Positions 1 through 8,955 of a DNA stretch of 8,955 nt are shown here, piece after piece. The notes beneath the pieces are model-generated. The model made no database searches. It was given only the letters and a program-made list of their open reading frames with translations, and had not been told where the DNA came from. How positions within the stretch are numbered: position 1 is the first letter of the stretch; each line of letters opens with the position of its first letter. This DNA comes from a virus. Its lineage: Duplodnaviria > Heunggongvirae > Uroviricota > Caudoviricetes. The stretch is taken from the IMG/VR virus record IMGVR_UViG_3300029214_000257, positions 1-8,955 of that record; one strand, given 5' to 3'. The position numbers were made by a program, and so were the translations under genes.

Positions 1-258
1 ATGCAAACCGTTATTTTTGGTCGTCCGGGTTGCCATTACTGTGTGCGTGCAAAAGATCTGGCTGAGAAATTGAGCAATGAACGCGATGATTTTCAGTATC
101 AGTATGTAGATATTCGTGCGGAAGGGATCACTAAAGAAGATCTACAACAAAAGGCAGGTAAACCCGTAGAAACCGTGCCGCAGATTTTTGTCGATCAGCA
201 ACATATCGGCGGCTATACCGATTTTGCTGCATGGGTGAAAGAAAATCTGGACGCCTGA
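1..258 (+). CDS. grxA: glutaredoxin 1
   Basis: Complete 85-aa ORF starting at ATG 1, recognisable as E. coli-type Grx1 along its length (recalled sequence). The active-site CxxC reads C11-H12-Y13-C14 (tgc cat tac tgt, nt 31-42) rather than the canonical CPYC. Stop at 256-258. Confidence 0.9.
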   Translation: MQTVIFGRPGCHYCVRAKDLAEKLSNERDDFQYQYVDIRAEGITKEDLQQKAGKPVETVPQIFVDQQHIGGYTDFAAWVKENLDA

Positions 259-268
259 TCGTCTGACA

Positions 269-287
269 AGCCCTCGCGTTGAGGGCT
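269..287. terminator. Stem-loop AGCCCTC-gcgtt-GAGGGCT between convergent grxA and ybjM; likely bidirectional terminator
   Basis: 7-bp GC-rich inverted repeat directly after the grxA stop and abutting the ybjM stop (288-290), followed on the plus strand by ttactgatttttt. Confidence 0.45.
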
Positions 288-665
288 TTACTGATTTTTT
301 CTGTGCTGTGGTTTAAACAAACTACTGATAAATAAGAAACACAGTGCCCCCAGCGCACACCAGAACACCGCGCTTAGTAACCATGCCAGCTCTTGCCAGA
401 ATGAGCGCGTCGGTGAAAAAAACAGCCGCATAATGAGCATCGAACAGGGTGCCGCCAGCATTGCGCCAAACAGAGGTTTCAGGACTTCTCTACGCTGTGA
501 AAAGAAGCTGGCGACTGCTCCAGGAAGAATGAAAAATAGCAAGCCGATTTCAGGATGCCCGGCAGCCCGAAAAGCGCCTTTCATGTGCGTCGCCAGAAAA
601 AGGCACACCACAATGAAGAGGACAAAACAGCAGATTGCCCCCGCCCAACGTTGTTTATGTTTCAC
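288..665 (-). CDS. ybjM: small inner-membrane protein YbjM
   Basis: 125-aa ORF with hydrophobic, multi-helix composition; position between grxA and ybjL matches the E. coli gene order as I recall it. Confidence 0.8.
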   Translation of the reverse strand: MKHKQRWAGAICCFVLFIVVCLFLATHMKGAFRAAGHPEIGLLFFILPGAVASFFSQRREVLKPLFGAMLAAPCSMLIMRLFFSPTRSFWQELAWLLSAVFWCALGALCFLFISSLFKPQHRKNQ

Positions 666-934
666 TCGTTCCTCCTGACACTGCGTCTATCGAACACATT
701 TTTCGCCAGTGTGGCGTTCAGTAAGATAAAGCCGCTTCGCATTCCATGCTAATATAGGCCAACGCAATTCATATAGCCGTTGATACCTAATGTGATTACA
801 CTAGTAAAATATATTGTTACTTTACTATCGTTTAGGTGCGCTGAATGAATCTGCGCCCTGAATTCTGGTAAAAAACATTATCGTAAATTACCATTTCTTT
901 CAACAGCTTACTAGTAAACAAGAAGTTAGCCTCC

Positions 935-2620
935 GTGAATATAAACGTCGCCGAATTGTTAAATGGGAATTACATTCTGTTATTATTTGTGGTCCTCGCG
1001 CTTGGGCTATGTCTCGGAAAGTTACGACTTGGTTCGATCCAACTGGGTAATTCCATTGGCGTTTTAGTCGTATCGCTGTTATTAGGCCAACAACATTTCA
1101 GCATTAACACCGATGCGCTTAATCTTGGCTTTATGCTGTTTATTTTCTGCGTCGGGGTCGAAGCCGGACCGAACTTTTTTTCCATTTTTTTTCGCGATGG
1201 GAAAAATTACCTAATGTTAGCACTGGTGATGGTTGGCAGTGCGCTGGTGATCGCCTTAGGGTTAGGTAAGCTGTTTGGCTGGGATATTGGCCTGACGGCC
1301 GGTATGTTAGCAGGCTCTATGACGTCGACACCGGTTCTGGTCGGTGCTGGCGATACACTGCGTCATTCCGGCATGGAAAGCAGGCAGCTCTCACTGGCAC
1401 TGGATAATCTGAGCCTCGGGTATGCCTTAACCTATTTAATCGGTCTGGTGAGTTTGATTGTTGGTGCGCGTTACTTGCCGAAATTGCAGCATCAGGACTT
1501 ACAGACCAGCGCCCAGCAAATCGCCCGCGAACGTGGCCTGGACACTGATGCCAACCGTAAGGTTTATTTACCGGTGATCCGCGCCTATCGCGTCGGCCCG
1601 GAACTGGTGGCCTGGACCGACGGCAAAAATCTGCGTGAACTGGGTATTTATCGACAAACCGGCTGCTACATTGAACGTATTCGACGTAACGGGATTCTGG
1701 CAAATCCAGACGGTGATGCCGTGCTACAAATGGGCGATGAAATAGCGTTGGTAGGCTATCCCGACGCCCATGCCCGACTCGATCCCAGCTTCCGTAACGG
1801 TAAAGAAGTTTTCGATCGTGACCTTCTCGACATGCGTATCGTCACTGAAGAAGTGGTCGTTAAAAACCATAACGCTGTAGGTAAACGTCTCGCACAACTG
1901 AAGTTGACCGATCACGGTTGCTTCCTTAACCGCGTCATTCGTAGCCAGATTGAGATGCCGATAGATGACAACGTCGTGCTTAACAAAGGTGACGTTTTAC
2001 AAGTCAGCGGTGATGCCCGTCGCGTAAAAACCATCGCCGATCGCATCGGCTTTATCTCGATTCACAGCCAGGTCACTGACCTGCTGGCATTTTGCGCCTT
2101 CTTTGTTATTGGGCTGATGATCGGGATGATCACCTTCCAGTTCAGCACATTCAGTTTCGGCATGGGGAACGCTGCCGGGTTGTTATTCGCCGGAATTATG
2201 CTGGGCTTTATGCGTGCTAACCACCCGACCTTCGGTTACATTCCGCAAGGTGCATTAAGCATGGTGAAAGAGTTCGGCTTGATGGTGTTTATGGCAGGCG
2301 TTGGTCTGAGCGCCGGTAGCGGTATTAATAACGGCCTGGGCGCGATTGGCGGTCAGATGTTGATTGCCGGATTAATTGTCAGTCTTGTGCCCGTGGTTAT
2401 CTGTTTCTTGTTCGGTGCTTATGTATTGCGAATGAACCGCGCACTGTTGTTCGGCGCAATGATGGGCGCACGCACCTGCGCGCCGGCAATGGAGATCATC
2501 AGTGATACAGCTCGCAGTAACATCCCTGCGCTGGGCTACGCGGGCACCTACGCAATCGCCAACGTCCTGCTGACGCTGGCAGGGACAATCATCGTCATGG
2601 TATGGCCAGGATTAGGATAA
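935..2620 (+). CDS. ybjL: putative AAE-family transporter YbjL (two transporter halves flanking two RCK/TrkA-C-like domains)
   Basis: 561-aa ORF with GTG start at 935. Hydrophobic N- and C-terminal halves with a soluble central region (about residues 190-370). Length and synteny fit E. coli ybjL. Confidence 0.9.
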
Positions 2621-2732
2621 AACTGAAGTTGCCCTGAAAATGAAATTTTTTTGCACAACCGCAGAACTTTTCCGCAGGGCATCAGTCTTAATTAGTGCCA
2701 CTGCTTTTCTTTGATGTCCCCATTTTGTGGAG

Positions 2733-2775
2733 CCCATCAACCCCGCCATTTCGGTTCAAGGTTGATGGGTTTTTT
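2733..2775 (+). terminator. rho-independent terminator downstream of ybjL
   Basis: CCCATCAACC (2733-2742) pairs with GGTTGATGGG (2760-2769), then TTTTTT (2770-2775). About 113 nt after the ybjL stop. Confidence 0.5.
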
Positions 2776-2833
2776 GTTGCCTGAAATTTATGCTATTTAA
2801 AATCATGATGTTAGAAGCACTGTTTTTTAACGA

Positions 2834-2855
2834 TGGCGACAAAATGGCGGCAGCG
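2834..2855. repeat. 22-bp direct repeat copy 1 (candidate attR core): TGGCGACAAAATGGCGGCAGCG
   Basis: Matches 8916-8937 (TGGCGACAAAGTGGCGGCAGCG) at 21 of 22 positions in the same orientation. It ends exactly at the ogr-like stop codon (2856-2858, minus strand). Confidence 0.55.
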
Positions 2856-3074
2856 TCAAAGAGAGAGCTCCACCTGTCCTGATTTCATTGGATGCGGCTG
2901 AACCGGATTTGACTCTTTTGGCGTTGCAATCGAACGAACAAAAGTTTCATGGGTAACAAAAGTATGGCTGCAGTTAATGTTCTGGCACTGGTTGTAACGT
3001 TCTTTGGTCAATGAAGATACCTGAAAACTGCTGCGAGTATGGGCGGCACTTCCACACAGTGGGCAAATCATCAT
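2856..3074 (-). CDS. ogr: Ogr/Delta-family zinc-finger late-gene transcription activator
   Basis: 72-aa product from ATG at 3074 (MMICPLCGSAAH...CQNINCSHTF...). Cys4 spacing and length match P2 Ogr (72 aa, recalled). Lies directly downstream of the D fragment as in P2. The ORF track's 83-aa version starts 11 codons upstream. Confidence 0.75.
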   Translation of the reverse strand: MMICPLCGSAAHTRSSFQVSSLTKERYNQCQNINCSHTFVTHETFVRSIATPKESNPVQPHPMKSGQVELSL

Positions 3075-3164
3075 TTTTCGAGTTCTCCCCATTTTTGCTA
3101 AATTCACAATAATGATACCGCATTATTCCATTTTGCAAACTTAAAAGTTCTCCATTGCGAAGAA

Positions 3165-3605
3165 TCATTCCATTTCGAAATCATCAATCCTCACTTCAAG
3201 CTCCAGACTGGTCGTAAAACCATTATCCGGGCTGACGGTATGAGTCAGAGTCGTAATGGTCCATTCCGCATCATCTATCGGTTGTTTAAAGCCACTAACT
3301 TTCACTGGCATTTCCGTGTAAAGATCTGCCCGCCCTTCCGCCAGTTGTAGCGAGAATGACGCAACGCCGCGTTGCAGGCGTTCCCACTGCATTTTCGCTG
3401 CCCGTTCAGCGTTGCTCCGGTTGGCATAAGTGCGATTAAGTACCAGCACGTTTTCATCCGTACCCACCAGGTAATCGCCCTGCTTCGCTTCCGGCTCTTT
3501 CTTCTGCTTCTTAGTTCTGCGCTTACGCTTCACCGTGGTGCTTTCTTTCTTCGCAGGTTCGCGGGTATGCAACCAGCTGGCAATTACGCCCGTGTAAACG
3601 CCCAA
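3165..3605 (-). pseudogene. C-terminal fragment of P2 gpD-like tail protein (D')
   Basis: Translation (GVYTGVIASWLHTRE...LQRGVASFSLQLAEGRADLY...LELEV...) resembles the C-terminal third of P2 gpD from memory. No ATG start: the frame opens with TTG at 3605 and is open up to 3626. Sits immediately upstream of ogr as in P2. Confidence 0.55.
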
Positions 3606-4062
3606 TCTGTGCCCACTGTTCGGTGGTCAACTTAGGACGGCGTCCACCTACTCTGCCTTTGGCACGAGCTGCAGCCAGCCCTGCCCTGGTACGTTCAACT
3701 ATCAGTTCGCGTTCCATTTCAGCCAGGGCACCCATGACATGAAAAAAGAAACGGCCCATTGGGGTACTGGTATCAATACTGTCAGTCAGGCTTCTGAAAT
3801 TCACACCACGCTGGCGCAACTCTTCTATCAGCGTAACAAGATGCCGCATACTGCGCCCCAACCTGTCCAGCTTCCAGACAACCAGCGTGTCTCCTGCCGA
3901 TAGTGTCCTGAGTAGTTTTTTCAGCCCCGGTCTGTCGGACTTAGTGCCACTGATTTTGTCCTCAAAAATCTGCTCACATCCCGCGCAATTCAGTGCATTA
4001 CGTTGCAAATCGGTGTTCTGGTCATTTGTTGACACGCGTACATAGCCAATAAGCATGATCAT
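3523..4062 (-). pseudogene. truncated Pin/Gin/Hin-family serine DNA invertase (catalytic domain only; C-terminal HTH lost)
   Basis: N-terminal about 156 aa (LIGYVRVSTNDQ...DTLVVWKLDRLGRS...GRFFFHVMGALAEMERE...) closely resembles e14 Pin from memory. Homology stops after ...TEQWAQIGRL near nt 3595 and the frame runs into unrelated sequence before the stop at 3523. Confidence 0.75.
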
Positions 4063-4112
4063 CCCCCTGAATAAAAACCGGAGATGATGCCAGTTAGCTG
4101 TTACCTCTGCAT

Positions 4113-4138
4113 TTTCTTAAACGTTGGTTTGGGAGAAG
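4113..4138. other. candidate gix/hix-like invertase crossover site (TTTTCTTAAACG TT GGTTTGGGAGAA)
   Basis: 26-bp imperfect inverted repeat matching recalled gix/hix sites at about 17 of 26 positions. Located about 50 bp upstream of the invertase start, the usual site-invertase arrangement. Confidence 0.3.
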
Positions 4139-4350
4139 CCAGATATCAGCGTTGAATCTTCAGTCAGATCGGTAAGCAGCCAGATTTCTGGTGCGGTTAA
4201 TAAATGAGGTTGAGCTGGGTTCAGCTTGTTCCGCAGAATCTGCACATTCATGCCAGCACGTTCTGCCAGTTGCACCAGGTTGTGGCGCAATGCGAATGCA
4301 CGACAGGCTTCATCAAAATGTGGATGTTTGGAAACTTGGTAATCAAACAT
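4117..4350 (-). pseudogene. truncated CII-like HTH regulator (186 CII-type N-terminal domain only)
   Basis: 77 aa from ATG 4350 ([45 protein letters not shown]...). Clear HTH, resembles the N-terminus of phage 186 CII from memory. Ends at about 77 aa versus about 169 expected. SD AGAGG 9 nt upstream. Lies downstream of the apl-like gene as in 186. Confidence 0.5.
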
Positions 4351-4382
4351 GGTCAATGCCTCTGATGTATTTCAGAATCGAA

Positions 4383-4604
4383 CTAATTAAGGTTTAGATT
4401 GCATTCTGAAAGCGCATCAACGGTCATGGCTGCTATGTTGATCATCACTTTTTCGCGTTTTTTATCTTTCCGCAGACGGTGACGGATAAGACGTCCATCA
4501 GCCAACATGTCATTGATAGTATCGATGGATAGCCCTGTCAGCTCGCTATAACGTTCAATAGTCACATGAGGCGTGGTAAGAGTGATTGAAATGTTATGTT
4601 TCAT
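4383..4604 (-). CDS. Apl/Cox-like excisionase / lytic-operon first gene (small HTH protein)
   Basis: 73-aa ORF with an AlpA/excisionase-like HTH ([23 protein letters not shown]). Divergent from cI and first gene of the apl-cII-type operon. Confidence 0.5.
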
Positions 4605-4729
4605 GATGCAACATTCCTCGTTTAATGTTGATTAATCAGGACGAATACGGATCGTTTGTATTTTGTGAACATCATAAACATACGATCGCATAATGAAATC
4701 GTCAAGACAAAAGTTCACTTGGAGTGACC
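4605..4729. promoter_or_regulatory. lysis/lysogeny switch region between divergent apl-like and cI-like genes
   Basis: 125-bp AT-rich intergenic region. Minus-strand candidate promoter: -35 TTGACG (4705-4700), 17-bp spacer, -10 TATGTT (4682-4677). GTGAAC (4666-4671) and GTTCAC (4713-4718) form an inverted pair. Palindrome CGATCG at 4683-4688. Confidence 0.4.
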
Positions 4730-5299
4730 ATGAATTTGGAGAAAGGCGGACGAGGCGCTATAGAGCGCATGGTAGAAGCATATGGCTTCAAGACTCGACA
4801 GGCGTTGTGCGATCACTTAGGAATCTCTAAAAGTACTCTCGCCACACGCTATATGCGTGACTCATTCCCTGCTGAATGGGTAATCCAGTGCGCACTTGAA
4901 ACGGGCGCCTCGCTTAACTGGCTCACGACCGGACATGGTTCAAAGCAAACTTCAGGTAATACAAATACTATGGAAGTCGTTAAATATGTATTATCTGATG
5001 GAACCTTGCAGGAAGATGGTTTTTATATTTTCGATAAAGAATTTCTACCATCTACGCTCAAAAATCCGTTTGTAATCACCGATAACAATTCCGTTTTTAT
5101 TTGCGATAAAGAGTTTAACGATATTCGTGACGGCAAATGGGTAATAAGTATTGATGCCGAAGTAACAATCCGCGATATCACTCGTTTACCTGGTGGAAGA
5201 ATCTTAGTTGAAGGTGGAAATAGGGCTTTCGAATGTAAAAAAGAAGAAATCGAAATTATTGGAAAAATTATAACCATAACAGTTAAGTACTTTGAGTAA
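4730..5299 (+). CDS. cI: 186-type CI immunity repressor (N-terminal HTH domain plus C-terminal oligomerisation domain)
   Basis: 189 aa from ATG 4730, with GGAG SD 5 nt upstream (the ORF track starts at an in-frame GTG at 4724). The N-terminal domain (GGRGAIERMVEAYGFKTRQALCDHLGISKSTLATRYMRDSFPAEWVIQCALETGASLNWL) looks like the 186 CI DNA-binding domain. Length matches 186 CI (about 192 aa). Confidence 0.8.
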   Translation: MNLEKGGRGAIERMVEAYGFKTRQALCDHLGISKSTLATRYMRDSFPAEWVIQCALETGASLNWLTTGHGSKQTSGNTNTMEVVKYVLSDGTLQEDGFYIFDKEFLPSTLKNPFVITDNNSVFICDKEFNDIRDGKWVISIDAEVTIRDITRLPGGRILVEGGNRAFECKKEEIEIIGKIITITVKYFE

Positions 5300-5349
5300 T
5301 ATAGGAATGTTTTTATGCTTGGTAAAGCATTTGTTGTGGTGTAAAAAAT

Positions 5350-6273
5350 ATGTCAACTCAAAAATTAAAATTTAGCCATATCAAAAACGATCTGAAAGCA
5401 ATAGTCATGCAGAATCGTGGAGGGCAAAAAGTTATTGAGCGTATACTCCTAGCCTATGGCTTCAAGTCACGACAGGCATTATGTAATCATCTAGGTATTT
5501 CCCAAAGTACTATGGCCAACAGATATGCACGTAATACCTTTCCTGCAGATTGGGTTGTTATATGTTCCATAGAAACAGGAGCATCAATTGAATGGTTAGT
5601 TCTTGGTTCAGATACTGCTCCTTCATCAGAGCAATATTCTGAAAAACATGCCGTTAATGGCCTTTGCAATGAAGTATACATTCCCACTATAAAGTTCGAT
5701 AATGAAAAACTCATGAATTTTAACCGAGGAGGTAAGGCAACAATAGAACGAATTGTCGAGGCTTACGGTTACAAAACGCGCCAAGCATTAGCTGATCACC
5801 TAGGTATTTCAAAAAGCACATTAGCCACACGATACATGCGTGACATTTTTCCTGCAGACTGGGTTTTGCAGTGTGCAATAGAAACGGGCCATTCTATTGA
5901 ATGGATTTCATTTGGTACAGGAGAAATGAAAAACGCAAAAAATAAAGATACTTTAACATTAGTGAAAAAAGTATTAATCAATGGCAAGTTAATAAATGAT
6001 GGCTCATATTTATTTGACCCATGTTTTCTACCTTCCAATTTAAAAAATGCATTCGTAGTATCTACCGAAGGCTCTGAATTAATATGTGAAATGGGTTTTA
6101 AAGATGTACATGATGGTAAGTGGCTAGTAAATATTGATGGAGAGAATTCATTTAGAATGATAACTCGACTACCTAAAGGACGAGTTTATATTTCATCCAA
6201 AAATCACTCTTTTGAATGTTCGCTTACAGACATTGAGTTTATTGCAAAAGTTATTATAAGTTGTTTACATTAA
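5350..6273 (+). CDS. CI-repressor paralogue with tandemly duplicated N-terminal HTH domain plus CI-like C-terminal domain
   Basis: 307-aa ORF. Residues about 24-86 and 127-189 are two copies of the CI N-terminal domain (copy 2 is about 75% identical to the adjacent cI N-terminal domain). Residues about 200-307 parallel the cI C-terminal domain (VVKYVLSDGTL...DGKW in cI versus LVKKVLINGKL...DGKW here). Alternative start at M20 (5407). Confidence 0.75.
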   Translation: MSTQKLKFSHIKNDLKAIVMQNRGGQKVIERILLAYGFKSRQALCNHLGISQSTMANRYARNTFPADWVVICSIETGASIEWLVLGSDTAPSSEQYSEKHAVNGLCNEVYIPTIKFDNEKLMNFNRGGKATIERIVEAYGYKTRQALADHLGISKSTLATRYMRDIFPADWVLQCAIETGHSIEWISFGTGEMKNAKNKDTLTLVKKVLINGKLINDGSYLFDPCFLPSNLKNAFVVSTEGSELICEMGFKDVHDGKWLVNIDGENSFRMITRLPKGRVYISSKNHSFECSLTDIEFIAKVIISCLH

Positions 6274-6298
6274 GTAAATTTTTCATGGAGACTTCATA

Positions 6299-7816
6299 GT
6301 GAAATGTGGTGATTGTAATTGGAACTGGGATGAAGAAACTACCTTTATATTAGACGACGAAGAGGAAATTCTCTCCAAAGACAAACTTAATCGGAGACAC
6401 TATGCAGAATATCTATATTTTTATCTTAAGGAAAAGGGGCAAAAGAACAATACGGTAATCAACCTTAATGCAGAATGGGGAGCTGGTAAAAGTTTTTTCA
6501 TAAAGAGATTTTATAACTCAATAAAAGATGCACACCCATGCGTTTACATTGATGCCTGGAAGCAAGACTTTTCTGATGATGCATTTTTAACCCTTTTTTC
6601 TTCTTTGTCACAACAATTGCAAACATATGCAGGAAAACTTGATGCTCGATTGATACAAAGCGGCCATGCTATCGGACGCTTTACAAAAGGTGTTCTACCT
6701 GAAATCATATCTGGCCTAATCAAGACTTATGCAGGAGTAGATAACGTAGGTGATATAGCCAAAGAAGCCTCATTAATAATGCTGAAGGAACACCAGGAAA
6801 AACTGAAGAGCATTAAGGTATTAAAAAAAGAACTTACGTTATGGTCTAGGTTGGCATATGAAAATAGTTTTTCATGTCCTATATTTATCTTTATAGATGA
6901 ATTAGACAGATGCAGGCCAGATTATGCAATTTCTCTTTTAGAGATTGTTAAACATATATTCGATATTAAAAATTTTGTCTTTATTATTGCTACTGACACA
7001 GATCAATTACAACATTCAATCAAGAATGTTTACGGTAATGATTTTTCCGCAAATGACTATTTAGGCCGTTTTTTTCATAGAAGATTTACTTTAAAACAAC
7101 CTGAACTTAAAGATTTAATTAATGGTGTTGTTGGTGATTATATTGGTACCGAGTTTGAAAATATCACATCAAAAACATACCCACTAACCGCAACATTAGA
7201 AGACTTTTCAATAAATATTTCCAACGTATTTGAAGCATTTGGGTTAAATCTAAGAGACTCAATCCGAAATACTGAAAGGTTAATAGACATTCTTAAATCT
7301 GATTTAGTCAAAAAGAAAGTAGATTATATTTTTATAATTTCGCTAATGATTATATATGATAAGGATCGTCAAATTATAGATGGACTAATTGGTCGAAGAA
7401 ATGCAGCACAACGTTTCACTGATTCGATAAAGCAAAGCTCCAATTTAAAAGGTGTTTCTCAAGCCATCCTTGAATTAAATCTTGATACAAATCAGCAAAG
7501 AATAGGTGTCAATTATATCTATACAACGGCGAACAGTAGATTATTCATCTCACAGATCGAACCCAAAATAAGTTTAACATTAATAAATTACTTAGATGTT
7601 GCATTGTATTTTATCAATAATATAAACATACTTAAATCAAGTATAAAAAACAATGGGCAAAATTCACTAATGATTAAATCTAAACAAGGCCCTATTGATG
7701 GTGATACAGCTATAAAGTATTTGCAAGGAGCCCTTATAGAGAATGGACTGAATACATCTTTTTATGCCTTACATAATTACATTGAATTAATTGAACTGGC
7801 CACATCATTTGATTAA
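6299..7816 (+). CDS. KAP-family P-loop NTPase (PifA-like)
   Basis: 505-aa ORF with GTG start at 6299 and GGAG 9 nt upstream. Walker A EWGAGKS (G61-S65, nt 6479-6493). KAP-type Walker B IFIDELDRC (D200-C205, nt 6896-6913). Very AT-rich coding sequence. Starts 25 bp after the 307-aa ORF, so probably co-transcribed. Confidence 0.85.
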   Translation: MKCGDCNWNWDEETTFILDDEEEILSKDKLNRRHYAEYLYFYLKEKGQKNNTVINLNAEWGAGKSFFIKRFYNSIKDAHPCVYIDAWKQDFSDDAFLTLFSSLSQQLQTYAGKLDARLIQSGHAIGRFTKGVLPEIISGLIKTYAGVDNVGDIAKEASLIMLKEHQEKLKSIKVLKKELTLWSRLAYENSFSCPIFIFIDELDRCRPDYAISLLEIVKHIFDIKNFVFIIATDTDQLQHSIKNVYGNDFSANDYLGRFFHRRFTLKQPELKDLINGVVGDYIGTEFENITSKTYPLTATLEDFSINISNVFEAFGLNLRDSIRNTERLIDILKSDLVKKKVDYIFIISLMIIYDKDRQIIDGLIGRRNAAQRFTDSIKQSSNLKGVSQAILELNLDTNQQRIGVNYIYTTANSRLFISQIEPKISLTLINYLDVALYFINNINILKSSIKNNGQNSLMIKSKQGPIDGDTAIKYLQGALIENGLNTSFYALHNYIELIELATSFD

Positions 7817-7877
7817 AAGCATTGTTTGAATAAACTAAACCATACATTGACCACTGGTCAAACATACAGTTAAATTT

Positions 7878-7902
7878 AGCCCTCTGATATGAGGGCTTTA
7901 TT
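7878..7902 (+). terminator. stem-loop AGCCCTC-tgatat-GAGGGCT followed by TTTATT; terminator for the cargo operon and/or structure occluding the int ribosome-binding site
   Basis: 7-bp GC stem, about 60 nt after the KAP stop. The 3' arm GAGGG doubles as the int Shine-Dalgarno sequence, 7 nt upstream of ATG 7903. Confidence 0.4.
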
Positions 7903-8955
7903 ATGGCAGTACGAAAACTCACCACAGGAAAATGGCTTTGCGAATGTTACCCCGCCGGACGTAGTGGGCGTCGGGTGCGTAAACAATTCGCCACCAAAGG
8001 CGAAGCTCTGGCTTTTGAGCGCCACACGATGGAAGAAACCGAAGCAAAGCCCTGGCTGGGTGAATCAGTGGATCGTCGAACACTGAAAGACGTGGTTGAG
8101 CTATGGTTCAAACTACATGGTAAATCTCTGACAGCTGGGCAGCATGTCTATGACAAATTGCTGTTGATGGTTGACGCTCTGGGCAATCCTCTTGCAACCG
8201 ATCTCACCTCTAAAATGTTTGCCCACTATCGAGATAAACGCCTGACAGGCGAGATCTACTTCAGCGAGAAATGGAAGAAAGGAGCAAGCCCGGTCACCAT
8301 TAACCTGGAGCAAAGCTATCTAAGTAGTGTTTTTAGCGAACTATCCCGTCTGGGCGAATGGTCGTATCCGAACCCACTGGAGAACATGCGAAAATTCACC
8401 ATCGCAGAAAAAGAGATGGCATGGCTTACCCATGAGCAGATTGTTGAATTGCTGGCTGATTGCAAACGTCAGGACCCAATTCTGGCACTGGTAGTTAAGA
8501 TATGCTTAAGCACAGGCGCACGCTGGCGTGAAGCCGTAAATCTTACCCGCTCACAGGTGACCAAATACCGAATTACCTTTGTCAGAACGAAGGGGAAGAA
8601 AAACAGAAGCATCCCTATAAGTAAAGAGCTTTACGAAGAGATCATGGCGCTTGATGGGTTCAATTTCTTTACAGACTGCTATTTTCAATTTTTATCCGTG
8701 ATGGAAAAAACGTCTATCGTGCTCCCTCGCGGTCAACTCACACACGTTCTGCGCCATACGTTTGCGGCGCACTTCATGATGTCGGGTGGAAACATTCTGG
8801 CCTTACAAAAAATTCTCGGACACCACGATATAAAAATGACTATGCGTTACGCACATCTGGCACCGGATCATCTGGAAACGGCGCTCCGTTTCAATCCTCT
8901 GGCAACGCTGCCAAGTGGCGACAAAGTGGCGGCAGCGGTTGGCATTACCCCGTAA
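7903..8955 (+). CDS. int: P2-type tyrosine integrase
   Basis: 350 aa, alignable by eye with P2 Int (recalled): ICLSTGARWREA (Arg box), TFVRTKGKKNRSIPIS, HVLRHTFAAHFMMSGGNILALQKILGH, MRYAHL (catalytic Tyr). The 3' end overlaps the second 22-bp repeat. Confidence 0.9.
   Translation: MAVRKLTTGKWLCECYPAGRSGRRVRKQFATKGEALAFERHTMEETEAKPWLGESVDRRTLKDVVELWFKLHGKSLTAGQHVYDKLLLMVDALGNPLATDLTSKMFAHYRDKRLTGEIYFSEKWKKGASPVTINLEQSYLSSVFSELSRLGEWSYPNPLENMRKFTIAEKEMAWLTHEQIVELLADCKRQDPILALVVKICLSTGARWREAVNLTRSQVTKYRITFVRTKGKKNRSIPISKELYEEIMALDGFNFFTDCYFQFLSVMEKTSIVLPRGQLTHVLRHTFAAHFMMSGGNILALQKILGHHDIKMTMRYAHLAPDHLETALRFNPLATLPSGDKVAAAVGITP
8916..8937. repeat. 22-bp direct repeat copy 2 (candidate attL core): TGGCGACAAAGTGGCGGCAGCG
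   Basis: 21 of 22 identical to 2834-2855. Lies inside the last 14 codons of int, so the final 6 int codons (8938-8955) fall outside the repeat-bounded element. Confidence 0.55.

What the first reader, a model, noticed from the sequence alone, without database searches (positions are those of the whole stretch)
2834..2855. Imperfect 22-bp direct repeat flanking the element, consistent with attR/attL cores
TGGCGACAAA[A/G]TGGCGGCAGCG occurs at 2834-2855 and 8916-8937 in the same orientation, with different flanking bases on both sides. One copy abuts the ogr stop and the other overlaps the int 3' end, which is where a P2-like prophage would place its att cores. A chance 21 of 22 match in 9 kb is very unlikely.
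Basis: seen in the sequence. Interest (0 to 1): 0.55.

Follow-up and report, generated by a model that had tools for sequence, protein, structure and literature searches.

The report
Integrase arm-binding sites, not att cores
The 22-base repeat is real, but it is the pair of integrase "arm" binding sites that a P2/186-like phage carries on either side of its attachment-site core, a well-known and ordinary feature; the true crossover core lies about 70 bases further left, and its partner lies outside the window.

Summary
TGGCGACAAA[A/G]TGGCGGCAGCG occurs at 2834-2855 and 8916-8937, and no 22-mer pair with at most one mismatch appeared in 1000 shuffles. Prophage-free E. coli lack the 22-mer, and host homology ends at about 2791, 43 bp left of it. 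The real core is ATGGGTTTTTTGTTGCCTGAAATTTAT (2765-2791), the 3' half of the ybjL terminator. Its attR partner starts 75 bp beyond the int stop, outside the window.

Both 22-mers lie inside phage DNA. In non-integrated relatives (KP12, an IMG/VR contig, ESSI2_ev040) they flank the attP core at fixed distances of 114 and 69 bp. Each 22-mer is two 11-bp-phased TGGCGRCA units. These match the published arm-site consensus for 186-type integrases (tgccGCCActt; YAYCGCCAYTY in the 186 record). The window's Int carries the three N-terminal residues proposed to discriminate the 186 type. P2 and a P2-type prophage in UTI89 have their own motif (TGTCCAC/T) in the same two places: the last codons of int, and beside ogr.

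The repeat is therefore the pair of Int arm-type sites of a decayed 186-type prophage. Already known; low interest.

The parts
2831..2855 (+). ogr-side Int arm-type site pair ('P arm' in P2 nomenclature): cgaTGGCGACA + aaaTGGCGGCA, two units in 11-bp phase.
   Evidence: It lies inside phage DNA, 69 bp from the core start, in KP12, L073 and ev040. It matches the 186 arm consensus.
8913..8937 (+). int-side Int arm-type site pair ('P' arm' in P2 nomenclature): AAGTGGCGACA + AAGTGGCGGCA, embedded in the last codons of int (encodes ..SGDKVAAA..).
   Evidence: Positions 8924-8934 are the exact reverse complement of the published 186-type consensus tgccGCCActt. It lies 114 bp upstream of the core start in L003, KP12 and ev040. 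It is invariant in 77 of 80 IMG/VR loci.
2765..2791 (+). True attL core (27 bp, ATGGGTTTTTTGTTGCCTGAAATTTAT). Strand exchange is inferred within 2765-2778 (ATGGGTTTTTTGTT). The attR copy is outside the window and would start at about 9030.
   Evidence: Comparison of the empty site, attR, attP of free phages and the K-12-type attB allele. KP12 homology starts at 2765.
2729..2778 (+). Terminator-like hairpin of ybjL plus its U-run. Its descending half and U-run form the left part of the att core.
   Evidence: RNA fold of -23.3 kcal/mol, z = -3.35. The sequence is present in empty sites.
2801..2813 (+). IHF-like site AATCATGATGTTA (12 of 13 to WATCAANNNNTTR) between the core and the ogr-side arm. 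Consensus match only.
   Evidence: P2 has its IHF site in the same position.
2856..3074 (-). ogr/Delta-type late-gene activator gene. Its stop codon abuts the arm site.
   Evidence: Pfam Ogr_Delta, E = 5e-22. RefSeq annotation of identical DNA.
7903..8955 (+). Tyrosine integrase, 350 aa, 186-type N-terminal arm-binding region (W11, E14, Y16). The window ends at its stop codon.
   Evidence: Pfam Int_N and Phage_integrase. Alignment with 186 Int (56% identity) and P2 Int (35%). N-termini.
4383..4604 (-). Putative Cox/Apl-type excisionase and switch regulator (73 aa), first gene of the lytic operon, facing cI.
   Evidence: 63% identical to the protein annotated Cox in ESSI2_ev040. Weak local similarity to 186 Apl. 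No Pfam hit. Role inferred from position.

Best explanation
The two 22-mers are the arm-type binding sites of the prophage's own tyrosine integrase. In the circular phage the attP site reads: int 3' end with two TGGCGRCA units, then about 90 bp with two IHF-like sites, then the core, then 42 bp with one IHF-like site, then two more TGGCGRCA units, then the ogr stop. The N-terminal domain of Int binds the arm units while its core-binding and catalytic domains hold the core, folding attP into an intasome. Strand exchange with attB happens inside ATGGGTTTTTTGTT, the tail of the ybjL terminator. Integration splits attP, so one arm pair ends up just inside attL (next to ogr) and the other just inside attR (in the end of int). 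That is why the pairs appear as a direct repeat bracketing nearly the whole prophage.

Shown here: the position of the repeats relative to the true junctions, their conservation and fixed spacing in free phages, their match to the published consensus, and their co-variation with the Int N-terminal type. Inferred: physical binding by Int, the IHF sites, the exact overlap region, and the role of the 73-aa Cox/Apl-like protein.
For: (1) The junctions are at 2765-2791 and about 75-101 bp past the int stop, so both 22-mers are phage DNA. The empty site has no 22-mer.

(2) Intact attP in Klebsiella phage KP12 and IMG/VR contig L073 shows 22-mer, 114 bp, core, 69 bp, 22-mer, ogr.

(3) ESSI2_ev040 has an int only 75% identical in DNA and unrelated P-arm flanks with no ogr nearby. 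It keeps both 22-mers (21-22 of 22) at the same 114 and 69 bp distances.

(4) SW9, EtG and 186 have different cores but carry 11-bp-phased TGGCGRYA units on both sides.

(5) The 186 RefSeq record annotates these as 'predicted Int arm-type recognition sequences; consensus YAYCGCCAYTY'. [quoted passage not shown] Window 8924-8934 is its exact reverse complement.

(6) The window's Int has W11/E14/Y16, the residues that paper proposes to discriminate 186-type from P2-type (Y/D/R) arm recognition.

(7) P2 itself has its P' arm inside the int 3' end and its P arm next to ogr, with its own motif TGTCCACA. The P2-type prophage of UTI89 has TGTCCAT repeats in the same two places.

(8) In the poorly conserved Int C-terminal tail the 22-mer stands out. 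Against ev040 it is 21/22 identical versus 94/128 for the surrounding 3' sequence. Against SW9 it is 19/22 versus 74/128.
Against: No binding or recombination experiment exists for this phage. Even in 186 the arm sites are annotated as 'predicted'. The int-side copy is also coding sequence, so part of its conservation could be protein constraint, although the ogr-side copy is non-coding and equally conserved. Direct repeats at 11-bp spacing are also the signature of Cox/Apl excisionase sites.
Confidence: 0.88

Rival explanations
1. The 22-mers are the attL/attR cores, the site of strand exchange duplicated by integration.
For: A direct repeat near both ends of a P2-like element, far beyond chance.
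Against: The 22-mer is absent from empty ybjL-rcdA sites. Host homology ends at 2791 and phage homology starts at 2765. The right junction lies beyond the int stop. In free phage genomes both copies coexist on one molecule on either side of another sequence, and that sequence is the one shared with attB.
Confidence: 0.02
2. The repeats bind a different phage protein, such as the Cox/Apl-type excisionase or the CI repressor, rather than Int.
For: Excisionase operators in 186 and P2 are also direct repeats about one helical turn apart and lie in attP.
Against: In 186 and P2 the Apl/Cox sites sit on one side of the core only, as 5 or more units with a different sequence. The TGGCG motif is shared by phages whose Cox/Apl proteins are barely related, since the window protein shows only a 20-residue weak match to 186 Apl. 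The motif instead tracks the Int N-terminal type. The motif does not occur in the window's cI/apl switch region.
Confidence: 0.06
3. The left copy is a relic of a duplicated or recombined int 3' end (for example from a former tandem prophage), or a chance match, with no function.
For: The prophage in the window is heavily rearranged, with two internal deletions.
Against: Similarity stops sharply at the 22 bp. The same ogr-side copy is present in intact, non-integrated phages and in about 1100 E. coli genomes with this prophage end. 0 of 1000 shuffles gave such a pair.
Confidence: 0.02

Closest known systems
Arm-type Int recognition sequences of coliphage 186 attP (consensus YAYCGCCAYTY; 186-type consensus tgccGCCActt in Nilsson et al. 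2011, PMC3448106)
   Same: Same motif on the same strand relative to int (186: TGGCGATAGAATGGCGGTGG on the B/ogr side; ATGGCGATAAAGTGGCGGTAGAAATGGCG on the int side). Same 11-bp phasing, with pairs on both sides of the core. The Int is 56% identical and has the same N-terminal W/E/Y residues.
   Different: Different core and target: 186 uses the 3' end of a tRNA-Ile gene, whereas this phage uses the ybjL terminator next to rcdA. 186 has an extra ORF (orf69) between int and attP, so its arm sites are intergenic and its Int lacks the C-terminal tail. 186 has 3 units on the int side plus an inverted unit on the B side; here there are 2 + 2.
Bacteriophage P2 attP: P arm, IHF site, core, Cox sites, P' arm
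   Same: Same architecture. One pair of 11-bp-phased direct repeats overlaps the last codons of int, and one pair lies just past ogr. An IHF site lies between the ogr-side arm and the core. Arm-to-core distances are similar: about 106 and 63 bp in P2, 114 and 69 bp here.
   Different: The P2 arm motif is TGTCCACA (tgTGGaCa on the other strand) and P2 Int has Y/D/R at the discriminating N-terminal positions. P2 has a C/Cox switch rather than a CI/Apl-type switch. The core and chromosomal site differ.
Lambda attP arm-type sites P1, P2, P'1-P'3 (the general model of heterobivalent tyrosine integrases; from established knowledge)
   Same: An integrase with a separate N-terminal domain binds arm sites that are unrelated in sequence to the core and absent from attB. 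The arms end up divided between attL and attR.
   Different: Unrelated motif, number and spacing. Lambda arm sites do not overlap the int coding sequence.

Membership tests
Arm-type sites of a heterobivalent tyrosine integrase (P2/186-like attP) | They lie in phage DNA on both sides of the attP core and are absent from attB. | tested here: met
   Free-phage attP in KP12, L073 and ev040. Empty site without the 22-mer. Junction mapping.
Arm-type sites of a heterobivalent tyrosine integrase (P2/186-like attP) | At least two direct repeats per arm, about one helical turn apart, with a sequence unrelated to the core. | tested here: met
   Each arm is TGGCGACA-N3-TGGCGGCA in 11-bp phase. The core ATGGGTTTTTTGTT... 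has no TGGCG.
Arm-type sites of a heterobivalent tyrosine integrase (P2/186-like attP) | Match to the family's published arm consensus (186-type tgccGCCActt / YAYCGCCAYTY). | tested here: met
   8924-8934 is the exact reverse complement of tgccGCCActt. The other three units match at 8-10 of 11 positions.
Arm-type sites of a heterobivalent tyrosine integrase (P2/186-like attP) | The cognate Int has an N-terminal arm-binding domain of the matching type, and the motif co-varies with that domain across phages. | tested here: met
   W11/E14/Y16 in the window, ev040, SW9, EtG and 186, all with TGGCG arms. Y/D/R in P2 and UTI89 PhiECO5, with TGTCCA arms. The discriminating residues are a proposal of PMC3448106, not proven contacts.
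Arm-type sites of a heterobivalent tyrosine integrase (P2/186-like attP) | Conserved position relative to the core despite divergent spacer sequence. | tested here: met
   114 bp and 69 bp in L003/window, KP12 and ev040.
Arm-type sites of a heterobivalent tyrosine integrase (P2/186-like attP) | Physically bound by Int and required for integrative and excisive recombination. | not testable with these tools
   Needs EMSA or footprinting and recombination assays with mutated arms.
att core (site of strand exchange) | Present as a single copy in the unoccupied chromosomal site (attB). | tested here: not met
   0 matches with up to 3 mismatches in the empty ybjL-rcdA region. The sequence of the empty site was read directly.
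att core (site of strand exchange) | Coincides with the boundary between host and element DNA at both ends. | tested here: not met
   The left boundary is at 2765-2791, 43 bp before the 22-mer. The right boundary is at least 93 bp after the other copy and outside the window.

The most novel reading that the evidence does not exclude
The 6.3-kb remnant may not be random decay. It has lost all virion genes but keeps exactly what a mobile islet needs: an intact int, a Cox/Apl-like gene, CI, and the attL core with both arm-site pairs (relatives show an intact attR core just outside the window). It also carries a cargo pair inserted between cI and int, a double-HTH CI-like protein and a KAP-family NTPase. 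It could therefore persist as an excision-competent islet, possibly with a defence function, whose arm sites are still under selection.
Probability: 0.12. Interest if true: 0.4.

Novelty: already known. Interest (0 to 1): 0.12.

Why it matters
Mainly as a correction. A flanking direct repeat at the ends of a P2-like prophage is not necessarily the att core. Using it would misplace the prophage boundaries by 43 bp at one end and at least 93 bp at the other, and would wrongly predict the sequence of the empty site. The analysis gives the real attB for this widespread E. coli prophage family, which is the tail of the ybjL terminator, immediately before the rcdA stop codon. It places strand exchange within a 14-bp block. 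It also adds a clear example of arm-site motif tracking the integrase N-terminal type. None of this changes current understanding of P2/186 site-specific recombination.

Tried and rejected
(1) The IMG/VR scan with Int returned 80 near-identical loci, most cut exactly at the int stop. It gave no diversity, but the few longer ones supplied an intact attP (L073), attR variants and two odd junctions.

(2) The consensus terminator scan found nothing at 2600-3100 because the hairpin loop exceeds its limit. Folding showed the hairpin.

(3) The supplement of PMC3448106 (Fig. S4, arm repeats per phage) is not held.

(4) I checked whether the UTI89 prophage PhiECO5 listed in that paper is at this site. 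It is at serS-dmsA, so I used it as a P2-type control instead.

(5) Literature searches for the ybjL/rcdA (ybjK) site found only the Phollow preprint. That work deletes an active P2-like prophage of E. coli HS between rcdA and a point 77 bp downstream of ogr. In window coordinates that point is 2779, just after the 14-bp exchange block.

(6) There is no tRNA in the window, so this is not a tRNA-targeting att.

(7) I looked for the arm motif or the TTATTGTTTT repeat in the cI/apl switch region (4590-4740) to assign excisionase sites. There was no convincing match, so excisionase sites remain unassigned.

(8) An inverted repeat AACCCGTTTA/TAAATGGGTT just left of the core in attP might have been core-type sites around an overlap. 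I rejected this because attB shares no sequence there. It is more likely the int terminator hairpin.

Full report
**1. The observation**

TGGCGACAAAATGGCGGCAGCG is at 2834-2855 and TGGCGACAAAGTGGCGGCAGCG is at 8916-8937, on the same strand, with unrelated bases on both sides. It is the only 22-nt direct pair with at most one mismatch in the window. No such pair arose in 1000 dinucleotide-preserving shuffles, and about 2e-4 pairs are expected analytically.

The left copy ends one base before the ogr stop codon (ogr = 2856-3074, minus strand). The right copy sits inside int (7903-8955), 15 nt before its stop codon. Each 22-mer is itself two units, TGGCGACA and TGGCGGCA, whose starts are 11 bp apart. 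That phased pattern occurs exactly only at these two places.

**2. What the window is**

The window is E. coli grxA-ybjM-ybjL followed by a P2-family (Peduoviridae) prophage of the 186 regulatory type. The prophage is a remnant. It contains ogr, the C-terminal part of gene D (3165-3605), a tail-fibre-type serine invertase (3523-4062), a truncated cII (4117-4356) and a 73-aa Cox/Apl-like gene (4383-4604). It continues with cI (4724-5299), a 307-aa CI-like protein, a 505-aa KAP-family NTPase, and an intact int.

Alignment with a full-length prophage at the same site (L001) shows two internal deletions. The window stops exactly at the int stop codon, so the right end of the prophage is not in it.

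**3. Where the prophage really begins and ends**

About 4200 of 5426 complete E. coli genomes have an uninterrupted ybjL-rcdA junction, and about 1100 have this prophage end.

- In an empty site (strain 120) the sequence runs ...GGTTGATGGGTTTTTTGTTGCCTGAAATTTAT|CTACTACCC..., where CTA is the rcdA stop codon on the other strand.
- The window is identical up to ...AAATTTAT (2791) and then diverges. This is 43 bp before the 22-mer.
- The empty region contains no copy of the 22-mer even with 3 mismatches allowed.
- In genomes that share the window's right half (AF44, and ECO8855 at 99.98% identity), the sequence past the int stop runs 74 bp to ...CATAA ATGGGTTTTTTGTTATCTAAAACTTAT CTACTACCC (rcdA).

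The repeat that integration actually duplicated is therefore the 27-bp core ATGGGTTTTTTGTT-NNCTNAAANTTAT. It lies at 2765-2791 in the window. Its partner would start at about 9030.

BLAST against the free phage KP12 starts phage homology exactly at 2765. The core is the descending half and U-run of the ybjL terminator hairpin (-23.3 kcal/mol, z = -3.35).

**4. Where strand exchange occurs**

Empty sites come in two alleles to the right of ATGGGTTTTTTGTT. The K-12 type is ATCTAAAACTTAT, with many 100% full-length matches. The other type is GCCTGAAATTTAT. Free phages carry GCCTGAAATTTAT or GTCTGAAATTTAT.

In AF44 and ECO8855, attR has the K-12 allele followed by host DNA. The window's attL, and that of AF44, has the phage allele followed by phage DNA. 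So exchange must have happened to the left of that segment, within ATGGGTTTTTTGTT (2765-2778). This is an inference from the junctions.

It agrees with the Phollow preprint. That work rebuilt a functional attB for an active P2-like phage of E. coli HS using arms that start at rcdA and at 77 bp downstream of ogr. In window coordinates the second point is 2779.

**5. What the 22-mers are**

[quoted passage not shown] This is seen directly.

In Klebsiella phage KP12 and in IMG/VR contig L073 the order is:

1. int 3' end containing TGGCGACAAAGTGGCGGCAGCG
2. int stop
3. 74 bp
4. core
5. 42 bp
6. TGGCGACAAATTGGCGGCAGAG
7. ogr stop

Escherichia phage ESSI2_ev040 has an int only 75% identical at the DNA level, and the DNA beyond its core is unrelated, with no ogr there. 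It keeps both 22-mers (22/22 and 21/22 against the window's left copy). Their distances from the core start are the same, 114 bp and 69 bp.

Salmonella phage SW9, Erwinia phage EtG and coliphage 186 have other cores, but again carry 11-bp-phased TGGCGRYA units on both sides.

The RefSeq record of 186 annotates exactly these as 'predicted Int arm-type recognition sequences; consensus = YAYCGCCAYTY'. Nilsson et al. [quoted passage not shown] They give the consensus tgTGGaCa for P2-type and tgccGCCActt for 186-type integrases. Window 8924-8934 (AAGTGGCGGCA) is the exact reverse complement of the latter.

**6. The integrase matches the motif**

The window's Int is 56% identical to 186 Int and 35% identical to P2 Int. 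At the three N-terminal positions that PMC3448106 proposes as discriminators of arm specificity, it has W11, E14 and Y16. So do 186, EtG, SW9 and ev040. P2 has Y, D and R.

As a control, P2 has two TGTCCACA units in the last codons of int (annotated 'Int P' arm', 24470-24496, inside the int CDS). It has two more beside ogr ('P arm'), with an IHF site between that arm and the core. The P2-type prophage of UTI89 (Int with Y/D/R) has TGTCCAT repeats in the same two positions and no TGGCG.

So 'one pair in the end of int, one pair next to ogr' is the standard P2-family layout, and the motif follows the Int N-terminal type.

The Int C-terminal tail that overlaps the arm site is dispensable in 186, whose Int ends before it. 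Its sequence differs between types as the DNA motif dictates: GDKVAAA here, VHTVST in P2. Within that otherwise poorly conserved 3' region the 22-mer is the conserved island. Against ev040 it is 21/22 identical versus 94/128 outside; against SW9 it is 19/22 versus 74/128.

**7. Mechanism**

This is the standard mechanism for heterobivalent tyrosine integrases.

- **Shown here:** the layout, the conservation and the co-variation.
- **Inferred:** Int N-terminal domains bind the four TGGCGRCA units while the C-terminal domains bind the core.
- **Inferred:** IHF bends the arms. Near-consensus (12/13) IHF sites are at 2801-2813 and, beyond the window, in the two TTATTGTTT repeats between the int stop and the core.
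- **Inferred:** exchange occurs in ATGGGTTTTTTGTT.
- **Inferred:** for excision, the 73-aa Cox/Apl-like protein would act on the int-side arm, as Apl and Cox do in 186 and P2. I could not assign its sites.

**8. Rival explanations**

- **Another protein's sites:** unlikely. Apl/Cox sites lie on one side of the core only, as five or more units of a different sequence. The excisionases of these phages are barely related, while the motif and the Int N-terminus are shared.
- **Chance or a duplication relic:** excluded by the shuffles and by the presence of both copies in intact free phages.

**9. Novelty**

The feature is a textbook component of P2/186-type attP, with a published consensus. This particular attP (ybjL terminator / rcdA) does not seem to have been dissected in the papers I could search, but nothing about it departs from the known pattern. 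Interest is low. The value lies in correcting the boundaries and the assignment.

Noticed in passing
window 5350-7816: Between cI and int lie a 307-aa protein with two Phage_CI_repr HTH domains plus a CI C-terminal domain, and a 505-aa KAP-family P-loop NTPase. In relatives the same cI-int slot holds other cargo: a 'chromosome segregation ATPase' in KP12 and 813R9, DUF4041, and DUF2511 in SW9. In ev040 and 186 it is empty. It looks like a variable cargo slot, possibly for anti-phage defence genes.
   Followed up: no
window 2779-2791 and the empty sites in L002 / one search hits: The E. coli attB is dimorphic. The 13 bp after ATGGGTTTTTTGTT are ATCTAAAACTTAT (K-12 type) or GCCTGAAATTTAT. The second form is identical to the phage attP (L073). 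Either the phage copied one host allele, or that allele is phage-derived. Allele frequencies were not counted.
   Followed up: partly
window 3165-4356: The prophage is a patchwork remnant. The gene D 3' fragment is joined near 3588-3596 to a tail-fibre-type serine invertase gene (3523-4062). That gene is joined near 4136-4144 to a truncated cII. No complete genome in the collection has exactly this arrangement. The best has 93% coverage, and other strains show different deletion variants.
   Followed up: partly
L039 3630-3640 and L083 3630-3640 (IMG/VR): In two viral contigs the int-side arm and spacer are joined to unrelated DNA immediately after ...CATAAATGG. The L039 flank weakly resembles the core (ATGGTTATTTTTTTAGCCGGAAATTCAT). 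These could be secondary integration sites or the equivalent site in another species. The position is consistent with exchange at the left end of the core.
   Followed up: no
just beyond the window end (L012 6385-6412; L005 2606-2640): In attP and attR the sequence AACCCGTTTACATAAATGGGTTTTTT forms a hairpin plus U-run downstream of int. Its descending half is the att core. The phage int terminator and the host ybjL terminator therefore share their 3' half, and both stay intact after integration. Seen by eye; not folded.
   Followed up: no
window 8955 (end): The window ends exactly at the int stop codon, as do most IMG/VR prophage calls for this family. attR and the 74-bp int-side spacer are systematically cut off in such records.
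   Followed up: yes

What the first reader, a model, noticed from the sequence alone, without database searches (positions are those of the whole stretch)
2834..8937. Extremely reduced P2/186-like prophage retaining only switch, int, ogr and cargo
Everything between cII and the last third of D (replication, capsid, tail, lysis) is absent. What remains are regulators (cI, apl, ogr), the integrase and the cargo. That pattern suggests selection for host-beneficial functions such as immunity and exclusion, and the intact int plus att cores may still allow excision or mobilisation by a helper.
Basis: partly seen in the sequence, partly recalled or inferred. Interest (0 to 1): 0.5.

Follow-up and report, generated by a model that had tools for sequence, protein, structure and literature searches.

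The report
Deleted-down P2/186-like prophage in rybB
This is an ordinary defective prophage: a 35-kb P2/186-type phage sitting in the rybB small-RNA gene of E. coli lost 82% of its DNA in two internal deletions, keeping its repressor switch, integrase, late activator and a two-gene cargo.

Summary

**What it is**
- The element is a 6.3-kb remnant of a Peduoviridae (P2 family) prophage with a 186-type switch.
- Its phage DNA differs by 2 SNPs from the 35-kb prophage at the same site in E. coli ECO8855.
- Two illegitimate deletions, 6,655 and 22,082 bp, removed tail, head, lysis, cos, tum-region and replication genes.

- A 554-bp piece of the tail-fibre invertase region survives between D' and cII'.
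- cII is truncated to 69 of 169 residues.
- The true core, ATGGGTTTTTTGTT (2766-2779), is the 3' end of the rybB sRNA gene. attR lies 76 bp beyond the window.

**Function**
- Excision is plausible, because int, apl, attL and attR (seen in an identical contig) are intact.
- Packaging by a helper is not plausible, because no cos is left.
- Selection is not shown. About 20% of complete E. coli genomes carry an element here, but only about 19 hold compact remnants, mostly with different junctions.
- This exact remnant recurs in 33-47 blocks of public assemblies, so it is real and apparently clonal.

**Cargo**
- A second, tandem-HTH CI repressor plus a KAP NTPase that matches an untested defence candidate.

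Verdict: ordinary, low interest.

The parts
2700..2778 (+). rybB small-RNA gene, the host integration target. It is kept intact in attL.
   Evidence: Rfam RF00110 RybB, 105.3 bits (gathering score 40), model positions 1-79 of 79. Integration of Felsduovirus prophages within rybB is published (PMC10121019).
2766..2779 (.). attL core ATGGGTTTTTTGTT, with an imperfect extension to about 2792. This is the true left boundary of the prophage.
   Evidence: Three-way alignment of the empty K-12 site, the window's left junction and the ECO8855 right junction (alignment A1).
2834..2855 (+). P-arm pair of putative Int arm-type sites (TGGCGACA and TGGCGGCA, 11 bp apart).
   Evidence: Direct repeat D4. TGGCGRCA occurs 5 times in the window against 0.57 expected. 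It resembles the reverse complement of the 186 Int arm-type consensus YAYCGCCAYTY annotated in NC_001317.
2856..3074 (-). ogr/B-type zinc-finger late-gene activator, intact (72 aa).
   Evidence: Pfam Ogr_Delta 6.8e-22. 100% identical to ECO8855, 54-55% to 186 B and P2 Ogr.
3165..3596 (-). D' : C-terminal 143 of 366 codons of the tail gene D.
   Evidence: Pfam Phage_GPD, profile positions 201-302 of 305. Equals L003 6651-7082.
3594..3596 (.). Junction 1, with microhomology GTA. Joins D nt 432 (counted from its stop) to invertase codon 155. Deletes L003 7083-13737 (6,655 bp): the 5' part of D, U, T, E/E', FII, FI and the 3' end of the invertase gene.
   Evidence: blastn block ends and three-way sequence comparison.
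3597..4062 (-). N-terminal 155 of 188 codons of the tail-fibre serine DNA invertase. It lacks the C-terminal DNA-binding domain. The ORF runs out of frame into D' as far as 3523.
   Evidence: Pfam Resolvase 2.9e-53 and PHROG 125 DNA invertase 1.6e-89. 99.4% identical to the ECO8855 invertase beside the tail-fibre genes.
4113..4138 (.). Invertase crossover-like site TTTTCTTAAACG TT GGTTTGGGAGAA (Hin/Gin/Cin type), a leftover of the invertible tail-fibre segment.
   Evidence: Read directly from the sequence. The comparison with hix/gix/cix sites is from memory. The 186 record annotates a 'Mu-like inversion crossover site' in its tail-fibre gene.
4143..4144 (.). Junction 2, with 1-nt microhomology. 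Joins DNA 88 bp upstream of the invertase start to cII codon 69. Deletes L003 14286-36367 (22,082 bp): tail fibres, baseplate, lysis, head, terminase, portal, dprA cargo, cos, dinI/tum region, A, dam, fil and the 3' part of cII.
4144..4350 (-). cII' : N-terminal 69 of 169 codons of the 186-type CII. The called ORF is 77 aa, with 8 foreign residues, and ends at 4117.
   Evidence: Pfam Phage_CP76, profile positions 1-66 of 146. 81% identical to 186 CII. This exact 77-aa product is on record in 47 blocks of public assemblies.
4383..4604 (-). apl/cox-like excisionase and repressor, intact (73 aa).
   Evidence: PHROG 575 'Cox-like excisionase and repressor' 8.9e-30. 100% identical to ECO8855.
4605..4729 (.). 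Switch region between apl and cI, with promoter-like sites on both strands.
   Evidence: Consensus scan: '-' TTGACG-17-TATGTT at 4705-4677 and '+' TGAACA-17-CATAAT at 4666-4694. Consensus matches only. No SNP against ECO8855.
4730..5299 (+). cI immunity repressor (189 aa), 186 type.
   Evidence: Pfam Phage_CI_repr 3e-33 and Phage_CI_C 7e-27. 31% identical to 186 CI.
5350..6273 (+). cI2: a CI paralogue with two N-terminal HTH domains plus the CI C-terminal domain (307 aa). Cargo.
   Evidence: Pfam Phage_CI_repr x2 and Phage_CI_C. 56% identical to the resident CI. 61% identical over 98% of its length to the only CI annotated in the first 6.5 kb, the int-cI-cII region, of Klebsiella phage 4LV2017.
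6299..7816 (+). KAP-family P-loop NTPase (505 aa). Cargo. G+C is about 30-36%.
   Evidence: Pfam KAP_NTPase 1.7e-45. PADLOC PDC-S20 6.2e-78, PifA 1e-16, QatA 7e-14. Walker A GAGKS and Walker B FIDELD can be read in the translation. G+C profile.
7903..8955 (+). P2-family tyrosine integrase, intact (350 aa). The window ends at its stop codon.
   Evidence: Pfam Int_N and Phage_integrase. 100% identical to the integrases of phages vB_EcoM-813R9 and KP12, 54% to 186 Int.
8916..8937 (+). P'-arm pair of putative Int arm-type sites inside the 3' end of int.
   Evidence: The P2 record likewise annotates its P'-arm Int site inside the 3' end of int.

Best explanation
The region is a defective prophage. 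A roughly 35-kb Peduoviridae phage integrated by its tyrosine integrase into the 3' end of the rybB sRNA gene. The phage has P2-type virion and late genes and a 186-type CI/Apl/CII switch.

Shown:
- Two RecA-independent, microhomology-level deletions (GTA and a single T) removed 28.7 kb.
- The removed DNA holds all structural, lysis, packaging (cos), replication and dinI/tum-region functions.
- About 6.3 kb is left between intact attL and attR.

Inferred:
- What remains works as a locked-in lysogenic module. The lysogenic promoter drives cI, cI2, the KAP NTPase and int as one rightward operon.
- CI keeps the leftward apl-cII' transcript off, and probably ogr as well, and gives immunity to homoimmune phages.
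- cI2 is a second immunity-type repressor that may extend immunity to another class of phage.
- The KAP NTPase may act as a single-gene exclusion or abortive-infection factor.
- Int plus Apl could still excise the element if CI were inactivated. There is no Tum-type antirepressor left to do so, and the excised circle could neither replicate nor be packaged.

The remnant is inherited vertically in one E. coli lineage. It could donate its immunity and cargo module to incoming related phages by homologous recombination.
For: - Collinearity with a full-length prophage at the same site: three blocks at 99.6-99.9% identity, and 2 SNPs in 6.17 kb of phage DNA.
- Junction anatomy.
- Gene identities.
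- att core from comparison with the empty site. rybB. attR intact in L027, which matches the window with 1 mismatch in 8,955 bases.
- cos: the 186 and P2 cos sequences were read from their records. The best ECO8855 match is at L003 29698-29716, inside deletion 2, and the window has none.
- The 186 record documents the cI-int lysogenic operon, CI repression of pB, Tum as antirepressor and Int arm-type sites.
- The same two junctions occur in 33-47 blocks of independent public assemblies, so they are real and heritable.
- Other compact remnants at this site have at least 14 different sizes, and every one mapped keeps ogr, apl, cI and int.
- EC06 and L6-21 share one junction but differ in the immunity and cargo module, which fits module exchange.
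Against: - No expression data. The promoter calls are consensus matches at chance frequency.
- CI control of ogr rests on the 186 analogy and a few shared 7-8-mers.
- Defence activity of the KAP NTPase and any function of cI2 are untested. PDC-S20 is only a candidate family.
- attR and the downstream flank are not in the window itself.
- ECO8855 is a proxy for the true parent, not the parent.
Confidence: 0.9

Rival explanations
1. The remnant is a domesticated element. Selection favoured the deletions and now maintains immunity, exclusion cargo, ogr and int for the host's benefit.
For: - All 15 compact remnants mapped at this site keep ogr, apl, cI and the cargo slot. Int is complete in all but one, where it carries an internal stop.
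- This exact remnant is found in tens of assemblies.
- The cargo matches a defence-candidate family.
- Defective P2-like elements with conserved defence genes are reported (PMC13586616).
Against: - Only 2 SNPs separate the remnant from a full-length relative, so purifying selection cannot be measured.
- Compact remnants make up about 0.35% of complete genomes and about 1.7% of occupied sites. Most are single-strain.
- Retention of both ends is the geometric result of internal deletions. cI must outlive the lytic genes (inference).
- The sample was found with a query that contains these genes, so it is biased.
- One remnant (E3) has an internal stop in int.
Confidence: 0.2
2. It is a helper-dependent mobile mini-element, satellite-like. 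It excises and is packaged or transferred with the help of a co-resident P2/186-like phage.
For: Intact int, apl, attL and attR. It keeps an Ogr/Delta-type activator, as P4 does.
Against: - No cos-like sequence in the window.
- No psu, sid or alpha-type genes.
- It derives from a complete phage by two deletions, with 2 SNPs of difference.
- Wherever flanks were visible it sat at the rybB locus. Contigs reaching the ogr side run into ybjL, and contigs reaching the int side run into rcdA.
Confidence: 0.03
3. The junctions are assembly artefacts, and the strain really carries a full-length prophage.
For: Neither junction occurs in any of 5,426 complete RefSeq E. coli genomes.
Against: - Both junction-specific ORF products are on record in 33 and 47 blocks of independently assembled data (Logan, NCBI). 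Contigs match the window with 0-1 mismatches.
- The microhomologies of 1-3 nt are far below any assembler k-mer.
Confidence: 0.02

Closest known systems
Felsduovirus/Elveevirus-type P2-family prophages integrated in rybB (E. coli defence hotspot #29 of Hochhauser et al. 2023, PMC10121019). Examples: the ECO8855 prophage and phages vB_EcoM-813R9, KP12 and 4LV2017.
   Same: Same att site (rybB 3' end). Integrase 99.4-100% identical. Same gene order: ogr-D...cII-apl-cI-[cargo]-int. About 20% of complete E. coli genomes are occupied at this site.
   Different: The window's copy lacks 82% of the genome, including all virion, lysis, cos and replication genes.
Coliphage 186 (NC_001317, Eganvirus)
   Same: Switch architecture and families: CI with Phage_CI_repr and CI_C domains, CII (81% identical over the retained part), Apl/Cox-type excisionase, Int (54%), B/Ogr next to attP, and Int arm-type sites of related sequence.
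   Different: - 186 integrates in a tRNA-Ile gene and has no cargo between cI and int.
- CI is only 31% identical, so immunity specificity differs.
- The promoter geometry predicted here is not shown to be the face-to-face 186 arrangement.
Defective P2-like elements with conserved defence genes ('UGRs' with P2 markers; PMC13586616). Also the K-12 cryptic P2 remnant ogrK-yegZ, which is cited from memory and was not checked here.
   Same: A non-mobile leftover of a P2-like phage in which accessory genes stay intact while core genes are lost. The K-12 remnant also keeps ogr plus a C-terminal D fragment (memory).
   Different: Here both att sites, int, the repressor switch and an exact full-length parent type are still identifiable. 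The deletion history can therefore be read to the base.
KAP-NTPase defence proteins: PADLOC candidate PDC-S20, PifA of the F plasmid, QatA, and the 'Reve' single-gene KAP system of P4 hotspots (PMC13586616).
   Same: KAP P-loop domain with Walker A and B motifs. Strong HMM match to PDC-S20 (6e-78) and weaker matches to PifA and QatA. Located in a phage accessory-gene hotspot. A homologue (51% identical) sits between cI and int in a Brenneria prophage.
   Different: Activity is untested. No Qat partner genes are present. The relationship to Reve was not examined.

Membership tests
P2/186-like (Peduoviridae) prophage | P2-family tyrosine integrase next to an att site, with arm-type sites | tested here: met
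   Pfam Int_N and Phage_integrase. 54% identical to 186 Int, 35% to P2 Int, and 100% to the integrases of isolated Peduoviridae phages. Core found by empty-site alignment. TGGCGRCA pairs flank the core.
P2/186-like (Peduoviridae) prophage | 186-type lysis-lysogeny switch (CI, Apl/Cox, CII) | tested here: met
   Phage_CI_repr and CI_C, Phage_CP76, PHROG 575. cII is present only as 69 of 169 codons.
P2/186-like (Peduoviridae) prophage | Ogr/B late activator and gene D at the att-proximal end of the late region | tested here: met
   Ogr_Delta 6.8e-22. Phage_GPD C-terminal part. Same order as in the 186 and P2 records.
P2/186-like (Peduoviridae) prophage | Complete virion, lysis, cos and replication modules, i.e. 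a functional phage | tested here: not met
   All lie in the two deleted intervals, L003 7083-13737 and 14286-36367. The window has no cos match. It is a remnant, not a phage.
Helper-dependent satellite (P4-like) | cos site plus helper-exploitation and replication genes (psu, sid, delta, alpha) | tested here: not met
   No cos. Pfam and PHROG scans show only an Ogr/Delta-type gene and none of the others.
Domesticated (selected) cryptic prophage | Conservation across diverged lineages with a signature of purifying selection | tested here: inconclusive
   2 SNPs against the full-length relative. The exact remnant recurs in 33-47 blocks with 0-1 mismatches, which looks clonal. Compact remnants are rare overall.
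KAP-NTPase anti-phage candidates (PADLOC PDC-S20) | Match to the family HMM over most of its length, with an intact P-loop | tested here: met
   PDLC04959 6.2e-78, residues 20-389 against profile positions 11-382 of 464. GAGKS and FIDELD motifs in the translation.
KAP-NTPase anti-phage candidates (PADLOC PDC-S20) | Demonstrated protection against phage | not testable with these tools
   Needs plaque assays. PDC families are candidates only.
RybB sRNA | Match to the Rfam covariance model above the gathering score, full length | tested here: met
   RF00110, 105.3 bits against a gathering score of 40, model positions 1-79 of 79, window 2700-2778.

The most novel reading that the evidence does not exclude
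Two things are not excluded.

(a) The deletions that shrink prophages at this site may not be random.
- Of 15 junctions resolved, in the window and in 14 other remnants, 8 join exactly at a shared TA.
- TA is the rarest dinucleotide in the prophage (4.25%). Given a shared 2-nt microhomology, the expected share for TA is about 2.8%.
- Some endpoints are re-used with different partners, for example cII nt 178 and D nt 757.
- This could mark an unrecognised TA-directed breakage or joining activity acting on these prophages.

(b) The tandem-HTH CI paralogue and the KAP NTPase might form a new repressor-coupled immunity and exclusion module carried in the lysogenic operon.
Probability: 0.1. Interest if true: 0.5.

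Novelty: new member of a known kind. Interest (0 to 1): 0.2.

Why it matters
Taken alone, it matters little. It is one more decayed prophage of a common family, at a published integration hotspot, and its cargo sits in a known accessory-gene slot.

Its value is as a clean worked example. A near-identical full-length relative exists, so both deletions can be read to the base. The case also shows which functions a remnant can still have (immunity, possible exclusion, excision) and which it cannot (induction, replication, packaging).

Three smaller points have some use:
- The correction of the att site to the 3' end of rybB.
- The recognition of the 22-nt repeats as Int arm-type sites.
- The catalogue of independent remnants at the locus, with its unexplained TA bias.

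Tried and rejected
1. **Invertase-catalysed deletion.** Junction 2 lies 5-6 bp outside the crossover-like site and 18 bp from its central TT. Junction 1 is inside the invertase gene. Neither is at a crossover dinucleotide. Rejected.
2. **RecBCD/Chi-limited resection from a cos cut.** The prophage has no Chi site on either strand. Rejected as an explanation for endpoint clustering.
3. **Joining by the A protein (HUH nickase) at ori-like sites.** The P2 and 186 nick sites (GCGCCTCG|GAGTCC type) bear no relation to the junctions. Rejected.
4. **cos search.** The cos sequences of 186 and P2 were read from their records. The best match in ECO8855 is GGCGTGGCGGGGATACGAG (15 of 19 positions), inside deletion 2. 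The window has none.
5. **Look-up of the 179-aa invertase'-D' ORF.** It found nothing because gene callers use the second ATG. The 177-aa form is on record.
6. **Search for single-deletion intermediates.** None was seen among the contigs carrying either junction product.
7. **cI2 as an obligate partner of the KAP NTPase.** Homologues in Brenneria, Ewingella and other species representatives lack a cI2 neighbour. Rejected.
8. **tRNA integration target.** The window has no tRNA gene.
9. **Scan of species-representative genomes.** It returned only 4 KAP loci and was of limited use.

Full report
**What is in the window**

Bases 1-2620 are E. coli grxA, ybjM and ybjL (annotated relatives). From about 2766 to the last base the sequence is phage-derived. 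The genes are:
- ogr (2856-3074, -)
- a C-terminal fragment of tail gene D (3165-3596, -)
- the N-terminal 155 codons of a serine DNA invertase (3597-4062, -)
- the first 69 codons of a 186-type cII (4144-4350, -)
- an apl/cox-like gene (4383-4604, -)
- cI (4730-5299, +)
- a 307-aa CI paralogue with two HTH domains (5350-6273, +)
- a 505-aa KAP P-loop NTPase (6299-7816, +)
- a P2-family integrase whose stop codon is the last base of the window (7903-8955, +)

These assignments rest on Pfam and PHROG matches. The cargo genes have 29-37% G+C, against 44-54% for the phage backbone. There is no tRNA gene.

**Full-length relative and the deletions**

A megablast against 5,426 complete E. coli genomes found a 35-kb prophage at the same site in strain ECO8855. 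The window aligns to it in three collinear blocks:
- window 1-3596 = L003 3487-7082
- window 3591-4144 = L003 13732-14285
- window 4136-8955 = L003 36359-41178

Identity is 99.6-99.9%. Base-by-base comparison finds only two differences in the 6.17 kb of phage DNA. One is R67K in the invertase fragment. The other is synonymous, in cI2. Apart from that one invertase substitution, every retained protein is 100% identical to its ECO8855 counterpart.

So the remnant arose from an ECO8855-type phage by two deletions.
- Deletion 1 (6,655 bp) runs from inside D to inside the invertase gene. The joint has a 3-nt microhomology, GTA.
- Deletion 2 (22,082 bp) runs from 88 bp upstream of the invertase start to codon 69 of cII. 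The joint has a 1-nt microhomology.

Together they remove the tail, baseplate, tail-fibre, lysis, head, terminase and portal genes. They also remove a dprA cargo gene, the cos region, the dinI/tum-like genes, replication gene A, dam and fil. About 6.3 kb of about 35.0 kb is left.

**The att sites**

The finding's coordinates (2834 and 8937) are the ends of a 22-nt direct repeat, TGGCGACAAA[A/G]TGGCGGCAGCG. I aligned an unoccupied K-12 site with the window's left junction and the ECO8855 right junction. The sequence shared by all three is ATGGGTTTTTTGTT, at window 2766-2779, followed by an imperfect extension. That is the att core.

The right copy lies 76 bp past the int stop codon, outside the window. 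It is intact in L027, a public contig that matches all 8,955 bases of the window with one mismatch and continues into rcdA.

The core is the 3' end of the rybB sRNA gene, which remains complete in attL (Rfam RF00110, 105 bits, 2700-2778). Integration of Felsduovirus-type prophages within rybB has been reported as E. coli defence hotspot #29 (PMC10121019).

Each copy of the 22-nt repeat consists of two TGGCGRCA octamers 11 bp apart. These account for four of the five occurrences in the window, where 0.57 are expected. One pair lies in each arm of attP. They resemble the reverse complement of the 186 Int arm-type consensus YAYCGCCAYTY. As in P2, the P'-arm sites sit inside the 3' end of int. I therefore read them as Int arm-type binding sites, not crossover cores. 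This is an inference, since no binding data exist.

**What kind of phage**

The switch is of the 186 type.
- The cII fragment is 81% identical to 186 CII, Int 54%, Ogr/B 54%, D' 48% and CI 31%.
- There is no match to P2 C or Cox.
- The integrase is 99.4-100% identical to those of the isolated Peduoviridae phages vB_EcoM-813R9, KP12 and 4LV2017 (Elveevirus).

**What the remnant can and cannot do**

*Can, by inference.* In 186, cI and int form one lysogenic operon (annotations). Here cI, cI2, the KAP gene and int lie head to tail on one strand with short gaps. The cargo is therefore probably expressed with the repressor. CI should give homoimmunity. Int, Apl, attL and attR are intact, so excision is possible in principle.

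*Cannot.*
- The only cos-like sequence of the ECO8855 prophage is GGCGTGGCGGGGATACGAG at L003 29698-29716, which matches 15 of the 19 bases of the 186 cos. It lies inside deletion 2.
- The window has no match to either cos with up to six mismatches. A helper could not package it through cos.
- The region that in 186 holds the SOS-controlled antirepressor Tum is deleted, and so is replication gene A. The element should be non-inducible by SOS and non-replicative.
- In 186 the ogr homologue B is repressed by CI. In the window, ogr's upstream region shares a few 7-8-mers with the switch region. That is weak support for the same control here.

**Is there evidence for selection?**

The attL junction (host, core and phage arm) is present in 1,110 of 5,426 complete genomes. 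A 25-kb empty-site query is split exactly at the att position in 1,099 genomes, which means an insert larger than about 13 kb. Only about 19 genomes hold compact remnants of 3.8-9.3 kb, with at least 14 different sizes.

I mapped 15 of these remnants on ECO8855.
- All keep ogr, apl, cI and the cargo slot. Int is complete in all but E3, where it carries an internal stop.
- Left endpoints lie in D, U or T.
- Right endpoints lie mostly in cII, or in A or dam.

So compact remnants are recurrent but rare, and mostly strain-specific. That is the picture of sporadic decay, not of a widely maintained domesticated element.

Keeping both ends is what internal deletions produce. A deletion that removed cI before the lytic genes would be lethal (inference). 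The sample is also biased, because it was found with a query containing these genes.

For the window's own remnant, two SNPs against a full-length relative leave no room to measure purifying selection. It is not a one-off, however. The two junction-specific ORF products are on record in 47 and 33 blocks of independently assembled public data. They appear together wherever the contig is long enough. The flanks were the rybB-locus genes wherever visible: ybjL on the ogr side and rcdA on the int side. This rules out an assembly artefact and indicates clonal inheritance. Neither junction occurs in the complete RefSeq genomes.

**Cargo**

*KAP NTPase.*
- It matches the PADLOC candidate family PDC-S20 at 6e-78, and PifA and QatA more weakly.
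- Walker A (GAGKS) and Walker B (FIDELD) motifs are present.
- A 51%-identical homologue sits between cI and int in a 186-like prophage of Brenneria corticis, without a cI2 neighbour. More distant homologues occur in unrelated contexts. The NTPase is therefore more likely a single-gene unit.

*cI2.* Tandem-HTH CI proteins are not unusual in this group. A 61%-identical one is the only CI annotated in the int-cI-cII region of Klebsiella phage 4LV2017, whose integrase is 99.4% identical to the window's. cI2 is thus best read as a captured second immunity repressor (inference).

*Position.* The slot between cI and int is variable in the other remnants. It holds a small YdcA-like gene, a DUF4041 gene, or an AAA ATPase plus a partner. 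It corresponds to minor hotspots already described in P2-related phages (PMC9122126 and PMC13586616). Defective P2-like elements with conserved defence genes have also been described (PMC13586616).

**An unexplained regularity**

Among 15 resolved junctions (the window's two plus those of the other remnants), 8 join at a shared TA. TA is the rarest dinucleotide in the prophage (4.25%). Given a shared 2-nt microhomology, TA would be expected in about 2.8% of cases.

Endpoints are also re-used.
- cII nt 178 is joined to D757, U308, T932 and D116.
- D757 is joined to cII178 and to A1204.

Part of this is nesting. EC06 equals the L9 remnant plus a second deletion between two TACCG motifs. EC06 and L6-21 share one junction but differ in the immunity and cargo module, which suggests module exchange by recombination.

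I tested and rejected three causes: the invertase site, Chi sites and the A-protein nick site. The sample is small and partly non-independent, so I record the pattern as unexplained rather than as a finding.

**Verdict**

The phage origin and the excision capacity hold. Selection is not shown, and helper packaging is contradicted by the loss of cos. This is a new instance of a well-known kind of object, at a published hotspot, so its interest is low.

Noticed in passing
window 2700-2778 (+): The rybB sRNA gene (Rfam, 105 bits). The phage att core is its terminator and 3' end. The 'ybjL-downstream' site is therefore an sRNA-gene integration site, analogous to tRNA or tmRNA targets. rybB stays intact in the lysogen.
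   Followed up: yes
Junctions in window 3594-3596 and 4143-4144, and in loci L005, L012, L013, L016, L017, L020, L021 (mapped on L003): 8 of 15 deletion junctions in remnants at this locus join at a shared TA dinucleotide, where about 3% is expected. Endpoints such as cII nt 178 and D nt 757 are re-used with different partners. Nested deletions explain part of this. The rest is unexplained.
   Followed up: partly
window 5350-6273 (+): A second CI-type repressor with two tandem HTH domains lies just downstream of the resident cI. A 61%-identical tandem-HTH protein is the only CI annotated in the int-cI-cII region of Klebsiella phage 4LV2017. This looks like a captured extra immunity gene.
   Followed up: partly
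window 4113-4138: A Hin/Gin/Cin-type crossover-like site, TTTTCTTAAACG TT GGTTTGGGAGAA, survives upstream of the truncated invertase. It is a relic of an invertible tail-fibre segment. Junction 2 lies only 5-6 bp from it.
   Followed up: partly
L005 (EC06) against L019 (L6-21) and L016 (L9): EC06 and L6-21 share the same D757-cII178 junction but carry different cI alleles and cargo (a YdcA-like gene against DUF4041). EC06 is the L9 remnant plus one more deletion. Remnants at this site appear to keep shrinking and to swap immunity and cargo modules.
   Followed up: partly
L008 7809-9037; L013, L014, L015 and L017 after int; L020 1745-2275: Extra genes sit between int and attR (a Panacea-domain pair and small hypothetical genes) and between attL and ogr in some remnants. 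These are further accessory-gene slots at the prophage ends.
   Followed up: no
L006 (FDAARGOS_1248) 3052-4487: int is followed directly by ogr and D of a second element. This points to tandem P2-like prophages in that strain.
   Followed up: no
hits H156-H160, H176 and H177: Some E. coli, including O157:H7 and O145, carry a roughly 4.2-kb sulfatase and PTS-transporter insertion elsewhere in the 25-kb region around rybB. It is unrelated to the prophage.
   Followed up: no

What the first reader, a model, noticed from the sequence alone, without database searches (positions are those of the whole stretch)
4113..4138. gix/hix-like crossover site at the cII'/invertase boundary
A 26-bp imperfect inverted repeat resembling Gin/Hin/Pin recombination sites sits about 50 bp upstream of the invertase start, exactly where the cII-like homology breaks off (the cII' ORF stops at 4117). 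The left-hand deletion may therefore have been a serine-invertase-mediated event at its own site, or the site may be a leftover boundary of a former invertible tail-fibre segment.
Basis: partly seen in the sequence, partly recalled or inferred. Interest (0 to 1): 0.4.

Follow-up and report, generated by a model that had tools for sequence, protein, structure and literature searches.

The report
Orphan pixR invertase site in prophage remnant
The flagged 26 bases are a genuine recombination site of a tail-fibre-switching phage invertase, left stranded without partner, segment or working enzyme in a decayed E. coli prophage, and the neighbouring deletion was ordinary illegitimate recombination, not the invertase's work.

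Summary
On the minus strand it reads TTCTCCCAAACC-AA-CGTTTAAGAAAA. That is 25/26 identical to the published pixR of e14 and 26/26 identical to the pinE-proximal site of an e14 copy and of P2-like phages. It sits 55 bp upstream of a Gin/Pin-type invertase gene.

In intact relatives the same site pairs with an inverted partner about 1.8 kb away inside the tail-fibre gene. The DNA between the two sites occurs in both orientations.

In the window it is an orphan:
- There is no partner site.
- Only 21 bp of the invertible segment survive (4126-4146).
- The invertase has lost its HTH domain.

The cII homology stops at 4147. That is 9 bp outside the site and 22 bp from the central AA where serine invertases cut. 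Both half-sites are phage-derived, and full-length cII holds no quasi-site. An invertase-catalysed deletion is therefore rejected.

A second deletion (invertase'/D') joins at a GTAA microhomology. This is an ordinary prophage fossil of low interest. The one residual oddity is how close the deletion endpoint lies to the site.

The parts
4112..4137 (-). Orphan pixR-type crossover site: outer (invertase-side) half-site 4112-4123, central AA 4124-4125, inner (segment-side) half-site 4126-4137
   Evidence: Single exact match in the window and none in shuffles. 25/26 to published pixR. 26/26 to the pinE-proximal site of e14 in E. coli CV261 and to phages 500465-1 and KP12.
4138..4146 (-). 9-bp remnant (GCCAGATAT) of the invertible tail-fibre variable segment, of the 'GLGEARY...' type
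   Evidence: Viral contigs L079, L114 and L046 carry the site followed by GCCAGATAT(G/A)TCATTCAGCG..., which opens a long ORF. Their alignments to the window all stop at 4146. None of 1121 E. coli records with a cII match has this sequence in cII.
4146..4147 (.). Deletion-1 junction (invertible segment | cII codon ~68), embedded in imperfect homology: segment GAGAAGCCAGATAT versus cII AGAAAGCCATCTAC, 9/14
   Evidence: Three-way alignments with both parental types.
4147..4350 (-). cII' : the 5' 40% of a 186-type cII gene (residues 1-68 of 169). The fused ORF runs on through the junction and site to the stop at 4117-4119
   Evidence: Pfam Phage_CP76, profile positions 1-66 of 146. 70/72 identity to the ATCC 8739 prophage cII.
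4057..4111 (-). 55-bp spacer between the site and the invertase start, containing a weak stem-loop plus T-run (4095-4076)
   Evidence: Sequence. Same spacer in e14 and phages. Terminator-like hit.
3598..4056 (-). Truncated Din-family invertase gene: about 154 codons, catalytic domain with the YVRVSTNDQ serine, HTH DNA-binding domain deleted. Very likely still holds the Fis-dependent enhancer (inferred, not tested)
   Evidence: Pfam Resolvase only, whereas the intact homologue also has HTH_7 at residues 138-181. Aligns to Mu Gin 3UJ3 residues 1-157, E=1e-82. 99.5% nucleotide identity to phage 500465-1.
3594..3597 (.). Deletion-2 junction (invertase 3' part | gene D), GTAA microhomology with imperfect flanking homology
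   Evidence: In L079 the two breakpoints lie 6646 bp apart.
3165..3597 (-). D' : 3' part of the late control/tail gene D, followed by ogr (2856-3107) and the prophage end next to ybjL
   Evidence: Pfam Phage_GPD, profile positions 201-302. Matches intact prophage D genes.

Best explanation
Positions 4112-4137 are the invertase-proximal crossover site (pixR type) of a Pin/Gin-family tail-fibre inversion module. The module belonged to a P2/186-like prophage integrated between ybjL and rcdA of E. coli. In the intact phage, invertase dimers bind this site and an inverted partner inside the tail-fibre gene. With a Fis-bound enhancer they cut both sites at the central AA, rotate and religate. This flips a roughly 1.8-kb segment and swaps the fibre tip and its chaperone. 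In this window the module is a fossil left by two illegitimate, short-homology deletions. Deletion 1 (about 21-23 kb) runs from cII codon ~68 to 9 bp short of the site. It removed the replication, head, lysis, baseplate and fibre genes, the partner site and all but 21 bp of the invertible segment. Deletion 2 (about 6.6 kb) runs from invertase codon ~154 to the middle of gene D. It removed the invertase HTH domain and the sheath-to-U tail genes. The site is therefore inert in cis, with no partner and no DNA-binding invertase, and it incidentally supplies the stop codon of the truncated cII' ORF. Shown here: site identity, module architecture in relatives, inversion in relatives, both junction positions and loss of the HTH domain. 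Inferred: the recombination chemistry (from the family), the deletion sizes and the illegitimate-recombination mechanism.
For: In four intact relatives the same site pairs with an inverted partner (TTCTCCCAAACCAAGGTATG.GAGAA) inside the fibre gene. The segment between the sites is inverted between 500465-1 and p13P477T-2 while the flanks stay collinear, with the breakpoints at the two sites. Invertase-side homology is 99.5% to 500465-1 over 3588-4139 and 95.7% to L079 over 3588-4146. cII-side homology starts at 4147, and the apparent mismatches at 4142, 4143 and 4146 are explained as segment DNA. The HTH domain is lost. The second junction is at a GTAA microhomology. The order and orientation cII'-site-invertase'-D'-ogr match the P2-like gene order, and L079 holds both D/ogr and the matching invertase module in one phage. 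The identical double-deleted remnant sits at the same chromosomal locus in at least 23 contigs (33 index blocks), so it is stably inherited.
Against: No intact ancestor with both exact parental sequences was recovered. The junction position therefore rests on relatives that are 95-98% identical. The nearest 'ARY-type' segments read GATAT-GTCATT-CAGCG, so a join at the CAGCG repeat in an ancestor lacking 6 nt cannot be excluded; that would move the junction by at most 5 bp. That only 21 bp of a 1.8-kb segment survive is an unexplained near-coincidence of the endpoint with the site. Recombination activity of this particular copy was not, and cannot be, tested here.
Confidence: 0.9

Rival explanations
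1. Deletion 1 was catalysed by the invertase itself, recombining its site with a quasi-site in cII, as Cin does with cixQ sites.
For: Only the proximity of the junction to the site. Quasi-site recombination by Cin of P1 is a precedent, recalled from my own knowledge of the older P1 literature and not checked here.
Against: Din invertases cut at the central dinucleotide (PMC3241671 Table 3 legend), yet the junction is 22 bp away. Both half-sites are 26/26 phage-type, and 9 further bp of segment DNA follow. cII of relatives reads GAATCTGTGCCAGAAAGCCATCTAC at the corresponding place. Its best 26-mer match anywhere in cII is 13/26, below the shuffled mean maximum of 14.4.
Confidence: 0.02
2. Deletion 1 was an illegitimate deletion, but its endpoint was set by the site. 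Either bound invertase blocked exonucleolytic resection or a replication fork, or the quasi-palindromic site promoted slippage next to it.
For: Only 9 bp lie between the site edge and the junction. For a random endpoint in about 23 kb, the chance of landing within about 15 bp of the site is roughly 6e-4 (my estimate). The imperfect homology used at the junction includes the last bases of the inner half-site (AGAA, 4134-4137).
Against: This is a single event, and the coincidence was noticed after the fact. The other three deletion endpoints show no such association. None of the 137 site occurrences examined shows another independent orphan with a breakpoint at the site edge, although that sample is biased towards intact phages.
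Confidence: 0.1
3. The 552-bp invertase-plus-site piece was captured from another element, for example e14, as filler in one large deletion, rather than being what is left after two deletions in one prophage.
For: Both of its ends are illegitimate junctions. An intact prophage at the same att site (KS-NP019) lacks the invertase module.
Against: The position and orientation of the piece are exactly those of the P2-like gene order. Viral contig L079 carries matching D/ogr (96.1%) and the matching invertase, site and ARY segment (95.7%) in one genome. e14 pinE is only about 83% identical.
Confidence: 0.04

Closest known systems
pixR of the e14 element (Pin invertase, P segment) of E. coli K-12
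   Same: 25/26 identical to the published pixR and 26/26 to the pinE-proximal site of an e14 copy (L017). It has the same central AA and the same spacer to the invertase start. The partner site in that e14 copy equals the published pixL.
   Different: Here there is no pixL-type partner and no invertible segment (21 bp are left). The adjacent invertase lacks its HTH domain and is about 83% (nucleotide) rather than identical to pinE. The host element is a P2/186-like prophage remnant, not e14.
Invertible tail-fibre modules of P2-like phages (Peduoviridae: Escherichia phage 500465-1, Cartapus, pro483; Klebsiella phage KP12)
   Same: The invertase 5' part, spacer and site are 95-99.5% identical in nucleotide sequence. 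Gene order is identical: fibre - segment - site - invertase - sheath.
   Different: Those phages have both sites and a complete 1.8-kb segment, seen in both orientations. The window keeps one site only.
gix (Mu Gin), cix (P1 Cin), hix (Salmonella Hin)
   Same: The same Din-family architecture: 26 bp made of two 12-bp imperfect inverted half-sites around a 2-bp core, next to the invertase gene. The invertase aligns to Gin 1-157 with E=1e-82.
   Different: Only 15-19 of 26 site positions are identical. gix has a GA core rather than AA.
Cin-mediated recombination with quasi-sites (cixQ), giving deletions or inversions
   Different: It yields hybrid sites joined at the central dinucleotide. Here the site is entirely parental and the junction lies 22 bp away.

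Membership tests
Din-family (Pin/Gin/Cin/Hin) invertase crossover site | 26-bp site made of two 12-bp imperfect inverted half-sites flanking a 2-bp core | tested here: met
   TTCTCCCAAACC-AA-CGTTTAAGAAAA. The half-sites agree at 8/12.
Din-family (Pin/Gin/Cin/Hin) invertase crossover site | Sequence match to curated family sites and consensus (TTC..AAAC / GTTT..GAA) | tested here: met
   pixR 25/26, pixL 21/26, cix and hixL 19/26. 26/26 to e14 pixR in L017. No chance matches in shuffles.
Din-family (Pin/Gin/Cin/Hin) invertase crossover site | Lies next to a Din-family serine invertase gene | tested here: met
   55 bp upstream of an ORF with a Pfam Resolvase domain (E=3e-53) that aligns to Gin 3UJ3 (E=1e-82).
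Din-family (Pin/Gin/Cin/Hin) invertase crossover site | Paired with an inverted partner site bounding an invertible segment | tested here: not met
   There is no second copy in the window at up to 8 mismatches. The feature is met for the orthologous site in four intact relatives. The window copy is therefore an orphan member. The rest of the source genome could not be searched.
Din-family (Pin/Gin/Cin/Hin) invertase crossover site | Inversion actually occurs at the site | tested here: inconclusive
   Comparative evidence exists only for orthologous sites: the segment is inverted between L001 and L007 with breakpoints at the sites. Activity of this copy cannot be tested in silico.
Din-family (Pin/Gin/Cin/Hin) invertase crossover site | Fis-dependent recombinational enhancer in cis (within the 5' part of the invertase gene) | not tested
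   The 5' ~460 nt of the invertase gene are retained at 99.5% identity to an intact phage, so the enhancer is probably present. The enhancer location is taken from the literature cited in PMC3798978.
Functional Din-family invertase (adjacent gene) | C-terminal HTH DNA-binding domain in addition to the catalytic domain | tested here: not met
   HTH_7 is absent from the window protein but present at residues 138-181 of the 500465-1 homologue. Homology to Gin ends at about residue 157.
Product of invertase-mediated (quasi-site) deletion | Junction at the central dinucleotide, giving a hybrid site with one half from each parent | tested here: not met
   The junction is at 4146|4147 and the core is at 4124-4125. 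Both halves are phage-type.
Product of invertase-mediated (quasi-site) deletion | Partner parent carries a recognisable quasi-site at the breakpoint | tested here: not met
   Best match in full-length cII is 13/26 (shuffle mean maximum 14.4). At the breakpoint the match is at most 11/26.

The most novel reading that the evidence does not exclude
The orphan site is not dead. It is 26/26 identical to e14 pixR and probably still has its enhancer in cis, so Pin-family invertases supplied in trans by e14 or other prophages could recombine it with their own pix sites and drive large chromosomal inversions between the ybjL locus and those prophages. Alternatively, invertase bound at the site may have determined the deletion endpoint 9 bp away.
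Probability: 0.08. Interest if true: 0.4.

Novelty: already known. Interest (0 to 1): 0.12.

Why it matters
It matters little beyond correct annotation. The site should be labelled an orphan pixR-type site and the neighbouring genes pseudogenes (cII', invertase', D'). The analysis shows that a deletion ending next to a recombinase site need not be the recombinase's work, because junction geometry relative to the central dinucleotide settles the question. Orphan sites identical to active pix sites are potential targets for trans-acting invertases and so possible sources of chromosomal rearrangement, but nothing here shows that this happens.

Tried and rejected
1. I first read the junction as 4139|4140, with an AAGC microhomology and three clustered 'mutations' in cII (4142, 4143, 4146). 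This was rejected when a viral-contig scan showed that GCCAGATAT is a genuine tail-fibre segment start.
2. Invertase-mediated quasi-site deletion was rejected (plus the junction geometry).
3. I searched for the junction-bearing cII variant in species-representative genomes and found 0 hits. In 5426 complete E. coli genomes no record covers the remnant.
4. I searched for a partner site in the window and found none.
5. The sigma-70 promoter scan between the site and the invertase showed nothing above shuffle expectation; only the cI/apl divergent promoter region scored.
6. My first Python scan used the wrong record and is void.
7. The published dix consensus line in PMC3241671 seems to have lost a dash in the text copy, so I relied on site-by-site identities instead of the consensus count.

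Full report
**Context**

The window is an E. coli chromosomal stretch. Its left flank (grxA-ybjM-ybjL) is 99.9% identical to many E. coli genomes. This flank is followed by a decayed P2/186-like prophage.

On the minus strand the prophage remnant holds:
- ogr (2856-3107)
- the 3' part of gene D (3165-3597)
- a truncated invertase gene (3598-4056)
- the flagged site
- a truncated cII (4147-4350)
- apl/cox (4383-4604)

On the plus strand it holds:
- cI (4724-5299)
- a second cI-like gene (5350-6273)
- a KAP NTPase (6299-7816)
- the integrase (7903-8955)

Intact prophages at the same ybjL/rcdA locus show the full gene order: int-cI | apl-cII-...-rep ... head, lysis, baseplate, fibre, sheath ... 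D-ogr.

**Checking the observation**

On the minus strand it reads TTCTCCCAAACC-AA-CGTTTAAGAAAA.
- It is the only match in the window at up to 3 mismatches, with none in 200 shuffles. It is also the only one at up to 8 mismatches.
- Against the curated Din-family table in PMC3241671 the identities are: pixR 25/26, pixL 21/26, cixL/cixR/hixL 19/26, gix 17/26.
- In an e14 copy with annotated pinE (E. coli CV261) the pinE-proximal site is 26/26 identical to the window site. Its partner there is the published pixL, also 26/26.
- The site is 55 bp upstream of the invertase ATG at 4056.
- The invertase has a Pfam Resolvase domain and aligns to Mu Gin (PDB 3UJ3) over residues 1-157 with E=1e-82.

**What the site does in intact relatives**

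In phages 500465-1, Cartapus and KP12 and in the phage-plasmid p13P477T-2, the same site lies next to the invertase. It is paired with an inverted partner (TTCTCCCAAACCAAGGTATG.GAGAA) about 1.8 kb away, inside the tail-fibre gene.

The two half-sites facing the segment are identical, while the outer halves differ. Between 500465-1 and p13P477T-2 the outside DNA is collinear up to the two sites, and the DNA between them aligns in reverse orientation. This is the classical Din-type host-range switch. According to the family literature, recombination occurs in a Fis/enhancer invertasome (PMC3798978), with strand breakage and exchange at the two central residues (PMC3241671).

**Where the deletion really ends**

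Invertase-side homology to 500465-1 (99.5%) runs from 3588 to 4139. cII homologues, which are up to 98% identical, seemed to resume at about 4136 but with three clustered mismatches at 4142, 4143 and 4146. None of 1121 E. coli records with a cII match shares those mismatches.

A scan of viral contigs for the site resolved this. One class of invertible segments begins, directly after the site, with GCCAGATAT(G/A)TCATTCAGCG..., encoding GLGEARY(V/I)IQRGANANGAW.... Alignments of the window to these contigs (L079 95.7%, L114, L046, L090) all end at 4146.

So 4126-4146, which is the inner half-site plus 9 bp, is segment DNA. cII DNA starts at 4147. The junction sits in a patch of imperfect homology: GAGAAGCCAGATAT versus AGAAAGCCATCTAC, 9/14.

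At protein level cII' equals full-length cII for residues 1-68 of 169. The fused ORF then reads through the junction and the site, and it stops at a TAA (4117-4119) provided by the outer half-site.

A serine invertase would join DNA at the central AA (4124-4125) and leave a hybrid site. That is not what is seen:
- The site is wholly parental.
- The junction is 22 bp from the core.
- Full-length cII has no quasi-site. Its best match is 13/26 against a shuffled mean maximum of 14.4, and the match at the breakpoint is at most 11/26.

The invertase-mediated deletion is therefore rejected. The alternative, a leftover boundary of a former invertible tail-fibre segment, is correct.

**The second deletion and the state of the invertase**

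The invertase gene is joined to gene D at a GTAA microhomology (3594-3597) with imperfect flanking homology. In L079 the two breakpoints lie 6646 bp apart.

The window protein keeps the catalytic domain but lacks the HTH_7 domain that the 500465-1 homologue has at residues 138-181. It cannot be expected to bind DNA.

The order and orientation cII'-site-invertase'-D'-ogr are those of the intact gene order. L079 carries both the matching D/ogr and the matching invertase module. Two deletions within one prophage therefore explain the structure better than capture of a foreign fragment.

**Distribution**

The identical truncated invertase is encoded on at least 23 contigs (33 index blocks) of public assemblies. 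The five places shown all lie at the same chromosomal locus, and the exact 47-nt site-plus-junction sequence was found in the four of them that extend that far. It is a stably inherited fossil.

No complete RefSeq E. coli genome (5426) carries it. E. coli AF44 has a sibling remnant at the same locus with the same cargo but a different deletion, D'|dam'. Each of the two retains DNA that the other lacks, so they decayed independently.

**Residual oddity**

Only 21 bp of a roughly 1.8-kb segment survive, so the deletion endpoint lies 9 bp from the site edge. For a random endpoint this is improbable, roughly 6e-4 by my estimate. It is, however, a single event noticed after the fact. A roadblock by bound invertase, or slippage promoted by the quasi-palindrome, is possible but unsupported.

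**Verdict**

This is a real, correctly recognised pixR-type site that is already known in kind and even in sequence. It is an orphan in a doubly deleted prophage remnant. The adjacent deletion is ordinary illegitimate recombination. Interest is low.

Noticed in passing
window 6299-7816 (+): A KAP-family P-loop NTPase between cI and int matches the PADLOC candidate defence family PDC-S20 (E=6e-78) and, more weakly, PifA and QatA. It is retained in this remnant and in the AF44 sibling remnant, which suggests a prophage-borne defence cargo that outlives the phage.
   Followed up: partly
window 5350-6273 (+): A second cI-like repressor gene (307 aa) lies directly downstream of cI. By eye its sequence holds two consecutive copies of the N-terminal HTH-like region before the CI C-terminal domain (Pfam Phage_CI_repr plus Phage_CI_C). 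It has no PADLOC hit.
   Followed up: no
L003 (E. coli AF44, NZ_OZ547155.1) 6157-13072: A sibling prophage remnant sits at the same ybjL/rcdA locus with the same cI-cI2-KAP-int cargo but a different deletion (D' joined to dam'; cII intact; no invertase or site). This indicates independent decay of related prophages.
   Followed up: partly
L016 (E. coli KS-NP019) 4204-36700: An intact ~32-kb P2/186-like prophage at the same att site lacks the invertase and invertible-segment module altogether. It carries different cargo between cI and int, so both regions are modular.
   Followed up: no
window 4076-4095 (-): A weak stem-loop followed by a T-run lies between the crossover site and the invertase start. 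It is conserved in e14 and in P2-like phages and may insulate the invertase gene from late fibre-operon transcription.
   Followed up: no
L021-L120 and other loci with the exact site: At least seven distinct tail-fibre variable-domain types follow the identical crossover site in different phages (starts GEAAKR, GEGSALP, GEGAPA, GELSLAG, GEARYVIQ, GEARFSG, GETINKA). This illustrates shuffling of fibre tips at a fixed recombination site.
   Followed up: partly
window as a whole; This exact double-deleted remnant is absent from 5426 complete RefSeq E. coli genomes. It is nevertheless present in dozens of read-archive (Logan) assemblies, so it marks a lineage that is under-represented among finished genomes.
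   Followed up: no

What the first reader, a model, noticed from the sequence alone, without database searches (positions are those of the whole stretch)
4950..7860. Sharp compositional break: AT-rich block from the middle of cI to the int-proximal hairpin
Hand-counted sample lines give about 25% G+C inside the KAP gene (6961-7020) against about 62% in ybjL (1501-1560). The AT-rich tract begins inside cI, roughly at the boundary between its N-terminal HTH domain and C-terminal domain, and ends just before int, which is again ordinary in composition. That implies the cargo came from a low-GC donor and was joined inside cI, possibly by recombination within the conserved HTH-coding region.
Basis: seen in the sequence. 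Interest (0 to 1): 0.45.

Follow-up and report, generated by a model that had tools for sequence, protein, structure and literature searches.

The report
AT-rich cargo slot in prophage
The AT-rich stretch is real; it is the swappable accessory-gene slot between the repressor and integrase genes of a phage-186-like prophage, here carrying a second hybrid repressor and a candidate anti-phage ATPase, and it is a resident feature of this phage family, not a recent import from a low-GC organism.

Summary
Observation confirmed. G+C is 0.33 in 4950-7860 against 0.48 on both sides. Maximum-likelihood steps fall at 4935 and 7905, far beyond block-permutation controls.

The window holds a roughly 6-kb remnant of a 186/P2-like prophage next to ybjL: cI1, then cI2, a KAP NTPase and int, all in one orientation.

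The same profile recurs in most of 29 related prophages from about 25 Enterobacterales species: normal G+C in the cI N-terminal half, low G+C in the C-terminal half and slot, normal G+C in int. The slot cargo differs between them and includes PD-Lambda-1, PDC-S20 KAP, PDC-M11, PDC-M18, HEC-01 and many unknowns.

Between phages with different cargo, nucleotide homology ends at cI codons 65-72 (window 4928) and resumes about 60 bp before int. The repressor's C-terminal domain therefore travels with the cargo.

Against its nearest E. coli relatives, this cargo is joined at 5340/5341, inside a 9-codon remnant of a small ORF, and near 7900. cI2 is itself a chimera, with a crossover at 5820-5860 in the conserved HTH motif.

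KAP orthologues occupy the same slot in Klebsiella, Enterobacter and Serratia at the same low G+C, with saturated synonymous divergence. No low-GC donor is indicated. This is an ordinary prophage hotspot with some new details.

The parts
2765..2791 (.). 27-bp att core copy at the ybjL-proximal end of the prophage remnant
   Evidence: Identical 27 bp lie just beyond int in the intact E2348/69 prophage, L001 13431-13457.
4605..4729 (.). Divergent regulatory region between the apl-like gene and cI1, the equivalent of pR/pL in phage 186
   Evidence: It lies between divergent apl-like (4383-4604, minus strand) and cI1. Promoter-like sites occur on both strands. The layout matches the 186 annotation. 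About 95% identical to cargo-free E. coli prophages.
4730..4934 (+). cI1 N-terminal HTH half: normal G+C, serving as a conserved recombination anchor
   Evidence: PF07022 at 3e-33. G+C 0.50, GC3 0.49. Residues 1-50 are on average 75% identical between phages with different cargo, and 94-100% identical in several such pairs. Homology with L018 ends at 4928.
4935..5299 (+). cI1 C-terminal (oligomerisation) half: AT-rich, of the type linked to the ydcA-like cargo
   Evidence: PF16452 at 7e-27. G+C 0.33, GC3 0.28. Nearest C-terminal domains are those of ydcA-type prophages, 84% amino-acid identity. 81-86% nucleotide identity to them, against 94-95% for the N-terminal half.
5315..5344 (+). Remnant of the small ydcA-like ORF (first 9 codons, MLGKAFVVV, then a stop). 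The left junction of the cI2-KAP cassette lies at 5340/5341.
   Evidence: Alignment with L002 4715-4744 (MLGKVFFVVL...). From 5342 the sequence matches the start of Klebsiella phage 4LV2017 cI.
5350..6273 (+). cI2: a 307-aa CI-type protein with two HTH domains and one C-terminal domain, chimeric in origin
   Evidence: PF07022 twice and PF16452. 5340-5859 is 78-93% identical to the 4LV2017 primary repressor gene. From 5820 onward the sequence is 75-82% identical to the Klebsiella cI-KAP-int locus L006. No full-length relative above 62% identity exists outside its own cluster.
5820..5860 (+). Crossover inside cI2, in the conserved TRYMRDIFPADW coding stretch of HTH2
   Evidence: Sliding identity switches from the 4LV2017 type to the L006 type here. 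The cI of L015 has its crossover at the same motif, codon 50/51.
6299..7816 (+). KAP-family P-loop NTPase, 505 aa, a candidate single-gene anti-phage defence (PADLOC PDC-S20)
   Evidence: PF07693 at 1.7e-45. PDC-S20 at 6e-78, PifA at 1e-16, QatA at 7e-14. Walker A reads AEWGAGKS and Walker B reads FIFIDE. dN/dS is 0.08 against the Klebsiella orthologue. The best solved-fold matches are RdrA of RADAR.
7841..7876 (+). Conserved element before int: promoter-like TTGACC-18-TAAATT overlapping an inverted repeat ACTGG/ACAGT (ACTGT in the family consensus). Homology between cassettes resumes here.
   Evidence: Conserved in 24 aligned loci. blastn homology with L002, L004, L010 and L018 restarts at 7837-7842.
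7878..7897 (+). G+C-rich hairpin with a T run immediately before the int ATG. It marks the right edge of the AT-rich tract and is of the KAP-lineage type.
   Evidence: Terminator-like site. A hairpin is predicted at this place in all 30 loci, with different stem sequences. The right G+C step has a median position of -24 from the int ATG. 7881-7900 matches L006 at 17/20 against L002 at 10/20.
7903..8955 (+). Tyrosine integrase (runs to the window end): normal G+C, of the same type as the cargo-free E. coli prophages and 4LV2017
   Evidence: PF24624 and PF00589. 96% nucleotide identity to L002 and L004, against 77% to L006.

Best explanation
The AT-rich tract is the exchangeable part of the lysogeny operon of a 186-like (Peduoviridae) prophage. 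It covers everything between the conserved N-terminal HTH-coding half of cI and a conserved promoter-like and hairpin element just before int.

In this phage family two flanks act as homologous anchors. Recombination between related phages swaps what lies between them: the cI C-terminal domain together with one to three accessory genes, many of them anti-phage defence genes. This swapped material is AT-rich in most family members examined and stays so over long divergence. The G+C step inside cI therefore marks a module boundary. It is not the scar of a recent foreign import.

The window holds two such modules in tandem. The first is the cI1 C-terminal half plus a 9-codon stump of a ydcA-like ORF. 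The second is cI2 plus KAP, added at 5340/5341 and ending near 7900. cI2 is itself a recombinant, between a double-HTH repressor of the Klebsiella phage 4LV2017 type and the ordinary cI of a cI-KAP-int phage.

Inferred, not shown: the genes are co-transcribed with cI1 from the lysogenic promoter in the lysogen. The KAP NTPase would act as an NTP-dependent sensor or switch that aborts or blocks infection by other phages. cI2 would add a second repressor specificity.
For: The step is real.

The same architecture holds in 29 loci from about 25 species. G+C is 0.44-0.49 in the cI N-terminal half, 0.29-0.43 in the C-terminal half, 0.29-0.41 in the slot and 0.45-0.53 in int. All cargo is co-oriented with cI and int. 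The left step has a median position of cI codon 73. The right step has a median of -24 from the int ATG.

Slot cargo differs between loci and includes validated or candidate defence systems: PD-Lambda-1, PDC-S20, PDC-M11, PDC-M18 and HEC-01.

The C-terminal domain tracks the cargo. It is 70% identical in same-cargo pairs and 36% in different-cargo pairs. Residues 1-50 are 88% and 75% identical in the same two groups.

Homology breakpoints fall at cI codons 65-72 in three independent pairs, including window 4928. Crossovers lie in the RYMRD-FPA-W motif in cI2 and in L015.

Where the C-terminal domain is shared across different cargo (L020/L021, L022/L025), homology runs to the cI 3' end. There the domain has more nearly normal G+C (0.37-0.43) and the step sits at the end of cI. 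In phage 186 the slot is empty and the C-terminal half has normal G+C of 0.44.

The junctions of this cassette are shown.

KAP orthologues lie in the same slot in Klebsiella, Enterobacter and Serratia with G+C 0.33. dS is 1.6 and dN/dS is 0.08.

A cI-to-int hotspot has been described for K139-like P2-related phages (PMC9122126). An integrase-to-primase hotspot has been described in P2-like prophages (PMC13586616).
Against: No experiment shows that this KAP protein or cI2 protects against any phage. PDC-S20 is only a candidate family, and no paper on it was found.

The survey covers 29 loci, many of them related, so the counts are not independent.

The G+C of the C-terminal domain does not correlate with the G+C of the slot (rho 0.07).

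In 5 of the 29 loci the best single step lies left of cI, in the apl/cII region.

What keeps the module AT-rich was not established.

Transcription from pL through the cargo is inferred from gene order and from phage 186. It was not measured. The promoter scan shows no excess over shuffled sequence.
Confidence: 0.8

Rival explanations
1. One reading: the block is recently acquired DNA from a low-GC donor, joined to the prophage by a crossover inside cI1.
For: The step lies inside cI1 at the domain boundary. The cI1 C-terminal half is more diverged from cargo-free relatives than the N-terminal half (dS 0.62 against 0.24; 81-86% against 94-95% nucleotide identity).
Against: Cargo-free relatives have the same step. 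Their homology with the window continues to 5340, with a ydcA-like ORF stump there. The C-terminal half is 3-5 times more diverged than the N-terminal half among cargo-free alleles as well. All KAP and cI2 relatives that carry an organism name are gammaproteobacterial (Enterobacterales for cI2), and the KAP orthologues examined lie in the same slot. Low G+C persists at saturated dS. Matches in Fusobacterium cover only about 105 bp of the Walker B region, and the protein is 29% identical.
Confidence: 0.04
2. The low G+C is maintained by selection on the DNA or RNA itself, and history is secondary. Possible forces are H-NS-type silencing or tuning of cargo expression, low translation through rare codons, or DNA flexibility for wrapping around the CI oligomer and its flanking operator.
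For: The composition is stable across hosts of 50-57% G+C although synonymous sites are saturated, so some force maintains it. In phage 186 a CI-binding site (FL) lies inside cI near codon 90. The window has an inverted repeat at 4952-4998 and a sequence at 4951-4965 that is complementary to part of the pR-like region.
Against: Phage 186 and the Brenneria/Yersinia lineages function with a cI C-terminal half closer to normal G+C. The step position follows the recombination boundary, not a fixed protein position. No binding data are available. This rival is compatible with the best explanation as a contributing cause.
Confidence: 0.25
3. cI2 and KAP form one two-gene system. The repressor-like protein would be the sensor or regulator, for example a decoy for anti-repressors of invading phages or a DNA-bound trigger. 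KAP would be the effector.
For: The two genes are adjacent with a 25-nt gap and are inherited together in 17 E. coli genomes. In all KAP-lineage phages examined the gene just upstream of KAP ends in the matching cI C-terminal domain. Both genes are under purifying selection.
Against: In Klebsiella, Enterobacter and Serratia the upstream gene is simply the phage's only cI. Physical linkage to the module therefore explains the association. KAP homologues of the same PADLOC family occur with other neighbours (L022, L030). PDC-S20 is catalogued as a single-gene candidate.
Confidence: 0.1
4. The step is a chance fluctuation or an artefact of hand counting.
Against: The log-likelihood gain is 94.6, against a maximum of 33.9 in block permutations. 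Mann-Whitney p = 9e-18.
Confidence: 0.01

Closest known systems
Anti-phage hotspots of P2-like prophages and relatives. Rousset et al. [quoted passage not shown] The 2026 NAR survey (PMC13586616) reports 8% of P2 defence systems between integrase and primase.
   Same: A fixed position between conserved phage genes carries different cargo in related prophages, including known defence systems. The slot is the same, cI to int.
   Different: The left boundary usually lies inside the repressor gene, so the repressor's C-terminal domain is exchanged together with the cargo. The papers read here describe cargo lying between whole core genes. They do not mention base composition or the KAP cassette.
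Phage 186 lysogenic operon (pL, then cI, then int; NC_001317)
   Same: Same gene order and orientation. Same CI domain architecture (PF07022 plus PF16452). Divergent apl/cII side.
   Different: In 186 the cI stop overlaps the int start, so there is no slot. The cI C-terminal half has normal G+C: 0.44, GC3 0.43.
KAP-family NTPases in defence: PADLOC candidate PDC-S20, PifA of the F plasmid, QatA of QatABCD, RdrA of RADAR, and 'Reve' from a P4 hotspot (PMC13586616)
   Same: PF07693 domain with intact Walker A and B motifs. HMM matches to PDC-S20 at 6e-78, PifA at 1e-16 and QatA at 7e-14. The best solved-fold matches are RdrA rings.
   Different: Only the NTPase core matches PifA, QatA and RdrA (TM-score 0.38 or less). 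No partner genes of Qat or RADAR are present. No recognisable effector domain. No predicted membrane helices. The relation to Reve could not be tested because no sequence was available.
Primary repressor of Klebsiella phage 4LV2017 (KY271398): a 313-aa CI with two HTH domains
   Same: cI2 residues 1-170 are 79% identical at nucleotide level. The recognition-helix stretch GISKSTLATRYMRDIFPADW of HTH2 is identical, and that of HTH1 differs at one residue (N/D). Homology starts 8 bp before the ATG.
   Different: In 4LV2017 this is the phage's only repressor and sits beside its operators. In the window it is a second repressor gene, lies downstream of cI1 without that regulatory region, and has a different C-terminal domain.
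Modular exchange in temperate phages at conserved sequences at module boundaries (lambdoid phage mosaicism). Cited from general knowledge, not tested here.
   Same: Recombinant joints recur at short conserved stretches that flank diverged modules.
   Different: Here the joint lies within a single gene, between the DNA-binding and oligomerisation domains of the repressor.

Membership tests
Prophage accessory/defence hotspot (cI-int slot of P2/186-like phages) | Conserved phage genes flank the position in related elements | tested here: met
   The order cI (N-terminal half), slot, int was found in 29 loci from about 25 species.
Prophage accessory/defence hotspot (cI-int slot of P2/186-like phages) | Unrelated cargo at the same position in related elements | tested here: met
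   At least 12 cargo types, in slots of 395-3286 bp.
Prophage accessory/defence hotspot (cI-int slot of P2/186-like phages) | Known defence systems among the cargo | tested here: met
   PD-Lambda-1 in 7 loci. Candidate families PDC-S20, PDC-M11, PDC-M18 and HEC-01 in others.
Prophage accessory/defence hotspot (cI-int slot of P2/186-like phages) | The cargo of this window protects against phage infection | not testable with these tools
   Needs plaque assays.
KAP family P-loop NTPase (Pfam PF07693) | Match to the family profile above the curated cut-off | tested here: met
   156 bits against a cut-off of 20, E = 1.7e-45, residues 32-303.
KAP family P-loop NTPase (Pfam PF07693) | Intact Walker A and Walker B motifs | tested here: met
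   A58-EWGAG-K64-S65 and F196-IFIDE. G61, G63, K64 and D200-E201 are invariant in 48 homologues.
KAP family P-loop NTPase (Pfam PF07693) | Transmembrane helices inserted in the NTPase domain (common in the family, not universal; from general knowledge) | tested here: not met
   The highest 19-residue Kyte-Doolittle mean is 1.43, below the usual threshold of 1.6. The insert at residues 95-188 is predicted as amphipathic helices with low confidence.
PADLOC PDC-S20 (candidate single-gene defence) | Match to a PDC-S20 profile | tested here: met
   PDLC04959 at 6.2e-78, covering residues 20-389.
PADLOC PDC-S20 (candidate single-gene defence) | Demonstrated anti-phage activity | not testable with these tools
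   No paper mentions PDC-S20 in the library searched.
Phage 186-type CI repressor | N-terminal PF07022 HTH domain plus C-terminal PF16452 domain | tested here: met
   cI1: 3e-33 and 7e-27. cI2: 3.8e-56 (two HTH stretches) and 6.7e-25.
Phage 186-type CI repressor | The gene sits beside the divergent lytic/lysogenic promoter region, opposite apl/cII | tested here: met
   Met for cI1 (4730, next to apl-like 4383-4604 on the minus strand). Not met for cI2, which lies downstream of cI1.
Phage 186-type CI repressor | Binds operators and maintains lysogeny or immunity | not testable with these tools
   The operator search was inconclusive.
RADAR (RdrA/RdrB), QatABCD, PifA | Partner genes (RdrB deaminase; QatB, QatC, QatD) or full-length similarity (PifA, 720-residue profile) | tested here: not met
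   No such genes occur in the slot. The matches cover only the NTPase core.

The most novel reading that the evidence does not exclude
The oligomerisation domain of CI-type repressors in 186-like phages is a hypervariable unit that moves together with defence cargo because the two work together. In this window, cI2 would be a repressor-like sensor or decoy and the KAP NTPase would monitor it. Attack on repressors by an invading phage's anti-repressor, or arrival of its operators, would then trigger the NTPase. A weaker version of the same idea: cI2 is a captured repressor from a phage of different immunity type, used purely to extend superinfection immunity to a second phage group.
Probability: 0.12. 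Interest if true: 0.75.

Novelty: new member of a known kind. Interest (0 to 1): 0.36.

Why it matters
The finding shows how to read a sharp G+C step inside a phage repressor gene. It marks the edge of a swappable module, not a foreign insertion.

In practice, the slot from mid-cI to int in 186-like prophages is a compact, easily located place to look for new anti-phage genes. Ten of the slot proteins sampled here match no Pfam family, and at most weak partial matches to PADLOC models.

Because the repressor's C-terminal domain is exchanged with the cargo, phages with near-identical DNA-binding domains can carry very different oligomerisation domains. This bears on immunity, on repressors of different phages assembling together, and on sensitivity to anti-repressors.

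The tandem, chimeric second repressor is an unusual arrangement that could be tested directly in the well-studied strain E2348/69.

Tried and rejected
1. Low-GC donor. Searches of phage, plasmid and E. coli collections with the block found it only in 17 E. coli genomes. Elsewhere only short Walker B matches appeared.

2. Breakpoint inside cI1 for this cargo. Elevated dS in the C-terminal half looked supportive at first. The same excess exists among cargo-free alleles, so it is not specific to this cargo.

3. Correlation between the GC3 of the C-terminal domain and the G+C of the slot: none, rho 0.07.

4. Sequence search of solved structures with the KAP profile: no hit. The fold search gave only NTPase-core matches with low TM-scores.

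5. Operator hunting in 4590-4740 and 4350-5400 gave only weak repeats. No conclusion about cI2 targets was possible.

6. Literature on PDC-S20: nothing found. The sequence of the KAP-type 'Reve' system is not held, so homology to it is untested. Two malformed paper queries were wasted.

7. A formal pair count on the pre-int hairpin was not run, because the MAFFT alignment puts divergent stems out of register. Per-sequence folds were used instead.

8. Pfam and PADLOC gave no Pfam family and at most weak partial PADLOC matches for ten unknown slot proteins.


Full report
**Observation.** The compositional break is real and strong. G+C is 0.331 in 4950-7860, 0.482 to the left and 0.483 to the right. 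An unconstrained two-breakpoint likelihood search puts the steps at 4935 and 7905, with a log-likelihood gain of 94.8. Forty permutations of 100-nt blocks never exceeded 33.9. The drop is largely synonymous. GC3 falls from 0.49 in the first 80 codons of cI to 0.28 in the rest. It is 0.25 in the next two genes and 0.51 in int. The tract is not uniform: G+C returns to about 0.40 at 5400-5900.

**Anatomy.** The window starts with the E. coli genes grxA, ybjM and ybjL. After these comes a roughly 6-kb remnant of a P2/186-like prophage:
- ogr-like gene (2856-3107, minus strand)
- a gpD fragment (3165-3605, minus strand)
- a resolvase/invertase fragment (3523-4062, minus strand)
- a truncated cII (4117-4356, minus strand)
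- an apl-like gene (4383-4604, minus strand)
- on the plus strand, cI1 (4730-5299), a second CI-type gene cI2 (5350-6273, two HTH domains and one C-terminal domain), a KAP-family NTPase (6299-7816) and a tyrosine integrase (7903 to the window end)

The same cI1-cI2-KAP-int block occurs at 99-100% identity in 17 of 5426 complete E. coli genomes. One of these is EPEC E2348/69, where it is part of a complete prophage between ybjL and rcdA. A 27-bp att core is shared by the two prophage ends.

**Where this cargo is joined.** About 630 E. coli genomes carry a closely related prophage at the same chromosomal site. In them, cI is followed by a 63-codon ydcA-like ORF and then int. Their homology with the window runs from 4136 to 5340 and resumes at 7841. 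At 5315-5341 the window still has the first nine codons of that small ORF, followed by a stop. From 5342 it matches the start of another phage's repressor gene. On the right, the hairpin at 7881-7900 is of the KAP-lineage type. From 7901 the sequence is of the same type as the cargo-free prophages. Relative to its nearest relatives, the added cassette is therefore 5341 to about 7900, not a block starting inside cI1. The cargo-free cI genes show the same G+C step, 0.48-0.50 then 0.32-0.35. The step is not a consequence of this cargo's arrival.

**cI2 is a chimera.** Window 5340-5859 is 78-93% identical to the only repressor gene of Klebsiella phage 4LV2017, a 313-residue CI with two HTH domains. 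From about 5820 onward the best match switches. Through the rest of cI2, KAP and int, it is 75-82% identical to a Klebsiella prophage whose lysogeny operon is simply cI-KAP-int. The crossover lies in the conserved TRYMRDIFPADW coding stretch of the second HTH. An E. coli prophage cI (L015) has a crossover at the same motif, codon 50/51. No full-length relative of cI2 above 62% identity exists outside its own cluster.

**No low-GC donor.** All of the 120 best KAP homologues that carry an organism name are from Enterobacterales, Pseudoalteromonas, Aeromonas and related gammaproteobacteria. Orthologues at 79% (Klebsiella), 63% (Enterobacter) and 52% (Serratia) identity lie in exactly the same place, between cI and int of 186-like prophages. 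Their G+C is 0.33, in phages that are otherwise 0.50-0.53. Between the window and the Klebsiella orthologue, synonymous sites are saturated (dS 1.6). dN/dS is 0.08 and both copies keep the same low G+C. The composition is thus a long-standing equilibrium within this phage lineage. Phage, plasmid and E. coli searches found the block nowhere else. Matches in Fusobacterium cover only about 105 bp of the Walker B region.

**Family-level picture.** A scan of one genome per species returned 27 loci. With the loci already in hand, 29 could be analysed. All show cI, then a slot of 395-3286 bp holding one to three co-oriented ORFs, then int. G+C is 0.44-0.49 in the cI N-terminal half, 0.29-0.43 in the C-terminal half, 0.29-0.41 in the slot and 0.45-0.53 in int. 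The left step has a median position of cI codon 73 and falls between codons 55 and 120 in 19 of the 29 loci. The right step has a median of 24 bp before the int ATG.

The slot cargo differs widely:
- PD-Lambda-1 in seven loci
- PDC-S20 KAP proteins in seven, counting the window
- PDC-M11, PDC-M18 and HEC-01 pairs
- the small ydcA-like ORF
- many proteins with no Pfam family and at most weak partial PADLOC matches

This is a defence or accessory hotspot. A cI-to-int hotspot was described for K139-like Vibrio phages (PMC9122126). A recent survey places 8% of P2 defence systems between integrase and primase (PMC13586616).

**Why the step is inside cI.** The first 50 residues of CI are highly conserved across phages with different cargo. 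The mean is 75% identity, and several cross-species pairs reach 94-100%. The C-terminal domains of the same pairs average 36%. Phages with the same cargo have C-terminal domains averaging 70% identity.

Nucleotide homology between phages with different cargo ends at cI codons 65-72. Two other pairs break at codons 72 and 65.

Where the C-terminal domain is shared by phages with different cargo (Yersinia L020/L021, Brenneria L022/L025), homology runs to the cI 3' end. The domain there has more nearly normal G+C (0.37-0.43) and the step sits at the end of cI. In phage 186 the cI stop overlaps the int start, so there is no slot, and the C-terminal half has G+C 0.44. The G+C step therefore follows the boundary of the exchanged module. 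It is not imposed by the protein fold.

It does not describe how this cargo joined cI1.

**Function (inferred).** By analogy with phage 186, where cI and int are transcribed together from pL, the co-oriented cI2 and KAP genes are probably expressed in the lysogen. This was not measured.

The KAP protein has intact Walker A and B motifs and no predicted membrane helix. The structure model is confident (mean pLDDT 81). Its best solved-fold relatives are the ring-forming RdrA ATPases of the RADAR defence system, but only over the NTPase core (TM-score 0.38 or less). It matches the PADLOC candidate PDC-S20 strongly and PifA and QatA weakly.

The most likely role is an NTP-dependent sensor or switch that blocks or aborts infection by other phages. 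I put this at about 0.55. The effector step is unknown.

cI2 keeps the HTH2 recognition-helix stretch of the 4LV2017 repressor unchanged, and the HTH1 stretch differs at one residue. The HTH2 helix is also shared with cI1. cI2 probably binds DNA. It might extend immunity to a second phage type, or it might be a passenger of the recombination that brought KAP. Its two halves show dN/dS of 0.15-0.18 against their respective relatives.

**Right boundary.** All loci share a conserved element before int: ACATTGACCACTGT, a spacer, ATACAGTTAAAT. It is promoter-like (TTGACC-18-TAAATT) and overlaps an inverted repeat. A G+C-rich hairpin, a T run and the int ATG follow. The stems differ in sequence between lineages but always pair. 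The 3' arm contains a GAGGG that could be the int ribosome-binding site. One reading is that read-through from the cargo terminates here, while transcripts started at the conserved promoter lack the 5' arm and are translated. This is speculation.

**Verdict.** The feature is a member of a known kind, a prophage accessory/defence hotspot, carrying a catalogued candidate defence gene. Three details appear new:
- the exchange unit includes the repressor's oligomerisation domain
- crossovers recur in the conserved HTH-coding segment
- this lineage carries a tandem, chimeric second repressor

Noticed in passing
window 7841-7902; same position in L002, L004, L006, L008, L010, L017-L040: A conserved promoter-like and inverted-repeat element (ACATTGACCACTGT...ATACAGTTAAAT) is followed by a hairpin, a T run and the int ATG. 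The stem sequence differs between lineages but always pairs. GAGGG in the 3' arm could be the int ribosome-binding site. It may be an insulator or translational control for int.
   Followed up: partly
window 2765-4356: The prophage is a remnant. cII is cut to 79 of 169 codons, only the last ~146 codons of gpD remain, and a resolvase/invertase ORF (3523-4062) overlaps the gpD fragment and has lost its normal C-terminus. In E2348/69 the same lysogeny module belongs to a complete prophage (L001). The lysogeny and cargo genes have thus survived decay of the rest.
   Followed up: partly
window 4951-4998 and 4655-4669: An inverted repeat, TCAGGTAATACAAAT / ATATGTATTATCTGA, sits exactly at the G+C step inside cI1. 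4951-4965 is also complementary to part of the pR-like region about 290 bp away. This recalls the FL CI-binding site that lies inside cI of phage 186. The repeats are short and could be chance.
   Followed up: no
L018 6574-7761, L019 6625-7881, L020 6594-8030, L021 6598-9063, L033 6567-8226, L004 4953-6609, L035 6533-7831, L037 6576-7565, L038 6590-8071: These slot proteins of 200-490 residues have no strong PADLOC match. The ten of them scanned against Pfam had no match. All lie in the same cI-int position where known defence systems sit in sister phages, which makes them plausible new defence candidates. L033 and phage 4LV2017 share one such two-gene cargo.
   Followed up: partly
L016 (MAG labelled Bacillota) and L026 (MAG labelled Pseudopedobacter saltans): These are short contigs that encode Enterobacterales-type cI; L016 also carries an int 99% identical to the window's. 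The contigs are probably misassigned to those metagenome-assembled genomes. They are not evidence of the phage in such hosts.
   Followed up: no
L006 7878-9100, L007 4394-5091: In the Klebsiella prophage, a SocA/Panacea-domain gene and a 249-codon ORF lie between int and the host TetR-family gene. This fits the minor 'integrase to att site' hotspot mentioned in PMC13586616.
   Followed up: no
L015 1367-1936 (E. coli CP015912): This cI is a natural chimera. Codons 1-50 and the apl side are of the Klebsiella/Enterobacter type (87-90% nucleotide identity in the last bins before the joint). From codon 51 on it is the E. coli ydcA type (100% identity in the next bin).
   Followed up: yes

What the first reader, a model, noticed from the sequence alone, without database searches (positions are those of the whole stretch)
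5350..6273. Repressor paralogue with a tandemly duplicated CI DNA-binding domain
The 307-aa protein contains two full copies of the 186-type CI N-terminal HTH domain (about residues 24-86 and 127-189, repeat period about 103 aa), then a CI-like C-terminal domain. With the adjacent cI this makes three CI-type HTH domains within 1.5 kb. The copies are similar in protein but clearly diverged in nucleotide sequence, so the duplication is old and has been kept under selection. Two HTH domains in one chain could bind an operator as a single-chain pseudo-dimer, co-assemble with CI through the shared C-terminal domain, or act as a decoy for anti-repressors of incoming phages (Tum-type).
Basis: seen in the sequence. 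Interest (0 to 1): 0.7.

Follow-up and report, generated by a model that had tools for sequence, protein, structure and literature searches.

The report
Extra two-headed 186-type phage repressor
This prophage remnant carries, right after its normal repressor gene, an intact second repressor with two DNA-binding heads; in related phages that two-headed protein is the only repressor, so here it most likely came from a rival phage and may extend immunity against that rival.

Summary
ORF 5350-6273 encodes a 307-aa protein with two 186-type CI HTH domains (residues 23-86 and 126-189), a disordered linker and a 186-CI-type C-terminal domain.

The "paralogue of the neighbouring cI" reading is only partly right. 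Tandem-HTH CI proteins are a widespread, apparently undescribed class. In all 14 other tandem-CI loci examined, the tandem protein is the only CI and sits directly at the apl/cI switch. About 170-220 of 5,426 complete E. coli genomes carry it that way.

Its added first head has a recognition helix (ISQSTMANRYARD) never seen in single-HTH CIs. In its native switch, direct repeats (TCACAWWWCG) replace the palindrome used by a sister single-HTH CI.

The window lineage (17 of 5,426 genomes, including EPEC E2348/69) is a recombinant. An E. coli B-type switch plus cI is joined at 5341/5342 to the tandem CI, a KAP NTPase and int. The "palindrome" at 5300-5349 is a truncated small ORF, not an operator. 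The gene has lost its native promoter and operators.

Best reading: it is co-transcribed with cI and acts in trans as a second immunity repressor against tandem-CI-class phages. A neutral relic cannot be excluded. This is a new variant of a known kind, of moderate interest.

The parts
5350..6273 (+). Tandem-HTH 186-type CI repressor gene (307 aa), annotated 'phage repressor protein CI' (WP_000107166.1 in E2348/69)
   Evidence: ORF; Pfam PF07022 x2 + PF16452; RefSeq annotation
5350..5415 (+). N-terminal extension (residues 1-22) found only in the main tandem-CI clade; model has a helix at residues 13-21
   Evidence: Alignment A1; AF2
5416..5607 (+). HTH1 (residues 23-86) with recognition helix ISQSTMANRYARN; the family helix ISQSTMANRYARD occurs only in first heads of tandem proteins
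5608..5724 (+). Variable, predicted-disordered linker (residues 87-125); contains Met122, which aligns with the start of single-HTH CIs
   Evidence: pLDDT below 50 for residues 89-121; 17% mean family identity
5725..5916 (+). HTH2 (residues 126-189) with recognition helix ISKSTLATRYMRD, identical to that of the adjacent cI
5968..6255 (+). 186-CI-type C-terminal (oligomerisation) domain; closest to the C-terminal domains of single-HTH 186-aa CIs (65-69%), not to those of other tandem CIs
   Evidence: Pfam; Foldseek 2fkd_A TM 0.91; segment BLAST
5315..5344 (+). Recombination scar: 9-codon remnant (MLGKAFVVV*) of the 63-aa small ORF that follows cI in E. coli B-type prophages. It ends 5 nt before the tandem-CI ATG.
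5351..5375 (.). Relics of the native switch inside the 5' coding region: TTGACA (-35 of the native pR-like promoter, minus strand, 5351-5356) without its -10, and a degraded operator D at 5366-5375 (TAAAATTTAG against the family TCACATTTCG, 3 changes)
4730..5299 (+). Canonical single-HTH cI (189 aa from ATG 4730; 191 aa from GTG 4724), E. coli B-type immunity module
4605..4729 (.). apl/cI switch region of the resident (B-type) immunity module, with inverted repeats GATCGTTTGT / ACATACGATC
4383..4604 (-). apl (73 aa), about 84% identical to the Apl of tandem-CI phages
6299..7816 (+). KAP-family P-loop NTPase (505 aa), a PADLOC PDC-S20 candidate defence gene; cargo in the cI-int interval
   Evidence: Pfam; PADLOC 6.2e-78
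7903..8955 (+). Phage integrase (rcdA-site 186-like prophages), 99% identical to that of Klebsiella phage 4LV2017

Best explanation
The 307-aa protein is an intact member of a widespread but apparently uncharacterised class of 186-type CI repressors. These carry an extra N-terminal HTH head (N-extension, HTH1, disordered linker) in front of a complete CI (HTH2 plus wheel-type C-terminal domain). In its native setting this protein is the phage's only immunity repressor. It is encoded directly opposite apl. Its start codon overlaps the -35 of a pR-like lytic promoter, and three same-orientation repeats (TCACAWWWCG at -33, -13 and +16) bracket that promoter. These facts are shown by sequence; the binding itself is inferred. 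In this window the gene lies downstream of a different, canonical cI. A recombination between two rcdA-integrating 186-like phages joined an E. coli B-type switch plus cI to the tandem CI, a KAP NTPase and int of another phage (junction 5341/5342; shown). Stripped of its own promoter and operators, the gene is most likely co-transcribed with cI from the lysogenic promoter (inferred). It would then act in trans, shutting down the lytic promoter of superinfecting tandem-CI-class relatives that compete for the same attachment site. That would give the lysogen two immunity specificities (inferred).
For: Architecture. Sole repressor at the switch: all 14 other tandem-CI loci show this, from E. coli, Klebsiella phages, Dryocola and Enterobacteriaceae RIT714. 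Among 73 loci with a CI-type HTH, only this lineage (4 loci) has stacked CI genes. Prevalence in 5,426 complete E. coli genomes: 187 carry a tandem-type N-terminal region, 222 carry the native apl-switch-tandem-CI junction, and 17 carry the stacked form. Recombinant origin: window 4560-5340 is 88-90% identical to the module in about 523 E. coli genomes, including C41(DE3). Window 5342-5917 is 79% identical to phage 4LV2017, and int is 96% identical in DNA. A truncated small ORF lies at the joint. Distinct specificity: the helix ISQSTMANRYARD occurs in 28 first heads (more counting one-residue variants) among the 47 tandem proteins and in none of the 76 single-HTH CIs. A sister 198-aa single-HTH CI uses a collinear switch with the same Apl protein, but has the palindrome GTNCCCAAATGGGNAC and a half-site exactly where the tandem-CI switch has the TCACAWWWCG repeats. 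A pR-like promoter (10 of 12 matches) overlaps these sites. An unbiased repeat search finds direct repeats and no inverted repeats there. Expression: no terminator-like or above-chance promoter-like site lies between cI and the gene. Retention: the ORF is intact both in full prophages and in remnants that lost nearly all other phage genes.
Against: There is no experimental evidence for expression, DNA binding or immunity. The stacked lineage is young: only 5 nucleotide differences (3 synonymous, 2 non-synonymous codons) separate the window from E2348/69. Intactness therefore does not prove selection. The window protein has six private changes at family positions that are at least 90% conserved (family median 3). 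They include D62N at the end of the HTH1 recognition helix and R9S, which could reflect relaxed constraint. The operator assignment rests on covariation and position, and the motif was derived from the same loci. The motif is not enriched in the window as a whole (6 matches against 5.7 expected). HTH2's recognition helix is identical to that of the resident cI, and the resident switch holds TCACAAAAT and TCGCATAAT. The protein might therefore act on its own prophage rather than only on incoming phages.
Confidence: 0.55

Rival explanations
1. Neutral relic. The gene is simply what was left behind when an immunity-module exchange placed a new switch and cI in front of the old repressor. It is still intact only because the event is recent, and it does nothing useful.
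For: Its native promoter and operators are gone, and the in-gene operator D has three changes. There are private substitutions at conserved positions, including D62N and R9S. The lineage is rare and young (17 of 5,426 genomes, at least 99% identical). A 186-aa variant starting at Met122 and a 251-aa partial form exist in the cluster.
Against: 13 of the 15 listed cluster members are full-length 307 aa. The exact protein is listed in 139 blocks of the collection, from hosts as different as humans, pigs, dogs and river water. It is retained intact together with cI and the KAP gene in remnants that deleted almost the whole prophage. No frameshifted copy was seen in the four stacked loci compared.
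Confidence: 0.25
2. Modulator of the resident switch. Through HTH2 (same recognition helix as cI) and/or its CI-type C-terminal domain, the protein binds the prophage's own operators or mixes into cI oligomers. It would tighten repression or buffer cI against the antirepressor, making the prophage harder to induce.
For: The HTH2 helix ISKSTLATRYMRD is identical to that of cI. The resident switch contains TCACAAAAT and TCGCATAAT, which match the motif derived from native tandem-CI switches; two hits fall in 119 bp where about 0.06 are expected (and own arithmetic). The DinI-like (Tum-region) protein is 100% identical in a tandem-CI phage and in the stacked and B-type prophages, so one antirepressor may see both repressor types.
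Against: The two C-terminal domains are only 49% identical. C-terminal domains are the most variable part of the family (35%), which argues against easy mixed assembly. The same recognition helix is shared by CIs with clearly different switches, so the helix alone does not predict the operator. The resident-type module works without this gene in about 523 genomes.
Confidence: 0.15
3. Sensor or regulator partner of the downstream KAP NTPase, forming a two-gene anti-phage system.
For: The two genes are adjacent, on the same strand, 25 bp apart. The KAP protein matches the defence candidate PDC-S20.
Against: PDC-S20 is listed as a single-gene candidate, and the CI protein has no PADLOC hit. A related KAP gene follows an ordinary single-HTH cI that is the phage's own repressor (L071). 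Other tandem CIs are followed by unrelated cargo: GmrSD plus HEPN, an ATP-dependent nuclease, AAA_15 plus DUF4276, and hypothetical proteins. The adjacency therefore reflects a cargo hotspot.
Confidence: 0.04

Closest known systems
Coliphage 186 CI immunity repressor (PDB 2FJR, 2FKD)
   Same: Same HTH family (PF07022) and same C-terminal domain (PF16452). Residues 131-302 align to 2fjr_A at E 1.3e-23. The C-terminal domain model superposes on 2fkd_A at TM 0.91. In relatives the gene sits opposite apl in the same gene order (apl, cII, fil ... / cI ... int).
   Different: It has an extra N-terminal extension, HTH1 and a roughly 35-aa disordered linker, so there are two heads per chain. Native operators appear to be direct repeats, whereas 186 CI operators are, from my own knowledge and not checked here, inverted repeats. 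In this window the gene is not at the switch but downstream of another cI. Wheel formation was not tested.
Single-HTH 198-aa CI of sister rcdA/186-like prophages (e.g. WP_022645416.1, locus L073)
   Same: Same Apl protein (WP_000188448.1), a collinear switch, and the same ATGTCAA start overlapping the -35 of a pR-like promoter. Its HTH resembles HTH2 of the tandem proteins, and it begins MST...INPNxGGKAAIERL, like the segment before HTH2.
   Different: It lacks the roughly 110-aa insertion (N-extension, HTH1, linker). Its switch carries a palindrome, GTNCCCAAATGGGNAC, plus a half-site where the tandem-CI switch carries TCACAWWWCG direct repeats.
P2 C repressor and its operators
   Same: An immunity repressor of a P2-family phage whose operators are two direct repeats (abstract of PMC1904268).
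   Different: It is an unrelated, much smaller single-HTH protein without the 186-type C-terminal domain. It reads direct repeats as a dimer, not through two heads in one chain.
Engineered single-chain repressors (covalently linked 434 or Cro DNA-binding domains; from my own knowledge, not checked here)
   Same: Two HTH domains joined in one polypeptide by a flexible linker, which allows recognition of asymmetric or non-palindromic sites.
   Different: Those are laboratory constructs without an oligomerisation domain. This is a natural protein that keeps a full CI C-terminal domain.
Cargo/defence hotspot between cI and int of P2-related phages
   Same: A variable interval between repressor and integrase holding defence genes. 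It is described for K139-like Vibrio phages (PMC9122126) and as an integrase-primase hotspot in P2-like elements (PMC13586616). In the loci seen here it holds KAP NTPase, GmrSD plus HEPN, an OLD-like nuclease and AAA_15 plus DUF4276.
   Different: The first cargo gene here is itself an immunity repressor of another phage type. I did not find that described for these hotspots.

Membership tests
186-type CI immunity repressor | N-terminal CI-type helix-turn-helix domain (PF07022) | tested here: met
   Two copies, E 3.8e-56; alignment to 2fjr_A
186-type CI immunity repressor | C-terminal 186-CI-type beta domain (PF16452) | tested here: met
   E 6.7e-25; model against 2fkd_A, TM 0.91, rmsd 1.5 A
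186-type CI immunity repressor | [quoted passage not shown] | tested here: not met
   In the window it is the second gene, 50 bp after cI, with no switch of its own. The feature is met by all 14 other tandem-CI loci examined.
186-type CI immunity repressor | Represses the lytic promoter by binding operators; confers immunity | not testable with these tools
   Only operator-like repeats and promoter overlap in native switches could be shown
186-type CI immunity repressor | Dimers assembling into a 14-mer wheel | not testable with these tools
   Only a monomer model was possible; the fold of the wheel domain is conserved
Tandem-HTH CI class (defined in this report) | N-extension, HTH1 with helix ISQSTMANRYARD, variable linker, then a complete CI | tested here: met
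   Alignment A1. The helix is present with one change, D62N. The linker is disordered.
Tandem-HTH CI class (defined in this report) | Cognate switch with TCACAWWWCG direct repeats around a pR-like promoter | tested here: not met
   Homology to the native switch starts only 8 nt before the ATG. Site D is degraded and the -10 is lost.
PADLOC-listed anti-phage defence protein | Match to a known or candidate defence-system model | tested here: not met
   No PADLOC family for the 307-aa protein; only the neighbouring KAP NTPase matches (PDC-S20)
LexA/lambda-CI-type self-cleaving repressor (Peptidase S24) | S24 domain with catalytic Ser-Lys dyad | tested here: inconclusive
   No S24 Pfam hit for this protein; only a sub-threshold one for the adjacent cI. 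Foldseek shows distant LexA-fold similarity of the C-terminal domain. Catalytic residues were not examined.

The most novel reading that the evidence does not exclude
Tandem-HTH 186-type CI proteins are an undescribed repressor class. In it, an accreted first head with its own recognition helix re-targets a conserved switch from a palindromic operator to direct repeats, creating a new immunity type without changing the rest of the switch. Stacking of two repressor genes, as in this window, would both give a lysogen double immunity and be the intermediate from which such fusions arise, by in-frame deletion between two adjacent cI genes. The existence of at least four unrelated HTH1 lineages fits this: one is 84% identical to ordinary single-HTH CIs of the clade that holds the window's cI. 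So do tandem forms with either a CI-type or an S24-type C-terminal domain.
Probability: 0.35. Interest if true: 0.7.

Novelty: new variant of a known kind. Interest (0 to 1): 0.5.

Why it matters
The 186 switch is a textbook alternative to lambda, built on a wheel of CI dimers that wraps operator DNA. A natural CI with two heads per chain would put 28 rather than 14 DNA-binding domains on such a wheel. It appears to read direct repeats, and it serves as the only repressor in roughly 3-4% of complete E. coli genomes. That makes it a ready-made test of how operator geometry and immunity specificity evolve. The single-HTH and tandem-HTH sister switches differ at just two elements, so they form a clean natural experiment. 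The stacked arrangement in this window, also present in the reference EPEC strain E2348/69, would be a simple and easily tested case of a prophage borrowing a rival's repressor to widen superinfection immunity. It would add repressor genes to the kinds of cargo found in prophage defence hotspots.

Tried and rejected
- The first genome-contig scan with the single protein found nothing, because the patterns were too specific. The alignment-based scan returned mostly single-HTH CIs and only two tandem loci.
- A window-wide search for the operator-like motif WTCRCAWWWCG was at chance (6 matches against 5.7 expected). I therefore make no claim of cognate operators in the window.
- Codon-level comparison within the stacked lineage has no power: 0-5 differences.
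- PADLOC and NCBIfam gave no family for the protein.
- Literature searches for a tandem or two-HTH 186/P2-type repressor, for PF07022, and for second repressors giving heteroimmunity found nothing relevant. This covers only the held library.
- The 186-aa cluster member P0131 (starting at Met122) could not be looked up, so I cannot say whether it is a disrupted allele or a true single-head form.
- Large multi-stretch hits in the representative search (P0242, P0258, P0266) were not CI-type proteins by Pfam, and I rejected them as spurious.
- Promoter scans in the window were at chance level (7 found against 7.2 expected), so I propose no internal promoter.
- I rejected a two-gene system with the KAP NTPase because the cargo next to CI genes varies freely.
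I drew no conclusion from it beyond the rooting.

Full report
**Setting.** The window is E. coli chromosome (grxA, ybjM and ybjL at 1-2620) followed by a decayed 186/P2-like prophage integrated next to rcdA. The phage parts are:
- ogr (2856-3107, minus strand)
- a gpD fragment
- a truncated resolvase/invertase
- a truncated cII (4117-4356, minus)
- apl (4383-4604, minus)
- the switch (4605-4729)
- cI (4730-5299)
- the 307-aa ORF (5350-6273)
- a KAP-family NTPase (6299-7816)
- int (7903-8955)

The same immunity region sits in an intact prophage in EPEC E2348/69, where both genes are annotated "phage repressor protein CI". An identical remnant occurs in other assemblies.

- Pfam finds the 186-type CI HTH domain twice and the CI C-terminal domain once.
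- The neighbouring cI aligns to residues 122-302 (56% identity) and again to residues 23-93 (58%).
- The three HTH segments are 62-73% identical in protein. Third-codon-position identity is only 33-44%, and synonymous divergence is saturated or nearly so.
- AlphaFold2, run on a 35-sequence alignment, gives two separate five-helix domains, an extra helix at residues 13-21, an unstructured linker at 89-121 and a confident beta-rich domain. pTM is 0.39, so no fixed inter-domain arrangement is predicted.
- The C-terminal domain superposes on the 186 CI wheel domain 2fkd_A (TM 0.91, rmsd 1.5 A).

**It is not a local oddity.** A database search returned dozens of 285-330-aa proteins with the same architecture from E. 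coli, Salmonella, Klebsiella, Citrobacter, Enterobacter, Kosakonia and Edwardsiella. Of the 120 best hits plus three added reference sequences (123 in all), 47 have two heads. More distant tandem forms exist at 33-44% identity, some with a Peptidase_S24 domain instead of the CI C-terminal domain.

Conservation within 27 main-clade members is uneven:

| Segment | Mean pairwise identity |
|---|---|
| HTH1 | 83% |
| HTH1 recognition helix | 94% |
| HTH2 | 78% |
| Linker | 17% |
| C-terminal domain | 35% |

Both heads are therefore under strong constraint.

**Context changes the interpretation.** In Klebsiella phages 4LV2017 and ST11-OXA245phi3.1, in Enterobacteriaceae RIT714 and Dryocola, and in every E. 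coli locus I examined, the tandem protein is the only CI. It is encoded directly opposite apl across an 88-bp switch (124 bp in one lineage). Variable cargo and then int follow it. Among 73 loci holding a CI-type HTH, 55 have one single-head CI, 14 have one tandem CI, and only four have a single-head cI followed by a tandem CI. Those four all belong to the window's lineage.

In 5,426 complete E. coli genomes:
- 187 carry a tandem-type N-terminal region.
- 222 carry the native apl-switch-tandem-CI junction.
- 17 carry the stacked form.

**The stacked form is a recombinant.**
- Window 4560-5340 (end of apl, switch, cI and 41 nt beyond) is 88-90% identical to a module present in about 523 E. coli genomes, including C41(DE3).
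- From 5342 the sequence is 79% identical to phage 4LV2017, starting only 8 nt before the ATG. The int gene is 96% identical in DNA.
- In B-type prophages a 63-aa small ORF follows cI. The window keeps its first nine codons (5315-5344, MLGKAFVVV*).
- The protein itself is mosaic. Its two heads are closest to other tandem CIs (81-87%). Its C-terminal domain is closest to 186-aa single-head CIs (65-69%), and one of those is likewise followed by a KAP NTPase.

**How the class probably works in its native place.** The native switch is about 81% conserved among tandem-CI phages.
- The start ATGTCAA is, on the other strand, the TTGACA -35 of a promoter-like site (10 of 12 matches) facing apl.
- Three same-orientation copies of TCACAWWWCG lie at -33, -13 and +16 relative to the ATG. 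They sit at the start site, in the spacer and upstream of the -35 of that promoter.
- No inverted repeat of 8 nt or more is present there.

A sister group of prophages has the same Apl protein and a collinear switch, but a 198-aa single-head CI. That CI begins MSTSKYP.EIKINPN.GGKAAIERL. It looks like a tandem CI lacking the roughly 110-aa N-extension, HTH1 and linker. At the -33 and +16 positions, where the tandem-CI switch has TCACAWWWCG, the sister switch instead has a palindrome (GTNCCCAAATGGGNAC) and a matching half-site.

The helix ISQSTMANRYARD occurs only in first heads. The HTH2 helices are shared with single-head CIs. Gain of the first head thus goes with a change of two operator-like elements. 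I infer that HTH1 is a working DNA-binding domain that defines a separate immunity type, and that two flexibly linked heads per chain suit direct repeats. None of this binding has been demonstrated.

**What the gene probably does in this window.** It has lost its native promoter. The -35 is kept at 5351-5356, but the -10 is gone. The in-gene repeat is degraded (5366-5375, three changes in an otherwise invariant stretch). No terminator-like site separates it from cI, and promoter-like matches are at chance. Co-transcription with cI is therefore the simplest expectation. The nine-codon remnant ends 5 nt before the ATG and might couple translation; this is inference.

The resident prophage and tandem-CI phages share nearly identical integrases and the same attachment site. 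I therefore favour a trans-acting role, in which the gene represses incoming tandem-CI-class relatives and gives the lysogen two immunity specificities. The gene stays intact in remnants that deleted almost everything else.

**Caveats.**
- The lineage is young, so intactness is weak evidence.
- The protein carries D62N at the end of the HTH1 helix, R9S, and six private changes at conserved positions against a family median of three.
- HTH2 shares its helix with the resident cI, and the resident switch holds two motif-like sites. Action on its own switch is therefore possible.
- A functional pairing with the KAP NTPase is unlikely. The cargo next to CI genes varies freely, and the KAP gene matches a single-gene defence candidate.

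**Recurrence.** First heads fall into at least four lineages that are 58-65% identical to each other. One (P0053/P0054) is 84% identical to ordinary single-head CIs of the clade that holds the window's cI. This suggests repeated fusion of one CI's head onto another complete CI. A stacked pair of CI genes such as the one here would be a natural precursor. That remains a hypothesis.

**Comparison with the known, and verdict.** The protein meets the domain criteria of the 186 CI family, but not its positional criterion in this window. Repression, wheel assembly and antirepressor sensitivity could not be tested. I found no paper describing a tandem-HTH 186-type CI or a repressor gene as hotspot cargo in the held library. 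The cI-int interval as a defence hotspot is known for related phages (PMC9122126, PMC13586616). I rate it a new variant of a known kind, of moderate interest (0.5).

Noticed in passing
window 2765-2791: This 27-nt stretch is identical to the sequence just beyond int in E2348/69 (L001 12431-12457). It is probably the att core repeat marking the other end of the prophage remnant.
   Followed up: partly
window 2856-4356: The prophage is a deletion remnant. An intact ogr, a C-terminal gpD fragment (3165-3605), a resolvase/invertase lacking its C-terminal HTH (3523-4062, overlapping the gpD ORF) and a cII cut to 79 aa are joined directly. Replication, lysis and structural genes are gone, while apl, cI, tandem CI, KAP and int stay intact.
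   Followed up: partly
window 6299-7816: The KAP-family P-loop NTPase matches PADLOC candidate PDC-S20 (6e-78) and, more weakly, PifA and QatA. A KAP single-gene system ('Reve') from P4 hotspots is described in PMC13586616. A 504-aa KAP gene also follows an ordinary cI in locus L071.
   Followed up: partly
loci L058-L066, L071, L073, L074 (interval between CI and int): The cI-int interval of these rcdA-integrating 186-like prophages is a cargo hotspot. It holds GmrSD plus HEPN, an ATP-dependent (OLD-like) nuclease, AAA_15 plus DUF4276, DUF4041, an ASCH-containing gene set, or unknown genes.
   Followed up: partly
L003 4012-4026 and equivalents; window 5366-5379: A 13-nt stretch, CACATTTCGCCAT, inside the first 30 codons of native tandem-CI genes is invariant at DNA level across six diverse loci. 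It encodes the conserved 'TFRH'. The conservation may belong to an operator rather than to the peptide. It is mutated only in the window lineage.
   Followed up: partly
L072 4407-4836; L001 2349-2781; L067 1261-1693: A 62-aa protein and a DinI-like 77-aa protein (the position of the 186 tum region) are 98-100% identical between a tandem-CI Klebsiella phage and the E2348/69 prophage. The C41(DE3) B-type remnant carries the same protein accessions. If these are the antirepressor, it must act on very different CI types.
   Followed up: partly
protein P0131 (cluster of the window protein): This 186-aa member starts at Met122 and otherwise has only a few residue differences (G241D, K283Q). It is either a disrupted allele or a natural single-head derivative. 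Met122 aligns with the start of single-HTH CIs.
   Followed up: no
L005 5001-5919 (Dryocola sp. BD586): The tandem CI at this switch is split by a frameshift (two tblastn frames; ORF only 229 aa). It is an apparently decaying copy of the class.
   Followed up: no
proteins P0234, P0280: These distant proteins combine two PF07022 heads with a Peptidase_S24 (LexA-like) C-terminal domain. The two-head arrangement is therefore not tied to the 186-type C-terminal domain.
   Followed up: no
window 4383-4604: The Apl-position protein (73 aa) has no Pfam or NCBIfam hit, although it is highly conserved across all these prophages. RefSeq names it variously 'hypothetical', 'regulator' or 'MerR family'.
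   Followed up: no

What the first reader, a model, noticed from the sequence alone, without database searches (positions are those of the whole stretch)
6299..7816. PifA-like KAP P-loop NTPase with intact catalytic motifs and no obvious transmembrane insertion
Walker A (EWGAGKS, residues 59-65) and the KAP-type Walker B (IFIDELDRC, residues 197-205) are both intact, so this looks like an active NTPase. Many KAP NTPases carry transmembrane helices inserted between the two motifs; by eye I see no strongly hydrophobic segment in residues 66-196, suggesting a soluble variant. The C-terminal about 300 aa is Asn/Ile/Lys-rich and has no domain I recognise; it could be the effector or sensor part.
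Basis: partly seen in the sequence, partly recalled or inferred. Interest (0 to 1): 0.7.

Follow-up and report, generated by a model that had tools for sequence, protein, structure and literature searches.

The report
Prophage KAP NTPase, likely phage defence
The gene is a real, intact KAP-family ATPase with no membrane segment, carried as cargo between the repressor and integrase genes of a decayed 186-like prophage of E. coli; it belongs to a catalogued but untested candidate anti-phage family, so it is a reasonable but not surprising defence candidate.

Summary
Window 6299-7816 (+) is a 505-aa ORF with a GTG start and a GGAG ribosome-binding site 8 nt upstream. RefSeq annotates the same boundaries. 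Walker A sits at residues 59-65 and Walker B at 197-205. It matches Pfam KAP_NTPase (E 1.7e-45), and no hydrophobic window reaches transmembrane level.

It is not a PifA orthologue. Its family is PADLOC's untested single-gene candidate PDC-S20 (E 6e-78). PifA and QatA match only the NTPase core.

The gene lies in a 2.5-kb low-GC cassette (5341-7840) between cI and int of a degraded 186-like prophage. That slot is variable. In other E. coli it holds PD-lambda-1/SNIPE (a validated defence), small unknown genes, or a second KAP clade. KAP homologues at 35-79% identity occupy the same slot in Klebsiella, Enterobacter and Serratia.

All AAA+-type catalytic positions are invariant. The nearest solved fold for the whole protein is RdrA of RADAR. 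The C-terminal 240 aa model confidently but match no solved structure and no enzyme fold. Residues 386-465 evolve fastest.

Best reading: a lysogen-expressed, single-protein sensor-NTPase that blocks superinfecting phages. Neither the defence role nor the mechanism has been tested. It is a new member of a known kind, of moderate interest.

The parts
6299..7816 (+). KAP-family P-loop NTPase gene (505 aa, GTG start), a member of the PADLOC PDC-S20 family
6287..6290 (+). GGAG ribosome-binding site, 8 nt before the GTG start
   Evidence: read from the sequence
6299..6391 (+). Acidic N-terminal extension (residues 1-31, pI 4.05), modelled as a beta-hairpin; W10 and D28 are invariant; lies outside the Pfam KAP model
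6473..6493 (+). Walker A, EWGAGKS (residues 59-65); W60, G61, G63 and K64 are invariant in 59 homologues
6581..6868 (+). Helical insert between the Walker motifs (residues 95-190), at the position where membrane-type KAPs carry transmembrane helices. Here it is amphipathic or polar, with low model confidence at residues 125-142
6887..6913 (+). Walker B, KAP signature IFIDELDRC (residues 197-205); I199, D200, E201, L202, D203, R204 and C205 are invariant
6992..6997 (+). T232-D233 at the end of strand 226-231, the sensor-1 position (inferred); invariant
7067..7084 (+). R257 to R262 (GRFFHRRF), both invariant; arginine-finger candidates (inferred)
7196..7303 (+). Lid-like helical bundle (residues 300-335) with invariant R319 at the start of a helix; sensor-2-like (inferred)
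7304..7813 (+). Family-specific C-terminal domain (residues 336-505). The C-terminal model that contains it (residues 266-505) is confident, yet it matches no solved structure and has no sequence relative outside the family
7454..7693 (+). Fastest-evolving sub-domain (residues 386-465: four strands plus two helices); proposed specificity or sensor surface
5341..7840 (+). Low-GC cargo cassette (cI2 plus KAP). Its edges are set by where homology to same-immunity prophages with other cargo stops and resumes
5350..6273 (+). Second CI-like gene (307 aa): an extra HTH (residues 20-90) fused in frame to a complete CI (M122-307), 70% identical to the single CI that precedes KAP in a Klebsiella prophage
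4724..5299 (+). Resident 186-type CI repressor, first gene of the rightward (lysogenic) gene string cI-cI2-KAP-int
4666..4694 (+). Promoter-like site upstream of cI (TGAACA-17-CATAAT), a candidate pL facing a leftward site at 4705-4677. This is a consensus match only
7903..8955 (+). Tyrosine integrase (350 aa), the conserved right flank of the cargo slot
7878..7897 (+). GC-rich stem-loop just upstream of the int start, inside the conserved right flank

Best explanation
The gene encodes a stand-alone, non-membrane KAP-family NTPase. [quoted passage not shown]

It is most likely co-transcribed with cI in the lysogen and protects the cell, and the prophage, against superinfecting phages.

Proposed mechanism, all inferred: the protein idles as a nucleotide-bound monomer. 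The fast-evolving C-terminal sub-domain (residues 386-465) binds a phage-made protein or complex. Binding triggers assembly of an AAA+/RdrA-like ring through the conserved arginine fingers, and ATP hydrolysis follows. Because no separate effector domain exists, the ring itself would be the effector. It would either remodel or sequester its phage target, or drain ATP, and so stop phage development.

Shown here: family membership, intact catalytic residues, absence of a transmembrane segment, cargo-slot location, lack of a conserved partner gene, and the conservation gradient. Inferred: expression from pL, the defence phenotype, oligomerisation, the sensing role of the C-terminus and the nature of the effector step.
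For: Family: Pfam KAP_NTPase at E 1.7e-45; PADLOC PDC-S20 at E 6.2e-78, also matched by every homologue tested.

Catalytic set invariant in 59 homologues down to 31% identity: K64, D200/E201, T232/D233, R257, R262, R319.

Structure: Foldseek ranks the ring ATPase RdrA of RADAR first (E 7.5e-7), followed by HslU, RuvB, ORC/Cdc6, ClpX and Apaf-1.

Cargo slot: the 5341-7840 cassette is 30-35% GC against about 45-50% in the flanks. The same slot holds PD-lambda-1/SNIPE at E 4.7e-120, which is a validated defence (PMC13190303). It also holds a 63-aa gene, three unknown genes, or a 35%-identical KAP clade.

Precedent for the slot: a cI-int hotspot is described for P2-related Vibrio phages (PMC9122126), and 8% of P2 defence systems lie between int and the primase (PMC13586616).

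Homologues at 52-79% identity sit as cI-KAP-int in Klebsiella, Enterobacter and Serratia prophages. Distant ones do the same in Vibrio and Aeromonas.

Retention: the gene survives in independently deleted prophage remnants (the window, AF44, Pectobacterium).

No conserved partner: no family occurs in more than 4 of 147 flanking genes of 80 distant loci. Some of those neighbours are defence genes: PbeA, type I and type IV restriction, AbiEii, DolB, PsyrT, SduA, IetS.

Conservation gradient: identity in the NTPase core (residues 191-265) is 94/82/72/67% across four homologue groups, against 43/20/15/10% for residues 386-465. All 9 amino-acid differences from the E2348/69 allele fall in residues 285-462.

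Operon layout: same strand, gaps of 50, 25 and 86 nt, and no convincing terminator between cI and KAP.

[quoted passage not shown] The single-gene KAP system 'Reve' from P4 satellites also protects (PMC13586616).
Against: There is no experimental test of this protein or of PDC-S20. The PDC set is explicitly untested.

No effector fold was recognised, so the killing or blocking step is a guess.

Similarity to RdrA is modest (TM-score 0.39 on the query) and may reflect only the shared AAA+-like core.

The inter-domain geometry of the full model is uncertain (pTM 0.57).

dN/dS in the C-terminus is below 1 (0.41 from 9 nonsynonymous and 6 synonymous changes). Faster evolution there may therefore be relaxed constraint rather than an arms race.

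Most immediate neighbours of distant homologues are housekeeping genes.

Promoter and terminator calls are consensus matches at chance frequency.

Only 17 of 5426 complete E. coli genomes carry this allele group.
Confidence: 0.6

Rival explanations
1. PifA-type abortive infection at the membrane. Although it has no transmembrane helix, the protein associates peripherally with the inner membrane, as PifA does. On sensing a phage protein it would cause membrane depolarisation and nucleotide leakage, killing the infected cell.
For: It shares the KAP domain with PifA (PADLOC PifA E 9.9e-17). PifA also lacks transmembrane helices yet acts at the membrane (PMC13001434). The insert between the Walker motifs holds moderately amphipathic helices (hydrophobic moment 0.46-0.53), at the place where other KAPs carry membrane spans.
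Against: Similarity to PifA stops at residue 274, and PifA's roughly 450-aa C-terminal part has no counterpart here. No segment is strongly amphipathic and hydrophobic together. The one KAP defence protein whose mode of action was examined was reported not to act by abortive infection (PMC13552941).
Confidence: 0.15
2. Two-gene unit with the CI-like protein. KAP would work with the adjacent CI-type repressor (cI2, or cI in other genera), for example by guarding the repressor against phage anti-repressors or by tuning immunity, rather than acting alone.
For: In every 186-like context, KAP lies 0-57 nt downstream of a CI gene. In E. coli, the KAP gene and 'its' CI (70% identical to the Klebsiella CI) form a single cassette placed after the resident cI.
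Against: CI is simply the normal left flank of this slot for any cargo, including SNIPE. Only 3 of 80 distant loci with KAP homologues have any CI-like neighbour, and no partner family recurs.
Confidence: 0.1
3. Not a defence gene. It would be a phage accessory or selfish gene with another role (lysogeny, excision control or host physiology), or a decaying passenger with no current function.
For: There are no functional data. The gene sits in a degraded prophage. The allele group is rare in E. coli (17 of 5426 genomes). Most neighbours of distant homologues are housekeeping genes.
Against: The ORF is intact and every catalytic position is invariant. There are no nonsynonymous changes in the NTPase domain between E. 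coli alleles. The gene is retained while lytic genes were deleted independently. The slot is dispensable for the phage and carries a proven defence gene in other strains. The family was flagged independently by embedding within BREX, DISARM or type I RM loci.
Confidence: 0.15

Closest known systems
PADLOC PDC-S20 (single-gene phage defence candidate)
   Same: Best profile match: E 6.2e-78, residues 20-389 against profile positions 11-382 of 464. Homologues from 35% to 79% identity all match it. Organisation is single-gene.
   Different: PDC-S20 is a bioinformatic candidate with no experimental test. The profile does not cover the last roughly 115 residues of this protein. The PDC set was derived from genes embedded in BREX, DISARM and type I RM loci, whereas here the context is a prophage cI-int slot.
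KAP NTPase + region-of-unknown-function antiphage proteins (EF_KAP and three gut-metagenome proteins; PMC13552941)
   Same: A KAP NTPase followed by a C-terminal region with no known domain or structural relative. Defence there needs both Walker B and the C-terminal region. This is the same architectural logic.
   Different: EF_KAP has two transmembrane helices and comes from Firmicutes, next to small serine recombinases. The protein here has none.
Reve (single-gene KAP system from P4-satellite hotspots; PMC13586616)
   Same: A single gene with ATPase/KAP P-loop domains, carried in an enterobacterial P2/P4-type mobile-element hotspot and protective against phages.
   Different: Reve sits in P4 satellites, not in the P2/186 cI-int slot. 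It was chosen from among P4 genes that carried no defence annotation. Its sequence is in a supplement that is not held, so identity with this family could not be checked.
PifA (F plasmid, exclusion of T7)
   Same: KAP-family NTPase domain, no transmembrane helices, carried on a mobile element, anti-phage.
   Different: Only the NTPase core aligns (profile positions 15-262 of 720, 59 bits). PifA has a long, unrelated C-terminal part and lies in the pif operon of F.
RdrA of RADAR (PDB 8hr8, 8fnt)
   Same: Best solved structural match to the whole model: Foldseek E 7.5e-7, about 430-450 aligned columns. Both are defence-associated ring-type AAA+-like ATPases.
   Different: TM-score is only 0.39. 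RdrA is about 830-850 residues in the solved chains and works with the deaminase RdrB, which is absent here. No sequence-level match was found.
QatA of QatABCD
   Same: KAP-type Walker B region (PADLOC E 7e-14; NCBIfam 43 bits).
   Different: The score is far below the equivalog cut-off (43 against 600 bits). There are no qatBCD genes nearby.

Membership tests
KAP P-loop NTPase (Pfam PF07693) | Profile match above the curated threshold | tested here: met
   156 bits against a cut-off of 20, E 1.7e-45, residues 32-303
KAP P-loop NTPase (Pfam PF07693) | Walker A GxxGxGK[ST] and KAP-type Walker B hhhhDE/DLDR | tested here: met
   EWGAGKS at 59-65 and IFIDELDRC at 197-205; invariant in 59 homologues
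KAP P-loop NTPase (Pfam PF07693) | Transmembrane helices in or next to the NTPase domain (frequent in the family but not universal; PifA lacks them) | tested here: not met
   Kyte-Doolittle maximum 0.84 between the Walker motifs and 1.43 overall; the model shows soluble helices. No dedicated transmembrane predictor was available.
PADLOC PDC-S20 | Match to the PDC-S20 profiles as the best defence-library hit | tested here: met
   E 6.2e-78, 1.2e-46, 1.7e-32 and 1.5e-25 for the four models
PADLOC PDC-S20 | Single-gene system with no obligatory partner | tested here: met
   cI-KAP-int with no other cargo in Klebsiella, Enterobacter and Serratia; no recurrent neighbour among 147 flanking genes
PADLOC PDC-S20 | Anti-phage activity | not testable with these tools
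   The PDC set is described by its authors as untested
PifA (F plasmid) | Full-length similarity to PifA | tested here: not met
   The PifA profile matches only positions 15-262 of 720, 58.8 bits
PifA (F plasmid) | pif operon / F-plasmid context | tested here: not met
   The gene is in a chromosomal prophage cI-int slot
PifA (F plasmid) | Abortive infection triggered by T7 gp1.2/gp10, with membrane leakage | not testable with these tools
   Requires infection experiments
QatA (QatABCD) | NCBIfam equivalog score and qatBCD neighbours | tested here: not met
   43.3 bits against a cut-off of 600; the neighbours are cI-like and int genes
RdrA (RADAR) | RdrA fold over the full length, with an adjacent RdrB deaminase | tested here: not met
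   Only partial structural similarity (TM-score 0.39); no deaminase gene in the window
STAND/Avs-type pattern-recognition NTPases | Tripartite effector-NTPase-repeat sensor architecture | tested here: not met
   No effector domain and no TPR, LRR or WD repeats. The C-terminal domain has no structural match. There is only a weak NACHT-related NPHP3_N hit (28.5 bits), and Apaf-1 appears at E 7.5e-4.
Prophage defence hotspot (cI-int slot of P2/186-like phages) | Variable gene content between conserved flanks | tested here: met
   Homology breaks at 5340 and resumes at 7841. Five different contents occur in the same chromosomal prophage site.
Prophage defence hotspot (cI-int slot of P2/186-like phages) | Validated defence genes among the alternative contents | tested here: met
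   L004:7219-8895 matches PD-lambda-1 at E 4.7e-120. PD-lambda-1 is SNIPE, shown to cleave injected phage DNA (PMC13190303).

The most novel reading that the evidence does not exclude
This family may be a minimal soluble immune NTPase in which the ATPase ring is itself the effector, with no nuclease, protease, pore or partner enzyme. Specificity would come from a C-terminal sensor domain of a fold not seen in any solved structure. Alternatively, its constant position right after a CI repressor may reflect a guard function that watches the prophage's own immunity repressor. Either case would add a new mechanistic type to prokaryotic immunity, and the protein would be a tractable 505-aa model for how KAP NTPases work, something that has not been worked out for any KAP NTPase.
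Probability: 0.2. Interest if true: 0.7.

Novelty: new member of a known kind. Interest (0 to 1): 0.4.

Why it matters
KAP NTPases were predicted two decades ago to act in defence. Only recently have single-protein KAP systems been shown to protect bacteria, and none has a known mechanism.

This protein is small and has no transmembrane segment. Its C-terminal domain models with high confidence, and its natural alleles differ only in a putative specificity patch. It also lies in a genetically well-understood phage (186-like) and host (E. coli, including EPEC E2348/69). That makes it a convenient entry point for working out sensing and effector steps of the family.

The locus also documents the cI-int slot of E. 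coli 186-like prophages as a defence cargo site. That slot keeps its cargo after the rest of the prophage has decayed.

Tried and rejected
**Solved relatives by sequence.** I searched the PDB with the single sequence and with a 59-sequence profile. There were no meaningful hits.

**C-terminal region alone.** A search with residues 297-505 against 1.84 billion representative proteins found only members of the same family, plus one low-complexity giant protein.

**AFDB50 Foldseek** was not available.

**PifA orthology** was rejected, because only the NTPase core matches.

**QatA** was rejected: 43 bits against a cut-off of 600, and no qatBCD genes nearby.

**Obligatory partnership with the second CI-like gene** was rejected as the main model, because closer and more distant homologues lack it.

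**A conserved partner among neighbours of 80 distant homologues** was looked for and none was found.

**Positive selection in the C-terminus.** The counts are too small and the ratios are below 1.

**Amphipathic membrane-binding helix.** The result was not convincing.

**Isolated phage genomes.** Only 5 weak partial matches at or below 31% identity were found.

**Literature.** I found no test of this protein or of PDC-S20. Brenes and Laub 2025 and Aravind 2004 are not held. The sequence of 'Reve' is not available.
Full report
**1. The observation**

Window 6299-7816 (+) is an uninterrupted 505-codon ORF. It starts at GTG 6299, with GGAG at 6287-6290, 8 nt upstream. That is 25 nt after the stop codon of the preceding gene. 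RefSeq annotates exactly these boundaries in 17 complete E. coli genomes at 98.8-100% DNA identity. Examples are WP_032209911.1 in strain ECO8855 and WP_000649630.1 in EPEC E2348/69, named 'KAP family P-loop NTPase fold protein'.

Pfam KAP_NTPase matches residues 32-303 with E 1.7e-45. No 19-residue window reaches the usual hydropathy threshold for a membrane span: the maximum is 1.43 overall and 0.84 between the Walker motifs.

**2. Where the gene sits**

The window is E. coli chromosome: grxA, ybjM, ybjL and the sRNA gene rybB (2700-2778), followed by a decayed 186/P2-like prophage. The prophage genes, in order, are:

- ogr (2856-3107, -)
- a 3' fragment of gene D
- a truncated tail-fibre-type serine invertase (3523-4062, -)
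- a truncated cII
- apl/cox (4383-4604, -)
- cI (4724-5299, +)
- a second CI-like gene (5350-6273, +)
- the KAP gene
- int (7903-8955, +)

In ECO8855 and E2348/69 the same cI-cI2-KAP-int block belongs to a prophage that retains its full early region. The ECO8855 prophage also carries the invertase about 24 kb upstream of the KAP gene. The window therefore represents a remnant made by internal deletions.

An imperfect 22-nt direct repeat marks the likely att cores. The copies are TGGCGACAAAATGGCGGCAGCG at 2834-2855 and, with one mismatch, at 8916-8937.

**3. The gene is cargo in a variable slot**

GC content is 30-35% from about 5000 to 7800, against about 45-50% on either side. BLASTN was run against prophages at the same chromosomal site that have the same immunity type but other cargo. 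Homology stops at 5340 and resumes at 7841, so cI2 plus KAP form one 2.5-kb cassette.

The same slot between cI and int holds different contents in other strains:

- a DUF4041 protein in strain L6-21, which matches PD-lambda-1 at E 4.7e-120;
- a 63-aa unknown gene in ETEC1706 and BE2-5;
- three unknown genes in TUM10008;
- a 483-aa KAP of only 35% identity in further E. coli (P0086).

PD-lambda-1 is SNIPE, a membrane nuclease shown to cut phage DNA during injection (PMC13190303).

Published work supports the slot as a defence site. It describes a cI-integrase hotspot in P2-related Vibrio phages (PMC9122126). It also reports that 8% of the defence systems of P2-like prophages lie between integrase and primase (PMC13586616).

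The slot is on the lysogenic side of the switch. cI, cI2, KAP and int are on one strand with gaps of 50, 25 and 86 nt and no convincing terminator before KAP. Expression in the lysogen is therefore likely, but it was not shown.

**4. The family**

A search of 5.8 billion proteins gave 905 relatives. Full-length homologues of 35-79% identity are common in Enterobacterales. Looking up their contigs showed the same arrangement, cI-KAP-int, in 186-like prophages of Klebsiella (79%), Enterobacter (63%) and Serratia (52%). In each case there is only one CI gene.

In Pectobacterium the KAP gene survives between mere fragments of cI and int. More distant relatives (28-40% identity, 470-595 aa) occur across Proteobacteria and beyond. 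Two of these, in Vibrio diabolicus and Aeromonas, again lie between the cII/cI genes and int.

Among 147 genes flanking 80 distant homologues, no family recurs more than four times. There is therefore no conserved partner. A minority are defence genes: PbeA, type I and type IV restriction, AbiEii, DolB, PsyrT, SduA and IetS.

In the PADLOC library the protein and all tested homologues match PDC-S20 best (E 6.2e-78). PifA (E 9.9e-17, residues 26-274 only) and QatA (E 7e-14) match just the NTPase core. NCBIfam QatA scores 43 bits against a cut-off of 600. PDC systems are 145 candidates found by 'guilt by embedding' within BREX, DISARM and type I RM loci, and are explicitly untested (bioRxiv 10.1101/2024.01.29.577857).

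**5. Anatomy of the protein**

In an alignment of 59 homologues down to 31% identity, the invariant positions include:

- W60, G61, G63, K64 (Walker A);
- I199, D200, E201, L202, D203, R204, C205, P207 (Walker B);
- T232, D233, T234 at the end of a core strand;
- Q236, L237, Q238, H239;
- R257 and R262;
- R319 at the start of a helix in the following helical bundle.

By position in the model, these correspond to the sensor-1, arginine-finger and sensor-2 elements of AAA+-type ring ATPases. That mapping is inference.

The AlphaFold2 model of the whole protein has mean pLDDT 79.6 and pTM 0.57. It shows an N-terminal beta-hairpin. It also shows a P-loop core with a helical insert (residues 95-190, poorly defined at 125-142) at the place where membrane-type KAPs carry their spans. 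A lid-like bundle and a mixed alpha/beta C-terminal part follow.

Foldseek against the PDB ranks RdrA, the heptameric ring ATPase of the RADAR defence system, first (E 7.5e-7, TM-score 0.39). HslU, PCH-2, RuvB, ClpX, ORC/Cdc6 and Apaf-1 follow. No PDB sequence is detectable by a family profile.

**6. The C-terminal region**

No nuclease, protease, pore or other effector fold is therefore recognisable.

Conservation falls steeply along the chain. Identity to the query in four homologue groups is 94/82/72/67% for residues 191-265, but 43/20/15/10% for residues 386-465.

Between the window allele and the E2348/69 allele, all nine amino-acid changes lie in residues 285-462. The NTPase half has 0 nonsynonymous and 3 synonymous changes. 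The C-terminal half has 9 and 6 (dN/dS about 0.41). This fits a specificity surface, but the counts are small and do not show positive selection.

**7. Transmembrane question**

Hydropathy maxima in the 59 aligned relatives and in 81 distant ones occasionally reach 1.6-2.0. Among the highest-scoring windows listed (the top 10-12 of each set), nearly all lie after Walker B (around residues 210 and 340), in segments the model shows as buried strand or helix. Two exceptions near positions 141 and 187 occur in distant paralogues.

The family as a whole therefore appears to lack transmembrane segments. This is not remarkable for KAP proteins: PifA, a founding member, has none (PMC13001434). No strongly amphipathic, hydrophobic helix was found, so peripheral membrane binding is neither supported nor excluded.

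**8. Interpretation**

The best-supported reading is a prophage-carried, single-protein anti-phage system of the KAP class.

Two recent papers give the class experimental standing. KAP NTPases fused to C-terminal regions of unknown function protect Enterococcus in a manner that depends on Walker B and on the C-terminal region, and the one examined did not act by abortive infection (PMC13552941). The single-gene KAP system 'Reve' from P4 satellites also protects E. coli (PMC13586616).

By analogy with those systems and with ring ATPases, I propose a three-step model. The variable C-terminal patch binds a phage product. Binding licenses ring assembly and ATP hydrolysis. The ring then acts directly on its target or on the ATP pool, because there is no other effector. 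Only the parts list is shown; every step of the mechanism is inferred.

Three rivals remain:

- a PifA-like membrane effect;
- cooperation with the neighbouring CI-type repressor;
- a non-defence or vestigial role.

**9. Novelty and score**

The gene is already annotated as a KAP NTPase. Its family is already listed as a defence candidate, the class has validated members, and the type of cargo slot has been described. It is therefore a new member of a known kind.

What remains open is whether this family defends at all, what it senses and how a protein without an effector domain stops a phage. The protein is a convenient model for those questions, which justifies moderate interest (0.4).

Noticed in passing
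window 5350-6273 (+): The second 'CI' ORF is a composite. It has an extra CI-type HTH (residues 20-90, 65% identical to the next HTH) fused in frame to a complete CI (M122-307). That CI is 70% identical to the sole CI of a Klebsiella 186-like prophage, closer than to the resident cI (57%). The remnant thus carries two, arguably three, repressor modules in tandem, possibly giving immunity to a second immunity type. The true start could be M122 (nt 5713).
   Followed up: partly
window 2834-8937; loci L003, L004, L099, L100, L101: The 186-like prophage between rybB/ybjL and rcdA has been reduced by different internal deletions in many E. coli strains. Each version keeps ogr and a D fragment at one end and cII'-apl-cI-cargo-int at the other. 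Repeated retention of the immunity and cargo module suggests selection for it, or simply against lytic genes.
   Followed up: partly
window 3523-4062 (-): A truncated Pin/Hin-type serine invertase (resolvase domain intact, C-terminal HTH lost) lies at a deletion junction between the D fragment and the truncated cII. It is 99.5% identical to the tail-fibre invertase in the ECO8855 prophage, which lies about 24 kb upstream of that prophage's KAP gene. No complete genome in the collection has this exact junction.
   Followed up: partly
window 2700-2778 (+) and 2834-2855 / 8916-8937: The sRNA gene rybB (Rfam 105 bits) lies 55 nt from the left prophage end. A 22-nt imperfect direct repeat (one mismatch) next to ogr and inside the last codons of int marks the probable att cores.
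   Followed up: partly
window 7878-7897 (+): A GC-rich stem-loop (AGCCCTC-6 nt-GAGGGCT) ends 5 nt before the int start codon, within the conserved flank. It could limit read-through from the cargo gene or control int translation.
   Followed up: no
L085:7878-9100, L100:9408-10636: In Klebsiella and some E. coli versions of this prophage, a Panacea (SocA) domain protein plus an unknown gene sit between int and the right att site. This is a second cargo position, probably a toxin-antitoxin or defence pair.
   Followed up: no
L044:5276-8377, L045:4295-8605: Some distant genomes (Ferrimonas, Vibrio sp. Y2-5) carry two diverged KAP paralogues of this family side by side.
   Followed up: no
L101:9622-10500: Another E. 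coli prophage at the same site has a 292-aa 'CI', about 100 aa longer than usual, followed by three unknown cargo genes. Extended CI genes may be a recurrent feature of this slot.
   Followed up: no
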